A stretch of 64,000 nucleotides of DNA from a virus. Taxonomy: Duplodnaviria > Caudoviricetes. A program made the position numbers and the translations under genes. Numbering within the stretch: position 1 is the stretch's first letter; each line of letters begins with the position of its first letter. The notes under the pieces are model-generated. The model was given only the letters and a program-made list of their open reading frames with translations, did no database searches and was not told the DNA's origin. The stretch covers positions 128,001-192,000 of IMG/VR virus record IMGVR_UViG_3300014697_000001; one strand, written 5' to 3'. Shown here piece after piece: positions 1 to 64,000 of this stretch.

Positions 1-557
1 GAGACAGTCTGTTGGTTGGCCTGATTCTCGCTGTAAGGTTTTATTTCTACAGATTTGGCATTGGTCATGAGATTATACGTCATGACCATCTCATCAACCG
101 AAACGGTATCTAGAAGTTCCCGACTGGCCAGGGTCAGCAGGTTGAACCATCGAGGTAATGAAAGGATATTGCTAAAGACCTGATCAGCCTTTTCACGTGC
201 TGAAAAGTCATAAGAGACGCTGAGTTCATAATCCTCGTCTAGCACTATTTCGTTGACGGCTGTCAGGTTCGTGATCAACACGATATCGTCGATGCCGCGG
301 CTATGCAGCACTGCTTTGACCTCAGCTAAATAGCTTGCAGGCAGTAAAGCAATTTCACCACCATAGAGGTCGATGTGAGTAATATGATACCCTTCGGCTA
401 GAACCTCGTCGATGCGCTGCTCCAGTGCATCGATTGGCATTCTGGTCCGATCCGACAGTTTTTCAGGAGGCAGGTAACAGAAATTACATCTCAGGTTGCA
501 ATAATAGCTGAGGTTGACACTTAAGGTAAATTCTTTACCGGCATGGGATATCGACAT
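1..557 (-). CDS. radical SAM enzyme #4, 3' end runs off the window (not in the ORF track)
   Basis: Read by hand: ATG at 557 (GAGGT RBS upstream) gives MSISHAGKEFTLSVNLSYYCNLRCNFCYLP...HIDLYGGEIALL..., i.e. CxxxCxxC plus the GGE motif, open to position 1. Confidence 0.88.
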   Translation of the reverse strand, partial: MSISHAGKEFTLSVNLSYYCNLRCNFCYLPPEKLSDRTRMPIDALEQRIDEVLAEGYHITHIDLYGGEIALLPASYLAEVKAVLHSRGIDDIVLITNLTAVNEIVLDEDYELSVSYDFSAREKADQVFSNILSLPRWFNLLTLASRELLDTVSVDEMVMTYNLMTNAKSVEIKPYSENQANQQTV

Positions 558-576
558 GACTGACCTCTACAGTGTA

Positions 577-606
577 GATGTCCTGGAACGTTGGTTCCAG
601 GACATC
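577..606. promoter_or_regulatory. perfect 13-bp stem hairpin between two radical SAM genes
   Basis: GATGTCCTGGAAC-GTTG-GTTCCAGGACATC, no U-tract; may be an RNA stability/processing element rather than a terminator. Confidence 0.55.
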
Positions 607-613
607 ATGACAT

Positions 614-1750
614 CTACCCCTTAAAGATAAGTGGCAGGGACTCATCTTCATAGGGCGTGGGCTCAAGAAAGTCCTCCATGCCATTTAGGCGGATTATCTC
701 TGGAGCAAGTTCTTTCATGGTCCTGCAGTGGTGCTCTGTCAGACCTAGGCGCTTGGTGTCCCTCACCGTTTTTCGACACCCGTTACAGATCTGAAACATC
801 GGGCAGGCATAACACGCATCTTTCATGGCCTGAATATCGGGGGCGTTCTGAAGAGGGGTGAAAAACTCACCTGCCATCTCACGCTCAAAATCGATCGGAT
901 ACTCTCCATCGTCCCCAAACGCACCGCACGAGTAATAGCTATTGCCGGGCTGCAGGCTCCGGATACCCTCATCACAGCTACGGTTCAGCGGACATACGGT
1001 GTTCTGTATCCGCAGTCGACGCATCATTGAGGTGGTGTTGTGTTCCCATTCGGCCAGACCAGCCTTTGCGATCTCAACGTAGTGCCGGTAGATATCGGCC
1101 TGAGTAAACATGGAGTTTGCATTACCGATGGTCACTCCTTTAAAGACCACCGGCTCACCCGAGGCTACTGCATGGTTGATCTTGGCGACTACACCCATCT
1201 TCTTGGCCAATTCTACTGTCTTTAAGATGGTGTCTTCGTTAGACTTGTCGATGACCGCAATAAAGCTTGGTCGATACCCGACAAGTTCAAGCATGAGGTC
1301 TGAACATGCCCAGAATTCTTCTTCGCTAAAGGGTGTAAGATCACCTTTCAATCGGGCATCGCCGTATTGGAACGAAGTCCCGACACCCATTCTCTCGTGC
1401 CTGAAAAGATCAACCCACATCTCAGGTTTCTTGTAAAATGCCCAGAGGTTGGTGGTAAACGAGATGCGCGCCGGACAGTTATGTTTATCAAGGATCTTGA
1501 TCATGTCCCAGTAGTACTGGGGTTTCATCATCAAGGGATCGCCCCCGTTGACAATTACTGTCCGGGTGTCTGGGAACCTTACGATAAACCGTTCAAAGTC
1601 TTCTAGCTCGACAATCGCATTGTCGTCCTCAGAAATATGGGTACTTGAACAAAACGTGCATTTAAAGTTGCAACGTACGGTGGGCTTGATGATGAGATCT
1701 ATTTTATAATCCTCCTGCCACGTCACCTTATCGCCGGTGACAATGGACAC
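614..1750 (-). CDS. radical SAM/SPASM-domain enzyme #3
   Basis: IKPTVRCNFKCTFC (CxxxCxxC), GGDP, C-terminal CPLNRSC...YYSCG...CYACPMFQICNGC...HC auxiliary-cluster cysteines. Confidence 0.92.
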   Translation of the reverse strand: MSIVTGDKVTWQEDYKIDLIIKPTVRCNFKCTFCSSTHISEDDNAIVELEDFERFIVRFPDTRTVIVNGGDPLMMKPQYYWDMIKILDKHNCPARISFTTNLWAFYKKPEMWVDLFRHERMGVGTSFQYGDARLKGDLTPFSEEEFWACSDLMLELVGYRPSFIAVIDKSNEDTILKTVELAKKMGVVAKINHAVASGEPVVFKGVTIGNANSMFTQADIYRHYVEIAKAGLAEWEHNTTSMMRRLRIQNTVCPLNRSCDEGIRSLQPGNSYYSCGAFGDDGEYPIDFEREMAGEFFTPLQNAPDIQAMKDACYACPMFQICNGCRKTVRDTKRLGLTEHHCRTMKELAPEIIRLNGMEDFLEPTPYEDESLPLIFKG

Positions 1751-1756
1751 GCAAAG

Positions 1757-1960
1757 TTAGTGCGCCGGTTTGGGGCGCTGTCTAAGATGGTTGACCATGT
1801 TGATGATGGTGTATCCATCGGTCACCAACTCCCTGGCAGGGTAATCGGTAGGTTCCATTCCGTTTTCTTCCATCCATTGGATGGCTTGGTTATATCCGTC
1901 TGCCGACAGAGGAAAATCCTTAATGTTCATGGGATGCTGTCTCGACGCCGTTACCGTCAT
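1757..1960 (-). CDS. small hypothetical protein within the radical SAM cluster (alternative start 1930)
   Basis: 67-aa ORF, co-oriented, ends 6 nt before the rSAM #3 start. Confidence 0.55.
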   Translation of the reverse strand: MTVTASRQHPMNIKDFPLSADGYNQAIQWMEENGMEPTDYPARELVTDGYTIINMVNHLRQRPKPAH

Positions 1961-2023
1961 TGTGATAAGGGGTGTCGTTAATCGGGATATGGCGCCGTAT
2001 CACCGAAATTAGAAAATACCCGC

Positions 2024-2045
2024 TAGCCTTAATTCATACAAACTG
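2024..2045 (-). promoter_or_regulatory. candidate late promoter (TATG core)
   Basis: Minus strand CAGTTTGTATGAATTAAGGCTA in an AT-rich gap, 19/22 identical to 38899-38920 upstream of the tape-measure gene; TATG is the phiKZ late-promoter core. Confidence 0.45.
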
Positions 2046-2126
2046 CCGGTGTTATAAAATAAAATAATCGAGACAGCATATTCTTCATTCCCATGTGGAA
2101 CCTATAGTTTACCGACACATGCACAA

Positions 2127-2154
2127 TAGGTCACGGGGAGTTCCCCGTGACCTA
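2127..2154 (-). terminator. GC-rich hairpin after rSAM #2
   Basis: TAGGTCACGGGGA-GT-TCCCCGTGACCTA immediately downstream of the stop at 2159. Confidence 0.55.
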
Positions 2155-2158
2155 GTCG

Positions 2159-3157
2159 TTATACGCCTATTGCCTTGAACATTTCCTTTATCTGACAGGT
2201 GGGGTTGCCATCGTCGATAAAGGTGTGGTGAAGAAAGCACCGCATTCCGCAGCGCGAATAGTACTCACATGAGAAGCAGTCGTATTTCTCAACGAACCGT
2301 ATCTCTGCATCATCCTTGGCTTTGAGTCCTTCACCTTCGTCCAGGATCGCATTCTTTCCTGCCTCTGACCAGCAGGTGCTGACAACCCCGTCCTTATTGA
2401 TGATCTTGGTTGATCGGCAGGTGGTCTCATTGAACGTGTTCCGTTTCCAATCCTTGATAGGGTAGGAATTGGGGTAACGCTCGTTGAGAACCAGATAAAG
2501 TTTCCCAATTAGTTCTTCATCCGGCTGGATGTATTCGTACATCTGGCTTGGAATATAGTGATCGAAATAAACATCGAATTGATCACACATCCACGTCACT
2601 TCACGCCCTTCCTCATTGTTGAGAAAGGCATTGATGTTTTGTTTAGTGATCACGACATTGACTGTTCTCACATACTCCTTGACCTTATCCAAGTTATGGA
2701 CAAACTTGGCCCGACCTATGCGATCGAAACGTCCGGCTGGATCGTAAGAGGTTGCAATCTGCGTACGGCCATGCACATTGAGACGCTCGACCAAATTAAC
2801 CAACCTATAGACCCGGTCGTAGACAAGGTTAGTCCCAAGAACCAGAATACAGTCATCGAAATGCTCAAATATCCGTTTACCGGCCTGATAATACCGTTCG
2901 AAGAATTCATCTGAGAATTCGTCTAGGAACAGTTCACCACCGGTCATATTCACTACATAGGGCTGACGCGGATCGGTATTGGCAATGAGTGTCTCTGTCT
3001 TTTCCTGGATGGTGTCGAATCCAACTTTAGAGTCATGATCCTGATGACAGAATGAACACCTGAGGTTACAGTATTCGAAAAGGATCAAATGGGCTTCTTT
3101 CCAGTGCCCTTTTTTCTCTTTCAGTATATCGACCACCGGTATTAGGTGATCTACCAT
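2159..3157 (-). CDS. radical SAM/SPASM-like enzyme #2
   Basis: LFEYCNLRCSFC, TGGE, C-terminal CRSTKIINKDG..STC...CFSCEYYSRCGMRC...C. Confidence 0.9.
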   Translation of the reverse strand: MVDHLIPVVDILKEKKGHWKEAHLILFEYCNLRCSFCHQDHDSKVGFDTIQEKTETLIANTDPRQPYVVNMTGGELFLDEFSDEFFERYYQAGKRIFEHFDDCILVLGTNLVYDRVYRLVNLVERLNVHGRTQIATSYDPAGRFDRIGRAKFVHNLDKVKEYVRTVNVVITKQNINAFLNNEEGREVTWMCDQFDVYFDHYIPSQMYEYIQPDEELIGKLYLVLNERYPNSYPIKDWKRNTFNETTCRSTKIINKDGVVSTCWSEAGKNAILDEGEGLKAKDDAEIRFVEKYDCFSCEYYSRCGMRCFLHHTFIDDGNPTCQIKEMFKAIGV

Positions 3158-4215
3158 TCGCTACCCTCCATCAGTGCTCTGACCTGAGCGTCATCGAGCC
3201 GGATAACGTGGCGGATGAGGTTCTCGTTATACTTGGCGGAATCGACATGACCGAGCCTGAAATTATCCTTACCCCCATCGAACAAACGGCGAATGCGGGC
3301 GATCACATTTTCATAGACAGTCATGTCGGATGTGTCCAGAAACAGTTGACGAAGTCGGTCAGAACGAGCCGCTGACGGCAGGTCACCGCAATCGGTCAAC
3401 ACCAGTACGATCTTTTCAAGGAGATCGATATACCATTCATCTGGGTAGCGTTTCTTTTTGTTTTCCGGCGAACGAATGAACGGGTTGGCCAGTTCACCAA
3501 AGTTGACACAGGCCTCAAAGATGCTATTGCTCGCCAACAGCGATTCTTCTGTTGCACCTGAGATGTCCCAGCGAGTGGGGTCAGCAATGATCCGTCCCCA
3601 ATCATCCAGTGCATCCAGGCTGTTACTCATGGCGGTTCGGCGCATGATATTACCGATAGTGTCTGGGACAGTGCCTACTGACTGGGTTGACATCATCTTT
3701 ATAATGCGCCATTCCAGCGAGGTGTAGTCTGGGCGCGCTTTAATCAGTCGTCTGAGCGGAGCGACCAGTGGGTCGTCCTTATGTTCCCATAGCTCTTTGA
3801 CGATATCTGCATTGATTAAGATGGCCATTTCGTGACCGAATACCCGGTCATAGAACGTTACAGTCGAAGTGCTGTATGTGGCCTTGATGCAGATGAAGAA
3901 CGTCTTAAACGTACGGTAGTCGATCTTGGGAAACAGCGCAAACAGCAAGATTGCGTACATGCGAGTGTATGTCTTTGAGTCTGCAAAGACATACACTTTG
4001 TCATTGAATTCCATTGCCTTTAGAAGCAATGCGTAAAACTCAGACGGAGTAAAATCGTCAAGCGACATACCCCATCCGAGCTGAGTACCTAGACCAAGAC
4101 TTCCCGGAAAGTCGAGTCGTTGGTAGCCGCGATTTTCCGATATGTTTATCTGATGGTCGGAGGGTTTTGACTGAAACTCCGACTCCACATAAACGTCACC
4201 CAGCAAGTGGAACAT
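3151..4215 (-). CDS. hypothetical accessory protein of the radical SAM cluster
   Basis: 354-aa ORF overlapping the rSAM #2 start, 3 nt from the upstream gene; no recognised catalytic motif. Confidence 0.8.
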   Translation of the reverse strand: MFHLLGDVYVESEFQSKPSDHQINISENRGYQRLDFPGSLGLGTQLGWGMSLDDFTPSEFYALLLKAMEFNDKVYVFADSKTYTRMYAILLFALFPKIDYRTFKTFFICIKATYSTSTVTFYDRVFGHEMAILINADIVKELWEHKDDPLVAPLRRLIKARPDYTSLEWRIIKMMSTQSVGTVPDTIGNIMRRTAMSNSLDALDDWGRIIADPTRWDISGATEESLLASNSIFEACVNFGELANPFIRSPENKKKRYPDEWYIDLLEKIVLVLTDCGDLPSAARSDRLRQLFLDTSDMTVYENVIARIRRLFDGGKDNFRLGHVDSAKYNENLIRHVIRLDDAQVRALMEGSEW

Positions 4216-4218
4216 ATC

Positions 4219-4968
4219 TTAGTCCTCTTCGTGTGCCGCAGTGATCATGCGGTCCAGTTGTTCCTGGTCGAGACCATATCTGGCAACGGTTGCCATGTAT
4301 AGCGGGTTTTGAGGCACTGCAAAGTACGTGTACAGATTTTTACCTGAGAACACGTATTCGTTGAAATGGAACGGGCTATAGGTCATAGCTTCCAGAGGGA
4401 TGTCGTCGATCAACAGATGGAACAACGGATGCGCGATCAGATGAACATAGTTGATACCCGCCATGTTCTCATCGTCTGGAGTCACCGGCCACTTGTTAAA
4501 GAATTCCCGATCGACACTGGAGTCTGTAAAGAATGCATAGAGTCGCAGTGCGGCGATTCGACGCAACCAGACATTGATTATGTCGATGTTGGCTTCAATG
4601 AAGTCACTAGGATCAAAGCTCAGCAGACACGGGTGGTTGGTGTGATATAGCAAGATGTTGATCACCACATCCAGCAGATCATCGATCTTAGCCAGTGCCG
4701 GATGGTGCATGTATGCTACCACCAGCTCAAGCGACTCGTCCTGATTTTCCAACATCAAGCGACACTTAAGATCAAGGTTACTGAGGTAGGTGATCAGTAC
4801 TTTGTTCTTGAATTTACTGTTTTTATAATCGATTATAAATTCAATGTCTTCGGTGAACTTGCGCTTGAGATCGACAATCGGGATAGGTGCACATGTGGTC
4901 AGGTGTACTGTGGGTGCTGCCGGGACGGGGGTGTCAGAACTCTCGATGATGGCTACTTCAGTGGTCAT
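4219..4968 (-). CDS. hypothetical accessory protein of the radical SAM cluster
   Basis: 249-aa ORF with GGAG RBS, directly downstream of the Cys-His repeat gene. Confidence 0.8.
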   Translation of the reverse strand: MTTEVAIIESSDTPVPAAPTVHLTTCAPIPIVDLKRKFTEDIEFIIDYKNSKFKNKVLITYLSNLDLKCRLMLENQDESLELVVAYMHHPALAKIDDLLDVVINILLYHTNHPCLLSFDPSDFIEANIDIINVWLRRIAALRLYAFFTDSSVDREFFNKWPVTPDDENMAGINYVHLIAHPLFHLLIDDIPLEAMTYSPFHFNEYVFSGKNLYTYFAVPQNPLYMATVARYGLDQEQLDRMITAAHEED

Positions 4969-4986
4969 GGTGTGCGCTCCAGGTGA

Positions 4987-5691
4987 TTAACGGCGGCCAC
5001 GGTTTGAATGGCAGTTCGAGTGGCAGCTCGAATGGCAGACAGGGACGTTCGAGTGACAGCTCGAATGGCAGCTCGAATGGCAGACAGGGACGTTCGAGTG
5101 ACAGCTCGAATGGCAGACAGGGACGTTCGAGTGACAGCTGGCATGGCAGCTGGCATGGCAGCTGGTGTGACAACTTGAATGACAGCTCGAATGGCAGTAT
5201 GTCGTTGTGAGTGTCTCAACCACCGGGTTTCCAGCTTTCGACCACCATTCTTGATAAAGCGCGTTACAGTAATTGACAAACCCTTGGCTGGTCGCATCAC
5301 TGCCGGACAGCAGTGGAGAGGCCGATTGGCCCGTCAGTCCCGCAGGTCCGGTTGCATAGTTGCCGATGGCGGTTGCATCGAATCGCGTTAGAAGGCTGCC
5401 ATTACTGTTGTAATAGACGATCATGCGCTTTTTACATGCCTTGGCAAATACCGACACGAACGCCTTAAGCGCGGTGTTGATTTTTTCCGCCGTAGCGTTT
5501 CCGTCGAACGCGGTTGTGGCGCTGGTGAGGCTTGGCATGTTTGGGGCTGCTTTGGTCCCTGCAAACCAACTCGCCGGGATGTATGCATTGGGGATGTTGT
5601 CGTTACCATAAACGATCTGGGACCTGATTTTGTCCCCAATCAGCAGGTTAACATCCGCTATTGCTTGGGTCTTACCCAAATTTGTAGCCAT
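4987..5691 (-). CDS. Cys-His-x-Ser/Asn repeat protein, candidate radical SAM substrate (precursor or modified virion protein)
   Basis: 234 aa: ~165-aa N-terminal domain, then CHSS CHSS CHTS CHAS CHAS CHSN VPV CHSS CHSN VPV CHSS CHSS CHSN VPV CHSS CHSN CHSN RGRR; AAGGGG RBS; flanked by rSAM genes. Confidence 0.85.
   Translation of the reverse strand: MATNLGKTQAIADVNLLIGDKIRSQIVYGNDNIPNAYIPASWFAGTKAAPNMPSLTSATTAFDGNATAEKINTALKAFVSVFAKACKKRMIVYYNSNGSLLTRFDATAIGNYATGPAGLTGQSASPLLSGSDATSQGFVNYCNALYQEWWSKAGNPVVETLTTTYCHSSCHSSCHTSCHASCHASCHSNVPVCHSSCHSNVPVCHSSCHSSCHSNVPVCHSSCHSNCHSNRGRR
4990..5196 (-). repeat. coding tandem repeat (12-nt units, plus three exact copies of a 33-nt unit)
   Basis: CAGCTCGAATGGCAGACAGGGACGTTCGAGTGA at 5024-5056, 5069-5101 and 5102-5134. 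Confidence 0.9.
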
Positions 5692-5697
5692 ATCAAC

Positions 5698-6735
5698 TTA
5701 CCCCTTAAAGATAATGTTTGATGTCGAACTGCGACCCGAAAGATACCGCAGCGTGTGTTTGAGTCCGCCGCAACGATTTCCTTGCCAGGGAAGGCGATGA
5801 CAGTCACCACCACAGAGATCAAAGACATCGCAGTGCGTGCAATTTGGATTGAAATCCAATTCTTTTACGATTTCATTAATACGGCCCTCGGACATAAGAA
5901 ATTCATCAGCCGTATTCTCGATGTGAGCATGGCGATGTTCTGTCGCCATGTTAGGACATCCACCCAATGTACCATTTGAGTTTATGGTCACAAGGTTCTG
6001 TTCACAGTTTCGACAGTTTGTGTCGGTCTTGACCAGATTCTGTTTTAGTTTCTTGAACAGGATGTCAAGTGTCTGGATAGTGCAGGCCGGTTTTCGCTCC
6101 TGGTATCGCTTAGCCAGTGCCAGATACCACTCATCTTGTTCTGTGTTATCTGGAAATATCGCCGGATGCCAATGGGTATTCCCGCCAATGGTCAAACGTT
6201 CCAAGGAGATGGCATCTACCCCAAAGGATTCGAACTGATCCAGCACCCAGTCGGCGCTGGACGCTACCAGCTCTTTACTGACGGATACTTTCAGATAAAC
6301 AGTAAACCCTCGATCTTTGAGGATCTTCACGTTCTTACGCCACAGAGCTATCTGTTTCTCGTTGTCCCATCTGATCCAGTGATCCCAGCTAGTACCTATG
6401 GTCTTGTTGAATCGCCGCTCCATGAAGGAAATGATGTCATCGGTTAGCTTGAATGTCAGATTACTGTTTCCACACATACTGACGTTCTGCATGTCATCGA
6501 ACTTACTGGCAAAGTACTCCAGTTTTTCGACAGGAACCAGGAAAGGTTCACCGCCATGGTATTCAAGATGTACGTGTGTACCGGGGTCGTAATGTGACAT
6601 GAAGTCTTTGATCCATGTCGCAGTGGCATCGGGATCAAATTGCGTTTTATCGCCGCTCTTGCCGTTGGTGAAGCAGTGATCACAATTTAGGTTACAGGTC
6701 CCGGTGGTTTTGACATAAATCGTTTTAGATGACAT
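5698..6735 (-). CDS. radical SAM/SPASM-domain enzyme #1
   Basis: VKTTGTCNLNCDHC, HGGEP, CRNC...INSNGTLGGCP...CTHCDVFDLCGGDC...C; start placed at ATG 6735, right after the oxygenase stop (ORF track extends to 6765). Confidence 0.92.
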   Translation of the reverse strand: MSSKTIYVKTTGTCNLNCDHCFTNGKSGDKTQFDPDATATWIKDFMSHYDPGTHVHLEYHGGEPFLVPVEKLEYFASKFDDMQNVSMCGNSNLTFKLTDDIISFMERRFNKTIGTSWDHWIRWDNEKQIALWRKNVKILKDRGFTVYLKVSVSKELVASSADWVLDQFESFGVDAISLERLTIGGNTHWHPAIFPDNTEQDEWYLALAKRYQERKPACTIQTLDILFKKLKQNLVKTDTNCRNCEQNLVTINSNGTLGGCPNMATEHRHAHIENTADEFLMSEGRINEIVKELDFNPNCTHCDVFDLCGGDCHRLPWQGNRCGGLKHTLRYLSGRSSTSNIIFKG

Positions 6736-6736
6736 T

Positions 6737-7258
6737 CTATAACTTCTCGATGATGAATGACTCAAGACCGATGCTTAGCATCGTGTTCTCGGTGATGTTA
6801 ATCGCTTCATGAGGATAGTGGGCGGGCATTTGCATGACGTCCCCTTCATGTAACTCTATCGAGCATTCGGGGTTGCGAAACACCTTGATCCCAGACAGAA
6901 GAACAACCACGACCGTGTCCGGATCAGTGTGCAGTGGAAAACTGGCACCGCCGGCAGGGGACTTGAACAGATGGCATGTAACAGGTCCCTTATGCCCCAA
7001 GTGAATGGCTAGAGTGTTGCATCCTTCAAAGAATGCCCGGTTTAGTTTTTCAATACCTTCTATCTTGATGACAGGCTCCAGGAGCCTGCTGTAAAGATTG
7101 GTGATGCTGCTTGCAACATGCCCTTGGTGTGCGGCGTCGATGTATTTGATAATGCCTTGCTCGTAAGAGTATGGACTTGACAATATGTCGTCGAACGGCA
7201 GTGGGGCGTTGAGCAATTCTGCAACACCTGGTGTATCGCGTTTTAATCGAGTGAACAT
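6737..7258 (-). CDS. JmjC/cupin-family Fe(II)/2-oxoglutarate-type oxygenase
   Basis: SFPLHTDP (HxD)...SGIKVF...LHEGDVMQMPAHYPHEAIN (distal His), the YcfD/RoxA-like pattern; GAGGT RBS before ATG 7258. Confidence 0.8.
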   Translation of the reverse strand: MFTRLKRDTPGVAELLNAPLPFDDILSSPYSYEQGIIKYIDAAHQGHVASSITNLYSRLLEPVIKIEGIEKLNRAFFEGCNTLAIHLGHKGPVTCHLFKSPAGGASFPLHTDPDTVVVVLLSGIKVFRNPECSIELHEGDVMQMPAHYPHEAINITENTMLSIGLESFIIEKL

Positions 7259-7272
7259 GGCTAACCTCATAG

Positions 7273-7301
7273 CTAGGAGGGCTATACAATAGCCCTCCTA
7301 G
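7273..7301. terminator. 13-bp hairpin between tail fibre and oxygenase genes
   Basis: CTAGGAGGGCTAT-ACA-ATAGCCCTCCTAG; no U-tract on the minus strand. Confidence 0.5.
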
Positions 7302-7314
7302 TATAATTATAACG

Positions 7315-8754
7315 TTAACTCCACTGAGCAGGCCATATCTGGCGCCACACTCCACCGATGTAAGCCTGCAGCGTACCACTGACCTCACGCAACGAGGTAG
7401 AAACCGAACTGTTGACCATGACATACCGGCTGTCGTGATCGCCCGCCAGGATGTGGTCATGCATAGCACCTGCCAACAACAGAGTCGCACTGCTGTTGAC
7501 GTTACGTTCCCGCGACACCTCATTCGGAATGTTGCTCAGTCCGACTTGTGTCTTGGTCACCGCGTGCGGGTTGTTCAAGTTACTTACGTGGGTGTTGAGC
7601 AGTGCTCCAGCCTGGAACGTAATCGCTTCTTTGGTCCGCAGGGGGGTCATGAAGCGTGTGGACAACGTACCGGCCTCAGCTTCCGTCTTAGTGGCGGTAC
7701 TGTAGTTATCCACACTGCCCAGACCCACTTGAGCCTTGGTGACACTGTGTGGATTACTTACGTTGGCGGCGTGCAGTACATACGCATCACCCACCTGAGC
7801 GGCAATCGCAGCTTTAGTCACAGAGGCGGTCATGTACTTGTCGGTTGCCGTACCACTGACTCCCTCTGCGGAGCTGGCAGTACCATAGTTCAGTACATTG
7901 CCCAGACCCACCTGGGCCTTGGTCACGTTATGTGGGTTGGTCTTGTCGGCAATGTGGGTGTCCACTGCTTCTTTAACCAACTTGGCGATCAGCAAAGTTG
8001 TGGTGGCTGGGGTCATGTAGCGGGTGGGAAGTTCTCCAGCCAATGCCTCAACAGACGTGGCTGGTGGGAAGTCCTCCACCAAGCCCAGCCCCACCTGAGC
8101 CTTAGTCACCGCGTGTGGATTGGCCTTGTCCGACACGTGCGTGAACAGTCGAGCATCCACTGCCCGAATCTCGGTTTCAAGATCATCACGAATGGTCTGC
8201 ATCTGCATGCGCAGTTCATCGTGAGATGCTTCGTCACCCACCAGGATTGCATTACGAATACTTTCTAGCTGAAATACCACGTACTCCCAGCCATAGGTAT
8301 CGCCAATGTCATGGATGTGGGGTGCCGCAGGATATGCCAGAGGACGACCAACCAACGACCCCCATTTAACCGGACGCTCATCCAGATCAAGGGTGTTTAT
8401 CAGGTCGATCAGGGCGTTCATGTTCCATGAATATTCGCCACCGACTACCTGATAGTCCATGCTGACAATAATGGGTACATTGGTCTTTAGCAAAACAGCG
8501 GATTGGACGTCTTTACCAGTGCGCAGGGCGGCCTGTTGGAAGGGCTGACACAGAACGTAATCGTCTACTGGGCGAAGAACTTCACCGGTCTCAGTATTGG
8601 TCAGTACCATGCTTTCGGTATAGAACGGCCCTGCTGCGGGCACAAACGCACGCTCACGTGTGTTGGTGATGCTTCGAATTTCGCCCACTATCCGGTTGGT
8701 GGGCGATGTCCCAAGCTTATCCAGTGGGTAGGTGATGATCGGAAGATTAGCCAT
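7315..8754 (-). CDS. tail fibre-like virion protein (phiKZ gp145/146-like)
   Basis: Four ~60-aa repeats H-x7-H (..NPH)xVTKxQVGL..V.N/D..YMTP; N-terminal YPLDKLG domain paralogous to 8797-11079; C-terminal GGVWRQIWP. Confidence 0.75.
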   Translation of the reverse strand: MANLPIITYPLDKLGTSPTNRIVGEIRSITNTRERAFVPAAGPFYTESMVLTNTETGEVLRPVDDYVLCQPFQQAALRTGKDVQSAVLLKTNVPIIVSMDYQVVGGEYSWNMNALIDLINTLDLDERPVKWGSLVGRPLAYPAAPHIHDIGDTYGWEYVVFQLESIRNAILVGDEASHDELRMQMQTIRDDLETEIRAVDARLFTHVSDKANPHAVTKAQVGLGLVEDFPPATSVEALAGELPTRYMTPATTTLLIAKLVKEAVDTHIADKTNPHNVTKAQVGLGNVLNYGTASSAEGVSGTATDKYMTASVTKAAIAAQVGDAYVLHAANVSNPHSVTKAQVGLGSVDNYSTATKTEAEAGTLSTRFMTPLRTKEAITFQAGALLNTHVSNLNNPHAVTKTQVGLSNIPNEVSRERNVNSSATLLLAGAMHDHILAGDHDSRYVMVNSSVSTSLREVSGTLQAYIGGVWRQIWPAQWS

Positions 8755-8796
8755 GTGGATATACTCGATGTCTGTCAGAGAGGACTAGCCTCTCCA

Positions 8797-11079
8797 TCAG
8801 GAGAAGATAACGGTGAGAGAGTCTAGCACCGTGCTGATTTCATCAATGATCACATTGGTGACATCGGTCATGTGTTTCGGAGTGATCATGACCTCGTTCG
8901 ATTCACCGGCCATAGCCTGATCGTCAGAGGCAATTCCTCGACCCAGTGTTACGGGCGTGAAATTGACCACATCGACGGGGCGGAAGGGAATCAGATCGTT
9001 TACGCTGGAAGGCGCTGTCTGAGGTGCCGGGGTCATTCGTTTATATGATAGTTCAGTGACGTCAACACGATTTCGAGGCGATGGCGAATGGAGCCATATT
9101 TCTACTGCAGCGGAATTGTCTGCACCAACCTGACGGTAGCCGAGTTCGAACATACCAGATAGCGAGGTATTCAGGTACCTCGATTCTGCGGCAGATACCT
9201 GCATCACCTGTTCGCCATTGACGTTCTCCATAGAACACGACAAGGTGGCCATAACTGTGGGGTTGATGTGAAACTCTAGCGAATCATTGTCCCGCCCACC
9301 TGTAAACAACAAGGTGGTGTCGTATGTCAGCCCCACGTCAATAGCTTGATGAATGGTACCGACCTTTACCCAGCTGGACTGTTGAACATTACCGCTGTCA
9401 TCCCCGCTAAAGTTAGGGATCTCAGGGAGGCTGAATTGGATCTTGCTGTCTGTGATCCCGCTGCTGACACTGCTTTGAATCTCGGCCAGGGTGAGACCAC
9501 CCAGTTTATTAGAGTTTGCAGAAGTCCCGGCCAAAATCTCAGTCGTTGCCTGAACAAAGGTGCGCCCTTCCAACTTCAGCGCATTCTGCATATCCAGGCT
9601 TCTGATACGGCTTTCTAAGCCAGCCTGATCCATTCCGAATACTTTCAGCGCATCAGCGGCTTTCTCACCTACACCGAGTTTCTCAGCCAGGGCAATATCC
9701 ATGTACTGGATACTGTAAGCCCCTACTTGCTCTGCTGTAACCCGATGAGGGTTGTTGTAGTCTGTCGTATGTGCTCCCGAGCTGCCATCCCCTACCAGCG
9801 CGTTGATGGCTTGTCGAACAGCCAGCGGGGTCATGAACCGATCGGTCCGAGTACCATCTCTGGCATCGGTTTCAGTAGCGGTACTGTAGTTGTCTACGTT
9901 ACCCAGTCCGATTTGTGCTTTGGTCACCGCATGGGGGTTATTCGACGAACTAACGTGGTCATTGATCTGAGGGGTGATGGTTTCGGTAACAACCATCCGC
10001 ATCAGTCGCGGCGTCATGACACCTGAATCATCAGTACCCAGGAGCGCCGCAGCGTTGGTAGCAATGCCAATGTTGACGACGTTCCCCAGACCTACTTGTG
10101 CCTTGGTGGTGCTGTGGGGGTTGTTCTTGTCCCCGGCGTGCGCATTGAACGCGTCGCCAGTAATGGCCATGATGGCTTCACGCACCCGTAGAGGGGTCAT
10201 GTAGCGTGCGTTACTGGCACCTGCTTCAGCTTCCGCTGTAGTGGCGATGGCATAGTTCTGTACGTTACCCAGACTGATTTGTGCCTTGGTTACGGCATGG
10301 GGATTCGTCTTGTCGGCAATGTGATCATTGAGTGCGGCTGTAGCCACTGCATCGATCAGCTGCTTGGTGCGCAGAGGCGTCATGAACCGATTATGGGCCA
10401 CACCATCGGTAGCTTCTACAGGCGAGGCAGTGGGGAAGTTATCCACCAGCCCAAGACCGACCTGAGACTTGGTCACTTCATGTGGGTTGGCCTTGGAGTC
10501 GACGTGACTGGACAGGCCGCCTTCATTCTTCTGCTCAATCGCAGTGCTGATAGTACCCAGTTGATCGACCACCTCGCTCATGCCGACAAAGTCATCAACG
10601 TTGAAGTCATGGTTCACGACCGGGAACTGGTGCGGCAATTCCACCAGTTGCTCCCAGGTGGCAATGCGCGGGTTGTAAGCTACGTTGAGCAATAGCTCTG
10701 ACATCGCCTGGTCATTGAGAACCCAGTCGCCGCCGAGGGTCTGCAATTCCATCCGCAGTTGACCTTCCAGATTACGATCATAGAAGGTGATGGCACCGTA
10801 GACCGGCTTTCCAATGGTATGCGATGCTTGGGTGAAATGATAACCGAAGTTGTAGTGTATTCCTTCTTTCAGCAGAATACCTTGGGCTGGATTGTTAGGG
10901 TTAGTACCTACAGGATAAAGGTGAAGCTTTGCCCCCTCGGCATAGAAAGGACTGACCCGGGGAACGACGTAATAGTGGTCGAACAAGCCCCGCGACTTGA
11001 TCGCTTGAGTTTCGACTACCTGGTTACTTTTAGCAAGCCCCGTCGGATCGAAAGGGTATTGTGGGATGACAGTACTCAT
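8797..11079 (-). CDS. tail fibre-like virion protein (phiKZ gp145/146-like)
   Basis: N-terminal YPFDPTG domain, five NPH.VT..Q(V/I)GL repeats, variable beta-rich C-terminal domain. Confidence 0.78.
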   Translation of the reverse strand: MSTVIPQYPFDPTGLAKSNQVVETQAIKSRGLFDHYYVVPRVSPFYAEGAKLHLYPVGTNPNNPAQGILLKEGIHYNFGYHFTQASHTIGKPVYGAITFYDRNLEGQLRMELQTLGGDWVLNDQAMSELLLNVAYNPRIATWEQLVELPHQFPVVNHDFNVDDFVGMSEVVDQLGTISTAIEQKNEGGLSSHVDSKANPHEVTKSQVGLGLVDNFPTASPVEATDGVAHNRFMTPLRTKQLIDAVATAALNDHIADKTNPHAVTKAQISLGNVQNYAIATTAEAEAGASNARYMTPLRVREAIMAITGDAFNAHAGDKNNPHSTTKAQVGLGNVVNIGIATNAAALLGTDDSGVMTPRLMRMVVTETITPQINDHVSSSNNPHAVTKAQIGLGNVDNYSTATETDARDGTRTDRFMTPLAVRQAINALVGDGSSGAHTTDYNNPHRVTAEQVGAYSIQYMDIALAEKLGVGEKAADALKVFGMDQAGLESRIRSLDMQNALKLEGRTFVQATTEILAGTSANSNKLGGLTLAEIQSSVSSGITDSKIQFSLPEIPNFSGDDSGNVQQSSWVKVGTIHQAIDVGLTYDTTLLFTGGRDNDSLEFHINPTVMATLSCSMENVNGEQVMQVSAAESRYLNTSLSGMFELGYRQVGADNSAAVEIWLHSPSPRNRVDVTELSYKRMTPAPQTAPSSVNDLIPFRPVDVVNFTPVTLGRGIASDDQAMAGESNEVMITPKHMTDVTNVIIDEISTVLDSLTVIFS

Positions 11080-11222
11080 GAGTTACACTCTCCGAAGAGG
11101 AATCTCCACCGGCATCGACTCTATTTGACAGGGCCTGAACGGTCGACGTGTTTGTAAGAACTATGTTTGACAATATTATTCATCAAACAACTGGCATACC
11201 ATTATTGCCTGGGGAGCCGAAA

Positions 11223-12482
11223 ATGTACGAATACCAATACGCCATGTTGAAGCACCGGCTGCCCAATGTGCGTTACGAAGAAAAAGATATCCGTGATCTG
11301 TCAGTCAAAACCATGCTTCAGACCTATGCCGAAGTCTACCTTGTCGTGACACATCCGGCCCTGGAAGGTAAGCACACCCTGCGCCTGCATGACGCTGAGG
11401 CCCTGCTCGTCCCGGTGCTAGATACCGTCACGGTAGTGCAGTGGTTGATCGATAACGCCAACACCACGCTACCTACAATCCCCGGCGAACCCAAAGTCAA
11501 GCAATTCGATGCACTGGCACGAGACATCTGGCAGGCGGGTTTTAAAGCCGATCTTTGCGTGGCCAAAGGTTCGCCATTTAACGATGCGACCGACTATGAC
11601 AAACCTGATATCTGGCTGACTCGGGACGACACTGATTATGTTGACCTGCAGCGTCATTGCTTGGCTACGGTCAATGGTCTGGTGCATCGATTGGATGCAG
11701 ACCGCGATGGGGCCTACATCAAGGACGGTGGCGTGACGTTCCGTAAAACACAGAATGCCATGCTTGGCCTGATCAGTTTCAAGAACATTGGTCGGGTCCA
11801 TACGACCAGCATCACACCGGAGATGGTCTATCAGCCCAACCCAACACGCCTGTTGTCGGATCAGTTCTACTTGAAGTTGCCTTTCGACACCACGAATAAA
11901 GTGGTCGGGATTGTCATCGGTGGGTATCTGCACCTGGCCAGCCGAGACGTTAAGGTGACCGGACCCCATACACTACGGGTGGACATGAACCGCATCCCGT
12001 TCCTTGAGCGGTACATGGAATCGCGGTACCTTATCAATCAATCGGCACTGGAACGGTTTCATGAAGTCAGTCCGACGAACCCCACCGATTACGACCTGCA
12101 GAACTTCCACTCCAATGAATGCATGTTGGAACTGCTGGGGCTTAGCCAGTCGTTTGTAGTGGCTATCGAAACAGATCACCTGACCGTCGACACCATCCAA
12201 ACCAGTCGGACGTTCCTACCCGGTCGCTTCTACCTTGAAGGCGAGGTGCCACTCTGGCCCTTGAGGACTCAGCTTGGTTTACTGCCCTCCTATATCAAGG
12301 AGGAAGAAAACAAGGTCTGGGTTCTACGCACTGACAATAACCTGCACCAGCATCGGTTGATGGACACCTACAACTATCGATGGCAACCCAAGGTAGATGA
12401 GAAGCGGATCTCAGCAGAGCCGGTTACATTCCACCGTGGCGAGTTGGTCAAATGGTCGCACAGTGAAATAAAAGTCAGTTGA
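11223..12482 (+). CDS. probable virion structural protein
   Basis: Long ORF, GGGGAG RBS before ATG 11223 (ORF track begins 11148); lies among structural genes. Confidence 0.6.
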   Translation: MYEYQYAMLKHRLPNVRYEEKDIRDLSVKTMLQTYAEVYLVVTHPALEGKHTLRLHDAEALLVPVLDTVTVVQWLIDNANTTLPTIPGEPKVKQFDALARDIWQAGFKADLCVAKGSPFNDATDYDKPDIWLTRDDTDYVDLQRHCLATVNGLVHRLDADRDGAYIKDGGVTFRKTQNAMLGLISFKNIGRVHTTSITPEMVYQPNPTRLLSDQFYLKLPFDTTNKVVGIVIGGYLHLASRDVKVTGPHTLRVDMNRIPFLERYMESRYLINQSALERFHEVSPTNPTDYDLQNFHSNECMLELLGLSQSFVVAIETDHLTVDTIQTSRTFLPGRFYLEGEVPLWPLRTQLGLLPSYIKEEENKVWVLRTDNNLHQHRLMDTYNYRWQPKVDEKRISAEPVTFHRGELVKWSHSEIKVS

Positions 12483-12494
12483 GACTGGAGATAT

Positions 12495-13145
12495 ATGAAC
12501 ATACTAACCACAGCGGCGGCATTTCGCCGCCGCATGAATCCCGCCCTTATCCAACCGGTCAATTGGTGGAAGCTCCAAACTGACCTGACCGATACTGTAA
12601 ATCAAACCCAGGCAGCTGGCTCTGGAACATTGGCATTCAGTACGGTACTGGGTAGAAAGGCTGTTCGCTACAACGGCAGCTCCTACATCACACTTGGCAG
12701 ACTTTCACTCAATAGCCAGATAGGATGGTCCGTTAGTACCTGGTTTAACCCGGTTAATTTCACAGGCTATGCACACCTGATTAATAGCATCAATACGACC
12801 CTTTTTGGGTTTAAGGTGGCCAAAGACGGCGATCCCTCTGCCAGACGGTTATACTTGTTTGCGGCGCCTTCTTCCATCAGTCAAGTGGCTCCAGGCGACC
12901 ACCTCATTGCAGGACGCTGGTATTTCCTAACTGCCACGTATGACGGTGCAATCCTTCGACTCTACATTGGCGATAAGTTAGTAGGTCAATTCACCACGGC
13001 CATCGGGCCAATCAGTGACACCATGAGGTCGGGTACCGGCAACGCAGGTAAGGAATTTACCAATGGCTATCAATCCGATCTAAGGATCTACGACAGGGCT
13101 CTGACCCCTAGTGAAATCACAGCGATCATGGCACTTCCCCAGTAA
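12495..13145 (+). CDS. LamG/concanavalin A-like (Laminin_G_3) domain protein
   Basis: WSVSTWFNP...GRWYFLTATYDGAILRLYIG...SDLRIYDRALTPSEI signature. Confidence 0.8.
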   Translation: MNILTTAAAFRRRMNPALIQPVNWWKLQTDLTDTVNQTQAAGSGTLAFSTVLGRKAVRYNGSSYITLGRLSLNSQIGWSVSTWFNPVNFTGYAHLINSINTTLFGFKVAKDGDPSARRLYLFAAPSSISQVAPGDHLIAGRWYFLTATYDGAILRLYIGDKLVGQFTTAIGPISDTMRSGTGNAGKEFTNGYQSDLRIYDRALTPSEITAIMALPQ

Positions 13146-13156
13146 TTGTCGACTCA

Positions 13157-13190
13157 GCATAGAGGAGGGCAGTTGCCCTCCTCTTTATGC
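13157..13190. terminator. bidirectional hairpin terminator, GCATA...TTATGC family
   Basis: GCAT-AGAGGAGGGC-AGTT-GCCCTCCTCT-TTATGC between convergent genes. Confidence 0.7.
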
Positions 13191-13191
13191 G

Positions 13192-13455
13192 TTATGGAAT
13201 GTCCATGTCACTGGAACCAGTTGCCCCGTGACCGCAAGTGGCCACACTACCGACCCGTGTCACAGGGACACCATCGATGGTCATCCATGGACTCGCTGAC
13301 GCAATTGCAGGACCGCTATGAGGAGCTTTCCCGTGTCCAGCTACCGCATCCCCTAGCAAGGAGATGGGTTTGCCATTCCATGTCCAATTCGATGCACCCG
13401 GACCGGTAATCACCGCACCTGCACTGTCCACCCCGACCAGAGATACAATACCCAT
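13192..13455 (-). CDS. PAAR-type spike tip protein (phiKZ gp163.1-like)
   Basis: 87 aa, NGKPISLLGDAVAGH...H...IDGVPVTRVGSVATCGH; coupled (TAATG) to the spike gene. Confidence 0.85.
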   Translation of the reverse strand: MGIVSLVGVDSAGAVITGPGASNWTWNGKPISLLGDAVAGHGKAPHSGPAIASASPWMTIDGVPVTRVGSVATCGHGATGSSDMDIP

Positions 13456-14252
13456 TACGATACCCCTTTGAAGTTAGGCGTCTTGAGGGTAGTTCCACTG
13501 GATTGTAATGTGAACACGCTCCCACCACCATTGAGTGTGATCTTCTTCGCTTTCACATCGACATTCTGATCAGCCGTAAAGGCGATGTTCCTCGGTGCGT
13601 AGGCATTTATGTCTTGCTTGTTCATCTCAAAGAACGTACCGAGTTGGTTCAGTACCTTGTAGTGAATGTTCTTGGAGTCAAACAGGCAGCTATTGCCTAC
13701 GTTATCCTGAAGCACCACTCGACCATTACCCATGTCGAACTGGAAGTCATAGGTGCAGAACTCCCCATTCTTTTGACTGGTAGAGAGTGTAATGGTCTTG
13801 GCGTGACTGCTGATCTCGATGAAGTACATGTTCTCTGGAATGCGCCCATCAGCATCGGGGTCGGCATTGCCCGAGATCCCAATGACCACGGTCTCCAAGC
13901 GCCGCAGTTTTTCATCCTTGGCCATGGATCGCCAGTAGTACTGGTCGTTGCCCGCCATCTGCCACAGCTCGACCATCTCGCCTCGCTGGATATCGGGAGG
14001 GGTGAGGCGGTTACTGTCAGGGAGCCAGATAGCAGGTAGGTCAGTGGCTACAAATGCGGTACCTGCTTGGACATTACCCGAACTGTCTTTGACCTCGTAC
14101 TCCATTTCGTCGACTTTATCGACAATCTCCCCATCCATGAAGGGCATCTTCTCATGGGGCGATACCAGCAATTCGTGGGATTTTAACTTCTTGTTTTCAG
14201 CCGCAGTGCCAATGGCCACACAGCGAAACATACTGACGGTGTTGTCAAACAT
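13455..14252 (-). CDS. baseplate central spike (gpV/gp5-like, phiKZ gp164-like)
   Basis: OB-fold-like N-terminus (PPDIQRGEMVELW) and beta-helix-like C-terminus; adjacent to PAAR; GAGGT RBS before 14252. Confidence 0.75.
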   Translation of the reverse strand: MFDNTVSMFRCVAIGTAAENKKLKSHELLVSPHEKMPFMDGEIVDKVDEMEYEVKDSSGNVQAGTAFVATDLPAIWLPDSNRLTPPDIQRGEMVELWQMAGNDQYYWRSMAKDEKLRRLETVVIGISGNADPDADGRIPENMYFIEISSHAKTITLSTSQKNGEFCTYDFQFDMGNGRVVLQDNVGNSCLFDSKNIHYKVLNQLGTFFEMNKQDINAYAPRNIAFTADQNVDVKAKKITLNGGGSVFTLQSSGTTLKTPNFKGVS

Positions 14253-14314
14253 ACCCACCTCATTAAACGAAAACATAAACGACTTATTCTACAGAATTGG
14301 GGAGCAATGCCAAT

Positions 14315-16783
14315 ATGTTTATCACAAAGCTGATCTTGCATCGCTGCAAGCGTTTCTATCTACGTGAAATTGAAACCCTGGAAATCAACCCGACCTTAAA
14401 GACCCAGATCATCCTAGGTACCAACGGTTCCGGTAAGTCCAGTCTACTTAAGGTTGGCTTTACCGTTCTGCCTGCCGATGCTCGTGACTTCATGAAAGGC
14501 GGTTATAAGCTGGTTCACGTGATGCACAACGGCAAAGTGTACGAGCTGAAGAATGACTTCTCCGGGAAAGCCCCTCTGCACAGTTTCATCTGTGACGGTG
14601 AGGAACTCAATGAAGGCCATACTGGCGCTGTTCAACGTGAACTGGTGCGTGAACACTTTGGCATGACCAATGAGCTGCATCAGGTCCTGACTGGCCAGCT
14701 GAACTTTACTGACATGAGTGCTGTCCAGCGACGCGAGTGGATCACTCTGTTGTCCTCGGCTGACTTTGAATACGTCATCAAACTGCACGGGAAGATCAAA
14801 CGTGCAGTGCGTGATACCGGCGCGGTCATCAAGCACCTGTCGGGTCGTCTTGTCAATGAGATCGCCAAAAAGATTGACGATGAGACATTCAACACCCTGC
14901 GGCGCCAGTCTCAGGAGATCTGTGACAAACTGATCCGACTGCACCAGCATTCCAAGCGTGAAGGTCTGGCTGATAACTTCGATACCTATGGTCGAGAGTA
15001 CCATAATCTGCTGTCTGATCTGGAAGCTCTCCTACAGCGCGCCAAGTACCTTAAAGGTGAAGTGCCACTGTCGGTCAAGGATACGGACGAAGAGGCCGTC
15101 ACAGAGCTTAAGGAGGCCTTGCGTAGCCGTGTACAGATGCTTGACGCAGCGCTTCATGAAGTTTCCAGTCGTCATCAGGAAATTGACAAGCAATTGCACG
15201 ACATTGGAGAGCTGGAAGCGATCGATCCTGCTGAACTCCATGCCCGTATCGCAGAATTGACCACACGTAAAGAACTGCTCAAAGTCCAGTTTAAGACTAC
15301 AGCCAACCCAGACAACCTGCCCAACCATGGGTATTGCTTTGCAGCCATTCAAGAAGTCATTGAAACCTTGCATGGCGTCTCGGTCACTGATGACAGTTTG
15401 ATTGATCGGGCCAGTATCTTTCGCAAGCAGCAGGAACTTAACGAACTCCAGCAGAAGCTGGTGTCTGGATCGTCCAGGATCAGTGAACTGGAGTACCGAC
15501 TCAACCACATCCGTAATTGCTCCACGGTTTCCTGCCCCAATTGCAATCACCAGTTCAAGGAAGGGGTCTCAGGAAGTGAAGAGGAGGAGATCAGTCAGCT
15601 ACTGGCCAAAGGGTACTCGTTCCGACAGAACATGTCCGCCAAGATCGATGAGGTCAAGGCATGGCTCGGAGAAGCACAACAAGCAGGTGATGTCGTCCAT
15701 CAACTGTACGGGCTGCGTGATCGCAATCCCAACTTGGCTGAACTGTTCAGTCTGATCAACGATGCAGGCGGCTTTGGACGAGGGAGGGCACTGATCCCAC
15801 TGTGCACTGACTTTGTGAGTGACGTCAAAGCCCATCTGGCCATGATTGAGTTGGATCATGAGATTGTGCCACTTGTAGAGCGCCTCAGTGCGCTTAAACA
15901 GCTGGACCAGTCCAGTGGCTTGCGTGACGTTGCCCAGTCGCTCAGCGAGCGTGTGGTGGATCTTAAAGGCCACTTGATCGATGCTAGACAGACCCTGAAG
16001 GAAGTGGAGAGTTTCTCTCAGCGAATGGCGGAGGCCCGTGAGATCAGTAAGGCTGTTGAATACAGTATGCTGCGCCTGGATGACTTGATGACTCAGATGA
16101 CCCGCTTTATCGCAGTCGAAGAAGTCGAAGCTCAGGTCAAGAAGCATCAGGTGCAACTCGGCATGTTGGAGCAATCCCTGGCCGAAGCTGAAGTGCAGAT
16201 GGGGATTGTCACCGACCTTAACCGGTCGCTCGAAGACGCCCGAGTGGAGGAGAAAGCCTTGATCATGCTGGAGAAGATACTGTCGCCTCGCGACGGGATC
16301 ATCGCTGAGCAGATCCTGGTCTTCATCAACACTTTCATCGAGAGCATCAACGACGTAATCGCCAAGGTATGGGGCTACAACCTTGCACTGGATGTCTGCG
16401 ACCTGGCTGAAGGGGAGTTGGATTACAAGTTCCCGATGTACGTGCACAATGCTGACAATACCGTTGACGATATCCGCTTTGGCTCGGACAGTCAGAAGGA
16501 CATTGTCAATCAGGCTTTCCGGTTGGTGGTTTACAAGTTCATGGAACTGGACGGGTATCCGCTCTATCTCGATGAATTGGGTCGGACCTTTGACGAAGTC
16601 CATCGTCTGAACCTGACTCTGGCATTGAAGGATTTGATGGGGGATGAGACATACTCACAGATCTTCTTCATCAGTCACTCGTTCGAGAGCCAGAACAGTT
16701 ACCCTGCCAGTCAGATCGCAGTCATTGATGACAGCCATGTCTCACTGAAGCGTGAGTACAACGAGCATGTAACCATCACCTGA
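14315..16783 (+). CDS. sbcC: SbcC/Rad50-like SMC ATPase (phiKZ gp165-like)
   Basis: Walker A GTNGSGKS, long coiled coil with CPNC zinc hook, GSDSQ signature, Walker B LYLDE, ISH. Confidence 0.9.
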   Translation: MFITKLILHRCKRFYLREIETLEINPTLKTQIILGTNGSGKSSLLKVGFTVLPADARDFMKGGYKLVHVMHNGKVYELKNDFSGKAPLHSFICDGEELNEGHTGAVQRELVREHFGMTNELHQVLTGQLNFTDMSAVQRREWITLLSSADFEYVIKLHGKIKRAVRDTGAVIKHLSGRLVNEIAKKIDDETFNTLRRQSQEICDKLIRLHQHSKREGLADNFDTYGREYHNLLSDLEALLQRAKYLKGEVPLSVKDTDEEAVTELKEALRSRVQMLDAALHEVSSRHQEIDKQLHDIGELEAIDPAELHARIAELTTRKELLKVQFKTTANPDNLPNHGYCFAAIQEVIETLHGVSVTDDSLIDRASIFRKQQELNELQQKLVSGSSRISELEYRLNHIRNCSTVSCPNCNHQFKEGVSGSEEEEISQLLAKGYSFRQNMSAKIDEVKAWLGEAQQAGDVVHQLYGLRDRNPNLAELFSLINDAGGFGRGRALIPLCTDFVSDVKAHLAMIELDHEIVPLVERLSALKQLDQSSGLRDVAQSLSERVVDLKGHLIDARQTLKEVESFSQRMAEAREISKAVEYSMLRLDDLMTQMTRFIAVEEVEAQVKKHQVQLGMLEQSLAEAEVQMGIVTDLNRSLEDARVEEKALIMLEKILSPRDGIIAEQILVFINTFIESINDVIAKVWGYNLALDVCDLAEGELDYKFPMYVHNADNTVDDIRFGSDSQKDIVNQAFRLVVYKFMELDGYPLYLDELGRTFDEVHRLNLTLALKDLMGDETYSQIFFISHSFESQNSYPASQIAVIDDSHVSLKREYNEHVTIT

Positions 16784-16793
16784 GGGCACTGGG

Positions 16794-17135
16794 ATGAAGA
16801 TTGATCGAGGGTCGGTGCGGTTCTACATCGGAGCCGCCACCACCGGAGAAGGGACTGGAAAATGGACATGGCCAGGTCGTGATCTACCTTTTCTTTACGA
16901 ACTTCGGTGGAAGGTAAACATCCAACGGTCACTGGAACCTGATCTGACGACCTGGAAACAGTTCGGTCTGATGATGGCCTTTGACCTGCTGGGTGAACAA
17001 TGGATTCAGGTACCTGTCAAAGCACTGGCTGAACAGATAGGGGATCAGGAAGTCATCGACCTGTTGACCCATTGTTCGGGTACCTACTTGGGGGTCTCCA
17101 GGTTCAGGGTATTGGATCAATTGGGTTGTCCGTAG
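16794..17135 (+). CDS. hypothetical protein
   Basis: 113-aa ORF following sbcC, ending before a terminator. Confidence 0.55.
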   Translation: MKIDRGSVRFYIGAATTGEGTGKWTWPGRDLPFLYELRWKVNIQRSLEPDLTTWKQFGLMMAFDLLGEQWIQVPVKALAEQIGDQEVIDLLTHCSGTYLGVSRFRVLDQLGCP

Positions 17136-17142
17136 ATGCAAA

Positions 17143-17176
17143 CATAGGGGAGGGGCTAGAGCCCCTCCCCTTATGC
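17143..17176. terminator. bidirectional hairpin terminator
   Basis: CATA-GGGGAGGGGC-TAGA-GCCCCTCCCC-TTATGC between convergent genes. Confidence 0.7.
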
Positions 17177-17185
17177 CGCATCATC

Positions 17186-17860
17186 CTACTCTACAAGTTC
17201 GAGTACAGGTCGCCAGCCATAATAACTGGACGTGTAACCAGGGGCATCGTAGTACGCTAGAGCTACACCGCCATGTCCACGCCATAGCCGAGTCGATCCC
17301 TGACTTTCCTGACACCACGACAGTGCCCCTGAGCCATGGGTGTATCGAGTCAGCAACTCAGCTTCGCTGTATTGCGCCCAATCGCCTTCGTCAATCCCTT
17401 CCGAGGCTAGGGTATTTGGCGCACCGCCAAACGGCCGACCCGAGATATGGTACATCAACCGGTTCCATTCAGACCCGTGAGTGCCCGGATGGTCATAGGT
17501 GTTGGCTGGGACTGTAGAGGGATCGGAATTAGCCCCTTTGAACAGCCTGACCTTATAGGTCTTGCCACCAATGACAATAGTTCTGGCACCGTACACCGCA
17601 TTAGCGCTGGCGATATGGTTCCATGTGATACTGTGGCGATAGGCTTTCTTGGCCACCAGCTTGGTTTTGCCATCCACCGGGTCTTTGAATTTGAGCCAAG
17701 GCTCGTCGCTGTTTTGGGCGACCCCTCCAGCCAGGCCGATGGCTGCAGCCAGTGCATTACCTGTAATAAAGTCACTGGCCAGGACTTCGCCTAGGAAGGG
17801 GTTTCGAGCAAGACCTAGTCGACGCCTGGTCTCGGATGCTGCAATCATCAATGGGTTCAT
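17186..17860 (-). CDS. virion structural protein of a paralogous phiKZ-like family
   Basis: FLGEV..DFITG..LA..IGL...WLKF...DGK..VAKK...YKVRL..G...GSEWNRL...GWRPVLEL, a motif set I recognise from phiKZ-like virion proteins. Confidence 0.65.
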   Translation of the reverse strand: MNPLMIAASETRRRLGLARNPFLGEVLASDFITGNALAAAIGLAGGVAQNSDEPWLKFKDPVDGKTKLVAKKAYRHSITWNHIASANAVYGARTIVIGGKTYKVRLFKGANSDPSTVPANTYDHPGTHGSEWNRLMYHISGRPFGGAPNTLASEGIDEGDWAQYSEAELLTRYTHGSGALSWCQESQGSTRLWRGHGGVALAYYDAPGYTSSYYGWRPVLELVE

Positions 17861-17908
17861 TTAATTTACCTGCAAGAGACGGGGTCACCGACCCTCATTG
17901 TGGCTATG

Positions 17909-19264
17909 TTACAGCTGAGGTTCGCCAGCGGCGCTACCATCTGTTACAGTGGCGTCATTATACGAGTACTTACTGGTCACGATCAGTTGGAACCGGTCGA
18001 GGTTGTATGCCACGTACAGGACACCATCCCGAATCAGTCGAGTAAACTTGACAGGCACGGCCGAATCAGGAGTCATTTCCTCTGCAACGGCAAGTAGTTC
18101 AATCAACGCCAGTACGAACCGGCGGGTCTCAGGCGACATCCGCCCGAAGTCCGTGGTCGTGGTGTCAATGTTGATGTAATCGCTGTAACGCTGAACAAAC
18201 GACCGGATACCGTCGCGGTTGTGAGGACCGCCGGCGACCATGACAGTGACCGCCTTGAAAGCAGCCCCAAAGACTTCAGCATTAGCTTCAAGGTACTCGG
18301 GGGTATAACCCTCACCTTTGACCAGTTTCTTAAGCTGTGCGATACCTGCCAGTGCATTGGTCACCGAGCTGTAAAGGCCCGATTCCAGTTCACGGTTGGT
18401 GATCGAGTAGTTGCCCCAGAGCGGAACGAAGACGAACTCGGTGGAGGTGAAGATCTCCGGGAAGAGTTTAGCCCATTCGTCTTTGGTGTGGTCGCTGTGA
18501 CTGAGGATGTAGTCGCGAATGGCTTCCTTGATCGCATCGATGTTACGACCGGCGATACCGTGAATGATGACTGACCAGTAGGTCTTAATCCGACGACTGA
18601 CATCCAACGGTGCTACAGGATCGAACCACTCGAACATCTCACCTTGCAGGTAGGTCTCAGGATAACCCTCTTTGGCCGCCATGATCTTCTCGACTACAAG
18701 GTCGTGAGTCATGTCTGTCAGAGCAGTCTGTACCGCCGTGCGACCTAGGAAGAACACATCGAGGTCTTCTACAGGTGGGACGATCTTGATCTCGTATTCG
18801 TCGAACTGCTGCTCAAAGACCTCAGTGGCGTACCAAAGCTTATATTGCTTGGTATCATCTGCCTGGTCACGGACCTCGATAACACCAGGCAGCCAGATGT
18901 TCTGGCCGGCCTCAACCATGGCCCCAACGGACCAGAGACTGTACTGGGTACCGAACTGAAGAATGAAAGCCGTGCGGAAGGATTCAGTGCTAGGCGTGAA
19001 AGTGCCAGCAAGCGCTTGCTCGTATGCCCATTTGTTGATCAGTAGCAGTTTACCGGCGAGTACCGGGTCGACCTGCTGGTTCACGCCATCCTGGGTGCTA
19101 GAGAAAACCACCAGCGTGTGACCAGCAGCAGCTGCTGTGTTGAGGTATTCCTTCTCACGGGCATAGGTCAACGCCATGGGGGAGAGTTCACCCACCGGAG
19201 CCACTTGAGCCTGCGTGTTGTCGATCAAGGCCGAAATGACACTGAATGCCTTTAGCTTATACAT
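17909..19264 (-). CDS. conserved virion structural protein
   Basis: 451-aa ORF, GGAG RBS, upstream TATG; N-terminus (MYKLKAF...APVGELS..ALTYARE) resembles phiKZ-like virion proteins. Confidence 0.65.
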   Translation of the reverse strand: MYKLKAFSVISALIDNTQAQVAPVGELSPMALTYAREKEYLNTAAAAGHTLVVFSSTQDGVNQQVDPVLAGKLLLINKWAYEQALAGTFTPSTESFRTAFILQFGTQYSLWSVGAMVEAGQNIWLPGVIEVRDQADDTKQYKLWYATEVFEQQFDEYEIKIVPPVEDLDVFFLGRTAVQTALTDMTHDLVVEKIMAAKEGYPETYLQGEMFEWFDPVAPLDVSRRIKTYWSVIIHGIAGRNIDAIKEAIRDYILSHSDHTKDEWAKLFPEIFTSTEFVFVPLWGNYSITNRELESGLYSSVTNALAGIAQLKKLVKGEGYTPEYLEANAEVFGAAFKAVTVMVAGGPHNRDGIRSFVQRYSDYINIDTTTTDFGRMSPETRRFVLALIELLAVAEEMTPDSAVPVKFTRLIRDGVLYVAYNLDRFQLIVTSKYSYNDATVTDGSAAGEPQL

Positions 19265-19335
19265 GTTAATCTCCCGCCCAGGGGCGTAATTTATGAAGGT
19301 CGATTAAGACAAACGATCATATCATTTCTTGGAAT

Positions 19336-19809
19336 ATGCCCATGCCCATAGCCATGCTATTCAAATTGGCAAAGGCCCTGTTCTTGTTCATCAGGGAGAT
19401 GTGGCTGCGCGACCGTACGTTTCGACAGTTCATCCATCAGAACTTGTCGCTTATCGTGATGTCGATGGGCTTTGTAATCATGTCCGTGTTCTTTGTTCAC
19501 GTCTACATGATCGTCAAAGACCAAGAAGCGCAGATTTCACAATACCAATTTGAAAATTCACGTTTGAAACACATTTATGACACCGAGGTGCCTCTACTTC
19601 GTGAGCAGGTAGCACTATACAAGTCTCGCTATCTCGAGGCCGTAGCGGCCGCTTCTCACGCCGCTGACCCGCCACCACCGCCTGAGCCTAAGCGCACCCC
19701 AGGAAAGCCGCTTAGCCCACCTCCAACCCCTACCACTACCGATAAACCCGTCCTGACTCGCGGTCCTTCTACGGACTTAGTCGAGAGATGGAAACGACTC
19801 CGTCAATAG
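19336..19809 (+). CDS. membrane-anchored coiled-coil protein, candidate i-spanin
   Basis: One TM segment (LSLIVMSMGFVIMSVFFVHVYMIV), helical region, Pro-rich tail. Confidence 0.45.
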   Translation: MPMPIAMLFKLAKALFLFIREMWLRDRTFRQFIHQNLSLIVMSMGFVIMSVFFVHVYMIVKDQEAQISQYQFENSRLKHIYDTEVPLLREQVALYKSRYLEAVAAASHAADPPPPPEPKRTPGKPLSPPPTPTTTDKPVLTRGPSTDLVERWKRLRQ

Positions 19810-19817
19810 GTTAATTC

Positions 19818-20174
19818 ATGTCAAACACTCATACATCTCGAGGTGGCCGTTTCGTAGGTTTATTCTGGTTAATGGTCAGTCTCGGCTCCTGCTCAGTGGT
19901 CCAGTACAACATCACCAATAATCAGGCCTTTGGTCTGCAGCAAATTGTCGATGATGAGAGCGGTTGCCACAAGTTCGAACGCACCATACGACTAGGGCAT
20001 CACAAACCTGTGGTGCCTGATATAGACATCTCCAAGGTGTCAACCGAACAGCTTAATTATGTCCTTCTCACCTTGACGGAGGATCTGGTGGTCTTCATTG
20101 AAAATGAGGAAGCCTTTTTGAAACAGGACATTGCCCGTCATCAGGACAAGTGTCAACGTAACCACTCCAGGTAA
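19818..20174 (+). CDS. lipoprotein, candidate o-spanin
   Basis: Signal peptide ending in lipobox-like LGSC; two further Cys; follows the TM protein. Confidence 0.45.
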   Translation: MSNTHTSRGGRFVGLFWLMVSLGSCSVVQYNITNNQAFGLQQIVDDESGCHKFERTIRLGHHKPVVPDIDISKVSTEQLNYVLLTLTEDLVVFIENEEAFLKQDIARHQDKCQRNHSR

Positions 20175-20273
20175 GATGGTGTTTTTCAAAAAGGATCTTA
20201 GATATTAGATGGAGCAGCTATGGATCGCCAACACCAACATAATCATCATCATCATCTCGAAGGTTCAGCAGTC

Positions 20274-21764
20274 ATGTCGGGAGTAAAAGAATCGGAATCC
20301 ATTCCAGCGTGCAAGGGGGTTTTGTACGCCGACGGTGGGTTCTACAGTACTGAGAAGGCAGGCGGATGGGGTGTGCACGGCTACGTCTACAGCGTAGACA
20401 GCCTTCCGACTAAAGGGAGTGGTCATCCTAAATCCACCCCTACTGCAAATGGATACAGCGAGACCAAAGCTGAGGACAAGGCGGTCAATGTCCTTAACTA
20501 CGTCGATACGTTCGGTGGCGTACCTAAGGCTAAAGACAACAATCACACGGAGCTGATTGCTGCTCGACAGGCGTTGGAATATGCACTGGAAAAGGGATTA
20601 AGCCACACCCTTATTTACTCGGATTCAGCTTACGTGGTCAAAGGGGTCAACGAGTACCTCGACCGCTGGAAGCAAAATGGCTGGCGCACCCGTGCCGGTG
20701 AAGACATCGCCTGCAAGGAAGATTGGCTTAAAGTTGATTCCTTGCTAAACCGTCACAAAGACCTGAACAATGAAGTCCAGCTCGCGTGGATCAAGGGTCA
20801 CAACGGCCATACTGGTAATGAGATGGCCGATCAATGGGCAGGTAAAGGTAACTGCATCGGCGTCAATGGCTACAGCCTGACCTACAAGCTCGAACAGAAG
20901 CCCGAAGGGTATTGGAAATCAGCAGTGAACCATAACCGACTCCTGGACCAACCTAAATGGTACTTTAGTTCCGACCAGACCGATCGTCGTATCAGTGCCT
21001 GTGGCCGTCATGTGTACTGGACAGGCCAGCACGGCGACGACGAAGACGTGGCCAAGCCACAGTCTGATTCATCCAACGCTGTCCTTTATCTCAAGGAGAA
21101 GATTGAGGTTCTGGAAAAGGTTCGCGCGCATTTCATCGAGCAGGATACCCATCAAGTGGGACACCTTTTTGTCGGTGTCCTGCGCAACATCCTAACCGCC
21201 GCTATTGCCGAGGACATTACCCGTTTTGGCATGTCGGTCTTTCGCAAGAACAAGGCCAACATGGGACTTGTGAGTCAGAAGAAATTGCCGGTGATTCACC
21301 ATGTCACTCCAACCGGTCTGGCGTATTACAACGTCGAGAACCTGGAGAACATGACCACCATCCTCAATCAGTTTCTCGATGGCGACAAGTCCCTTATCAC
21401 GACCGATCTGACTGACCTACTATATGAAGCCGCGGAAAAAAAGGGTGTAAAGTCGTTAAAGCTTCGCAAAGAAATCACCAACACGGTGAAACACCTCGAT
21501 GTGAACGTCAACTTCAATACATCCTTTGCCCGTGAGCTGAGGGCGATGGAAGAGGTCCCGGTTGAACGCACCAAGGTACGTTTGATCATGGGTTCTGACA
21601 TCATCGGACGCAATGCCCTATCGGCGCTTGGTGACAGCGTCCAACGCGTGACAGTCCTTACCTGGCGTGAATCTGAAACAGTGATTCGTTATGCGACGGT
21701 CATTGAGACGGAACACGATATCGGACTGTGGGCAAACCCGTTCGGCAACTTTAAACTGGTATGA
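20274..21764 (+). CDS. rnhA: ribonuclease HI with C-terminal extension (phiKZ gp155-like)
   Basis: YADGG, GGWG, NNHTEL, YSDSAYV, W..NGW, WIKGHNGHTGNEMADQWA. Confidence 0.9.
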   Translation: MSGVKESESIPACKGVLYADGGFYSTEKAGGWGVHGYVYSVDSLPTKGSGHPKSTPTANGYSETKAEDKAVNVLNYVDTFGGVPKAKDNNHTELIAARQALEYALEKGLSHTLIYSDSAYVVKGVNEYLDRWKQNGWRTRAGEDIACKEDWLKVDSLLNRHKDLNNEVQLAWIKGHNGHTGNEMADQWAGKGNCIGVNGYSLTYKLEQKPEGYWKSAVNHNRLLDQPKWYFSSDQTDRRISACGRHVYWTGQHGDDEDVAKPQSDSSNAVLYLKEKIEVLEKVRAHFIEQDTHQVGHLFVGVLRNILTAAIAEDITRFGMSVFRKNKANMGLVSQKKLPVIHHVTPTGLAYYNVENLENMTTILNQFLDGDKSLITTDLTDLLYEAAEKKGVKSLKLRKEITNTVKHLDVNVNFNTSFARELRAMEEVPVERTKVRLIMGSDIIGRNALSALGDSVQRVTVLTWRESETVIRYATVIETEHDIGLWANPFGNFKLV

Positions 21765-22162
21765 TAAACATAGAGGCTTCTATGTATAGATCTGTTGCGA
21801 TTAATCAGTCCTACGGATTTTGGCCCACGCTTAAACGCACGCTGTTCATGGCCAGTCTGTACTTCCGTCTGATCCGTAACTACGATCCCGACGAGTCGCT
21901 GCTCAATGAGTTCAACCAGTTGTTTTACCTCGTTGTCAATCCCCAGTCGTTATCCTTCCCCGCGATGATCTGCCGCATGTTGTGGCGTGAGAAGACCGTG
22001 GATCAGGTGATAGGGTATTGTGAGCGTGACGAACTCAAAAAGGCGGTGGAATTAGTGTATGGAAAAATGCCTCGCTGGCTCAGGTACCTTGATCGAGAAA
22101 CCATGGTGCGTGATGCAGAGAGTGTCATTGCACGAACTCGCCGGCGTGAACGCTTTGTTTGA
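21761..22162 (+). CDS. hypothetical protein
   Basis: 133-aa ORF overlapping the RNase H stop (ATGA). Confidence 0.65.
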   Translation: MINIEASMYRSVAINQSYGFWPTLKRTLFMASLYFRLIRNYDPDESLLNEFNQLFYLVVNPQSLSFPAMICRMLWREKTVDQVIGYCERDELKKAVELVYGKMPRWLRYLDRETMVRDAESVIARTRRRERFV

Positions 22163-22166
22163 AACG

Positions 22167-22208
22167 GCATAGATGGGAGGGACTGGTGCCCTCCCATCGA
22201 CCTTATGC
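22167..22208. terminator. bidirectional hairpin terminator
   Basis: GCATA-GATGGGAGGG-ACTGGTG-CCCTCCCATC-GACC-TTATGC between convergent genes. Confidence 0.65.
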
Positions 22209-22216
22209 GCGATGCA

Positions 22217-23044
22217 TTATTTTTTGATCTCTTTCAGGCTGTCTTTCAGCGCTTCAGAGAACTGACGCAGGCGGTACAGCAACGAGCCGTACGCTTCCAT
22301 TTCTTTGGCAATCGAGAGGGTAATGCCGATCAGTTCATTCACTGCAGTACGGGAGGCACGGCCCTGTTCTTCTACGAGGGGGAGGATCTTGTCAGCTAGG
22401 ACCATGGCACGGTTGGTCAGGTCCAGGGCGTTCTTGGCCGGATGAGCCTTATCCAGCGCCAAAGCCTCGTTGAGGTTATTGTGGGTGGTGGCGATGTCTT
22501 GAGCACGTTCGATCACCGCACCCAGGGTACGGTGGATGTGGTTGCTCTTGGGGTCAAAGAAGGTCTGACCGATGGAGACCATGGCATCGTTGAGTCCAAC
22601 ACTCACAGCACCGTTGTGGCCCAAGCCACTGGAGGACTGCAGCATGTTGGGGTCGTTGATGATCCGCCCGAGGGTGGTGTTGAACGACTTGATCATGGCT
22701 TCAATCTGGACCGCCTTGGTGGTGGCATCCAACAGTGCAGCACTGTAAGGTACCCACTGACCGATAAAGCTTTCCGGTACGACGATGGTCTTGTTCGAGG
22801 CATCGACAAAACCAACCTTACCTACAAAGCCAACCATGTCGCGTGGCGGCATGATTGCGAGGTTGAGGGTGGGGAGCGCCATCTTGCCGAAAAAGCCACT
22901 GGCCTTACGGAAGAACTGACCCATGCGTTGACGCGGATCAAGGGCGATGCCGCCTGCGGCTGATTCCATCGCGACCACGCCCGCCAGTCGTTCAAGGTCT
23001 TCCAGGCTGCACGTGTCAAGCGACTGGTAATATTCAGGATTCAT
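22217..23044 (-). CDS. internal head protein with prohead-protease site (phiKZ gp153-like)
   Basis: N-terminal SLE and AME motifs (S/A/G-x-E); divergent from the recombinase as in phiKZ. Confidence 0.6.
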   Translation of the reverse strand: MNPEYYQSLDTCSLEDLERLAGVVAMESAAGGIALDPRQRMGQFFRKASGFFGKMALPTLNLAIMPPRDMVGFVGKVGFVDASNKTIVVPESFIGQWVPYSAALLDATTKAVQIEAMIKSFNTTLGRIINDPNMLQSSSGLGHNGAVSVGLNDAMVSIGQTFFDPKSNHIHRTLGAVIERAQDIATTHNNLNEALALDKAHPAKNALDLTNRAMVLADKILPLVEEQGRASRTAVNELIGITLSIAKEMEAYGSLLYRLRQFSEALKDSLKEIKK

Positions 23045-23127
23045 AATAGGGTCCAACTCCAAGTTAAAGAAAAGCAGTTTTCCATATCGATTTGTACTAA
23101 CAACCTTCATCTGTCGGAAACCAACAC

Positions 23128-24690
23128 ATGAGCACCAGTCCTTTCGCGAAGTTTAAGAAGGCCGCATCCATTCGTCCCATGTGGAACATCGGAGCACTCT
23201 TCGACATCCAAACCGGTAAATACTACAAAGGCAAGCACGGCGAATCCATCCTCTGCGGTGGTCTGAACCATTTCACTGGCGTAGCCGGTTTGCCCAACAT
23301 GTTCAAAACCGTGATCTCACTATTTCAACTCGGTTCTGTGATGAACCGGGTATCGTTAGCCATCATGATGGCACATGATTCGGAGAACACACTGTCTCCG
23401 GGTCGAATTCAGAACGTCTTTCGACAGTTCCCGGAGCTGTTTGGCACAGATCTGGTCGACGCTGGACGGCTCCTGTTTACCGACGCCACCGTGTACAACG
23501 GTAACGAGTGGTGGAACGTCATGCGCGAGTATGCCAATGACCGGCGCAACGACAAGTCCATTCTGGTCACCACCCCGTTTGTCGATGAGAACACCGGCGA
23601 ACTGATCAAGGTCCCGAGTCCGACACTGAGCTTCCTTGACTCACTGTCTGGTCTGCAGACCGAAGGCATCATGAACATGTACGAGAAGGCCGATGTCGGC
23701 CACAAAGACCTGAACATGGTGGCGATGAAAGGCGCTGGGGCTAAGAGTCAGCTGATCGACCAAGTCACTGGCGTAACCGGAGGGTCTGGTCTGCACATCC
23801 TGATGACAGCGCACGTCGGACAGGAATACCAGCTGGACATGTACAAGCCGAACATCAAGCGCCTGAAGTTCCTCAAAGGGGACCTCAAGCTCAAGAAGGT
23901 ACCGGAGAACTTCAGCTTCCTGACGGCGAACTGCTGGTATTGCGTCTCCCTGATGCCGATGCTCGACGCCGACAAGGCCCCTGAGTTCCCGCGTGACGAC
24001 GAAGACGATCTGAAAGGCGATACCGACCTGATCTGCATCAACCTTGTCAACCTGCGTGGCAAGTCTGGTCCATCGGGTATCCCCTTTGAGGTGGTGGTGT
24101 CCCAGTCGGAAGGACTTAAGCCCGAGTTGACCGAGTTCGTCTACTGTAAAGGGTATGAGTACTATGGGATCAGTGACAAAGATGGCAACAAGGCCAAAGG
24201 CAAGCCCAACTACCGTCTTGATCTGTATCCTCAACAGAACCTAACCAGGAAGACGACCCGTCGTCTGTTGGAGACCGATCCTCGCCTGCAGCGTGCCATG
24301 AACATCACAGCTGAGCTGTGCATGATGCGTAACCTGTGGCATGACCTGCCAGAAGGCCTCCTGTGCACGCCTAAGGAGCTTTACGACGACATCGTGGCCG
24401 CTGGTTACGATTGGGACTTGCTGCTTGATACGCGCGGTTTCTGGCTGCCTCTGGAGGAGAAGGGAACTTACGCTGATATCCCGTTCCTCTCCACCATGGA
24501 CTTGCTGAACATGCGAGCTGGGACCTACCGTCCTTACTGGTACGACAAAGCTGTCTCGGCTAAGGCTAAAGCCAGCGCCGCTGTCGCCAGTGCACAAGAA
24601 GCCTCAGCTGGTACTGACAGTGGCACTAAGCTGACGCCTAAGGCGTTGCTCGATAAGATCAAGGATCGGCAGGCGGCTAAAGCCAGCTAA
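23128..24690 (+). CDS. uvsX: RecA/UvsX-like recombinase (phiKZ gp152-like)
   Basis: Variant P-loop GLPNMFKT, HDSE, FLDSLS Walker B, MTAH; position in the phiKZ-like block. Confidence 0.75.
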   Translation: MSTSPFAKFKKAASIRPMWNIGALFDIQTGKYYKGKHGESILCGGLNHFTGVAGLPNMFKTVISLFQLGSVMNRVSLAIMMAHDSENTLSPGRIQNVFRQFPELFGTDLVDAGRLLFTDATVYNGNEWWNVMREYANDRRNDKSILVTTPFVDENTGELIKVPSPTLSFLDSLSGLQTEGIMNMYEKADVGHKDLNMVAMKGAGAKSQLIDQVTGVTGGSGLHILMTAHVGQEYQLDMYKPNIKRLKFLKGDLKLKKVPENFSFLTANCWYCVSLMPMLDADKAPEFPRDDEDDLKGDTDLICINLVNLRGKSGPSGIPFEVVVSQSEGLKPELTEFVYCKGYEYYGISDKDGNKAKGKPNYRLDLYPQQNLTRKTTRRLLETDPRLQRAMNITAELCMMRNLWHDLPEGLLCTPKELYDDIVAAGYDWDLLLDTRGFWLPLEEKGTYADIPFLSTMDLLNMRAGTYRPYWYDKAVSAKAKASAAVASAQEASAGTDSGTKLTPKALLDKIKDRQAAKAS

Positions 24691-24761
24691 TTATTTGACA
24701 CGCCCGTATACGCAAGTGCTTGTACGGGCGACACCCAAATGAAGATACGAGGAAAACGACC

Positions 24762-25046
24762 ATGTCGAATACTGTAGTGTCTGCCGTCATCGACATGTTG
24801 GCAGACAAGAATCCCCATGCGGCAACGCGATTTACCCAGAACTTTCGTGACAACGCCGCCGATGACCATGCGGCAATCGTTGCGCTCAACCGTTACTGGC
24901 GTGACCAGCTGATGGGCCTTCACACCTCCACCATATCTGCTCGCACCTGCTTGGTCGACGATATGGCGCCACGTGACTGGCTGCGTCACTTTGGTCGGTT
25001 GGTGTTGCCGATCATCGTCAATCACAACCTGCCATCCGTTCACTGA
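24762..25046 (+). CDS. hypothetical protein
   Basis: GAGG RBS, 94 aa. Confidence 0.6.
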   Translation: MSNTVVSAVIDMLADKNPHAATRFTQNFRDNAADDHAAIVALNRYWRDQLMGLHTSTISARTCLVDDMAPRDWLRHFGRLVLPIIVNHNLPSVH

Positions 25047-25056
25047 GGGCTCTGCT

Positions 25057-25764
25057 ATGGCCAGTCGTCAAGAAGTCACTGCCTTCATCGTAGAGTCGCT
25101 GGCAGGTATCATTCCTGGTGATCGGTATAATGCCGATCTGGCCGAGAAGCGCCTCAATGCCATGGGTGACGAGGAATTCGATCAGTACATTCGGGCACTG
25201 GCTAAACCCAGTACCGAAGATGAGCGAGTGCATCAGGAAATCATACCGTTCTACTCCCCTAACCTGAAAGACCCTCGCATCACCATGGAGAGTCTGATGC
25301 AGGTGGCGGAGAAGATTAAACACCCGCTCTTTGAGCGCATCTGGCTCACCGACCCTCAGACCAGCGAGACCTTCCTCACGCCGCATAGCTACCTGATTCT
25401 GGACATGATGGTCCGTCGTCAGGCCCAGATGTTGACCAAGAAATCGTCGATCCCAGAAAACACTCGCCACGTTGACGAGATGACCGGTCAGGTGACAGGT
25501 AAGTCTAAGGGCTCTAAGATTTCCTTCCCAGAGTTTCAATCGCAGCTATCGCAGGGGTTGGAACAGACGCTGGTGGAAGAAGTCAAGGTACGAGCCGGTG
25601 ACCGTCTGGCACAGGTCGAGTTTGATCGGCAACTGATCGAGAACGGTGAAGCGTCTCTGGAAGATGTCACTGCAGGCGGTGGTGTGACCAAGTCTACATC
25701 CAGCGTGGCCAACTGGTTGCGAGGGATGATGATCGATAACAACCTGGATGATGTGGGCCCATGA
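25057..25764 (+). CDS. virion RNA polymerase beta C-terminal subunit (phiKZ gp149-like)
   Basis: RQAQMLTKK...DEMTGQVTGKSKGSKISFPE parallels the RpoB C-terminal TQQP.GG..GG.RFGEME segment. Confidence 0.72.
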   Translation: MASRQEVTAFIVESLAGIIPGDRYNADLAEKRLNAMGDEEFDQYIRALAKPSTEDERVHQEIIPFYSPNLKDPRITMESLMQVAEKIKHPLFERIWLTDPQTSETFLTPHSYLILDMMVRRQAQMLTKKSSIPENTRHVDEMTGQVTGKSKGSKISFPEFQSQLSQGLEQTLVEEVKVRAGDRLAQVEFDRQLIENGEASLEDVTAGGGVTKSTSSVANWLRGMMIDNNLDDVGP

Positions 25765-26246
25765 GTACAGCAGACAACGATAAGCTTATCCTGGATAAGT
25801 TGCTGGTAGCCGTCAAGGATTGGAAACGGATCTTCCTTTCCGATCCGGTCAATGAAGCATTGGGGCTTGAAGAAGTCCTGACCGAGCACCTGGTTCGACT
25901 GCGCCGCATTCGCTGGTATGCCATTGGTGGACCCGTTGCAGTCGAGAAGCTATGGCGCGAATACGTCGAGGTGGAAGACTACACCGGGGAAATGAAAAAC
26001 GCCATTCTGGATTTTTACATGAATGGTGCGACCTACATGTGGCTGGCGACTCCGGTCGTACAGATGCAGAAAGAGTCGTTCATCGGTCATCTCTGCAACG
26101 TGCTGGCATGGGTGCGCTCAAGTCCACTGGTACCCGAATACGTGCGTGAGTACGCTCACGATTACGACTCCTTCCAGAAGCTGCTGAAAGAGAATCACTG
26201 GATCTTGTTGATGATCCTGCTGTCGATCACCCCTGTCGATCAGTAA
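25761..26246 (+). CDS. hypothetical protein
   Basis: 161 aa, ATGA-coupled to the previous gene. Confidence 0.65.
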   Translation: MSTADNDKLILDKLLVAVKDWKRIFLSDPVNEALGLEEVLTEHLVRLRRIRWYAIGGPVAVEKLWREYVEVEDYTGEMKNAILDFYMNGATYMWLATPVVQMQKESFIGHLCNVLAWVRSSPLVPEYVREYAHDYDSFQKLLKENHWILLMILLSITPVDQ

Positions 26247-26287
26247 TCTTTATAACGATACATTATCAAGTTGTTGATGAGGTCCTT

Positions 26288-27088
26288 ATGTCCCCTGATA
26301 GCAGCTACGTTCTCCTCTTGGATCTCGATGCGCTCATGGATACCCGCATGGGAACTCTGATGCTTCTTGATCCGGAGTTGAGCACGACTCTGTCGCCTGA
26401 GAAGTACCGTGCCCGAACCATGGATGATTTCGAAAAAATCACCGATGGCCGTGTCACCAACAAAGCGTTCCAGGAACGCTACGCCAAGCGTGACTATAAC
26501 GTCTTGCGGCGCTCTATTGTCACCGGGGTCCTACCGGTTCTTCTGACGTACATCGCAGGTCTTGAGGAACGTCTGGTTAGACAGGTGGATGTGGCCGGCA
26601 TTCGGATCGACCTGAACATCTGGCCGTACAGTCTGCCCGGTCCCCTGATCGAGATGTACAAGAACTGCCTGACAGCTCTGGTTCCACCGTACGTTGAGGT
26701 GCATGTTGTCTCCCACTCGCCTGAGTCGCTGTCTCCGGAGGCCCTCAGTCGTCAGTATAGTGGGTGGGTCACTTACCACTTTCACCCGTGGCTGGAGCTG
26801 CACAACGAAACCCTGCTGGTTAAACCCATTAACGGTGTTTCGGTCATACTCCCCAAGCTCTACTACAGAGAGCTTGGGGAGGAGGATGAGCTGACAGGGG
26901 AATTGCAGGGGGCTGATCGACACGGGCTACTGGAGCTGGTGATGGAAGATTACATTCACCTGGAGCATATCCCGGTAAGTGATTTTAGCTTCATCATCCC
27001 CGGCACCTATCGTCTACCGGAAGATCAGTCGTCACCGGTCAAACGCGAGGCTTCAGAGGCTTCTACCGAAGTCACGAAGTCATCGTAG
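26288..27088 (+). CDS. conserved hypothetical protein, HAD-like DxD start
   Basis: LLLDLDALMDTR near the N-terminus; GAGG RBS. Confidence 0.6.
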   Translation: MSPDSSYVLLLDLDALMDTRMGTLMLLDPELSTTLSPEKYRARTMDDFEKITDGRVTNKAFQERYAKRDYNVLRRSIVTGVLPVLLTYIAGLEERLVRQVDVAGIRIDLNIWPYSLPGPLIEMYKNCLTALVPPYVEVHVVSHSPESLSPEALSRQYSGWVTYHFHPWLELHNETLLVKPINGVSVILPKLYYRELGEEDELTGELQGADRHGLLELVMEDYIHLEHIPVSDFSFIIPGTYRLPEDQSSPVKREASEASTEVTKSS

Positions 27089-27540
27089 TTTACCGGTTGT
27101 GTACCTTGGGTTGTTACGTCAGGCACCAGCACCGGAGCGGGTAATTCCGCCTCCGGTCGCTGGACCGGCGGTATCGACTGGCCAGTTGCCAGATCGAGAA
27201 GGAACGGGTTCTTCCCACCGAGCATACGCAGCAACTCATTCTGGGCTTGCGCCAGGCGTTCAGACTCGCTGACCTGCCGCTCATCGACATCGATCTTGCG
27301 GGTAGTCAGGGCAGCTTGGTCAAGGTCACGCAGGACCTGCAAGAGGGTGTTCGAATCTTTATCGACGCTCGGAACGCCACTCTTGAGGTGTTTCTGAACC
27401 ATCGCCAGGCGGATGCTCTGGGTGGTCTTGATGACATCAGATGGGTCGACCGATGCACTGATGTTCATCGGCATCTCGGTCAGATATTCGGCATCAGTAA
27501 CAGGCATCAGATCCCCTTCGAGGGGATTTATCTCGGACAT
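27025..27540 (-). CDS. hypothetical protein
   Basis: GGAG RBS before ATG 27540; convergent overlap with the previous gene. Confidence 0.6.
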   Translation of the reverse strand: MSEINPLEGDLMPVTDAEYLTEMPMNISASVDPSDVIKTTQSIRLAMVQKHLKSGVPSVDKDSNTLLQVLRDLDQAALTTRKIDVDERQVSESERLAQAQNELLRMLGGKNPFLLDLATGQSIPPVQRPEAELPAPVLVPDVTTQGTQPVNYDDFVTSVEASEASRLTGDD

Positions 27541-27604
27541 GGTAAAATCTCCAGGAAAAGACAGTAATCCATAGGATCTTGTGAGAAGTACGTCAGGAAC
27601 CCAC

Positions 27605-28087
27605 ATGCTGACTTCAATATTCCCATGGTGGCGGCGTAAAAAACCAGCCCCCATCACCCAAGGACTCACCATTTATGAACTCATCCAATTTCATCTAGGA
27701 GAACTCCATGAACTGAACCTGAAGAAATTCTCACCCTCAAAGGCCCAGTCCACAAAGCTTGCATGCACCACCCGAAACTTAGAGGAGCTGGAGAAATTAC
27801 TCATCGAAGCGTCTATCTTTGTCAGCAAGGGGCAGTATCTTCCTGAATCATGGAAAGGTCGATCCACCCGCAAGCGTGAGACATCGTTAGACCACTACAT
27901 CACAGAAGACAATGACCTCATCCATCCACTGGACTGGATTGAGTTGCAACGTCACCACATCCTTAAACTCACGGACGCTATCCAGAAAATGGATCGAGCT
28001 GATGCTGAGTACTACCAACGTAAAACCAACTTTATCATTGAGGATCTGAATGCTCTGGTTGCGGCCAGTCGTTTGTGTCTGAAGTGA
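27605..28087 (+). CDS. hypothetical protein
   Basis: 160-aa ORF with AGGA RBS. Confidence 0.6.
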   Translation: MLTSIFPWWRRKKPAPITQGLTIYELIQFHLGELHELNLKKFSPSKAQSTKLACTTRNLEELEKLLIEASIFVSKGQYLPESWKGRSTRKRETSLDHYITEDNDLIHPLDWIELQRHHILKLTDAIQKMDRADAEYYQRKTNFIIEDLNALVAASRLCLK

Positions 28088-28106
28088 TCCACCTAGGTAC
28101 TTAACC

Positions 28107-28691
28107 ATGAGCAAAGAGCAACAACGCATGATGGAGGATCGGGATAAGCTGCTGAATGAAGCAGATAATCCATTGACCTACCTCTTTCGTAAGATTCTTC
28201 GTGACTGGCCTGCAGGATCGGGAGACTGGCCCAGCGGTGTGGAAGCCAAGAATTGGAACATGCGTCTCACGCGCTTTCTAAACAGCCACCTTAGCCGGTG
28301 TCCGAAGAACCCCAAGGACATTGGCCAGGAACGCAACAACTTTAACCGGGCAATTTCCAAGACCCAGATGACCTTCAAGACGTTTCAGAAGGCGCTTCAG
28401 ATTCTTGGACCACTCAAATATAGTATGAGTGTCACGTTGCTACTCCGCAACGGCGAGGAGATCACCATCTCCACACCGATGTTTAAGAACCCATATGCGA
28501 TCATCGATGAGCTGTCCTCGGCTGTCTCTAACAAAGACATGTCACCGGAAAACGACATCGAAAACTACGATCAGGACCAAGACCTGACCGCCGATGCTGT
28601 CGACCACTCAATCGATAAGATCCAAATCCCAGAAGGCAGCGAAGGTCAGGCGTTTGTTACCCGCCGCCGCCGGACGTACCGCACTGACTAG
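28107..28691 (+). CDS. hypothetical protein
   Basis: 194-aa ORF, acidic then Arg-rich C-terminus. Confidence 0.65.
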   Translation: MSKEQQRMMEDRDKLLNEADNPLTYLFRKILRDWPAGSGDWPSGVEAKNWNMRLTRFLNSHLSRCPKNPKDIGQERNNFNRAISKTQMTFKTFQKALQILGPLKYSMSVTLLLRNGEEITISTPMFKNPYAIIDELSSAVSNKDMSPENDIENYDQDQDLTADAVDHSIDKIQIPEGSEGQAFVTRRRRTYRTD

Positions 28692-28740
28692 AACGACCAA
28701 GTCGCGTGCTGCCCACCTATAGGTTTACAGGACCACTACA

Positions 28741-29304
28741 ATGACCCTTGACGCATTGCAAAAACAGGACACTCAACCCATCCAACCGAAAAATGATGGG
28801 ATTGACCACATCAACGTCTATTCGCGTGGTGCCACTGCACTTGGCCGTGCATTGTCCAATCTGTCGGACTGCAACATTGAGCACCCCTACTTCGGACACT
28901 TCCGGACACTGGAAGGCCTGTGGTTTTACATGAAGACCGGTTTCAAAGATGATTCGTTCCGGATTGTGAAAGGTATGACCGCTCGCGATCAAGGCAAGCG
29001 GATGCCGAGTGATTATTATCCCCTGTTCAGCAAGATGTTCAAGCTGGGGATGATCGAAAAGCTCGAACGCAATCCCCAACTGCAACGTGATCTGGTCGAG
29101 AACGAACTGCCCTTGGCGCACTATTACGTGTACCATACCAAAGTCATTGTCCAGGATCGCCATCAGTGGCAGCTGGACTATTGGGCACTGTTGCGCTCGG
29201 CACTGAAGAGCACCGGCTCGTTGAACGTCATCCGTCAGGAACTGCAAGAGGAAATCAAGTACCACCTCAGCAACCTGAAAGAATGTCCGAAAGACGACAT
29301 CTGA
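28741..29304 (+). CDS. NADAR-like (T4 gp30.3-like) protein, tentative
   Basis: DHINVYSRG...LSNL...HFRTLEGLWFYMK...KLERNPQLQRDL echoes NADAR LSNF...F.s.E..yQ..K...KF..N..L...L. Confidence 0.4.
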   Translation: MTLDALQKQDTQPIQPKNDGIDHINVYSRGATALGRALSNLSDCNIEHPYFGHFRTLEGLWFYMKTGFKDDSFRIVKGMTARDQGKRMPSDYYPLFSKMFKLGMIEKLERNPQLQRDLVENELPLAHYYVYHTKVIVQDRHQWQLDYWALLRSALKSTGSLNVIRQELQEEIKYHLSNLKECPKDDI

Positions 29305-29371
29305 CACACCGGATGCGGGGCCTTAGGGCCCCTCTTCCTCCTTTTCTTTTTTGTTTGTTCGAGATCCAGTC

Positions 29372-30379
29372 ATGAGCCTGATTTCCATTCCATTGTTTAA
29401 GACGGACAATACCGAAAAACTTGAAGTGGCTGACGCATACGACGTGGCCAATGAACGCCCCATCAACAAGATTTACCAGGCCAGTAAGAAGAAAGCTGGC
29501 GAGCTTTACTTTCGAGCCGGGGGTGTCAATGGTGTCACAAGTGGCCTGACTAACATTCTTCTGTCCAAGCAAGCCGGTGCCAGTGGAGCACAGCTACTGG
29601 AACAGGGACTCGGGATGTTCGGGACCAGTTCAACTGGTCTGCTGCGTACAGTGGGCGGTGGTGTACTGGATAAGGCCGCCAAGTTCATCGACCTTGACCC
29701 AGCCCTTGTCAGCAAGATCAAACGTACCTCCGATGGGCTACTGACCACGGTCACCAATGGCAACTTGAAAGACATCAGTCAGTATGGCAACGTCGCCAGT
29801 CTGATGGGTGATCTGAGCGGCAATCCTGAAATATCCAGGATGATCAATGTCGGTTTTGAGTCTGCAGTCTGGGGTGCAGCCTTCACTGAAGCCAATAGCT
29901 TCGGCACGTATGACTACTACGAGTCAGTAAGGAGCCATGTAGACCCTGACGTGTACCATCAGGCGGTTATCTACTCGTTACCCTCCGTAGCTACCTCTGG
30001 GTCGGCAGATGCGCTTAAACAAGCGCTGAGGGCCTTGAGTCCCGAAGTCATATTGGCTAACCAGCCAGGCTTCATTGAGATGTTCTTCAGTCAGTTTAAG
30101 TTACCCGAACCACATCCGACTGACATGGCAGCCTTCTCCAACGACCTGGTCGAGAACCTGACTCTGTTGGACCCCCACTGGTACATCCATTCGGCTGACA
30201 CCACACCTGTGGTCTACGATCTCAAATACCTGACCAAGGTCACACCGGACGCGTTGCGGGTACTCTCCATTCATCCGGTCATCGGTCCTCTTGTTCAGAT
30301 CGCGCCTAATTTCCAAGCAGTCTCGGTGGCCGAAGTGATCCGCTCACAATTCCCTAAGATGGTCACCAATCTCAAATAA
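29372..30379 (+). CDS. probable virion structural protein
   Basis: 335 aa, convergent with the gp182-like gene. Confidence 0.55.
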   Translation: MSLISIPLFKTDNTEKLEVADAYDVANERPINKIYQASKKKAGELYFRAGGVNGVTSGLTNILLSKQAGASGAQLLEQGLGMFGTSSTGLLRTVGGGVLDKAAKFIDLDPALVSKIKRTSDGLLTTVTNGNLKDISQYGNVASLMGDLSGNPEISRMINVGFESAVWGAAFTEANSFGTYDYYESVRSHVDPDVYHQAVIYSLPSVATSGSADALKQALRALSPEVILANQPGFIEMFFSQFKLPEPHPTDMAAFSNDLVENLTLLDPHWYIHSADTTPVVYDLKYLTKVTPDALRVLSIHPVIGPLVQIAPNFQAVSVAEVIRSQFPKMVTNLK

Positions 30380-30381
30380 GC

Positions 30382-30418
30382 GCATAACAGGGAGGGGCAG
30401 CTGCCCCTCCCCTTATGC
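30382..30418. terminator. bidirectional hairpin terminator
   Basis: GCATAACA-GGGAGGGGC-AGCT-GCCCCTCCC-C-TTATGC. Confidence 0.7.
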
Positions 30419-30424
30419 TGGATG

Positions 30425-32515
30425 TTACTGTCTGTCGGTAGCCATCGAGATAGCTTTGGCACCTTCGCCAAGCAGACCCGACATCGCCCACATGGCTGCA
30501 CGCTCTGGCGACTGGGTGTCGTCGAATGCAGCTTGTTGACGGGCCAGGCGCAAGGCCCATTTACGCAGGGTGTTGATCTCAGCCTCCAACGGAATGCCAG
30601 CCAGAATCGACAGGTAGTCCGTGTAGTTGTTATCGTCGTCATACGTTGAACCCAACATGACCGCTGCAAGGTTCTCGCCGACCTGCCCACCCTGAGAGTA
30701 GTCATACCCATTCAACCAACCGATAGAACCACCTACCGCGTAACCGGCCGCCTGAATGGCCTTGTCCGAATACTCGAACGATGGGTTGATAGGCATGTTG
30801 ACTGCACTGGTCAAATCAATCAAGCCCAACTGGACATCGACACCCAAGAAGGCGCCATTGTTTGTCCAGCCCACATCACCCACGCCACGGGTAAAGGTCA
30901 CCGAATCCACAATGGCCAGACGCGAATGCGCACGACCTTGAGCAAAGTACTCAACGAGGAACGGGGAAGTGTGAGAGGCTTTACCGGTGGACAACGGCAC
31001 TGCCATGGCAAAGATGCAACTCATCGGCAGAATCAAGTTCTGTAGACGAGAGATCGGATCACCATAGGGCGAACGCAATGGGATGTTCAGCGACAGCTTG
31101 TTGAAGTCACAACTTGAACTATCCCAGACCTTAGGGATATCCACATAGGCCGAACCAGCCAATTGGGCTAGGCCTTGAATACCCAGTCCTGTAGCGGCCC
31201 CAGACATGAAATCCTTGAAGGCATCTACCGCACCACCGATGATCCCGACTCCGTCAATGTTGCCATCGAACATACTGAATCGGGTTTCACGGGCACTGGC
31301 CGAGATGCCGTTGATCTGCCCGCTGATTGACGGTTCCTTGGTGCTGTTGCTGAACGACTCGGCTTGGGTCCCGGTGAAGTCCACCCGCAGGCTCAGGAAC
31401 TCGGAACCCATTCTGGCTTCTGCCATAAATGCATCGGCAGTACGCTCAATGATGCCGTCTTCCATTCGGCCGACTTTCTCAACCTTAGACTCAGCGAGGA
31501 GTTCTTCACCTTCCTTGATCTGTCCGAGCATCTCACTGTTTCGCCAGATCTCCACGTAGCTGTCTAGCGTGGCATCCATGTTGTTGACGCCTGTGATGAC
31601 GGCATTCATGTCGTCGCCGTACATGCGTCGCTTAAAGATGGCCTGAATCTCTTCTTTAGAGTTGGCCTTATCCAATTCGCCATTGAGTAGCTCGCGGCGA
31701 TGGTTGACCAGACGCTGACCACGTTGAGCCACGGCAAAGACGTCAATGCCACCATTCTTCCGGTAGATCGATGGGATCATCCGGTGCATGTTCTTGATAT
31801 CGTTCTGGTCGATGCCATTTTCTTTGTTGTAGATGGGTTTGTTACCCTCGTACAAAGGTCGTTCGACGATGCCCATGTTCGCTGCAATACCGTTAACCAT
31901 CGAGCTGACTGCTTGCCAGTAAGGCAACATGGCAGGTTTGAGGTAGTAGTATTTTGACGCAGGCCGGCGCAGGAAGAACCGGATGGCTTTACCGGCCACA
32001 CCTGCAACCATGATGAACGGCATCAGTGGAATCGTTGCCACTGTACCTACCGCCCAACCCAAGGTGTAGAAGAACCCTGGTGCACGACCAGTCCGTGCCA
32101 TGGACGAGGCAGGAACCGAGTAATAGTTGGTGTAGAACTGAGTCAGGCTGTTGAACTGCGGAAAGCCCATGCGAAAGTGTACAACCTGCATGTTGTCGTC
32201 AATCTTCTCGCTGTAGGTACGGCCCATGCCATTACACCCTTTCGGGTCAGTGCTGGTGCTGCGCGATACCTTCGGGAGCAGGGTCGATGATCCTCGACCG
32301 TGCTGATTGACAAACAGGTTGTGTTTCAGGTCTGCATACCGAGTGAACTGAGGGAGAGGGTTAATGACAAAGTTTCCACCTAGGGTGGTGTCGTTGGCCT
32401 TCTGCATCGAGGTGGAATAAATTCGGTTGACGACCGCAGCATTACCCCCGATGATGGTATCGGCAGGCAGCAAGAAGGCTGATTTAACCCAACTGTCGTC
32501 GAGGATATTGTCCAT
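30425..32515 (-). CDS. tail/baseplate protein (phiKZ gp182-like)
   Basis: DTTLGGNFVINPLPQFTRYAD...GMGRTYSEKIDDN motif; downstream of the tape-measure/lysozyme gene. Confidence 0.7.
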   Translation of the reverse strand: MDNILDDSWVKSAFLLPADTIIGGNAAVVNRIYSTSMQKANDTTLGGNFVINPLPQFTRYADLKHNLFVNQHGRGSSTLLPKVSRSTSTDPKGCNGMGRTYSEKIDDNMQVVHFRMGFPQFNSLTQFYTNYYSVPASSMARTGRAPGFFYTLGWAVGTVATIPLMPFIMVAGVAGKAIRFFLRRPASKYYYLKPAMLPYWQAVSSMVNGIAANMGIVERPLYEGNKPIYNKENGIDQNDIKNMHRMIPSIYRKNGGIDVFAVAQRGQRLVNHRRELLNGELDKANSKEEIQAIFKRRMYGDDMNAVITGVNNMDATLDSYVEIWRNSEMLGQIKEGEELLAESKVEKVGRMEDGIIERTADAFMAEARMGSEFLSLRVDFTGTQAESFSNSTKEPSISGQINGISASARETRFSMFDGNIDGVGIIGGAVDAFKDFMSGAATGLGIQGLAQLAGSAYVDIPKVWDSSSCDFNKLSLNIPLRSPYGDPISRLQNLILPMSCIFAMAVPLSTGKASHTSPFLVEYFAQGRAHSRLAIVDSVTFTRGVGDVGWTNNGAFLGVDVQLGLIDLTSAVNMPINPSFEYSDKAIQAAGYAVGGSIGWLNGYDYSQGGQVGENLAAVMLGSTYDDDNNYTDYLSILAGIPLEAEINTLRKWALRLARQQAAFDDTQSPERAAMWAMSGLLGEGAKAISMATDRQ

Positions 32516-32541
32516 GGGTGACCTCTTAAAAATAGAAAAAG

Positions 32542-32569
32542 AGAGTGAGGGGATTGCTCCCCTCACTCT
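32542..32569 (-). terminator. intrinsic terminator after the tape-measure gene
   Basis: 12-bp stem AGAGTGAGGGGA/TCCCCTCACTCT followed by a U-rich tract on the minus strand. Confidence 0.7.
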
Positions 32570-32573
32570 ATGG

Positions 32574-35500
32574 TTACGCCATCCGCCCTACGGAGACCGT
32601 CCCTTTCGGAGCGGGCCGTGTGGCATTGATACTGGGGTTCTGTCGAGTGGTGGAATTGGCCATCAGCTCACTTTTACCAGAGGTGACTCCGGGTGTGGGC
32701 ATGGCGCCACCTTTGACCAGACTTACCAGGGTGATCAGTTGCTCCAGCTGCGATTCGTTAACACTGATCAGACGACCGATGTTAGCTTCAGCACCACCGA
32801 ATGTATCGGCATTGGCTCGAGTCTGCGGGGCAGTCTGAGCTTCTGCAGTACGTGCAGCCACGGCCAAGGGTGCAATGGTAGACTGGGTCTGCCGTGCGTC
32901 GGCCTGTTCGGTGAGACTGGTCGCGGAAGGTGCACTCTGGTTCTCTGCCACAGTATTTGTTGCAGGTGCTGTTTCAACAGGCTTAACCATCGATGGCATT
33001 GTACCATCAGCGGTAACTGCCACTGACTCAGTTGCCGCAGTTGCCTCCACTGGACCTGCGGCTCCTCCAGCATTGCCTGCGGCGGTTTCGCTGGCAGCGA
33101 GTACAGGCGAACCTGTCAGCAGCCCTTGGGCCACTTGACCTGCGTCTTGTTTCCGATGCTTCGTCAACTTCTTATCGAAGTCGTTGTAGACATCAGCCAC
33201 GGTACGCGGTTGGCCATTGCGATTGTAGAAGATCGCGGGGTTTGATTTTGCCTGAGCTTGCCCCACATGGTTGATCGCAAGATCGCCCGGAGGTGCACTC
33301 AAGAATTTCTTCGCCCCACCTGGACCTAGGAAGTGTGCCAAGTAGACGTCAGTGTCCGTGATGCCACGGTTCACCACCTTCTTGATGGTGTCGACGTTTT
33401 CCCGGATGTACTCAAGGCCCAACAGGGCGTTTGCCCGTGGATCGTGCTGCGTGGTGTTAGGGTTGATCCCGTACTTGCTGGCGTACTTTGCCATCAGTCC
33501 TTTCCAAGTGCCGTTGATGACCTGGTAGTAACTGGCAGCCGAAGAGAGCACACCGGCGGAGGGGTTGCGTGGGTTCTTGTACGGCAATGCATTAGGTCTG
33601 TAGTTAGATTCAACACCGGCAATACTAGCAGCCAGTGCTGGATCGACCCCGACCATGTTGGCAGCTGCCATCAAGGTAGCCCGGTTCGCTTCCCACCCAT
33701 CGCCTTGCGGTTCTGGGATGTCGTTGATGTTACCGCCTGTGCCACCACCAGGATGACTGACGGGTGTTCCAGTCTTCAGTGTCGATGCACCCCCAGGTGC
33801 AGCGGGTTGACCGCTGCTGTTGATAGACCCCTGTTGTTCAGGCTTGCTACCAAATCCGAAGAAGTCCTTTGTCTTCGACCACCAACTGCCCCCATTCTCC
33901 TTTTGAGATTCTGGGGTCGCAGAGCCGTTCGGGCCATTGGTTTGTCCCTGTGTGCTCGGTCGGTTGGTTTGGGTGGGATCTTCAGCCAGGAGTTCACCAT
34001 TCTTGCCGCGGGTGCGGCCCTTTTGAATGGCTTCCTCTTCCGACAGGACTTTGTCCTTAATCTTCAAGCTGAGGTTGTACAGGGGTTCCTTGACCGAGTC
34101 ACTGTCCTCATTGAGGTAGTAGCCGGGCCATGGGCTCGCTGTAATCTCCCAGACCGAGATACCGGCATTGTCCCGTGCCGTGGCCGTTTCACGAAGCACT
34201 TCCATCAACTGCTCAGGTGCCAGTCGGTCGTCGGCAGTTTGCGCATCGATGTTAGCGCGCGCCCTCACCCCAGTGCAGAAGGCCAGGTATGCCGGCAGGA
34301 AACGACGATGGAACCAAATGTAGCACCGATCAGCCTCTTCCCCGATGGGGGAGAATATCTTCTCTGCCCGCAACATCCCGGCACTAACATCAGCCAGTTC
34401 AGCTTGGCCATCCTTGTTGTAGCGTGTGGTAGCAAAGCAGTAAGCTTCAAGTGCAGCCAATTGATTGACTTTACTTTCGACCATCTCGGTCAGGCCGTAG
34501 ACACGATAGCGGACAGACCGCCCGTCAGTCAAAGCCTTAGACGATTTATTGATCGCAGCAATCACTGCCGCACCTGCACCCATGATGGCAGTGGCGCCGG
34601 TAGGGTCGTAGCTTGCCTTCACCATCCCAGTGACATTGGCCGTCGTGGTTTTGCTCTGGTTATTCAGCGGTTGTGGCGGTGGAGTAGCCGAGGTGGTCGA
34701 TGGGCTTTGCAGTTCTGCTTTGGCTTTCGCTGCTGCTTCCTTGCGTGCCGCACCATCGTGGCCAGGGAACATCCCTGCAGCGGCTGCGTTTGTCTTGGCC
34801 ACGGTATCGACTGCAGACTTCACAGCCTTGGCTTCGATTTCTCGCTTGACATCCTTGACAATCTTTTCCACGCCGCTGGCATCCATTTCCAGCTCATCAT
34901 CCTCGAACGGACTGATCATGGCATTAAGGACTTCGGGGCGCTCACTCATGGCGACCTTACCCACAAACTCCAGCGCCACCTTACCGGTCAGCTTCTCGTC
35001 GATCTTGACTAGGTCAAACGACTTGTTCAGCATGTGGTAGTTGCCAATCCAGTTCAAGTACACCGCCGCAAAACGACCGGTCACAAACGCCTTGACGCGC
35101 TGGAACAGTTCGTTTTCTGAGGGTGGGACATCCATGTTGATCTTGAACATCTGGGCAATGGGTTCGAACGACATGCTCTGCATGTCCACTTGCGCCTTCC
35201 CTGTTGGGTCAACGGTTGTGTACTTGCCCACGTACTCTTCCAGTTGCAGCAGGGTCTTCAGTTCATCCGTATCAGGTTGCGGATCGATGCCGTACTGCGC
35301 CATCCGAAGACGCGTCAGTGGCGGAACCTTTTCCTTGACGAACGAGTACACCATGGCACCCACGGCTACGGCAGCACCCCCGATCGCCAGCCCTGCGAGT
35401 ACCGGAGCACTGACCAGACCAGCCGCACCCAAGAGAGCACCAGCAGCCATGCGAGCACCTGTCCCCAACACAGTACGGGTCAGGGGATTAGTCAGAATGC

Positions 35501-38500
35501 GCCCAGCAAGCTTTGCAGCACCCCAGGTTCCCTTACCCATGAGCTTGGTTGCACCCCAACCCAACTTAGCCGCACCGCCGATTCCCTTAGCACCCAGCTT
35601 CAATCCTTTGCCGAAGATCCCCATCTTATCAAGCGCCCGTCCCCCAAAGTTCATCAGCTTACCGAGTTTACCGGTTCGCTTAGCACGGCGCTTATTCTTG
35701 CGGTCTTTCTTACTCTCGCCATCGCCACCACCGAAGAAGTCGCCGAGACCACCCAACCATCCACCCCCACCGCCTTCTTCGTCGCCTTCCCCACCTTGGA
35801 GTTTGGCCATCAGTGCAGCAAGTGGACCACCTTTACTAAAGAGTCCACCGATGCCATCGGATTTTCCTTTGATCTTGTCCTTAAGGTCGTCTTTCATTCC
35901 TTTGGCTCTCGAAGCCAGGTCCTGGAACGATCCCTTACGGACTTTTTCGCGGGTGACTTCCTGCAAGGTCTGATACTGAAGCTGCACGTTGCGCAGCGCC
36001 AGCGTCAACATGTCCTCGTTATGGTCTCCGGTCAGCTCACTGGAAATATCAGCACCCATCTTACCTTTGAGCCTGCGCATCAGACGATTAATGCGAGGTC
36101 TGAAGGTACGCTTCTGGCGCTTCAGTTCCTTGCCTGCCTGGTCCAGGTGGGGGCTGGCTGCAGTCGCCAATTTGTTGGACTGATCGATGATATACCGACC
36201 TGCCTCACCGGTCATCTGACCTGCCTTTGAACTGGCAAACCGGAACTTAAGGTCTGCAGCGCGCTTGATCAGCTTCCCTTTCTTGTCAGCGATGTAACCG
36301 CTTTCCATGAAGTCGTTGTACCGCATGACCGTCTTGCCCTTGAGGTCGACGACATCGCTCTGAATCTCTTCCAAGTGCTTGAGGATCGCACCGGTGGCTT
36401 TGTCGCGGTACTCGCCAGCTTTAAGCTTGGCTTCAGTGATCAAGGGATGATCATCGCCTTGGAGCCAGATATCCTTACCCAGCTCCTTGGCTTTGTCGAA
36501 TTTCTCATTACCACGTTTCCAGACATCGGATGCCCGATCACCGGCAACATTGCGGTAATGCTTGAAGCGTTCGGAGAGGTTCTGGGTAGCCCCTTGCACC
36601 TTTCCTGCCATCCCTTCCATGGCCCCGCCCTGACAACAGCACAATCCTTTTGTACTGAGTTGCTTGAGTAGCTCAACCGTCTCACTGTGAAAATCTCGCG
36701 ATTCACGGATCAAAGTCAGGAGGGTGGACTTATCCCCTAGGTAGCGCTCTAGTCCGGTCTTTCGACCGAGGCTCTGCGCCGCGCCAGCGGAAGATACATC
36801 AGCTCGAGCAGCCCGCGAGGCATGATCACCAGCAGGATTAATAAGCTTTGCAATACGACCAGGCAGGAGATCACGCAGATTATCGCCATCCTTGCGACCT
36901 TGCGGAGTTCCTGTTTCACCTGATTCACCGTCGGAGTCGTCATCGAGAATGTTGCTCCAATATTTGTTGAAATCAATGGTGTCTTCGCGGCCATCCCGGC
37001 GTATGAAGCCAAGTTCTCTAAGGGTGTCTTTACCAACTAGGTCTCCGAGGATGCGGGTCCTGTCGCCTATCGCAGGTACCATGCTGGACATGCGATAGAA
37101 GTGATCGGCAATGTCATTGAAGCGCTTACGCCCCTCGATGGACATGTCAGTGCGATTGCCGTTCTCATCCAACCCGAATGCATCGATTACCGCTTCGGTG
37201 ATTTCCTCCACCACCCCCGGTTCTTCACCTGGGTAGTTGTCGGGATCGGACAACCGGTCGGGTTTCAGGTCGCGTCCGTTAGCCAACTCGTCGAGCAGCT
37301 TCAGTTTGAGCACTCGCTGTGCGCGCGTAGACATCCCGTCGGCGCCAATCATCTTCAGGAAGTCATCAGCGGCAGCGCGTAGACTTTCACGTTCTTGACG
37401 TGGCATCAGCGTGCGTTGGATATCCTTCAGTTGATCTTTGCGGCTAGTGAAACCACCCCGAGCAAGGTTATAGACCTGCTTCTCGCCCTCTTCGCCTCGA
37501 GCGAGGGTTTTGGTCCAGTGAGCAATTTCAGACAGGTAACCTGGAATCACTTCGATCAATGAACGGCGTGAGAGTTTATCAAACGTCGCCATCTCATCGA
37601 GGGATTCAATCGAATCCCCACCAGTTCGTGCATCCAGACTAAATTGCGGCAAAAAGCTCTTGAAGACTTTGCCTATCACTGACTTGAAGCCATAACCTTC
37701 GTTGTCAGATTGACTTTGCGCGTATTCGTTGACTTTCTGCGGCAGGCCGCTGAATATACCTCTGAGTTTTTCACCACCCATTGCAATACGCTTGTTCTTC
37801 GCCAGGAATGGCGCGATGAACATCGACGCGTGATCGCGAGCTGCCCCGGCGGCAGTCGCGCCGAGGGTCTGACCTGCCAGATAGCTCTTATCCATGCCCT
37901 CGGTCATGCTGCGGGCTTCCTTGATTGGATCAAGGAAACCGCTGACCATGCCTTGGACGTTGGACATCATCTGTTTGGTGTAATTTTGCGACCAATTTGA
38001 AATCGAGTTAAGACCATTTCCCAGGAGTCGTTGTTTGGCCAACTGACCAAACATTTCACTGCCACGAATCTTAACCGCCTCAGGGAGCGCGGTGTTGTGG
38101 CGGATGGTTTCAAGTAATTGTTGTTGTTTCTGTGTCGCAATGGACATCATGTCCGTCAGTTGCTTGGTGGTCGCGTACTGACGGTAATTCAGTTCCAGCA
38201 TCTTTTGCTGGTAACGAATAGTGACCTTGTCCTGATACCCAACCAACCGTGCCATGCTGCGATTGATGGCATTGAGGGCTTGGATGTTGGACTTAAAGCG
38301 AGCCTGTTCAAGCGCCTTGCGCTCGACGTTCTCAACCGCATCCTGATCAGAACGCTCTTCGTCGGCAGCGGCCTTGGCCTTGAAGATCTCAGCCAGCGCA
38401 GCCAGCTCACTCTCTTCCTGTTCTCGACGGTACTGGGCTTCGGAGGTGACCTTGTAGTCTTCATCTTCTTCCAGGGCGTTGTTCAGGCGGTCTGCGACTT

Positions 38501-38864
38501 TCTTAGGCAGAACCTTATTTCCCAGAAGGTTCATGGCCTTTCGGCCAAACCTCTTACTGCTGCGAACCAGTTCTGGAGAATCCCCGGTTACCTTATCGTA
38601 TAGTGAGCGGGTGTCGGTTGCGATATTCTCGAGTGTGTCAGCTGCCAGCGAATACCCTTCAGGCATTGCCAGCGACATAGCGGTCCTGAGGCTAGATGCA
38701 CTGGTCAGTTCGTTTTTAGCGCCGTGTACTACGCCTTTGAGCACACGCTCGATGGGTTTGCGGGAAGAGCTATCCTCCACACCTTCGCCATCAAATTCAG
38801 GGACGTCGAAGTCGAAACTATCGAGGTCGAGGTCGTCCAAATTGATTTCGTCTTTCTTAGCCAT
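32574..38864 (-). CDS. tape-measure-like tail protein with C-terminal lytic transglycosylase (phiKZ gp181-like)
   Basis: 2096 aa, helical, central Gly/Ala hydrophobic segment, SLT motifs AGVESNY...ASYYQVINGTW...YLAHFLGPGG. Confidence 0.88.
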   Translation of the reverse strand: MAKKDEINLDDLDLDSFDFDVPEFDGEGVEDSSSRKPIERVLKGVVHGAKNELTSASSLRTAMSLAMPEGYSLAADTLENIATDTRSLYDKVTGDSPELVRSSKRFGRKAMNLLGNKVLPKKVADRLNNALEEDEDYKVTSEAQYRREQEESELAALAEIFKAKAAADEERSDQDAVENVERKALEQARFKSNIQALNAINRSMARLVGYQDKVTIRYQQKMLELNYRQYATTKQLTDMMSIATQKQQQLLETIRHNTALPEAVKIRGSEMFGQLAKQRLLGNGLNSISNWSQNYTKQMMSNVQGMVSGFLDPIKEARSMTEGMDKSYLAGQTLGATAAGAARDHASMFIAPFLAKNKRIAMGGEKLRGIFSGLPQKVNEYAQSQSDNEGYGFKSVIGKVFKSFLPQFSLDARTGGDSIESLDEMATFDKLSRRSLIEVIPGYLSEIAHWTKTLARGEEGEKQVYNLARGGFTSRKDQLKDIQRTLMPRQERESLRAAADDFLKMIGADGMSTRAQRVLKLKLLDELANGRDLKPDRLSDPDNYPGEEPGVVEEITEAVIDAFGLDENGNRTDMSIEGRKRFNDIADHFYRMSSMVPAIGDRTRILGDLVGKDTLRELGFIRRDGREDTIDFNKYWSNILDDDSDGESGETGTPQGRKDGDNLRDLLPGRIAKLINPAGDHASRAARADVSSAGAAQSLGRKTGLERYLGDKSTLLTLIRESRDFHSETVELLKQLSTKGLCCCQGGAMEGMAGKVQGATQNLSERFKHYRNVAGDRASDVWKRGNEKFDKAKELGKDIWLQGDDHPLITEAKLKAGEYRDKATGAILKHLEEIQSDVVDLKGKTVMRYNDFMESGYIADKKGKLIKRAADLKFRFASSKAGQMTGEAGRYIIDQSNKLATAASPHLDQAGKELKRQKRTFRPRINRLMRRLKGKMGADISSELTGDHNEDMLTLALRNVQLQYQTLQEVTREKVRKGSFQDLASRAKGMKDDLKDKIKGKSDGIGGLFSKGGPLAALMAKLQGGEGDEEGGGGGWLGGLGDFFGGGDGESKKDRKNKRRAKRTGKLGKLMNFGGRALDKMGIFGKGLKLGAKGIGGAAKLGWGATKLMGKGTWGAAKLAGRILTNPLTRTVLGTGARMAAGALLGAAGLVSAPVLAGLAIGGAAVAVGAMVYSFVKEKVPPLTRLRMAQYGIDPQPDTDELKTLLQLEEYVGKYTTVDPTGKAQVDMQSMSFEPIAQMFKINMDVPPSENELFQRVKAFVTGRFAAVYLNWIGNYHMLNKSFDLVKIDEKLTGKVALEFVGKVAMSERPEVLNAMISPFEDDELEMDASGVEKIVKDVKREIEAKAVKSAVDTVAKTNAAAAGMFPGHDGAARKEAAAKAKAELQSPSTTSATPPPQPLNNQSKTTTANVTGMVKASYDPTGATAIMGAGAAVIAAINKSSKALTDGRSVRYRVYGLTEMVESKVNQLAALEAYCFATTRYNKDGQAELADVSAGMLRAEKIFSPIGEEADRCYIWFHRRFLPAYLAFCTGVRARANIDAQTADDRLAPEQLMEVLRETATARDNAGISVWEITASPWPGYYLNEDSDSVKEPLYNLSLKIKDKVLSEEEAIQKGRTRGKNGELLAEDPTQTNRPSTQGQTNGPNGSATPESQKENGGSWWSKTKDFFGFGSKPEQQGSINSSGQPAAPGGASTLKTGTPVSHPGGGTGGNINDIPEPQGDGWEANRATLMAAANMVGVDPALAASIAGVESNYRPNALPYKNPRNPSAGVLSSAASYYQVINGTWKGLMAKYASKYGINPNTTQHDPRANALLGLEYIRENVDTIKKVVNRGITDTDVYLAHFLGPGGAKKFLSAPPGDLAINHVGQAQAKSNPAIFYNRNGQPRTVADVYNDFDKKLTKHRKQDAGQVAQGLLTGSPVLAASETAAGNAGGAAGPVEATAATESVAVTADGTMPSMVKPVETAPATNTVAENQSAPSATSLTEQADARQTQSTIAPLAVAARTAEAQTAPQTRANADTFGGAEANIGRLISVNESQLEQLITLVSLVKGGAMPTPGVTSGKSELMANSTTRQNPSINATRPAPKGTVSVGRMA

Positions 38865-38898
38865 GGCCTAGATACTCCACGCAGGCTTTAAATAAGAT

Positions 38899-38920
38899 TA
38901 GCCTTCTTTCATACCAACTG
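38899..38920 (-). promoter_or_regulatory. candidate late promoter (TATG core)
   Basis: Minus strand CAGTTGGTATGAAAGAAGGCTA upstream of the tape-measure gene; matches 2024-2045. Confidence 0.45.
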
Positions 38921-38934
38921 TTGGAAATCCCACT

Positions 38935-40578
38935 ATGAATTACGCAGAGATTCCGGCCAAGGTCTGGCCAATGGTCCTGACTAAAGAACGGGTCAGTCGC
39001 TTGACCCCGGTCACCAGCCTTGATATCTACGATGGGGCCAGCAGTGAATTTCACGATGAAGGACTGTATTCAACCCGGATCTTCGGTCGGGTGGGTTCAG
39101 ATCAACGCGAAACCACCTTTTCCTACATTAACCTCAAGGTCCGGGTGTTTCACCCCAAGATCTTCAGGGACCTGATGAGCCTGAAAGGCATTTACCGCGG
39201 GATCGTCAGTGGGCGGGAGACCGCCATTTTTGACCCGGTGTCCAAGGATTTCGTTGCAGACAAGTCCGAGAAGGCTGAAACCGGTTACAGCTTCTTTGTT
39301 CGTCACTTCCATGAACTGCAGCTGCGCAAGAGCAAGTCACCGACCCGCCAGATGCGCGTTGAGTTCATTAATCAGTGGCGTGATACCGCATTGGGGCAGT
39401 ACTTGCCGATTATTCCGGCTGGGATGCGTGACCTTGAGATCAATGACAACGGTGTGGTCTCTAAGAACGAGATCCATGACTTGTATTACCGGGCACTGTC
39501 AATCAGTAACACCATCCCGATTAGCAGCGACATGGAATCACCCGCCCTGGACATTGCCCGTAACGCACTGACCAACTGCCTGATGGAAATCTACGACCTC
39601 ATCGAGGGTATGTTGTCCGGTAAGAATGGTCTTATTCTGGACAAGTGGGCCAGCCGTCGGGTGGCTTACGGTACCCGGAACGTCCTGACCGTAATGGACA
39701 CCTCCATTGCCAACTTGGACGACACCAATGCACCGGGTTTCGATGCCACGACCCTTGGCCTGTTTCAGGTCATCAAGGGACTGACCCCAGTCACCATCCA
39801 CCACCTACGTAACCTGGTAGAGCCGTTGATCAACCCAGGGGAAGGTCAAGCCCGGCTGATTGACAAGGAGACCCTCCGTCCCAAATGGGTAACGCTGTCA
39901 CCCGAAACCCGTGATCTGTGGACCACCCGTGATGGATTGGAGCGGATCATCGATCGCTACCAGATGATGGATGTGCGTCATCGGGCTATTGAGGTGGAGG
40001 GGAATTATCTGGCCCTGATCTATAAAGGTCCGGACATGACGTTCAAGATCTTCCACGATCTGCATGACATGCCTGCCGAGCTTAACCGCGATCATGTCCA
40101 CCCCATCAACTTGGTGGAGTTGCTCTACCTCTGTGGTTACAAACACTGGAACCGGTATTTTGCCCAGATCAGTCGTTACCCCATTTCTGGTAACCGCTCG
40201 ATCTATGCGAGCCGCATCTATGTCAAGACAACCATCGTGGGTGAGAAGCGGACTGAACTCGACGATAACTGGGAACCCTATCCAGAAGATCATGTCGCCC
40301 TTGAGTTTCCATTGACTGGATCGACGTCCTATATGGACAGTCAGAGTCCCCACTCAACGAAGCTTGTCGGTCTGGGTGCTGACTTTGACGGTGACACTGG
40401 TTCTGCAACCTTGGTGATGAGTAATGAAGCCTTGGATGAAAACGACAAACTGCTCAGCAGTCGCCAGTATTGGGTCGACACCGACGGCAGTCTGCTTTCC
40501 TCCTACAACTACGACACCATCAAGTACGTGATTGCCAACATGACGGGTCGCTTCAAACACGGCCGGGCAAAAGCCTAA
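38935..40578 (+). CDS. rpoC: virion RNA polymerase beta' N-terminal/catalytic subunit (phiKZ gp180-like)
   Basis: EGLYSTRIFG, LPIIPAGMRD, SGKNG, RYP, and catalytic GADFDGD. Confidence 0.9.
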   Translation: MNYAEIPAKVWPMVLTKERVSRLTPVTSLDIYDGASSEFHDEGLYSTRIFGRVGSDQRETTFSYINLKVRVFHPKIFRDLMSLKGIYRGIVSGRETAIFDPVSKDFVADKSEKAETGYSFFVRHFHELQLRKSKSPTRQMRVEFINQWRDTALGQYLPIIPAGMRDLEINDNGVVSKNEIHDLYYRALSISNTIPISSDMESPALDIARNALTNCLMEIYDLIEGMLSGKNGLILDKWASRRVAYGTRNVLTVMDTSIANLDDTNAPGFDATTLGLFQVIKGLTPVTIHHLRNLVEPLINPGEGQARLIDKETLRPKWVTLSPETRDLWTTRDGLERIIDRYQMMDVRHRAIEVEGNYLALIYKGPDMTFKIFHDLHDMPAELNRDHVHPINLVELLYLCGYKHWNRYFAQISRYPISGNRSIYASRIYVKTTIVGEKRTELDDNWEPYPEDHVALEFPLTGSTSYMDSQSPHSTKLVGLGADFDGDTGSATLVMSNEALDENDKLLSSRQYWVDTDGSLLSSYNYDTIKYVIANMTGRFKHGRAKA

Positions 40579-40607
40579 GTCGATATGTGAGCGCCAGGAG
40601 ATTTAAC

Positions 40608-43600
40608 ATGGCTGTAATGTTTATTTACGAGCGCTATGAAAAGCTGTTCGGTATTCGACGCTTGGGTGGTCTGGAAAACCCCAAGGTCAGGCCGATCAGT
40701 CGCTTTGCGCTACCGCGTGGTACGGTCTACCACTACATGCCCGTCACCGAGACTGAACTCGGCCCGGCCAATGACGACCCTGCCATCAAGGCGGCCCAGC
40801 GGTTGGTCTTCATTGATCATGTATCTGATCTGTTGGTTAAAGACGGCAATCCCCGGCCGACCTATAAGCTGATTGGTCCGATGATTCAGCAGTATCGGCG
40901 TGAGCACATGTTCATCCGACCTATGCGCGATTACATCGGCAGCACCAAAGAGCTGACCAACATGGTAGTGGTCAACTACGCCATGATCGGACACATGTAC
41001 AAGTATCAGCGTTCGGCTCTGAGTCGGTGGTGGTACTGGAAGAACATTCGTTCCACGCAATGGGAGCGGATCAATCAACTGAAGACCCCTCACGAACGTC
41101 ATCATCTGGTCGTGGTGGATGTCCCTCAGAGCCTGCCAGCCCTGTCGGATCTGCGTAAAGCAGAGCGCAACATGACGCCGATGTTGATGAAAGTATTCAA
41201 CTCACGTGAGCGTCTGGATCTGCTGGATCTGTGGATGTGGTTGGGCGAACACCGTGCCAAGGCGCCAATGGCTAAGTTGGACGAATCGCGCCTACACGAG
41301 ATCGAACTGCTTATTCGCCGCGAGACTGGGTTCCTGACCATCAACTTGGGCTTGCTCAATAGCTGGCGTAAAGCAGATGCCGGTGTCTCTATGGAATCGC
41401 TGACCATCGGTGAACCGGACCCTGAGTTTGACTTCGAGGAGACCTTTGATCGGTATGTCTCGATGGAGAACAATGGTGACATGACGCTGGATGAGGACAT
41501 GCAGGTTTCGATGGAAGCTGCGGCTGGCATTGACCCCAAGATCCTCCAGTTGCGCTTCCTGAAGATGCTGACACGGGTTGTTGCCCAGACCAGTACAGTG
41601 CAGGCCGAAGTTGATCCGGATTTGCTGAATGAATCCCCTGAAGCAGGCGAGGTGGACCCTGAAGAAGCGGCTCAGGCCAAGGAAGAAGCTGACGAAGAAG
41701 CCCGGCTGCTGGAGGAGTCAACCAATCCCGAACTGACCATCGAGGAGGCGGAAGAAGAACTGTCTGAAGAACTCGATGAGCCAGCGACCGACAATACCGA
41801 CACTGTACTCACCGATGAGGACGGGGAGCTAGTGATTGAGGCTGACCAGGATAAACGCGAAAGCGTCGGTCAAGTGGTCGGTACCAGCAACATCGCGCAC
41901 ACCCTGACTAGCAGCATTCAGGCTAAGCTCGATGAGTTGGTGGACAAGGACCTGTATACCGCTGCCCAGTACCGTCGGATGCAGCGTATGGCCGAGTCGT
42001 ACAAGACCATGCCCGATCCGTGGAACACAGGGAAGACTGTGGAAGAGTCGCTGGTCATCACCGATGAAGATCAAATCCTCTCGGCAGCTGACAACTACCC
42101 TAAGACTGACGCGGTGCGTGACGAATCCATGTTGCAATCAACCGTGGAACAGATGGACAGTCAGTACATCGAACGGGTGATGAATAAGGACATTCTCAAT
42201 GCGGTGATGTCCGTTCAGAAAGCCGGTGTAGCAGTTACTGGGTATAAGGTAGAGGTGGTGCAGGATGCGGTCAGTCACTATGAGATCCACAAGATCCAGT
42301 TGACCCCTGTAACGGGAAAACCTTCGACCATCTCGTTCCGGGTGCCGGTCGTTGACAAGCGCGGGGTGTACATCTCCAACGGTCAACGGTATCGGATGCG
42401 GACTCAGAAAGCAGACGTACCTATCCGTAAGGTTAACCCCACCCGTGTAGCATTGACCAGCTACTACAGTAAGTTGTTCGTCGAACGCTCTCAGCGCTCT
42501 GTGTTCAACTACGATGCCTGGATCGGTAAGCAGATTGTCGCCAAGGGTCTTGATCAGACCGATAACGACATCAACAATGTAAAGGTCGCTGACGTAGCGG
42601 ACTTCGGACTTGACCTGCCCACGATTTACACCATCATCGGTAGTCGTGTGATGTCCTTTGAGTCGAATGGACAGTACTGGTTCGATTACAAGAACCGTCA
42701 CCGCAGCCGTGTATTGGACATGGTACAGGTCGAAGCGCTGGAGAACAAGCATCCTGGGATGGTGGTCTGCGGTAAGCGCGACAACGGTTATGTACTGGTG
42801 GACCGTGACAATGCTTTCTACCTGGTTAAGGGTAATGAACAGGTTGAAGAGCTAGGCCATGTCGAAGAGCTGTTTAACCTGAACCGTGAAAAGGCCCCGG
42901 TGGGGATGGCTGAAATCAGCATCTTCGGTAAAACCATGCCGGTTGGAATCGCACTGGCGTATCTGGTCGGGTTTGATCGGTTGCTTGAACTGACCAAAGC
43001 CAGCTTCCGGACGGTCCCTGTTGGAACTCGGCTGCAGATGGGGCCGGATGAGTACGCGTTGAAGTTCCTGGATGAAACGGTGGTGCTCGACAAGACCGAC
43101 GACAAAGTCAGTATGATTTTCGCCGGGTTCGTGCACTATCACAAGCAGATCAAGAGCTTCAGTCGCCACAGCTTCAATGCCAAGGACGTGTACTTCACGG
43201 TGCTGGACGCTAACGGTATCGGGTTGCGGTATTTGCGTGAACTGGACCTGATGAACGCCATGTGGGTCGATCCGATCACCAAGGGCGTACTCGAGTGGAT
43301 GAAAGAACCCACCGAGTATGTGCCATTGTTGCTACGGGCTGTCGAACTGCTGATCAACCGTTATGTCCCAACTGTTGTGGAAGGGGCGGAAGGTCTGATC
43401 GATGGTCTCGAACGAGCCAAGGGCTATGAGCGGATTCCAGGAGCAGTCTATGGGGAACTGGTGCGTTCGATTCGGGTGTATAACTCGCGCAGTGCATCGA
43501 GCAACTCTCAAGTCACCATGAAGCCTCATGAAGTCTGGACCAACATCGTCCAAGACCCGGCGTCGGCACTGGTCGATGACATCAACCCGATTCAGAACCT

Positions 43601-44999
43601 CAAGCAAAAGGAGATCATCACGTACGGGGGTCGCGGTGGACGGAGCAGCCGCTCGATGACCGCAGAATCTCGCCTGTACAAGGAAAGTGATATTGGCTTC
43701 ATCTCTGGCGATACAGTGGACTCGGGGGACGTGGCGGTCATCACCTACATGTCACCGAATGCCAACATCACCAGCATTCGCGGTACCGTTCGCAAGTACG
43801 ACAAGGAAAAGGATGGTTCGGCTAACCTGCTGTCGACATCGGCTTTGATCTCACCGTTCTCTGACCGAGATGACCCGAAACGCGTCAACTTCATCGGCAT
43901 CCAACAGTCTCACGTAATCGCTGCACAGGGTTACCGTGAGTCACCTATCAGCACCGGTTACGATCACATTCTGGCCCATCGGGTCGATGAGATCTTCGCC
44001 GTGCCTGCCTCTAAAGCAGGTGAAGTGGTTGAGCAGAGTGACGAGCATCTGGTGGTGGCGTATGAGGACGGGACGTTTGAACACGTTGATCTGACCACGC
44101 AGTATGGCATCTCGGCCGGTTCGGTCTATCCACAGCGACAGGCTACAACCCTGAAGCTGGGCGACAAGATCGAGAAGGGCGACATCCTCAAGTACAACGC
44201 CGGGTTCTTCAAGCCCAGCCGGTTCCATCCCAAGCAGGTGCAGTGGATGGCAGGGGTGATTGCCCGGACAGCTTTGATGGAAGCGTCCTATACGCTCGAG
44301 GACTCCTCGGCCATTGATGATTGGTTGGCTGAGCAACTGGGATCGGAAGTCACCAAGGTCAAGACCATTGTTGTTCGGTTTGACCAGACAATCCGTAACT
44401 TGGTCAAGGAAGGCGACCACACGGACATCGCAACTATCCTATGTACGATCGAAGACGCTGTAACAGCCGAATCCGGCTTGTTCTCAGACGACGATCTGGA
44501 TACCTTGCGCCTGATGTCATCGGCAACACCTTCGGCAGGCGCTGTAGGTGAAGTCTCGAAGATCGAAGTCTTCTACCATGGTGACCCGGACGACATGTCG
44601 GATTCGCTTTTGGAGTTGGCGTTGGCTCACGACAAGCGTCGCCGTAAGGTGGCCAAGCGGCTGGGTAAACCGGCAGCCAGTGGGCAAGTGGATCAGTCAT
44701 TGCGTATTGATGGCAACGGTCTCGAACTCGATCACATGGCAATCAAGGTGTACATCACGCACCGTGAAGGAATGTCGGTAGGGGACAAGTTGGTATTTGC
44801 CTCCCAGATGAAGAGTGTTGTCGGTCACCGGTTGTCGGGGATCAATGAGACCGAATCGGGGCGGACAGTCAACGCAGTCTTCGGCGCCAAGTCGGTCATG
44901 GACCGGATTGTATTGTCCGCACTGTTGTCTGGCATGACCATCTCGGTCTTGACAGCGATTGGTGAAAACGCTGCCGCGATGTGGATGGACGGTAAATAA
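40608..44999 (+). CDS. rpoB: virion RNA polymerase beta N-terminal subunit (phiKZ gp178-like)
   Basis: YISNGQRY, GRGGRS, DTVDSGDV, RDDPKRVNFIGIQ, EDSSAI, GDKLVFASQMKSV; AGGAG RBS before ATG 40608. Confidence 0.88.
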   Translation: MAVMFIYERYEKLFGIRRLGGLENPKVRPISRFALPRGTVYHYMPVTETELGPANDDPAIKAAQRLVFIDHVSDLLVKDGNPRPTYKLIGPMIQQYRREHMFIRPMRDYIGSTKELTNMVVVNYAMIGHMYKYQRSALSRWWYWKNIRSTQWERINQLKTPHERHHLVVVDVPQSLPALSDLRKAERNMTPMLMKVFNSRERLDLLDLWMWLGEHRAKAPMAKLDESRLHEIELLIRRETGFLTINLGLLNSWRKADAGVSMESLTIGEPDPEFDFEETFDRYVSMENNGDMTLDEDMQVSMEAAAGIDPKILQLRFLKMLTRVVAQTSTVQAEVDPDLLNESPEAGEVDPEEAAQAKEEADEEARLLEESTNPELTIEEAEEELSEELDEPATDNTDTVLTDEDGELVIEADQDKRESVGQVVGTSNIAHTLTSSIQAKLDELVDKDLYTAAQYRRMQRMAESYKTMPDPWNTGKTVEESLVITDEDQILSAADNYPKTDAVRDESMLQSTVEQMDSQYIERVMNKDILNAVMSVQKAGVAVTGYKVEVVQDAVSHYEIHKIQLTPVTGKPSTISFRVPVVDKRGVYISNGQRYRMRTQKADVPIRKVNPTRVALTSYYSKLFVERSQRSVFNYDAWIGKQIVAKGLDQTDNDINNVKVADVADFGLDLPTIYTIIGSRVMSFESNGQYWFDYKNRHRSRVLDMVQVEALENKHPGMVVCGKRDNGYVLVDRDNAFYLVKGNEQVEELGHVEELFNLNREKAPVGMAEISIFGKTMPVGIALAYLVGFDRLLELTKASFRTVPVGTRLQMGPDEYALKFLDETVVLDKTDDKVSMIFAGFVHYHKQIKSFSRHSFNAKDVYFTVLDANGIGLRYLRELDLMNAMWVDPITKGVLEWMKEPTEYVPLLLRAVELLINRYVPTVVEGAEGLIDGLERAKGYERIPGAVYGELVRSIRVYNSRSASSNSQVTMKPHEVWTNIVQDPASALVDDINPIQNLKQKEIITYGGRGGRSSRSMTAESRLYKESDIGFISGDTVDSGDVAVITYMSPNANITSIRGTVRKYDKEKDGSANLLSTSALISPFSDRDDPKRVNFIGIQQSHVIAAQGYRESPISTGYDHILAHRVDEIFAVPASKAGEVVEQSDEHLVVAYEDGTFEHVDLTTQYGISAGSVYPQRQATTLKLGDKIEKGDILKYNAGFFKPSRFHPKQVQWMAGVIARTALMEASYTLEDSSAIDDWLAEQLGSEVTKVKTIVVRFDQTIRNLVKEGDHTDIATILCTIEDAVTAESGLFSDDDLDTLRLMSSATPSAGAVGEVSKIEVFYHGDPDDMSDSLLELALAHDKRRRKVAKRLGKPAASGQVDQSLRIDGNGLELDHMAIKVYITHREGMSVGDKLVFASQMKSVVGHRLSGINETESGRTVNAVFGAKSVMDRIVLSALLSGMTISVLTAIGENAAAMWMDGK

Positions 45000-45009
45000 C
45001 GTGATCGAA

Positions 45010-45037
45010 GGCCAGAGATCTTCAAGGGTCTCTGGCC
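45010..45037 (+). terminator. hairpin after the RNAP beta gene
   Basis: GGCCAGAGA...TCTCTGGCC followed by CTCCTTTT. Confidence 0.55.
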
Positions 45038-45073
45038 CTCCTTTTACAGCTTCACAAAACAGGGTTTTCTCTC

Positions 45074-45268
45074 ATGAGCACCAATACTACTTTTGACAAC
45101 CTGTCGGTGTTGGCGAACGCCGTCGACATCGGCGTCGAGATCATCGGAAACGTCTCCGGCAACATGATCTCCAACCGTCTGGAAGGTACCACGCTGAACG
45201 ATCGCACGATCGCAGCTATCCTGGCTGCCGAACTGAACAATGTAATCGAGGGTCGTGAACATGCTTAA
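45074..45268 (+). CDS. small hypothetical protein
   Basis: 64 aa, overlaps the start of the next gene. Confidence 0.55.
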   Translation: MSTNTTFDNLSVLANAVDIGVEIIGNVSGNMISNRLEGTTLNDRTIAAILAAELNNVIEGREHA

Positions 45269-46610
45269 CCGTATCGCCATCGAAGCAGCCCTGCCAGTGG
45301 CTCAGCGTTTGGCTGAGCGTAAGCTGCGCGTGCTGCCGAGCGAAGGTAGCCCTTTGCTCAGCCTGACCATGACCACTGAAACCGCCATGGTGGAAAACGC
45401 CCTGGCCCTGAACAGTGATGTCACCGCTGTACTGCAAGAGCGTTCCAACAACGACCTTCATCGCCTGGCCAAAGCCGACATCATCAAACTGGCTTCGCTG
45501 TCCATCTCCCGTCTGCATGACATGACGCGCAACGTCATTCTGCCGCACATCAAGGACGTGGTTCCGCGTGTTCAGGCCTACGTCAGTGCCCGTCGGGTCG
45601 AGGCCTCCCTCCCTTACACCGTGGAGATGCGTGAAATCCCTGCCGTGTACAGCAACCCTGTTCTGAAGCAGCTGTATGAGCGCTACCCGACTGCCAGTCA
45701 GTTGGATACTCCCGCTCGCAACCTGTGCCCGGTCGAACTGGACCGAATCAAGGACCTCTGCAAAACCGGTATGGCAGGCTTCGACGAAGAACTGGCCCTG
45801 ATTCTGGGGCTGGGCAACGACGAAGGCTATGCCGAAGTTCAGCAAGTGCTGTCGGGTCGCAAAGGTGTACAGGCACTCCACGTCGATCACCTTCCTGGTG
45901 TTCTGGTGGCCGCTCAAGCCATCTACGGTGAACCCGAGCCGGGTGTTAACCTGACACTGGTCGAGTACAACGATCTGGTCAACCGCCTGCTGGCCAAAAC
46001 TGCCCAGTTGATTCGCGGTGCCCAGTTGCGTTACGAAGCAGCCGACAAGGCTGGCACCCTCTATGCCACAGGTCGGGATTCGCTGACCACTGTTGCAGTG
46101 ATGGGTCGCGTCTACCGCCAGATGTTGGACCAGGGTCTTACCCCGGAGGCACTGATCGGTAACGAGATGGCCGGCCGTCGGTTCAGTCAGGGTCAGCTGA
46201 TCGAGAACAAGACCGCTCTGGAACAGATCTACACCCGTGAGATGAACCTGCGCAGCCTCAAGGTACAGTCTGAAATGACCGGCATTGTGCGCGATGGCGT
46301 GCGCCAGATCGTCAATGGTGAAATCGTTGAGAAAGACCTCGGCGAGGACATGGCCGATGCGCAACGTAAGCTGGTCGAACTGTGCAGCAAGATTCACGAG
46401 AAGTGCTGCGATGATCTGAATCAACTGATCACCGAAATCATCTGTGAAGTCTTCTACCCGAAGACCGATGCCCTGACCTTCATCAACCTGATGAATCGTG
46501 TTGGTGCGCAGATGGAGGCCGATGCTGACCCGCGCGAAGTGGCGCTGATGGCCACCGTGAAGTACATCAGCCACTGGCAAGCGCGCCAGCTGGGCCTGAT
46601 CCAGGCGTAA
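45261..46610 (+). CDS. virion head protein (phiKZ gp177-like)
   Basis: 449-aa ORF in the conserved RNAP-to-protease block. Confidence 0.6.
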   Translation: MLNRIAIEAALPVAQRLAERKLRVLPSEGSPLLSLTMTTETAMVENALALNSDVTAVLQERSNNDLHRLAKADIIKLASLSISRLHDMTRNVILPHIKDVVPRVQAYVSARRVEASLPYTVEMREIPAVYSNPVLKQLYERYPTASQLDTPARNLCPVELDRIKDLCKTGMAGFDEELALILGLGNDEGYAEVQQVLSGRKGVQALHVDHLPGVLVAAQAIYGEPEPGVNLTLVEYNDLVNRLLAKTAQLIRGAQLRYEAADKAGTLYATGRDSLTTVAVMGRVYRQMLDQGLTPEALIGNEMAGRRFSQGQLIENKTALEQIYTREMNLRSLKVQSEMTGIVRDGVRQIVNGEIVEKDLGEDMADAQRKLVELCSKIHEKCCDDLNQLITEIICEVFYPKTDALTFINLMNRVGAQMEADADPREVALMATVKYISHWQARQLGLIQA

Positions 46611-46663
46611 TGGCAATTGTGGTCAGTGGGGCGACCCACTGACCCTCTCAAGGATATCTCACC

Positions 46664-47395
46664 ATGAGCATTTCATCTTCCCGATACATCCGTGATGCAG
46701 CTCGGGTACACAAGGCCCTTTCTCGCACCGATGAAGGGTCGTACGTGGCATTGAAGCCACTGAAGGTCCAGATCCCAGCACGCTTTCCCCAGCGTGAACT
46801 GGCGGTCTTCGAGGAAGAGATCACCTTCCTGGGGTTTTGCGCCATCATCCTCGACGATACGTACTACATGGCTTCGAAGATCTGTGCACCCATCCGTAGT
46901 GAACCCACACTGGTGGGCAGTGCAGTCGTCGATGAGGTAGAGTACATTGAGATGCAATATGAACCAGGTGATAGGGTCATTGCCAGTGAAGATCTGGTGA
47001 TGATCGACAACCTGCTCTACCGCATTTACGATGAGTTGATTGCGAAAGGTCGTGTGCCATGGTACCTGACTTACCGCGAACTCGGTGGGATGTTTTCCAC
47101 CGCTCGTAAACACGCCGGCGTCAGGGTCGGTAAGACCCCCACGGTGATGGAGATCATCACCAGCACCATTTGCCGTGACCCGTCCGATCTGAGACGGTTC
47201 TACCGCGAATCGGTGGAAACCTATGAAGATATTGACCAGAATCCTCCGACCATCATTCCACTGCGTAACGTAAGCTATGGTGCGAATAACACCATTGCGA
47301 AGTTGGCAGGTAGTCGGTTTGATGAAGGTATGACCAGTGCGATTGTGAACCCAGGTGACCGGGTTGAGCGCACTGAACGAATTCTGCGAACTTGA
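46664..47395 (+). CDS. probable virion RNAP beta' C-terminal subunit (phiKZ gp176-like)
   Basis: VMEIITSTICRD...PLRNVSYGANNTIAKLAGSRFDEGMTSAI resembles the RpoC C-terminus; sits just upstream of the protease. Confidence 0.55.
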   Translation: MSISSSRYIRDAARVHKALSRTDEGSYVALKPLKVQIPARFPQRELAVFEEEITFLGFCAIILDDTYYMASKICAPIRSEPTLVGSAVVDEVEYIEMQYEPGDRVIASEDLVMIDNLLYRIYDELIAKGRVPWYLTYRELGGMFSTARKHAGVRVGKTPTVMEIITSTICRDPSDLRRFYRESVETYEDIDQNPPTIIPLRNVSYGANNTIAKLAGSRFDEGMTSAIVNPGDRVERTERILRT

Positions 47396-47408
47396 GTTGA
47401 GGTTCCTC

Positions 47409-48197
47409 ATGGAACGTATTGTTTATCAGTGTAACGTGTTGCAGGGCATCAACAAGGCAGGGGACCTTAAGAAGCTCGACAACGGCTATTATGAAGTACG
47501 TTTGGGTGCCCTTGGGGCATTCAATGCTCAGGGCTGGCTGTACAGCGAGCCAGAAGGTCGGCGCCTCATCGAGGGTTCTGGTGGCCTGATGCGCATGATC
47601 GATGCAGGTCGTCTGCGTGGCGAGTGCGGTCATCCACGGTTTCGGCCGGGTATGAGTCAGATGGAATGGTTCGGTCGTGTCAATGACATCTATGAACCTA
47701 ACGTCTGCGTCCATATCCGCCGGATTCGTCTGGAGCCGGGTGTCGATGAACGGGGCCGTGGTGTGACCATGGTGGTGGGCGAGGTCAAAGCCTCTGGTAA
47801 AGAGAGCATGTGGCTTGACCGTCAGCTGGAGAACCGGGATGAGGACGTATGCTTCTCAATCCGTTCCTTCACCGATGACAAGGTCATTGGTGGCATCAAG
47901 ACCAAGTTGCTGAAGAAGATCGTGACCTGGGATTGTGTGAACGAGCCTGGGATCGCCAAGTCTTCGAAATACGGCACCGCCTCGCTGGAAAGCCTCGCTC
48001 AGGATGCTAATGGGGATATCCCGATGGCTGAACTGGAAACTGCGTTCTACATCGACGCACTTCGCCGCGAAGCCCAAGCGATTCCGACAGGTGTAGGTGA
48101 GGGCATCGGCTTTGAAAGTCGCGCCAATATGTTCAGCCTCATCGCTGAAGTTGAACGTCCCATCCGGGCCTACGTACCCTCCAGCTGGAGATGGTAA
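47409..48197 (+). CDS. prohead protease (T4 gp21 family, phiKZ gp175-like)
   Basis: GECGHP (catalytic His), FSIRS (Ser), TWDCVNEPG; C-terminal SLE/GFE self-cleavage-type motifs. Confidence 0.88.
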   Translation: MERIVYQCNVLQGINKAGDLKKLDNGYYEVRLGALGAFNAQGWLYSEPEGRRLIEGSGGLMRMIDAGRLRGECGHPRFRPGMSQMEWFGRVNDIYEPNVCVHIRRIRLEPGVDERGRGVTMVVGEVKASGKESMWLDRQLENRDEDVCFSIRSFTDDKVIGGIKTKLLKKIVTWDCVNEPGIAKSSKYGTASLESLAQDANGDIPMAELETAFYIDALRREAQAIPTGVGEGIGFESRANMFSLIAEVERPIRAYVPSSWRW

Positions 48198-49520
48198 ATG
48201 AACGACACATTCCACAATGCCTTGGTGGATGCGTCTGAGCGGGTAGAGGCAGAAGCGACTCTGGCACCGGCGCTTGCTACGCTCTCTGAGCTGGCAGACA
48301 TCGATGCCAGTCGCATCACCCTAGAGAGCTGCATTGAGCAGCTCACTATGGCTGACGGCTCAATTGTCGATGTCCTGGAAGCTGAGCAGACCTACCTGGA
48401 ATGGCGGGCGTCCCACTCCGACCTCTTGTCTGGACAGAGTCGTGCCCAGACCGGTGAGGCACTGATTGATGAGATTCGTGACGCCGTGGCGGTGCTAAAT
48501 AACCCTGCCATGGAATCGAACCTGATCCAGAACCTCAAGCGCAGTTTCCACGCCATGAGCACGTCCCTTCGGACCTTTGGCAAGAACCTGGTCGACATCA
48601 AGACAAAGCTTAACGTCAACCGCTCAAACATCGCAGAAAACCCTGTCATGCTCAGTTCTGCCAGTACTTACTCCTTCTTGACTCGGGATAACAAACCGGT
48701 CAACAAGATGAGCTCCAGTATTGACCAGGACCTTAAATTCATTGAAGCGTGCGAGTCCAAGTACCAGATGCTCTTTGAGCGTTCCACGGACATGGGTAAG
48801 AAGTTTCGTGAAGCGGCTAACAGCGATTCCAACGAAGTTATTCGTGAGGCCATCGATTTCTTCGATGAGAACATCCTCGACCGCACCGAGTTCAATGACC
48901 TGACCCGTTTCAAGTTGCTGGGCAATCGTACGGTGGCCATGGATAAGCGAGGTTACCCTCAGTTCAAGAAGTCGCCGATACCGTGGTCGTTTACCTCCAA
49001 GGATGACGACGAACACAACCTTCCGACCATGCTGGCCAAAAAGAAGATCCACGGATTTTCCATTGGCGGGCCGATCACCACTGTGAAGGGTGTGGTAGGT
49101 CTGAATTCCGTTGTGGCCAAGAAAAAAGTAGCCGAACAGATCAAGGCTTCAGGTGGTGAAACCGAAGTCAGTGATTTCGTCAAGGTAATTGACAAAACGC
49201 TGGCGCTGAACACCCGAGCTGTCAAGTTCGCTCAAATGGCGGCTGCCATGAGTGAAAAAGTCCAGCGGCTTTCTAGCGACATGGACGATGCGTACAATCA
49301 TGTGAACACAGAGAAAACCCAGCAGGAAAACGTAACTCGCCTTCGTGAGCTGCGTGCCCTGCATCGTGCGGCTCGCCGCAGCGTGTCTCAGTACATGTTT
49401 CTGGGGAAAGCCATCGCCACCATGATGGAAGACCATTCCAATTACGTGTACCGCAACGTCACACTCATTGCCCATGATGTGTTGAAACAAACCTCCAAAC
49501 CTCGCAAGGAAACGAAGTAA
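48198..49520 (+). CDS. internal head protein with acidic propeptide
   Basis: Acidic N-terminal ~105 aa ending in PAMES, then a basic mature region; coupled to the protease gene. Confidence 0.6.
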   Translation: MNDTFHNALVDASERVEAEATLAPALATLSELADIDASRITLESCIEQLTMADGSIVDVLEAEQTYLEWRASHSDLLSGQSRAQTGEALIDEIRDAVAVLNNPAMESNLIQNLKRSFHAMSTSLRTFGKNLVDIKTKLNVNRSNIAENPVMLSSASTYSFLTRDNKPVNKMSSSIDQDLKFIEACESKYQMLFERSTDMGKKFREAANSDSNEVIREAIDFFDENILDRTEFNDLTRFKLLGNRTVAMDKRGYPQFKKSPIPWSFTSKDDDEHNLPTMLAKKKIHGFSIGGPITTVKGVVGLNSVVAKKKVAEQIKASGGETEVSDFVKVIDKTLALNTRAVKFAQMAAAMSEKVQRLSSDMDDAYNHVNTEKTQQENVTRLRELRALHRAARRSVSQYMFLGKAIATMMEDHSNYVYRNVTLIAHDVLKQTSKPRKETK

Positions 49521-50758
49521 TGAAAAACAGTATTCTGTCTCAGGCACTCAAGGTGTCCCTCGAAGACCTCGAAGTCACTGAAGGCACCACGGAGCTGCTG
49601 GAAGAGCACCAAGCGGCCGCAGGCGATCTGACTCCTGAAGTCTACGTCGACGAGCGCATCGAAATGGAACAGGACGTTGATGTCCTGGAAGAAGCCGCTG
49701 CCCAGATCGAGAACAACGAGACCGTTAGCCACGAGCAACTGGACCAGGTAGCACATCTGGCCAATGCTGTCATGGGTCGCTATGGCGTCAGCTTCGAAGG
49801 CACCGGCCTCGAGTCTTCGGAAGAGCCTGCTGCACGCGCCAGCCAACTGGTCGCCCAGATCCGTGATGTCAACGCATCGCTGGAATCGAGCATGAACGTG
49901 GCGATGGAATCCTTCGCCCTGCGCGACATGTGGGATAGCGTTGGCATGATCAACCGCGAAATGACCGGTCTGCGCGATGCCATCTCCGTACTGAAGAACT
50001 ACGACGGCCAGACCAAGATCCGTCTGGGCTTCATGTACCGTGCCTTCACCGTTGACGGCGAGATCGCTGAAAACCTGTCGAGCGCGGCCGGTGACACCGC
50101 CAAGATCGTCGACGATCTGGTCAAGATGGGCAGCGAAGCAATCGATGCCGCCAAGAAGGCTGCTGCTATTGCCAGTGCCGTGAACTGGAAGGACGAGGAA
50201 GCTGCTCGTGCTGGCATGAGCAAGATTGCCGCCCTGCGCAACCCCACCAAGGACATCCTGCGCACATTCCGCCAAGTGTTCACCATGTCCAACCGCAAGA
50301 TCACCAGTAATGAATTCACCATCAAGAAAGGTGAGCTGCTGAAAGAGTGGAGCAAGGGTGGCACCATCAAGGTCAGCGGCTCGCGCATGACCACCTTCGA
50401 GAAGGTCGATTTCTGGCTGCTGACGGGCGGTAAGCTCAGCGTCCTGATCAACGGTACTGCCAAGCGCAAGATCGACGTGAAGGCACTGGTACAGGGTCTG
50501 GAGAAGTTCCAGGCTGCTGCTGCCAAGACTCAGGCCATCCGGAACGCTGCGCCGAAGAAATGGCGTGAGCACGAGAAGCTCGTCAAGGACCTCAAGGCTG
50601 AAGTCACCGGTTCTTCCGAAGCCAAGGTCACTCGCCGCGCCATCAGCGAACTCGATCGTCTGGGCTGGCAGTGCCTGAACGGCGCGTTCACCATCATTGC
50701 TGGTGTGATCCGTGAGGTCAACTCCATCAACGGTAAAGTCGCCGACAAGATGCGCTAA
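49520..50758 (+). CDS. internal head (inner-body-like) protein with acidic propeptide
   Basis: VSLE, VSFE, GLE, SLE, AME motifs in the first ~130 aa; strongly biased codons. Confidence 0.65.
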   Translation: MKNSILSQALKVSLEDLEVTEGTTELLEEHQAAAGDLTPEVYVDERIEMEQDVDVLEEAAAQIENNETVSHEQLDQVAHLANAVMGRYGVSFEGTGLESSEEPAARASQLVAQIRDVNASLESSMNVAMESFALRDMWDSVGMINREMTGLRDAISVLKNYDGQTKIRLGFMYRAFTVDGEIAENLSSAAGDTAKIVDDLVKMGSEAIDAAKKAAAIASAVNWKDEEAARAGMSKIAALRNPTKDILRTFRQVFTMSNRKITSNEFTIKKGELLKEWSKGGTIKVSGSRMTTFEKVDFWLLTGGKLSVLINGTAKRKIDVKALVQGLEKFQAAAAKTQAIRNAAPKKWREHEKLVKDLKAEVTGSSEAKVTRRAISELDRLGWQCLNGAFTIIAGVIREVNSINGKVADKMR

Positions 50759-50767
50759 GTGTCCAAA

Positions 50768-50800
50768 CATACGGGGAGGGCTTCGGCCCTCCCTTTATGC
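50768..50800 (+). terminator. hairpin terminator, CATA...TTATGC family
   Basis: GGGAGGGC-TTCG-GCCCTCCC-TTTATGC. Confidence 0.75.
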
Positions 50801-50815
50801 CGCCTGTCTGGTTTA

Positions 50816-50855
50816 TTCGATTCCAATTTTTTTCAACGATACATGATAGCAGTGA
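50816..50855 (+). promoter_or_regulatory. candidate early (virion RNAP) promoter, copy 1
   Basis: TTCGATTCCAATTTTTTTCAACGATACATGATAGCAGTGA, 35/40 identical to 53995-54034. Confidence 0.6.
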
Positions 50856-50900
50856 CAAGAGGAACTAATCCTCACTTACCAGTCCTTAGGAGGACACATA

Positions 50901-51182
50901 ATGCAACATGACATTGTTGAACTTCTGGATGCCATCAAATACGCCAAAGAGAACTTTGGTGACGATGAGTCTTCCAACCTGTTCTTCACCCGTAAGGAGA
51001 AAACCGACGCGTTCGGTTTTCCTTACCGCGAAGATAAGGTTAAGTTCGAGTGCGTCCTTATTCTCGCTACGGTCACTGGGACCAAGATCGAGATCAAGGT
51101 TATCGGGCTGGGTGACGACGTCCAGTTCCAGCGGGAATTCATCGCTGAGACTATCGCCACCCATCGGAAAGAGAGTGTCTAG
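50901..51182 (+). CDS. hypothetical protein (early island)
   Basis: 93 aa, AGGAGG RBS. Confidence 0.7.
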   Translation: MQHDIVELLDAIKYAKENFGDDESSNLFFTRKEKTDAFGFPYREDKVKFECVLILATVTGTKIEIKVIGLGDDVQFQREFIAETIATHRKESV

Positions 51183-51236
51183 CACACTCTCTCCAACCCC
51201 TTTACAAGTCACCGTTTCTAATTGAAGGACCCTATC

Positions 51237-51371
51237 ATGAAAGAATTTATGCTGATCGTCGTAGGCTTCACTGCAGGCTATTTGGCCAAAGCCAAGTTCG
51301 AGGAAACCAAGCGTCTCAAAGAAGAGAACGCCATCCTCAAAGCCCGTAACGAATCGAAGGAGAACAAATAA
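51237..51371 (+). CDS. 44-aa membrane-anchored protein (below ORF-track cutoff)
   Basis: AAGGA RBS; MKEFMLIVVGFTAGYLAKAKFEETKRLKEENAILKARNESKENK. Confidence 0.6.
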   Translation: MKEFMLIVVGFTAGYLAKAKFEETKRLKEENAILKARNESKENK

Positions 51372-51505
51372 TGGAAGGCTTCAATCCCCTGATCGATGCA
51401 GCAGTAGTGGGCGGCTTCATGGTTGTCCTGCTGGTGATGTCCTACGTTGGTCACCGTTATGACCAACACAAGAAAAGTAAACTGCGCGGCGCAACCCGCG
51501 TATAA
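51371..51505 (+). CDS. 44-aa single-pass membrane protein (below ORF-track cutoff)
   Basis: TAATG coupling, AAGGAG RBS; MEGFNPLIDAAVVGGFMVVLLVMSYVGHRYDQHKKSKLRGATRV. Confidence 0.6.
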   Translation: MEGFNPLIDAAVVGGFMVVLLVMSYVGHRYDQHKKSKLRGATRV

Positions 51506-51544
51506 CCCGCTCCATCCAAACCAAAACCTGTAAGGAGTTACACC

Positions 51545-51796
51545 ATGGCAATTGCAGAAACCATCAAAGCTCTCGGCACCGTCGTTGTTGAAGCTGTCAA
51601 AGAACATCCGGCGGTTGTCTGCGGCGTCGCCGCAGTTGCAGTAGTCGGCACCGGTGGGACCATCTGGTACCGTAAGCGCAAGCAGACCAAGGCGATGGGT
51701 CAGATCATCATCACCCCGGAAGTCGCTGCCGTGGCTGCTGCCGCCGTAGCAAACGCCGCTGCAACCGCTGAGTCCGTCACGGCTGAGGCCAAGTAA
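51545..51796 (+). CDS. single-pass membrane protein
   Basis: AAGGAG RBS; TM AVVCGVAAVAVVGTGGTIWY followed by RKRK. Confidence 0.7.
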   Translation: MAIAETIKALGTVVVEAVKEHPAVVCGVAAVAVVGTGGTIWYRKRKQTKAMGQIIITPEVAAVAAAAVANAAATAESVTAEAK

Positions 51797-51806
51797 GCCC
51801 CTCTGG

Positions 51807-51835
51807 AAAAAGGACCTTCGGGTCCTTTTTTCTTT
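51807..51835 (+). terminator. intrinsic terminator
   Basis: AAAAAGGACC-TTCG-GGTCCTTTTTT. Confidence 0.8.
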
Positions 51836-51980
51836 GTCGTTTAAGATTCCATTGAACCTAAATATGGAAACACATTATCCACCTGCATCTAACGCTGTTC
51901 TGTAATAATTTACTGCAGCGGCTACGATTATGCAACAGCACGTGTTGACAACGAACATCTTTACATCCTAGGAGAAACAA

Positions 51981-52448
51981 ATGAGCGACGCACTGAACAA
52001 AATCAACCAGCGCATCAAAGATCTGGCTACCAAGGTTGAAGAGTCCATCTCTTTCGACGACGACGGTGCAGCGACCCTGCCGGAAACCTTCCTCGCCGAC
52101 AACCTGATCGAAAGCCTCGACCTCGACACCGTCAAGCGTGTCCATGATGAAGAAGCCAACGTCGCTGCCGGTCTGGCCCTGGGTCTGGCCAACGCCACCC
52201 TGCCGCTGATGCAGAAGAAGAAGGACCTCGAGCGCACCAGCGCCCACCTGGGCTTCGGCCACAACACCATCAAGGCGTCCATCGACCGCAAGATCATGAC
52301 CCGCGCACCTGGCTCGACTGAAGAGAAGGAAAAGTGGGGCAACGTCGCAGTCAAGCTGGAATCCGGTGCCACCGCCAAGCGCGGCGACCTGAAGCGCGTC
52401 AACCTGGGCATCGCTGAAAACTACGCCAAAACCTTCGGCGGCAAGTAA
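51981..52448 (+). CDS. hypothetical protein, probably highly expressed
   Basis: AGGAG RBS, strong codon bias, own leader and terminator. Confidence 0.75.
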   Translation: MSDALNKINQRIKDLATKVEESISFDDDGAATLPETFLADNLIESLDLDTVKRVHDEEANVAAGLALGLANATLPLMQKKKDLERTSAHLGFGHNTIKASIDRKIMTRAPGSTEEKEKWGNVAVKLESGATAKRGDLKRVNLGIAENYAKTFGGK

Positions 52449-52458
52449 GCCCATCTGG

Positions 52459-52490
52459 ATCAGACCTGGTACTTCGGTACCAGGTCTGAT
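52459..52490 (+). terminator. 14-bp stem terminator
   Basis: ATCAGACCTGGTAC-TTCG-GTACCAGGTCTGAT then a pyrimidine tract. Confidence 0.7.
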
Positions 52491-52541
52491 TATGTTCCTT
52501 CTTTCTTTCGTTCCATTCCTCCACCTAAGGATCTGATTCAC

Positions 52542-53123
52542 ATGAACACCCTGCCACTTGAAGAACTCGTTTCCAAACTCGCCTCCCTGCAGAAGGACCT
52601 GACTGCAGGTGGTTATGTCAAGCGCCTCATGATGACCGACGACATCAAGGATTACCGTAAGCTGCGTGAGCGTGCCACTGCCGAAAAGAATTTCTTCTTC
52701 TACGGCGCGGCGCTTCCCGATCGGCTGCAGGATATGCTCGATGGCCTGGTACGTGAGCATAAGGCGGCATTGCTGGAATTGCTCACCCAGGATAATCTGA
52801 CTGAGCACCAACTGGCGGTGGAATTCCATCAGGATCAGGATGCGTACCTGTTTACCCTGCTCGGCAATGGCATGGGCTTCTACGTGAGCGCCCGTACGAC
52901 GAAAGCTCGCGTTAAGCGCCCAACCCCCAAGGTTGAGGCCAAAGTCGTCGCTGAGGCCCCTGCCAAGCCGGCCGTGACCATGGCGGACCTGGTGAAGTCG
53001 CTGCCGCCTAAGGTTGAGAAACCCAAGGCTACCGTGACGCCGATCAAGGCCAGTAAGCCGCACAAGAAGCAGCCTCCTGTCAAACGTCGCCAGTTCACCG
53101 AAATTCGCGTCATCAAGAGCTGA
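52542..53123 (+). CDS. hypothetical protein with Lys/Pro-rich tail
   Basis: 193 aa, AAGGA RBS. Confidence 0.7.
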   Translation: MNTLPLEELVSKLASLQKDLTAGGYVKRLMMTDDIKDYRKLRERATAEKNFFFYGAALPDRLQDMLDGLVREHKAALLELLTQDNLTEHQLAVEFHQDQDAYLFTLLGNGMGFYVSARTTKARVKRPTPKVEAKVVAEAPAKPAVTMADLVKSLPPKVEKPKATVTPIKASKPHKKQPPVKRRQFTEIRVIKS

Positions 53124-53137
53124 TCAAGGGGTAGGCT

Positions 53138-53620
53138 ATGACCGGTCTACGGATGATGGAGGCAGCGCTCCTAGGAGCAATAGCGGTCATCCATTCAAAA
53201 GTCGATCAGGCAGCCCGTGAGAACGATATCTGGATTTACCGTGACCTCTGTCCTGTTGTCGATGAGTTCGGTATGACGACAGGATACGAGGATCATGGAG
53301 ATGAGGTCTGGATTACATTTTCGCTGAGTCCTGAGTTTGGCTTTACGCATCGTCTACGGATTGGGTTTCACGAATGGGAGACAGAGTACGACCATTTCTT
53401 GATTGACTTAAACCTTGAGGTCCCCCTGATCCTTATTCGGTCTGACTCTGAGATCGATCTGATCCATGACATCGGCACGGTGATTCATGCCATGGCCATG
53501 GTGGACCAAGAAGGCAACCAGGAAATGGAGAAACGCCGCCAAGCAGAAGCAGAAGCAGCTGAACGGGCCACCAGGCGCGCACGGTTTAAGGTGGTCGGGG
53601 GATCGGATGATCGTACCTGA
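53138..53620 (+). CDS. hypothetical protein
   Basis: 160 aa, co-oriented. Confidence 0.65.
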   Translation: MTGLRMMEAALLGAIAVIHSKVDQAARENDIWIYRDLCPVVDEFGMTTGYEDHGDEVWITFSLSPEFGFTHRLRIGFHEWETEYDHFLIDLNLEVPLILIRSDSEIDLIHDIGTVIHAMAMVDQEGNQEMEKRRQAEAEAAERATRRARFKVVGGSDDRT

Positions 53621-53957
53621 CTTCGATCATGCCCTAGAAGCCGCTGTAAGCGCCATAGAGCACGATCTAGCATTAATCCCTACGATGCATGGTCAGTTGT
53701 TGGATCTACGCGCTATGGGCCATATAGAGAGCGTGGAGGCCTTAAGACAACTGATTCGGTCGGGTGGGTTTGGCATATTGCTTAACCGTGGTCGAGACGA
53801 TTCCAAAAGGGTGTTTTATAGCACCGTCTTTGGCAGGGTGGTGAGACGTGCACCTGTAACCGGACATCGGATGATCGAGTCGATAAAGGGCTGGCTGGTA
53901 TTGGACTGTCCTGTCGAGTTGTACTTTGATGCACTGACCTGGTTGCCGTCAGAATAA
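53607..53957 (+). CDS. hypothetical protein
   Basis: Start placed at ATG 53607 (GGGGG RBS); ends at a terminator. Confidence 0.55.
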   Translation: MIVPDFDHALEAAVSAIEHDLALIPTMHGQLLDLRAMGHIESVEALRQLIRSGGFGILLNRGRDDSKRVFYSTVFGRVVRRAPVTGHRMIESIKGWLVLDCPVELYFDALTWLPSE

Positions 53958-53979
53958 GAGAGGGGCTTCGGCCCCTCTC
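53958..53979 (+). terminator. intrinsic terminator
   Basis: GAGAGGGGC-TTCG-GCCCCTCTC followed by a T-rich tract. Confidence 0.75.
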
Positions 53980-53994
53980 CCTATTTCTTTTTGT

Positions 53995-54034
53995 TTCGAT
54001 TCCAATTTATTACAAGCATACATGATAGCGGTGA
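53995..54034 (+). promoter_or_regulatory. candidate early promoter, copy 2
   Basis: TTCGATTCCAATTTATTACAAGCATACATGATAGCGGTGA; see 50816-50855. Confidence 0.6.
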
Positions 54035-54064
54035 ACATACCCAACCTGCTACAGGAGCATCATC

Positions 54065-55105
54065 ATGTCTGCATCTCAAATCAAAGTTCGCTGTGAAAAC
54101 CATATTGCCATGCCTCGCACTGGCAAGGTTGTTGACTTCTACAACGCGCTTCAGGTCGCCGAAGGCATTTACTTTAAGCACGGGAGAATGGAGCGCCTCA
54201 ATGACAAAGAGATCTTTACCGTACTGCGGGTGAAACAGTCCAAATGTATCGCACGGGTCACTGCTGATAACGTGACCCCCGTGACATCGCGAGATGGGCG
54301 TTTGTTTTTCCTGAATGACTGGCCAGAAGAGGGCTTCATGTCAGTCGCGACTATCGAGCATAAGTTCTTTTTCGAACGTGTGATCCCTGATCCGTTAACA
54401 CCCCCTCAGTCCAACACCACCCAGATCGAAGATGCTCTGGATGAATTGGATGTTCCAGAACCCAACTACGATTACACTGTGGAGGTCAGTGGCGAGTTGA
54501 ACGAGCGTTACCAGATCCAGTTCCAGAATGAGCAGCAGGCCCAGATGCTCCGCTATCAAGAGACTGCCCCGTGGTACAAGGCAATCATGCAGATCATCGA
54601 TCGGATGGTACTGGGAAGCGAAAGCCGCCGGGTTAAGGTGACCTTGCATCCCAACATTCCGGGGTGCACAGACTATCACTACAATACCATCATCACCGTC
54701 GATGGTCAGCGGATCGGAACCATGCTGGTCAACGGTAAGATCGTTTCTGCCCCACACCTCGACAACAGCTCTGACCGCTTTGGTCTGAGCTTTTACGTGG
54801 AGTTGATCGGTGCAGGTCCTGAGGTGGTACGGGAGGCTTCACCAAAGGCGCCTGTGCGCGATTGGATTCCCCAGATGAACCAGTTCGTGAGGGTCGAAGG
54901 TGAAGACGAACTCTACGTCATCGCCGATTACGACCTGTATAAGAACATGTTCATCCTGACCATTGCTGACTCTGCACGGCGTGAACGTGAGGCCAGGCTC
55001 GGCGGCATGAGTGATCGTGACTACCGAATGGCACGTGCCAGCATGGAAGATCCACACATCCGCGTTGAACCGGGTCGTCTGCGTCCATTTACCCTGCGTT
55101 ACTGA
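54065..55105 (+). CDS. hypothetical protein
   Basis: 346 aa, AGGAG RBS. Confidence 0.7.
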   Translation: MSASQIKVRCENHIAMPRTGKVVDFYNALQVAEGIYFKHGRMERLNDKEIFTVLRVKQSKCIARVTADNVTPVTSRDGRLFFLNDWPEEGFMSVATIEHKFFFERVIPDPLTPPQSNTTQIEDALDELDVPEPNYDYTVEVSGELNERYQIQFQNEQQAQMLRYQETAPWYKAIMQIIDRMVLGSESRRVKVTLHPNIPGCTDYHYNTIITVDGQRIGTMLVNGKIVSAPHLDNSSDRFGLSFYVELIGAGPEVVREASPKAPVRDWIPQMNQFVRVEGEDELYVIADYDLYKNMFILTIADSARREREARLGGMSDRDYRMARASMEDPHIRVEPGRLRPFTLRY

Positions 55106-55110
55106 CAGGC

Positions 55111-55145
55111 GGCATAGAGAGGGAGCTTGCGCTCCCTCTCTTAGC
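55111..55145. terminator. bidirectional terminator
   Basis: GGCATA-GAGAGGGAGC-TTGC-GCTCCCTCTC between convergent genes. Confidence 0.7.
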
Positions 55146-55164
55146 TGTTTCTTTTTTCTTTGCT

Positions 55165-56031
55165 TTACAGCTTGATGTAGGTACGGTTGAATTCCGCAAC
55201 CTGCTCGCTGAAGCCGACATTGTGCTTGGCGACATCCGCTTCCACACCGGACATGAAGGCCGGTTTCAGGTTCGGACTGGTGCCAGTCTTCGGCATTGCA
55301 TCGAGCAACTGCTGAGCAAACCGATCAACAGCGATACCGACCTGCTGCATGCCCGTGAAGGGAACAGTCAGGACCAGTTCTTCGCCGTCGGCGGTCTTGT
55401 CCCGACGACCAGTGAAATCACCGGCGGTAGTCGGGTACATGTTGGTCATCAGCCATGCCGAGTTGACCTTGGTGAAGGTCGGATCGGGTTCGAACGCGAT
55501 GATCGACATGGAGTAGATGTCCGGCAGCAGGTCGGTCGGCGCATTGACGCGCGTGGCGATACCTGGAACCTTCGAATCCGGGTCCATGATCAGCTCGGTA
55601 ATCCACGACTCCAGGAAACGCTGGACGGGACGGCCGTACTTTTCACGGATGGACATCGACGGGTCGGACTTCTGACGCAGCACGTTGCTCGGCGTCTGTT
55701 GCATTTCACCAGCACCCGAGACCGGAGCCTCGACGCTGTTGACAGTCAGGGTACGGTTGAAGCCGTCCCAGGTCTGTGCATGCATTTCCACGATGCCTTT
55801 CAGCGCCCGGTAGTAGCTGTCCGGGTTATCGAGGTACTGGAAGCCGCGCGGGGCCTGCAGGACTTTGATCACCAGGTTACGACGGACGTAATCGGTGTTG
55901 GCGTGGAAGTAACGCAGGTCAGACTGGTAGGCGTTCTGCCCACCAATTGCCAGGTTTACCATCGGCGAGTTGTTGAACTCGCCGTAACCCAGGCCATTGC
56001 CCAGGAGAGTGTCACGATGCCGGACGCCCAT
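55165..56031 (-). CDS. tail tube protein (phiKZ gp30-like)
   Basis: 288 aa, coupled to the sheath gene; YVRRNL..VLQAPRGF, EKYGRP, MDPDSKVP, FEPDPT, TNMYP motifs. Confidence 0.78.
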   Translation of the reverse strand: MGVRHRDTLLGNGLGYGEFNNSPMVNLAIGGQNAYQSDLRYFHANTDYVRRNLVIKVLQAPRGFQYLDNPDSYYRALKGIVEMHAQTWDGFNRTLTVNSVEAPVSGAGEMQQTPSNVLRQKSDPSMSIREKYGRPVQRFLESWITELIMDPDSKVPGIATRVNAPTDLLPDIYSMSIIAFEPDPTFTKVNSAWLMTNMYPTTAGDFTGRRDKTADGEELVLTVPFTGMQQVGIAVDRFAQQLLDAMPKTGTSPNLKPAFMSGVEADVAKHNVGFSEQVAEFNRTYIKL

Positions 56032-58085
56032 TATTCAGTCTCCTGTCCAGTACGACGACCGGCCACGATGGTCAGTGCTTGCACCGTCTTCATGCCGTCG
56101 AACAGGCCTTCGATATCCGTGTGCCAGCTGTACCCACGCTGAGTGTCAGCCGGGGTGTAGTAGGACGACGGGGTGATGTTGGCGCGACCGTCGTAACGGT
56201 CCTTGATCTGCTCTTCGATGAAACGGTCGACGTTAGTCGTGTATTCATCAGCGGTCATGCGGCTGTCGCCGGTGAACATGCGCCAGGCGAGTTCGCCGAT
56301 GCGGTTCAGGTGGGAGCAGATGGCCATTGGGAAGAACGAGTTCAGCACCGAGGTGTTGTCGTGATAAACCGTCTGGATACCAGGGAAGAATACCTGGTTG
56401 CGGTGATCGAACGGCTCGGCCGAGCTGATGCCATTCTGCCAGTCAGTGTTACGTGGTTTGACCGGACGGAACTTGGCATTGTGATCGACGAAACGAGTCA
56501 CGACACGATAGATGCCGTTATCCGGCGCATAACCGGACAGCATGCGAGCACCACCCATGTAGGTAGCAACCTTGGTCGCGAAGTCCACGGTGAACGGCAG
56601 GATACCGTCGTACATGGAATCGAGGTAGGTCCCGGCGTGCTTCATCACCACAGCACGGCATGCGCCAGTGTTGTAGAACTCAGACTCAGGAACCAGCGAC
56701 AACGCGTTACGCAGAGCAGCACCGATGCTGGAATCTTCTTCCGGCGTGTTCAGGGGCTCGAGCACGTCCTGCGTAGCAGCCAATACCCAGGCGTCCGGAC
56801 GAACAGCCATGATGTTGGCCATCAGCAGCTTGGTTTCCAGGGTGAAGCCGGTGTCAATGAAAGCCGACATCGGGAAGCTGGCGCGGTCGGAGTAGGCGAT
56901 CTCGCCCTGACCGAATACGTTCAGTTCTTCACGCACAGCGGCGTCATACTCGACAGGACTTACCGCACCGTCGGTACCGCCTTGCAGCCAGTGGGTGGCC
57001 GCTTCGCCGAACAGGGCACCGCCCTCACTTGGACCTTCGATCTTGATGCTGTAGTACGGCACGCCATTGACGTCGACGCCGCCAAACAGGTTGATCGAAT
57101 GCTCTGGGGTCACTTCGCTGCCGATCAGACCGTAGTCCTGCTCGGTGGACAGAAGCTTCTCCAGGACCAATTGCAGGTTGTCCTTGTAGACATGGAAGCT
57201 CTTCAGCGGGCCATAGCCGGTGAACACTTCCGGATCATTGTCCTCGAACGCCTTGAGGATACGCTTGTCGTGCGCGTAGTTGATCTTGGTCTTCGGATCG
57301 ACCACACCCTGCTTCAGGCTGAACTCGACGAACGGCTCACCGTTCATGTTCATCAGCGGCGAACCAGTGCTGTTGCTGTTGGCACGCTCGAGGATCGACA
57401 GGCGATACAGGTAAGCGCCCTGCTCTTCGATCAGTTCGGCGTTGGCCGGAGTCGAGGAGTTGGTGGTCGGTGCAACCAGACGGATGCCGAAGTTGGAGCC
57501 CTTGGCACCGAAGAAACGCGCTTCGATGTCAAACAGCGGGTACATGGTCGACGGCGCGCCGCTACCATCGACCATAGTGCCGGTGGTCGGTGTGCCTTGA
57601 CGAAGAGCGGTTTCACCCGGCTCGTCGATGTGGAAACGGACGCGATGACCGTCGACGGTTTCACCGGTTTCAACCAGTTCACCATTGGTACGCTTGAAGG
57701 TACCGTCGGCATTACGCTCGTACTGTGCAACTTGATCAGCGATCACGTCAGCCCAGACACGTAGGGTGGCTACTTTTGCGCCAGCCGGTTTCATCCGACG
57801 GACAAGTGCCATGGCACCAGTTTGCAGAACTTTCTGCAACATAGCGGCCTGGTGGCTCAGGAATGCAGAGCCGGCGTAGAAGTTATCTGCGCCATAAATG
57901 GAATTGAAACCATCGCCACTAACCAGACTGGCAGTGTCGGACGGACCCCAAGAGGTGAACAGCGGGCAGAACGGCAGGAAGATCGGCAGGTTGACGATCT
58001 CCAGCGGTTGGCCTTGGCCACTCACATCCTTGAAGCCAAGAACTTCAGTTCTCGGCAAAGATGAAGCCATCGAAACAGACGACAT
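56031..58085 (-). CDS. contractile tail sheath protein (phiKZ gp29-like)
   Basis: ~685 aa; LQGGTDG, DTGFTLETK, PESEFYNTG, FFPGIQTVY..TSVLNS, DTQRGYSW; GGAG RBS before 58085. Confidence 0.82.
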   Translation of the reverse strand: MSSVSMASSLPRTEVLGFKDVSGQGQPLEIVNLPIFLPFCPLFTSWGPSDTASLVSGDGFNSIYGADNFYAGSAFLSHQAAMLQKVLQTGAMALVRRMKPAGAKVATLRVWADVIADQVAQYERNADGTFKRTNGELVETGETVDGHRVRFHIDEPGETALRQGTPTTGTMVDGSGAPSTMYPLFDIEARFFGAKGSNFGIRLVAPTTNSSTPANAELIEEQGAYLYRLSILERANSNSTGSPLMNMNGEPFVEFSLKQGVVDPKTKINYAHDKRILKAFEDNDPEVFTGYGPLKSFHVYKDNLQLVLEKLLSTEQDYGLIGSEVTPEHSINLFGGVDVNGVPYYSIKIEGPSEGGALFGEAATHWLQGGTDGAVSPVEYDAAVREELNVFGQGEIAYSDRASFPMSAFIDTGFTLETKLLMANIMAVRPDAWVLAATQDVLEPLNTPEEDSSIGAALRNALSLVPESEFYNTGACRAVVMKHAGTYLDSMYDGILPFTVDFATKVATYMGGARMLSGYAPDNGIYRVVTRFVDHNAKFRPVKPRNTDWQNGISSAEPFDHRNQVFFPGIQTVYHDNTSVLNSFFPMAICSHLNRIGELAWRMFTGDSRMTADEYTTNVDRFIEEQIKDRYDGRANITPSSYYTPADTQRGYSWHTDIEGLFDGMKTVQALTIVAGRRTGQETE

Positions 58086-58275
58086 GTACATGTCTCCCAT
58101 GGGAATAAATGAATCAACTTCCGCGCGAAGTTTACTTTGGCAGAGAGATGGTATGACCACGCCGTTATATAGAGTGGCGTATACGGCAATCAAGGTGACC
58201 GATACCATCACCGCATACTATTCGATTCCGATATTCCCTGACTTTGTTTAATTTTACATCCACACGAGGTTTATC

Positions 58276-59241
58276 ATGCTCACCAGCCCTTGGAACACCA
58301 CCGTTTTGCGTAAGTATAAGCTCTCCACACTGCTCAGTGAATTGGCCATGGCTAAGGCCACGGGCGGACTGATTCGTGATAGTGAGTCGGTGGTATTCGT
58401 CACACCGTTGGCGGAAAAAGTACCTGTGTTCGTCATGCCAGTTACCTCGGTCGAGTATGCTGAACGCAAGCTCGATGATAACGGTAGCGTGTTCATGGAT
58501 GCCCGTTCGTTCATGCGTCGCGAACAACGCTCTGACACAGGGTTTGTGGTTGCCAACCAAATGCAGGCAGATTTCTTTTCGCGTATGGGTGACCTGACCG
58601 CCCTGTGGATCAAAGACCCATCCCTGCGCGAAGACTTCATGCGCACCAGCGATCTTCCGGCCCAAGTCTATATCAGTTGGCTCAGTCAATCGATTGCCAA
58701 CAAGCTGGGTCTGGACCTGGATGTGGCCCGTGAAGTACAGATCATTACCGGTGCTTACTATGCCCAGCGTTTCTTCTCGCCTGAAGAGATGCTCTCTGAG
58801 CGCGGCCGTGAGAAGCTGGTCAAGCTGCTCCAGCGTTGGACTCGTGCCCCTATCCAACTGATCACCTCGATCGTGGATGACCTGCCGTACATGAGCCTGC
58901 TGGATGAGTATGTGGCAGCCCTGCACACCCACTTTGCCCAGAACACTCGGATCAGCCAGATCAATGTCGGCTTCCTGATCATGACTTTGGGGCGTTCGTG
59001 GTTCGGGTACGGTGCGCAAGAGATTGCTGCTGTCGCACTGGAATACCCACCCGTTTACCTTGCACTGGTGGAAGCGGCGTGCAATGCCAAGGTCTGGCGT
59101 AAGACCCACCTCGGTAAACTGGTTGAGCGTTTTGCCGTGGGGCGTACAGGCGATGAGTTCAGCCGCTCCATGGAAGTGCTGGCCGGTAAGGTCAGGGCAC
59201 CGGGTTCACCCAATCGTCGCGCCAGCCTGGAAGCGTTCTAA
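58276..59241 (+). CDS. virion structural protein (phiKZ gp28-like)
   Basis: Divergent from the sheath gene; VALEYPP motif; conserved order. Confidence 0.6.
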   Translation: MLTSPWNTTVLRKYKLSTLLSELAMAKATGGLIRDSESVVFVTPLAEKVPVFVMPVTSVEYAERKLDDNGSVFMDARSFMRREQRSDTGFVVANQMQADFFSRMGDLTALWIKDPSLREDFMRTSDLPAQVYISWLSQSIANKLGLDLDVAREVQIITGAYYAQRFFSPEEMLSERGREKLVKLLQRWTRAPIQLITSIVDDLPYMSLLDEYVAALHTHFAQNTRISQINVGFLIMTLGRSWFGYGAQEIAAVALEYPPVYLALVEAACNAKVWRKTHLGKLVERFAVGRTGDEFSRSMEVLAGKVRAPGSPNRRASLEAF

Positions 59242-59374
59242 GGCACTGCTGTCAGCGATGACAAGGGCAAGCTTTACCAAACAACCCCCACTAGCGACAA
59301 GCCCATGAACACCACTTTCGGCCAGTACTTGAAAGACGTCATGGCTGGCAAGCGCTAATTCGATAGGTGTCCAC

Positions 59375-61942
59375 ATGACCTCCGATGACTTTCTCATCAA
59401 TCACGCCTACCAGCATGTCTGGTGTGCGCCGGAGCAGGACCGGCAACATATCCTGAGACCCTCAAGGATCAGTCCAAGAGTCGGTGCACGGGGCAGTATT
59501 CAAGTACTCTGGAACACCGTTAACCTGCCGACACAAGGCCCACGCTACCATGTGTTTCAGTTTGGCAACATCGCCCAGGGAACCTTGGGTCTGAAGTTCA
59601 AGCGCAACGTCTGGACGGCGGTCAGTAATCAAATGGTTACTGACAACATGGTGATCGAGGTCTATACCGAGCGGGGTCTTATGGTCCCGCGGTCGCAGAT
59701 GTACTTTCTCGGGACCGAGGATGGCAACATCGTGGTCGCTGTGCTGGCGCTGCCGGAGATTGGCGACTTCGGGACCGAGGATCTGTACTTCCGGTTTTAC
59801 AGCAATGCTTTCTTCGATCGGGCTGATGCACACGACCCCTATGAAGGCATTGAATACCTGTACAACGTGCCCCTAACTGCCAGCCAGATTAACAGCCTAA
59901 CCTTCCAGCTTCGCAGGATGCAGGAACGCTCAGGGCATGTTTTCATCTACGTCAATGGTTGGTTTACCAATGATGTCACCACCGCCACTGTGGGTAAAGG
60001 CGACCACGTCGAACTGGTACGCGACAGTTCGGTGGAACGGGTGGTGGAGTTTGCAGTTGCTGATCTGCCGGTATTTCTGTCAGAGCTAGACCAGAAGCAA
60101 AAGTACCTGCTACACCCGCCGCGAGCTGGTGACGATCTAATCCGTTACCGTGATGATCAGGATCTGTTCCTGGTGCACAAGCGAACCGCACACATTCAAA
60201 AGGGTGTGTACTACCACAAGAACCTGGAAGACTCCATCCGGATGGTCACCCATCAGGATTACTCGATCCCATCGATCTATGTGGACAGGATGTGTTCGTT
60301 GAACCCGAACTGGGCGCGCAGTAATCAGCTGACCGCTGTGATGGTCCAGCGTCGGTCGGGAATGGACAAGAACCTGGTAGACGAAGCCCACCACATCAAA
60401 GAGCTGTACAAGTTTGATGAGGATGGATTCCATTCAGCTATCATGGGATCGGAAGCTGTCGTGGACGTCTGGCGGGTAGAAGCCCTTGAGAAATCCATGT
60501 ACACAGCCCTGATGCGTGCTCCAGCGGGTAAGATCACCCGTCAGATGGTAGAACAGGCGTACGGTTACAATGCCATCACGCGCATTGTGGCAGACACCCC
60601 ACAGACCGTCACCACCCCGAAGGGTTGGGTGGAGTTGCCGTTTGGACTGCGGGGCGAGAGTACAGTCTACGAGTACGACGGCCAAGGTGTGTTGCTTGGG
60701 TGGTATGTTAACCAGAACACGCAGTGGTACGTTCCAAGGTCTGAAACCTGTCGCTATATCGAGGCAATCGTAGGCAAGGGGGGTTCGATCCAATCAACAG
60801 TCTACGGGAAAAACCACAAGCCGGCCAAAGGTCTGACCTTTCGTTGCTACGTGTGTCCGATAGAGTCAGCCCTCCCCACTGGGGAATGGCGCGATGTGAC
60901 CGACGACCCGGCGTTCTACGATTTTCTCGACGATACCGTTCTGTGGAAGGTCGACCCGGCGTTCTATTACACCGCGGTCAAGATGGACGACACCTTCCTG
61001 ACGTACAACCTGGTGCTCGACTACCCGGATGGCCTGCTGCGTTTCAGTCTGAACGTACAGGAACTGCGGATCAATGGCCTGTTGTACAAAGGTCTGGTTG
61101 AGATTCCCTCTGGTTTGCTCGAGTTATGGCTGAATGGTCATCCGTTGATTGAAGGGTTGGACTGGCTGATGAATGGTCAGGAGATCTGCATCATCAACAA
61201 GGAGTGGCGTAACCAGGTCGGCACATCGAACACCATCACAGTTCGCGCGACTGGGTTCTGCACCAAGGACATGGAGAGAATCCGTGCTTCTGAGTACGGG
61301 ATTGTTGAAAACGGTCTGCTGAGTCGTAACAACCGCTGGAACCTGCGGGACGATAAGGTCATTCGGGTGATTGCGGACGGGCGAATCTGGTCCCGTGATG
61401 AACTCAGCTGGGCGGAAGACAGGCCCGATGTGATTCTGACTAACGTACGGAACGGTGCACCCTACCAGGTCACCGAGCCTCTGATTCCATTGCGTGGTTT
61501 GACGCATGAAGAATCGTACCGGTTAAGGGATCGAGCGGAAACCACCGACCTGCAGATTGAAAACTACATGACCGTGGTCGTCGGTGACGTGCCGGCACAG
61601 GAAGTCAATTTGATTCCACGTCGGCACCGTATCTACAGTCCGTTCGTCGCCAAGTTGATGCACGATCTCATGGATGGGTTCTTTGATCAGATCGAATTGA
61701 CAGGCCACTACAGTGATGTCGAGGTACGCAAGTGGTGCGAGCCTTACGTCTGGTTGCTGCCGTATGAGCCATCTGTTCGAGGCTTCGATCAACGGTACAT
61801 CGCCATCGAGGCACATGAGCGGGAAGCCAAGGTTGAGCTGAACGTCTACCATTACAACTTCTTGGCGCGCGCTATTCGGGTGATGCTCAACGACAAGGTC
61901 GACATCACACACTCGATCACCATCGATCACCCACCTGTTTAA
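59375..61942 (+). CDS. baseplate/virion structural protein (phiKZ gp27-like)
   Basis: 855 aa beginning DFLINHAYQHVWCAPEQDRQ; conserved order. Confidence 0.65.
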   Translation: MTSDDFLINHAYQHVWCAPEQDRQHILRPSRISPRVGARGSIQVLWNTVNLPTQGPRYHVFQFGNIAQGTLGLKFKRNVWTAVSNQMVTDNMVIEVYTERGLMVPRSQMYFLGTEDGNIVVAVLALPEIGDFGTEDLYFRFYSNAFFDRADAHDPYEGIEYLYNVPLTASQINSLTFQLRRMQERSGHVFIYVNGWFTNDVTTATVGKGDHVELVRDSSVERVVEFAVADLPVFLSELDQKQKYLLHPPRAGDDLIRYRDDQDLFLVHKRTAHIQKGVYYHKNLEDSIRMVTHQDYSIPSIYVDRMCSLNPNWARSNQLTAVMVQRRSGMDKNLVDEAHHIKELYKFDEDGFHSAIMGSEAVVDVWRVEALEKSMYTALMRAPAGKITRQMVEQAYGYNAITRIVADTPQTVTTPKGWVELPFGLRGESTVYEYDGQGVLLGWYVNQNTQWYVPRSETCRYIEAIVGKGGSIQSTVYGKNHKPAKGLTFRCYVCPIESALPTGEWRDVTDDPAFYDFLDDTVLWKVDPAFYYTAVKMDDTFLTYNLVLDYPDGLLRFSLNVQELRINGLLYKGLVEIPSGLLELWLNGHPLIEGLDWLMNGQEICIINKEWRNQVGTSNTITVRATGFCTKDMERIRASEYGIVENGLLSRNNRWNLRDDKVIRVIADGRIWSRDELSWAEDRPDVILTNVRNGAPYQVTEPLIPLRGLTHEESYRLRDRAETTDLQIENYMTVVVGDVPAQEVNLIPRRHRIYSPFVAKLMHDLMDGFFDQIELTGHYSDVEVRKWCEPYVWLLPYEPSVRGFDQRYIAIEAHEREAKVELNVYHYNFLARAIRVMLNDKVDITHSITIDHPPV

Positions 61943-61984
61943 CTTCCATGGAGCACGGGGTCAATAGGCCCCGTGAAATAAACG

Positions 61985-63661
61985 ATGAGCACAATTTCTG
62001 ACATTCCTCAGGTCGGTATTGTTGACCTTGACCGTGAGTGGAGGATCTGGAACATCACCCAGATCTTCACTGGTCTGCCGGGCACTGGTCTACACTGTCC
62101 GAACGTCGATGACCTGATCCTGGACATGACGTCGGGTTACTACCGCGTCACCACCATCGACATAACCACCGGTCGTAGCACCTACATCCCGTGGGAGTTG
62201 CCCCCGGTCACCCAGAACAACGTGGTCATCGATCAGTTGCTTGGTGTGGGTACTGGTCAACAAAGTGAGACATGGCGGGTCTACATTGACACACGTCAGA
62301 TGCCCTTCTCGCTTCAAGTGGATGGTCGCCTGCACCTGTATCGGTCTGATGCGGACCATTACAAGGTCTTCCTGGGTACCGACCTCACCGACAACGGTGT
62401 AGTCGTCAGCGCCAATTACAATGCCTCCGGTGAATTCCTTGGAGAGAACATTCCACTGGAGCATGTCGGGACTGACAATATCAATAACTGGGCGATCTGG
62501 GCGCCAGCTGCCGGTAACACCAACCGCCGTCTCAATGACGGGGAAGTGGTGACCGTGGTGATGTATAATGCCACGGGACACAAGCTTAGCCATTCGTCGA
62601 TGCTGGTGCAGAACACCAGCCTGGTGCGTCGCTCTGCTGCTGGCATGAAACGCATCCGTTCCATCGGCCTCAAGAGCCCGTATCTGTCCGATGCAGACCC
62701 AACCCAACTCGTGGTACCGATTAACGTCGATCTGCGCACTGTGGGCGTTACAGGGGTTGTACGGTACAACTCCGGTGAAGAGATGGAAGTCCCCATCACG
62801 CTGGACGGCTCCGGTAAGATGAGTCTGCACGGTCTGCGGTGGTTCACTCCGACGATTCAGTCTCACCCGCACAAAATGACCCTGAGCTACCGGATGAGTG
62901 AAGATGAATACTCGTTGGAACACGGGATCACCGAGAACGGTTATATCACTGAAGCCTTTACCATCAAGGCGATTGCGGCAGACAATGCTTACAGCCTTCG
63001 TCTGTACGTCTTCCCGACGTGGAATGGTGCAGCAGGTCGGTATGACTTGGACTTCTGGTTGTTTAACATCGACCGGGACGTTTACTACCGCGTGCCGCGT
63101 AGCGTAATCGAGATCCCCGACAATGAAGTGGCCTTCGATGGCCAGGACTTTGTCTCCCGTCAACGGCTTAAGTTTGGTCTGAAGCTGTCCAACGTCGATC
63201 CGATCTTCACCGCTCACCGTTTTGTACAAGCGGCTGAGATCTCGCTGACCAAGGCGGGTGATCAGTCAGGTGACCGTTGGCAGATCAAATGTGATCCGTC
63301 GCAGGAGAAGTTCTACGGTCAAGGTATCGTGGCCAAGAACCGCTTCGTCAACACCAACCTGTCGTACCTGGATCTGAAGTCCGGTGCTACCAGCCTGGAT
63401 GCGTGGCTGGACAAAGTGTACCGGCCTTTGAACCATTTATATGACAGCACAAGTGAAGTCGCTGCTCCAGAGCCGACACACTTTGTGATCCATACCAAGA
63501 CACGCGAGTACACCTTCTATCGTGATCAGTGGAGCCAGGAGTTCCCGATTCTCAATGATGTTAAAGTTGGCGAGACCATTTACCTGCGGTGGGTGCGCGA
63601 AACTGCGCAAGGTCCATTGCAGCTTGGGGTCACGGGCATGAGTGTGCAGCAAAGCAACTGA
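61985..63661 (+). CDS. baseplate/virion structural protein (phiKZ gp26-like)
   Basis: 558 aa, beta-rich, precedes the terminase. Confidence 0.6.
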   Translation: MSTISDIPQVGIVDLDREWRIWNITQIFTGLPGTGLHCPNVDDLILDMTSGYYRVTTIDITTGRSTYIPWELPPVTQNNVVIDQLLGVGTGQQSETWRVYIDTRQMPFSLQVDGRLHLYRSDADHYKVFLGTDLTDNGVVVSANYNASGEFLGENIPLEHVGTDNINNWAIWAPAAGNTNRRLNDGEVVTVVMYNATGHKLSHSSMLVQNTSLVRRSAAGMKRIRSIGLKSPYLSDADPTQLVVPINVDLRTVGVTGVVRYNSGEEMEVPITLDGSGKMSLHGLRWFTPTIQSHPHKMTLSYRMSEDEYSLEHGITENGYITEAFTIKAIAADNAYSLRLYVFPTWNGAAGRYDLDFWLFNIDRDVYYRVPRSVIEIPDNEVAFDGQDFVSRQRLKFGLKLSNVDPIFTAHRFVQAAEISLTKAGDQSGDRWQIKCDPSQEKFYGQGIVAKNRFVNTNLSYLDLKSGATSLDAWLDKVYRPLNHLYDSTSEVAAPEPTHFVIHTKTREYTFYRDQWSQEFPILNDVKVGETIYLRWVRETAQGPLQLGVTGMSVQQSN

Positions 63662-63733
63662 GTTAGGGTGCCTGGGTCTGTCGGGGGTAATTCCCCGATA
63701 GGCCTGGGTATGCCTTGGGATTGAGGTCCATCA

Positions 63734-64000
63734 ATGGAAACTATTCTTTTTGCTAACGACTGGCAGGAGAAGTACCCCACCGCAATTTGGGATACCAAGA
63801 CGACCAATACCTCCTTTTTGGGTTTCTCGGCCCTGCTGAAACACATGGGGGTTAAGAACCACTTGTTCATGCTGGCATTGCTTCAGCCTGATCTTCAAGG
63901 GGTCGATCCCTTTGATCCGTTACTCTCCGAGGAGATGAAACTCAAGATCAAGATCGAGTGTACGTTCAACCCTTGGTACTTCATTCGTGAAGTCATGCGG
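63734..64000 (+). CDS. terL: terminase large subunit, N-terminal part (runs off the window)
   Basis: Read by hand: METILFANDW...TTNTSFL...MGVKNHLFMLAL..PDLQGVDPFDP.LS.E.K.KI.IEC.FNPWYFIREV, the phiKZ gp25-type N-terminus; GAGG RBS. Confidence 0.8.
   Translation, partial: METILFANDWQEKYPTAIWDTKTTNTSFLGFSALLKHMGVKNHLFMLALLQPDLQGVDPFDPLLSEEMKLKIKIECTFNPWYFIREVMR

Follow-up and report, generated by a model that had tools for sequence, protein, structure and literature searches.

A cassette of co-oriented genes in a giant phage places radical SAM (rSAM) enzymes beside a small protein that ends in tandem Cys-His units. By their cysteine motifs and nearest families, these enzymes are relatives of SPASM-type peptide and protein maturases, and we consider it probable that the cassette enzymes modify the Cys-His tail of a small virion protein post-translationally, unit by unit. 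Modification of the tail is suggested by gene linkage and motif conservation. No paper describing the cassette was found in the literature.

The DNA analysed here, a 64,000-nt stretch called the window, belongs to a virus record of 250,515 bp that is estimated to be 94% complete; a record of this size bears out the label 'jumbo phage' given in the initial annotation. ORF calling of the window placed all nine co-oriented minus-strand genes described there at the positions in Table 1, and the first six are spaced by -29 to +18 nt. The gene content given for the window was right, but the window contains only about half of the cluster, which extends ~6 kb beyond the window start. The part beyond base 1 holds the remainder of rSAM4 (complete gene at L005:15604-16557), two further CX3CX2C proteins and four 2OG-oxygenase-like genes, which brings the totals for the cluster to six radical SAM proteins with a CX3CX2C motif and four proteins that resemble 2OG oxygenases. 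The cassette sits just behind the tail-fibre genes of the phage. Both fibre-like proteins contain NPHxVTKAQVGLG repeats; the 479-aa protein matches phrog_2163 ('virion structural protein', 4.7e-128) and many tail-fibre PHROGs, and the 760-aa protein clusters with it in a cross-locus protein grouping. The same pair lies upstream of the cassette in DT01, RSL2, L006 and L009. The 67-aa ORF has no Pfam, NCBIfam or PHROG family and no similarity to the equally placed small ORF of phage DT01.

Table 1. Features of the cassette and its upstream neighbours (window coordinates).
Feature	Size	Position	Strand	Description
rSAM4	N-terminal 185 of 317 aa	1..557 (ORF 3-557)	-	runs past window start
rSAM3	378 aa	614..1750	-	radical SAM with SPASM-like C-terminus
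67-aa ORF	67 aa	1757..1960	-	ORF only; status as a real gene uncertain
rSAM2	332 aa	2159..3157	-	radical SAM with full SPASM cysteine pattern
c10	354 aa (~350 aa family)	3151..4215	-	conserved accessory protein
c4	249 aa (homologues ~240 aa)	4219..4968	-	conserved accessory protein; phrog_20767
Cys-His-tailed protein	234 aa	4987..5691	-	putative substrate and putative virion protein
Tail-coding tandem repeat		4990..5196	-	14 CHx[S/N] units, three VPV inserts, terminal RGRR
rSAM1	355 aa	5698..6765	-	radical SAM with full SPASM domain; constant partner of the tailed protein
JmjC-like cupin	177 aa	6737..7270	-	probable Fe(II)/2OG oxygenase; first gene of the cassette
Two tail-fibre-like virion proteins	479 + 760 aa	7315..11079	-	context; 45 nt upstream of the cassette

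The tailed protein comprises a folded N-terminal domain of ~165 aa and a (CHxS)14-RGRR tail. Residues 166-234 hold exactly 14 C-H-x-[S/N] units, the number first counted, with three VPV inserts and a terminal RGRR, and H-x-S triplets occur only inside C-H-x-S units. At the DNA level, TRF found a 12-bp period in 16.5 tandem copies and higher-order units of 33, 45 and 78 bp at 92-96% identity. The repeat is not a chance feature, because the same reading frame and tail recur across hundreds of homologues. This family, which has neither a name nor a Pfam entry, numbers 861 representatives at 50% identity and shares the near-invariant consensus [VI]-CH[SAT]S-CHS[SN]-CH[GSN][SA]-RGRR-end. The count of 14 units was correct, but three units form the tail of 121 of 129 representative relatives, and by this comparison the long array is a lineage-specific expansion of a conserved three-unit motif. 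Judging by the example of L011, where a 13-unit protein shares its neighbour genes with three-unit loci, the tail expanded without a change of enzymes.

Among 121 unique tails, the Cys, His and Ser positions are more than 90% fixed; the N-domains of relatives share only 25-30% identity. The motifs of the successive units in these tails are H-[SAT]-S, H-S-[SN] and H-[GSN]-[SA]. The middle residue after His may be Gly, and the third position counted from His (X3) is almost always S, N or A, and thus has a beta-carbon; Gly occupies X3 in only 6 of the 121 last units. His is occasionally swapped for Tyr. An AF2 model gives a pLDDT of ~90 for the N-domain and 50-60 for the tail. Structure comparisons of the tailed protein returned no known fold, and searches of Pfam and NCBIfam returned no match at E <= 0.1.

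The CX3CX2C motif, which in the partial TIM barrel of the radical SAM superfamily ligates the [4Fe-4S] cluster, is present in six proteins of the gene cluster. The four enzymes in the window, recognized as radical SAM genes from the outset, have Pfam or NCBIfam support and all belong to phrog_1802; rSAM3 (43.3 bits) and rSAM4 (37.2 bits) pass the 29.5-bit cut-off of Pfam Radical_SAM, below which rSAM1 (20.6) and rSAM2 (24.3) fall. SPASM domains were assigned by a seven-Cys pattern for two auxiliary clusters (CX9-15GX4C ... CX2CX5CX3C ... C), which is complete in rSAM1 and rSAM2 and present as a variant in rSAM3. In rSAM1, the CX3CX2C motif at residue 24 (C24, C28, C31) and all SPASM cysteines (C254-x10-G-x4-C270, C309-x2-C-x5-C-x3-C322, C332) are invariant in 36 homologues, and the protein scores 28.2 bits against the SPASM model TIGR04085 (cut-off 27). 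The corresponding motifs of rSAM2 are CX3CX2C at residue 30, C-x9-G-x4-C at 247 and CX2CX5CX3C at 294; rSAM3 has CX3CX2C at residue 27 and a variant CX2CX5CX2C at 313. The initial SPASM assignment therefore stands for rSAM1 but missed the 332-aa enzyme, labelled plain rSAM, which carries the full pattern. An RRE-like recognition domain is absent from rSAM1. The best NCBIfam matches of the cluster's radical SAM enzymes are PapB, YhhB, AmcB and anSME, in line with the peptide-maturase type first proposed, and with these as nearest families an identity as QueE or NrdG was dropped; the scores of rSAM1 against all characterised maturase families are far below the NCBIfam cut-offs. Searched against the PDB, the rSAM1 profile retrieved 8vpo, anSME (4k37), CteB (5wgg) and ChlB (9gm3), the last three being its best solved relatives.

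The cupin (phrog_8014) is probably an Fe(II)/2OG oxygenase, a prediction consistent with the HxD/E...H facial triad and 2OG-binding Lys that JmjC/cupin oxygenases carry in a double-stranded beta-helix. H114, D116, H154 and K129 are invariant among 40 homologues, and scores against Cupin_2 (31.9 bits, cut-off 27.2) and JmjC_2 (22.5 bits, cut-off 22) in Pfam agree with the JmjC/cupin label it had received. Two genes listed initially as unknowns are present, but by their recurrence c4 and c10 are conserved core members of the cassette: c4 follows the tailed gene in 8 of 9 compared loci and in ~50 of 56 IMG/VR loci, and c10 comes directly after c4 in most loci (jackhmmer). The AF2 model of c4 (pLDDT 91.9) has no fold match in the PDB (Foldseek best E 0.24, VIA best Z 3.9), and c10 has no Pfam, NCBIfam or PHROG family. 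Comparison of c4 and of c10 with rSAM1 revealed no relationship, and both were rejected as its relatives.

A neighbourhood survey upheld the expected co-occurrence of rSAM clusters and the repeat protein. The tailed gene adjoins a radical SAM gene in 56 of 56 IMG/VR loci, usually at a distance of 2 to 30 nt, and the order cupin (directly upstream of rSAM1), rSAM1, tailed protein, c4 is kept in 50 of them; many also have an rSAM2 homologue (326-370 aa) 2.2-3.0 kb downstream of the tailed gene. The same linkage holds in the isolate phages DT01, Atu_ph07, RSL2 and Phosso and in the metagenomic loci L006-L010. Homologues of rSAM1 occur in 15 phage records, all belonging to these DT01/Atu_ph07/RSL2/Phosso-type lineages, and the tailed gene was confirmed in 11 RSL2-group records as well as in DT01, Atu_ph07 and Phosso. 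Every locus examined links the first rSAM to the repeat protein, and two divergent loci show the pairing of tail gene and rSAM again. On a 208-kb contig labelled Gemella, rSAM genes flank the tailed gene on both sides; in an archaeal MAG, a protein with 11 internal CHxS units lies between rSAM and rSAM-SPASM genes. From these comparisons, the core order is cupin, rSAM1, tailed protein, c4, c10 and a second SPASM radical SAM enzyme, to which extra radical SAM paralogues and 2OG oxygenases appear to be added in a lineage-dependent manner. A B12-rSAM is found among the tailoring enzymes at some loci, and rare variants have Hint/intein-like self-cleaving domains immediately after the repeats.

The virion placement of the tailed protein rests on one distant homologue, gp170 of Agrobacterium phage Atu_ph07 (15% identity in a structure-based alignment). 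Listed in the published virion proteome, gp170 was recovered from purified virions with 8 peptides (35% coverage) and was most abundant in the top gel band; its identity was checked by mass (31.89 kDa reported, 31,894 Da computed). The products of the surrounding genes, gp165, 168, 169, 171 and 172, were not detected in that proteome; gp169, absent from the virion list, is the c4 homologue. The presence of a relative of the tailed protein in purified particles suggests that the enzymes probably modify a part of the virion, and it fits the initial view that the modified protein serves in the cell or virion and is not secreted as a bacteriocin. The gel buffer, as described, contains no reducing agent, so the migration of gp170 in the top band may only reflect disulfide-linked multimers. 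The initial interpretation is thus supported in enzyme type, linkage and virion fit and needs revision in the extent of the cluster, the nature of the repeat and the two 'unknowns'.

In the mechanism that we propose, rSAM1 would abstract hydrogen from each C-H-x-S unit in the infected cell, leading to an intramolecular cross-link. We consider two chemistries most plausible, a His-x-Ser cross-link, of triceptide or HxsA type, and a Cys thioether. The likeliest outcome would be a triceptide-like bond from the His ring to the third residue's beta-carbon, or else a change of the HxsA type, as on S-H-x-S-S; a thioether could form instead, or another paralogue could add it as a further link. The oxygenases would then hydroxylate the tail or its RGRR end. 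Enzymes acting unit by unit along the tail would explain how it grew from 3 to 14 units with the enzyme set unchanged. The finished protein would become part of the particle close to the fibre or baseplate, with the enzymes remaining in the cell. About 12 enzymes far exceed the needs of one short tail, and some may act on other targets, for example the adjacent fibres.

The same surplus of enzymes would suit a tail that is no rSAM substrate at all. Three Cys and three His at fixed spacing are a plausible ligand set and could simply bind metal or form disulfides; the tail would then be a zinc, iron or copper site, or a disulfide or inter-subunit staple of the fibre or baseplate, and the enzymes would modify fibres, another virion protein or a small molecule. 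In phage T4, His motifs of gp37 and gp12 bind metal ions; Tyr, the occasional stand-in for His, can also ligate metal; and the top-band position of gp170, with no reductant listed for the buffer, fits multimers held by disulfides or metal bridges. We nevertheless regard this reading as unlikely: it leaves unexplained the near-invariant Ser and the beta-carbon rule at the third residue after His, as well as the adjacency to SPASM rSAM genes in all 56 loci and in two divergent loci with different proteins, and nothing else in the cluster stood out as a substrate candidate with a conserved motif.

Modification of the tail could also serve other ends than particle structure. As a phage counterpart of HXS defence, a matured basic tail would bind DNA or the envelope for superinfection exclusion, DNA delivery or counter-defence; the H-x-S triplets and basic RGRR end recall HxsA, whose basic, rSAM-matured HxS repeats stop phage DNA from entering by binding DNA in the periplasm (PMC13128918), and a virion-borne copy could reach the periplasm at infection. 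We give this a low probability, since no protein of the cassette comes close to the cut-off of any of the four Hxs families, the tailed protein has neither a peptidoglycan-binding domain nor a signal peptide, the gene order differs, some subgroups lack RGRR entirely and the function is wholly inferred. A classical RiPP pathway is highly improbable; here the 165-aa N-domain would serve as leader for a modified Cys-His peptide, which after cleavage would leave as a bacteriocin, metallophore or signal to host or competitors. RiPPs typically pair repeat-core precursors with SPASM maturases, the many tailoring enzymes, with a B12-rSAM at some loci, recall proteusin-like pathways, and Hint/intein-like domains right behind the repeats would offer self-cleavage in rare variants. 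Yet the loci inspected and their surroundings contain no peptidase, exporter or immunity gene, the N-domain is conserved and well folded in the AF2 model, the motif forms the very C-terminus and is not preceded by a conserved cleavage site, and peptides spanning 35% of the Atu_ph07 homologue came from virions.

The closest characterised system to the proposed modification of a virion protein tail is the HXS antiphage system, in which the effector HxsA has five His-Xaa-Ser repeats and is matured by the rSAM enzymes HxsB/HxsC with HxsD, a process that shifts SHRSS by +8 Da (Li et al., Nat Commun 2026, PMC13128918). In both systems the tandem H-x-S-containing repeats belong to a folded protein instead of a short peptide, and its gene neighbours those of dedicated radical SAM enzymes and small accessory proteins; the motif His and Ser are essential in HXS and near-invariant in the phage tail, and the mature HXS product likewise acts as a protein. 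In contrast to HXS, each phage unit has an invariant Cys ahead of its His, the motif closes the protein at its C-terminus with a final RGRR, the protein lacks the peptidoglycan-binding domain of HxsA, the accessory proteins are cupin, c4 and c10, and the cassette is phage-encoded with a homologue packaged in virions. Membership of the HXS system was tested and rejected: the tailed protein does not match HxsA (His_Ser_Rich) in NCBIfam or Pfam, rSAM1 reaches 25.6 bits against HxsB (TIGR03978; cut-off 370), rSAM3 and rSAM2 reach 27.7 and 18.7 bits against HxsC (TIGR03977; 267.9), and c4, c10 and the 67-aa ORF have no NCBIfam match to stand for HxsD. The order here is cupin, rSAM1, tail, c4, c10, rSAM2, and not the HxsD-HxsB-HxsC-HxsA arrangement found in 99.6% of HXS systems (PMC13128918).

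The ranthipeptide maturase PapB (NF047865) is the best NCBIfam match of rSAM1 and aligns over nearly its full length, with a score (51.8 bits) below the family cut-off of 340. PapB iterates over repeat units, as proposed for the phage enzyme, and its CX3D-repeat precursor PapA has Cys at the same four-residue period as the phage tail; unlike PapA, the phage units have no Asp/Glu acceptor and do not give rise to a secreted peptide. The rSAM1 profile also has anSME (TIGR03942; PDB 4K36-4K39), a SPASM rSAM that modifies Cys or Ser in a full-size protein, among its nearest relatives of solved structure (1.2e-9). In the last phage unit, C-H-x-x-R, Cys and Arg are spaced as in the anSME target C-x-P/A-x-R; however, Gly/Ser/Asn predominate at the Pro/Ala position, Arg is missing from units 1 and 2 (only the last has Arg at +4), the tailed protein has no sulfatase fold and its N-domain no sulfatase match in Pfam or NCBIfam, and rSAM1 scores 44.6 bits against an anSME cut-off of 349.45.

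Triceptides, three-residue cyclophanes with an aromatic-to-C-beta cross-link (-2 Da per motif), are made by the rSAM/SPASM maturases YhhB, HaaB, HtkB, AmcB and XyeB (PMC11499958). Against the cut-offs of the 3-CyFE families (310 to 450 bits), rSAM1 reaches 39.7 bits for FxsB and 25.7 for GrrM, and rSAM3 reaches 19.8 for XyeB. After PapB, YhhB and AmcB rank next among the NCBIfam matches of rSAM1, at scores about one tenth of the cut-offs (49.4 vs 445 and 47.1 vs 425 bits). Triceptide substrates are leader-core peptides, whereas the phage substrate would be a putative virion protein of 130-300 aa with an invariant Cys in each unit. In triceptide systems, a SPASM rSAM acts repeatedly on aromatic-X-X motifs and His is accepted as the aromatic residue (HAA, HNR, HTK) (PMC11499958). 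The phage tail has the aromatic-X2-X3 arrangement with a beta-carbon at X3, and by these sequence features it fits the aromatic-X-X motif of triceptides (PMC11499958).

The ORF listing bore out the nine co-oriented minus-strand genes recognized in the initial annotation, the first six of which are spaced by -29 to +18 nt (gaps or overlaps). The cluster runs on beyond window base 1: the source virus record (250,515 bp, estimated 94% complete) continues with the remainder of rSAM4, two further CX3CX2C proteins (341 and 351 aa) that have no Pfam match, and four 2OG-oxygenase-like proteins. The radical SAM (rSAM) calls hold; however, the 332-aa enzyme (rSAM2), initially read as a plain rSAM, also carries the full SPASM cysteine pattern. 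Between rSAM2 and rSAM3, preceded by a 199-nt gap, lies a 67-aa ORF with no family match. Phage DT01 has a small ORF in the equivalent place, but the two share no similarity; the 67-aa ORF may therefore not be a real gene, and given this lack of conservation it was rejected as a second precursor. A promoter/terminator scan gave counts no higher than those in shuffled controls.

Coordinates of the cassette genes and of related features inside and outside the window
Feature	Position	Strand	Description
Cupin	window 6737-7270	minus	177 aa; Cupin_2 31.9 bits, JmjC_2 22.5 bits
Four radical SAM proteins (rSAM1 to rSAM4)	window 5698-6765, 2159-3157, 614-1750, 3-557	minus	355, 332, 378, 185+ aa; all phrog_1802
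Tailed protein	window 4987-5691	minus	234 aa; 14 C-H-x-[S/N] units, three VPV inserts, RGRR at end
c4	window 4219-4968	minus	249 aa
c10	window 3151-4215	minus	354 aa
Small ORF	window 1757-1960	minus	67 aa
Tail-fibre-like pair	window 7315-8754, 8797-11079	minus	479 aa, 760 aa; multiple NPHxVTKAQVGLG repeats; directly upstream of cassette
Genes upstream of window base 1	source virus record (G000:C1) about 122,300-127,600 = L005:10331-15620	one strand	adjacent CX3CX2C pair (341, 351 aa), then 149-aa protein, four 2OG-oxygenase-like proteins, one more unknown
Archaeal MAG locus	L070:4728-10155		repeat protein, 487 aa, 11 CHxS units in its interior, between rSAM and rSAM-SPASM genes
Class-V aminotransferase of the archaeal MAG	L070:1652-2890		further upstream

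rSAM1 combines a CX3CX2C motif with the full seven-Cys SPASM pattern, and every one of these cysteines is invariant in 36 homologues. Its best NCBIfam scores are 51.8 bits for PapB, 49.4 for YhhB, 47.1 for AmcB, and 44.6 for anSME, against cut-offs of 340-445; HxsB, of the bacterial antiphage system HXS, scores 25.6. A phmmer search of the PDB with rSAM1 gave no match, and a profile, the only route to solved relatives, placed 8vpo, anSME, CteB, ChlB, and YydG closest. Since the best family matches fall far below their cut-offs and the solved relatives include anSME, CteB, and ChlB, rSAM1 is, judged by its sequence, a new family inside the peptide/protein-modifying SPASM clade. A grouping with QueE or NrdG enzymes, named at the outset as an outcome that would speak against peptide maturation, was not found: the NCBIfam and PDB neighbours are peptide/protein modifiers. 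In the cupin, the HxD...H triad and a Lys are kept in all 40 homologues.

The phage collection held no match to the 7.3-kb region (megablast) or to the window's tailed protein (tblastn); phage relatives were found through rSAM1, not through the tailed protein. tblastn with rSAM1 returned 15 phage records (pPa_SNUABM_DT01, a Pseudomonas phage, at 64% identity; Agrobacterium Atu_ph07; Sinorhizobium Phosso; the Ralstonia/Burkholderia group of RSL2, RSF1, FLC, and S13). The gene that follows the rSAM1 homologue in DT01, Atu_ph07, RSL2, and Phosso has the C-terminus CHxSCHxSCHxS-R(G/S)RR-stop. Clustering of nine loci yielded the order cupin, rSAM1, tailed protein, c4 (about 240 aa, phrog_20767), c10 (about 350 aa), and rSAM2, after which come variable extras that include B12-binding rSAMs and 2OG oxygenases. 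The order cupin, rSAM1, tail, c4 is present in 50 of 56 IMG/VR loci, and there the tailed gene begins at most about 30 nt from the rSAM1 stop. Five other loci carry a tandem tailed pair (127-138 aa each); in the three of these that were inspected, a long fibre-like protein precedes the pair and a 400-aa CX3CX2C protein directly follows it.

The first reading of the cluster was largely on target and the feature is real. Its 14 units are an expansion, confined to this lineage, of a three-unit motif that is widespread and is carried by a virion protein. With the window's tailed protein as query, a sequence search brought up 99 unnamed metagenomic relatives, whose N-domains are only 25-30% identical and whose tails are almost invariant; the consensus of 121 unique tails is [VI]-C-H-[SAT]-S-C-H-S-[SN]-C-H-[GSN]-[SA]-R-G-R-R-end. 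Extended by profile to 1.84 billion cluster representatives, the search raised the family to 861 members at E <= 1e-3. Among 129 new representatives, 121 carry exactly three units; five carry two and three carry four. Tails of 11-15 units occur only in the window's lineage (homologues P0004-P0007, loci L011 and L068). The tail-coding DNA repeats a 12-bp unit 16.5 times, with higher-order units of 33, 45, and 78 bp; because the latter are 92-96% identical, the array points to a recent expansion of the repeat. L068, a 4.3-kb contig in a Dysosmobacter segnis assembly, is a contig-edge fragment whose expanded tail (~12 units ending SARGRR) resembles those of the window's closest relatives, and is probably phage DNA within a bacterial assembly. 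In two metagenomic homologues, P0104 and P0105 (582 and 650 aa), four CHxS units lead directly into two or three Hint/intein-like domains (Hom_end_hint 9.3e-16) and RGRR is absent; self-cleavage would make the Cys-His units C-terminal again.

Across 185,579 prokaryote genomes, a scan with a strict confirmation step confirmed only three loci: one on a 4-kb contig, where the tail is expanded; one on a 208-kb contig that bears the label Gemella and in which rSAM genes flank the tailed gene; and one in an archaeal MAG. The Gemella-labelled and archaeal loci again pair CHxS repeats with rSAM genes, in divergent settings. In the archaeal MAG, from an uncultured archaeon, a 288-aa rSAM gene ends 17 nt upstream of the gene for the repeat protein, and the rSAM-SPASM gene lies downstream. 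All three loci without RGRR (L007, L008, and L069, with tails ending CHGSI or CHHR) have no cupin within their flanks, a pattern that may hint at the Arg-rich end as the cupin target. Strict coupling of cupin and RGRR was rejected: although standard RGRR loci have the cupin, the five tandem-pair RGRR loci are also without it.

The model of the tailed protein is confident in the N-domain (pLDDT about 90) and poor in the tail (50-60). For the N-domain, a Foldseek search of the PDB had no hit at E <= 0.001, TM values in the ESM Atlas structure search were < 0.3, and BFVD returned uncharacterised homologues only; in a VIA wide search with the tailed protein, helical noise on the low-confidence tail dominates and the N-domain is hardly probed. 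The AlphaFold model of c4 (pLDDT 91.9) has no PDB match (best Foldseek E 0.24, best VIA Z 3.9), and neither c4 nor c10 yielded a useful clue in the Protein Atlas feature search. Both c4 and the conserved c10 are candidates for new families. The idea that either is a degenerate rSAM paralogue was rejected at an hhalign probability of 0.2% against the rSAM1 profile. A predicted complex of c4 with the tailed protein scored 0.00, under the mark, which counts neither for nor against an interaction.

Gp170 of Atu_ph07, a protein of 31.89 kDa, was identified among purified-virion proteins with 35% coverage from 8 unique peptides (PMC6102473, Table S5). It is the tailed homologue P0002, because the computed mass of the latter, 31,894 Da, matches the listed one. 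The neighbouring gp165, 168, 169, 171, and 172 (rSAMs, c4, and cupin) are absent from the virion list (PMC6102473). Gp170 was found in bands 1-9, with peak abundance in band 1 at the gel top (PMC6102473). Since other ~30-kDa Atu_ph07 proteins peak in bands 7-8 (PMC6102473), gp170 runs as a far larger species. Disulfide-linked multimers would account for this band equally well as an enzymatic cross-link because the loading buffer, as described, contains no reducing agent (PMC6102473). The position of the cassette supports a structural role. In the window the cassette is 45 nt downstream of a pair of tail-fibre-like genes; the 479-aa product matches phrog_2163 (virion structural protein, 4.7e-128), with the 760-aa product in the same cluster, and this pair also stands ahead of the cassette in DT01, RSL2, and two metagenomic loci. 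The cassette adjoins baseplate, fibre, or neck genes in DT01, RSL2, Atu_ph07, and the loci L006, L009, L010, and L056/57. The fibre-like pair are candidates for further enzyme targets.

We class the cassette as an rSAM/SPASM maturation system with a putative repeat substrate. Gene linkage, motif constraint, enzyme class, and virion presence of one homologue form the established part of the mechanism we propose, in which rSAM1 would act on each C-H-x-S unit and the other rSAM paralogues and the oxygenases would tailor the tail further. In triceptides, HaaB, YhhB, and HtkB join C2 of His to residue 3 at its beta-carbon under an aromatic-X2-X3 rule (PMC11499958). Several features of the tail fit this rule: the Ser positions are near-invariant, the third residue after His carries a beta-carbon whereas Gly is tolerated in the middle, and His is occasionally replaced by Tyr. 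The invariant Cys could be a thioether partner through another paralogue, or be free for metal or disulfide. That the tail could grow from 3 to 14 units beside an unchanged set of neighbours argues for enzymes that would work unit by unit. We regard it as possible, though short of probable, that radical chemistry finishes a phage particle protein: the rSAMs, aided by oxygenases and two proteins of putatively new fold, would make of the Cys-His tail a cross-linked element, perhaps with metal-binding or covalent tethering ability, that staples or arms a fibre or baseplate component; repeat expansion would tune its length (3 to 14 units here).

Genome papers routinely file radical SAM genes of large phages as auxiliary or 'DNA repair/metabolism', those on FLC6, S13, RP12/RP31, and DT01 merely list cupin, rSAM, and 2OG genes, and the Cys-His tail did not come up in literature searches. 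New here are a putative substrate that is a phage particle protein and a cassette with two accessory families of no assigned fold. A whole block of phage rSAM genes is thereby connected both with the virus particle and with one defined, near-invariant motif in a protein, giving a concrete, testable substrate, with Atu_ph07, RSL2, RSF1, FLC6, S13, DT01, and Phosso at hand as cultured carriers. If the tail is modified, RiPP-type radical chemistry would extend to virion assembly, and a large unannotated family (861 representatives at 50% identity) would be defined along with two accessory families without known fold.

The newly described bacterial HXS defence, in which a similar motif is used against phages, offers a natural comparison. 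Its effector HxsA, with five HxS repeats, is matured by HxsB and HxsC, which are rSAM enzymes, plus HxsD, gains +8 Da on an SHRSS motif in which the His and the outer Ser residues are essential, and once matured stops phage DNA entry from the periplasm; phage-encoded versions are not mentioned (PMC13128918). As an rSAM-matured H-x-S-repeat protein, HxsA is the nearest characterised analogue of the phage cassette; the latter belongs to none of the four Hxs families and differs in gene order. If radical chemistry does finish the particle protein in this way, it would be the first case of rSAM enzymes modifying a structural protein of a virion, and a phage-side mirror of the bacterial HxsA effector.
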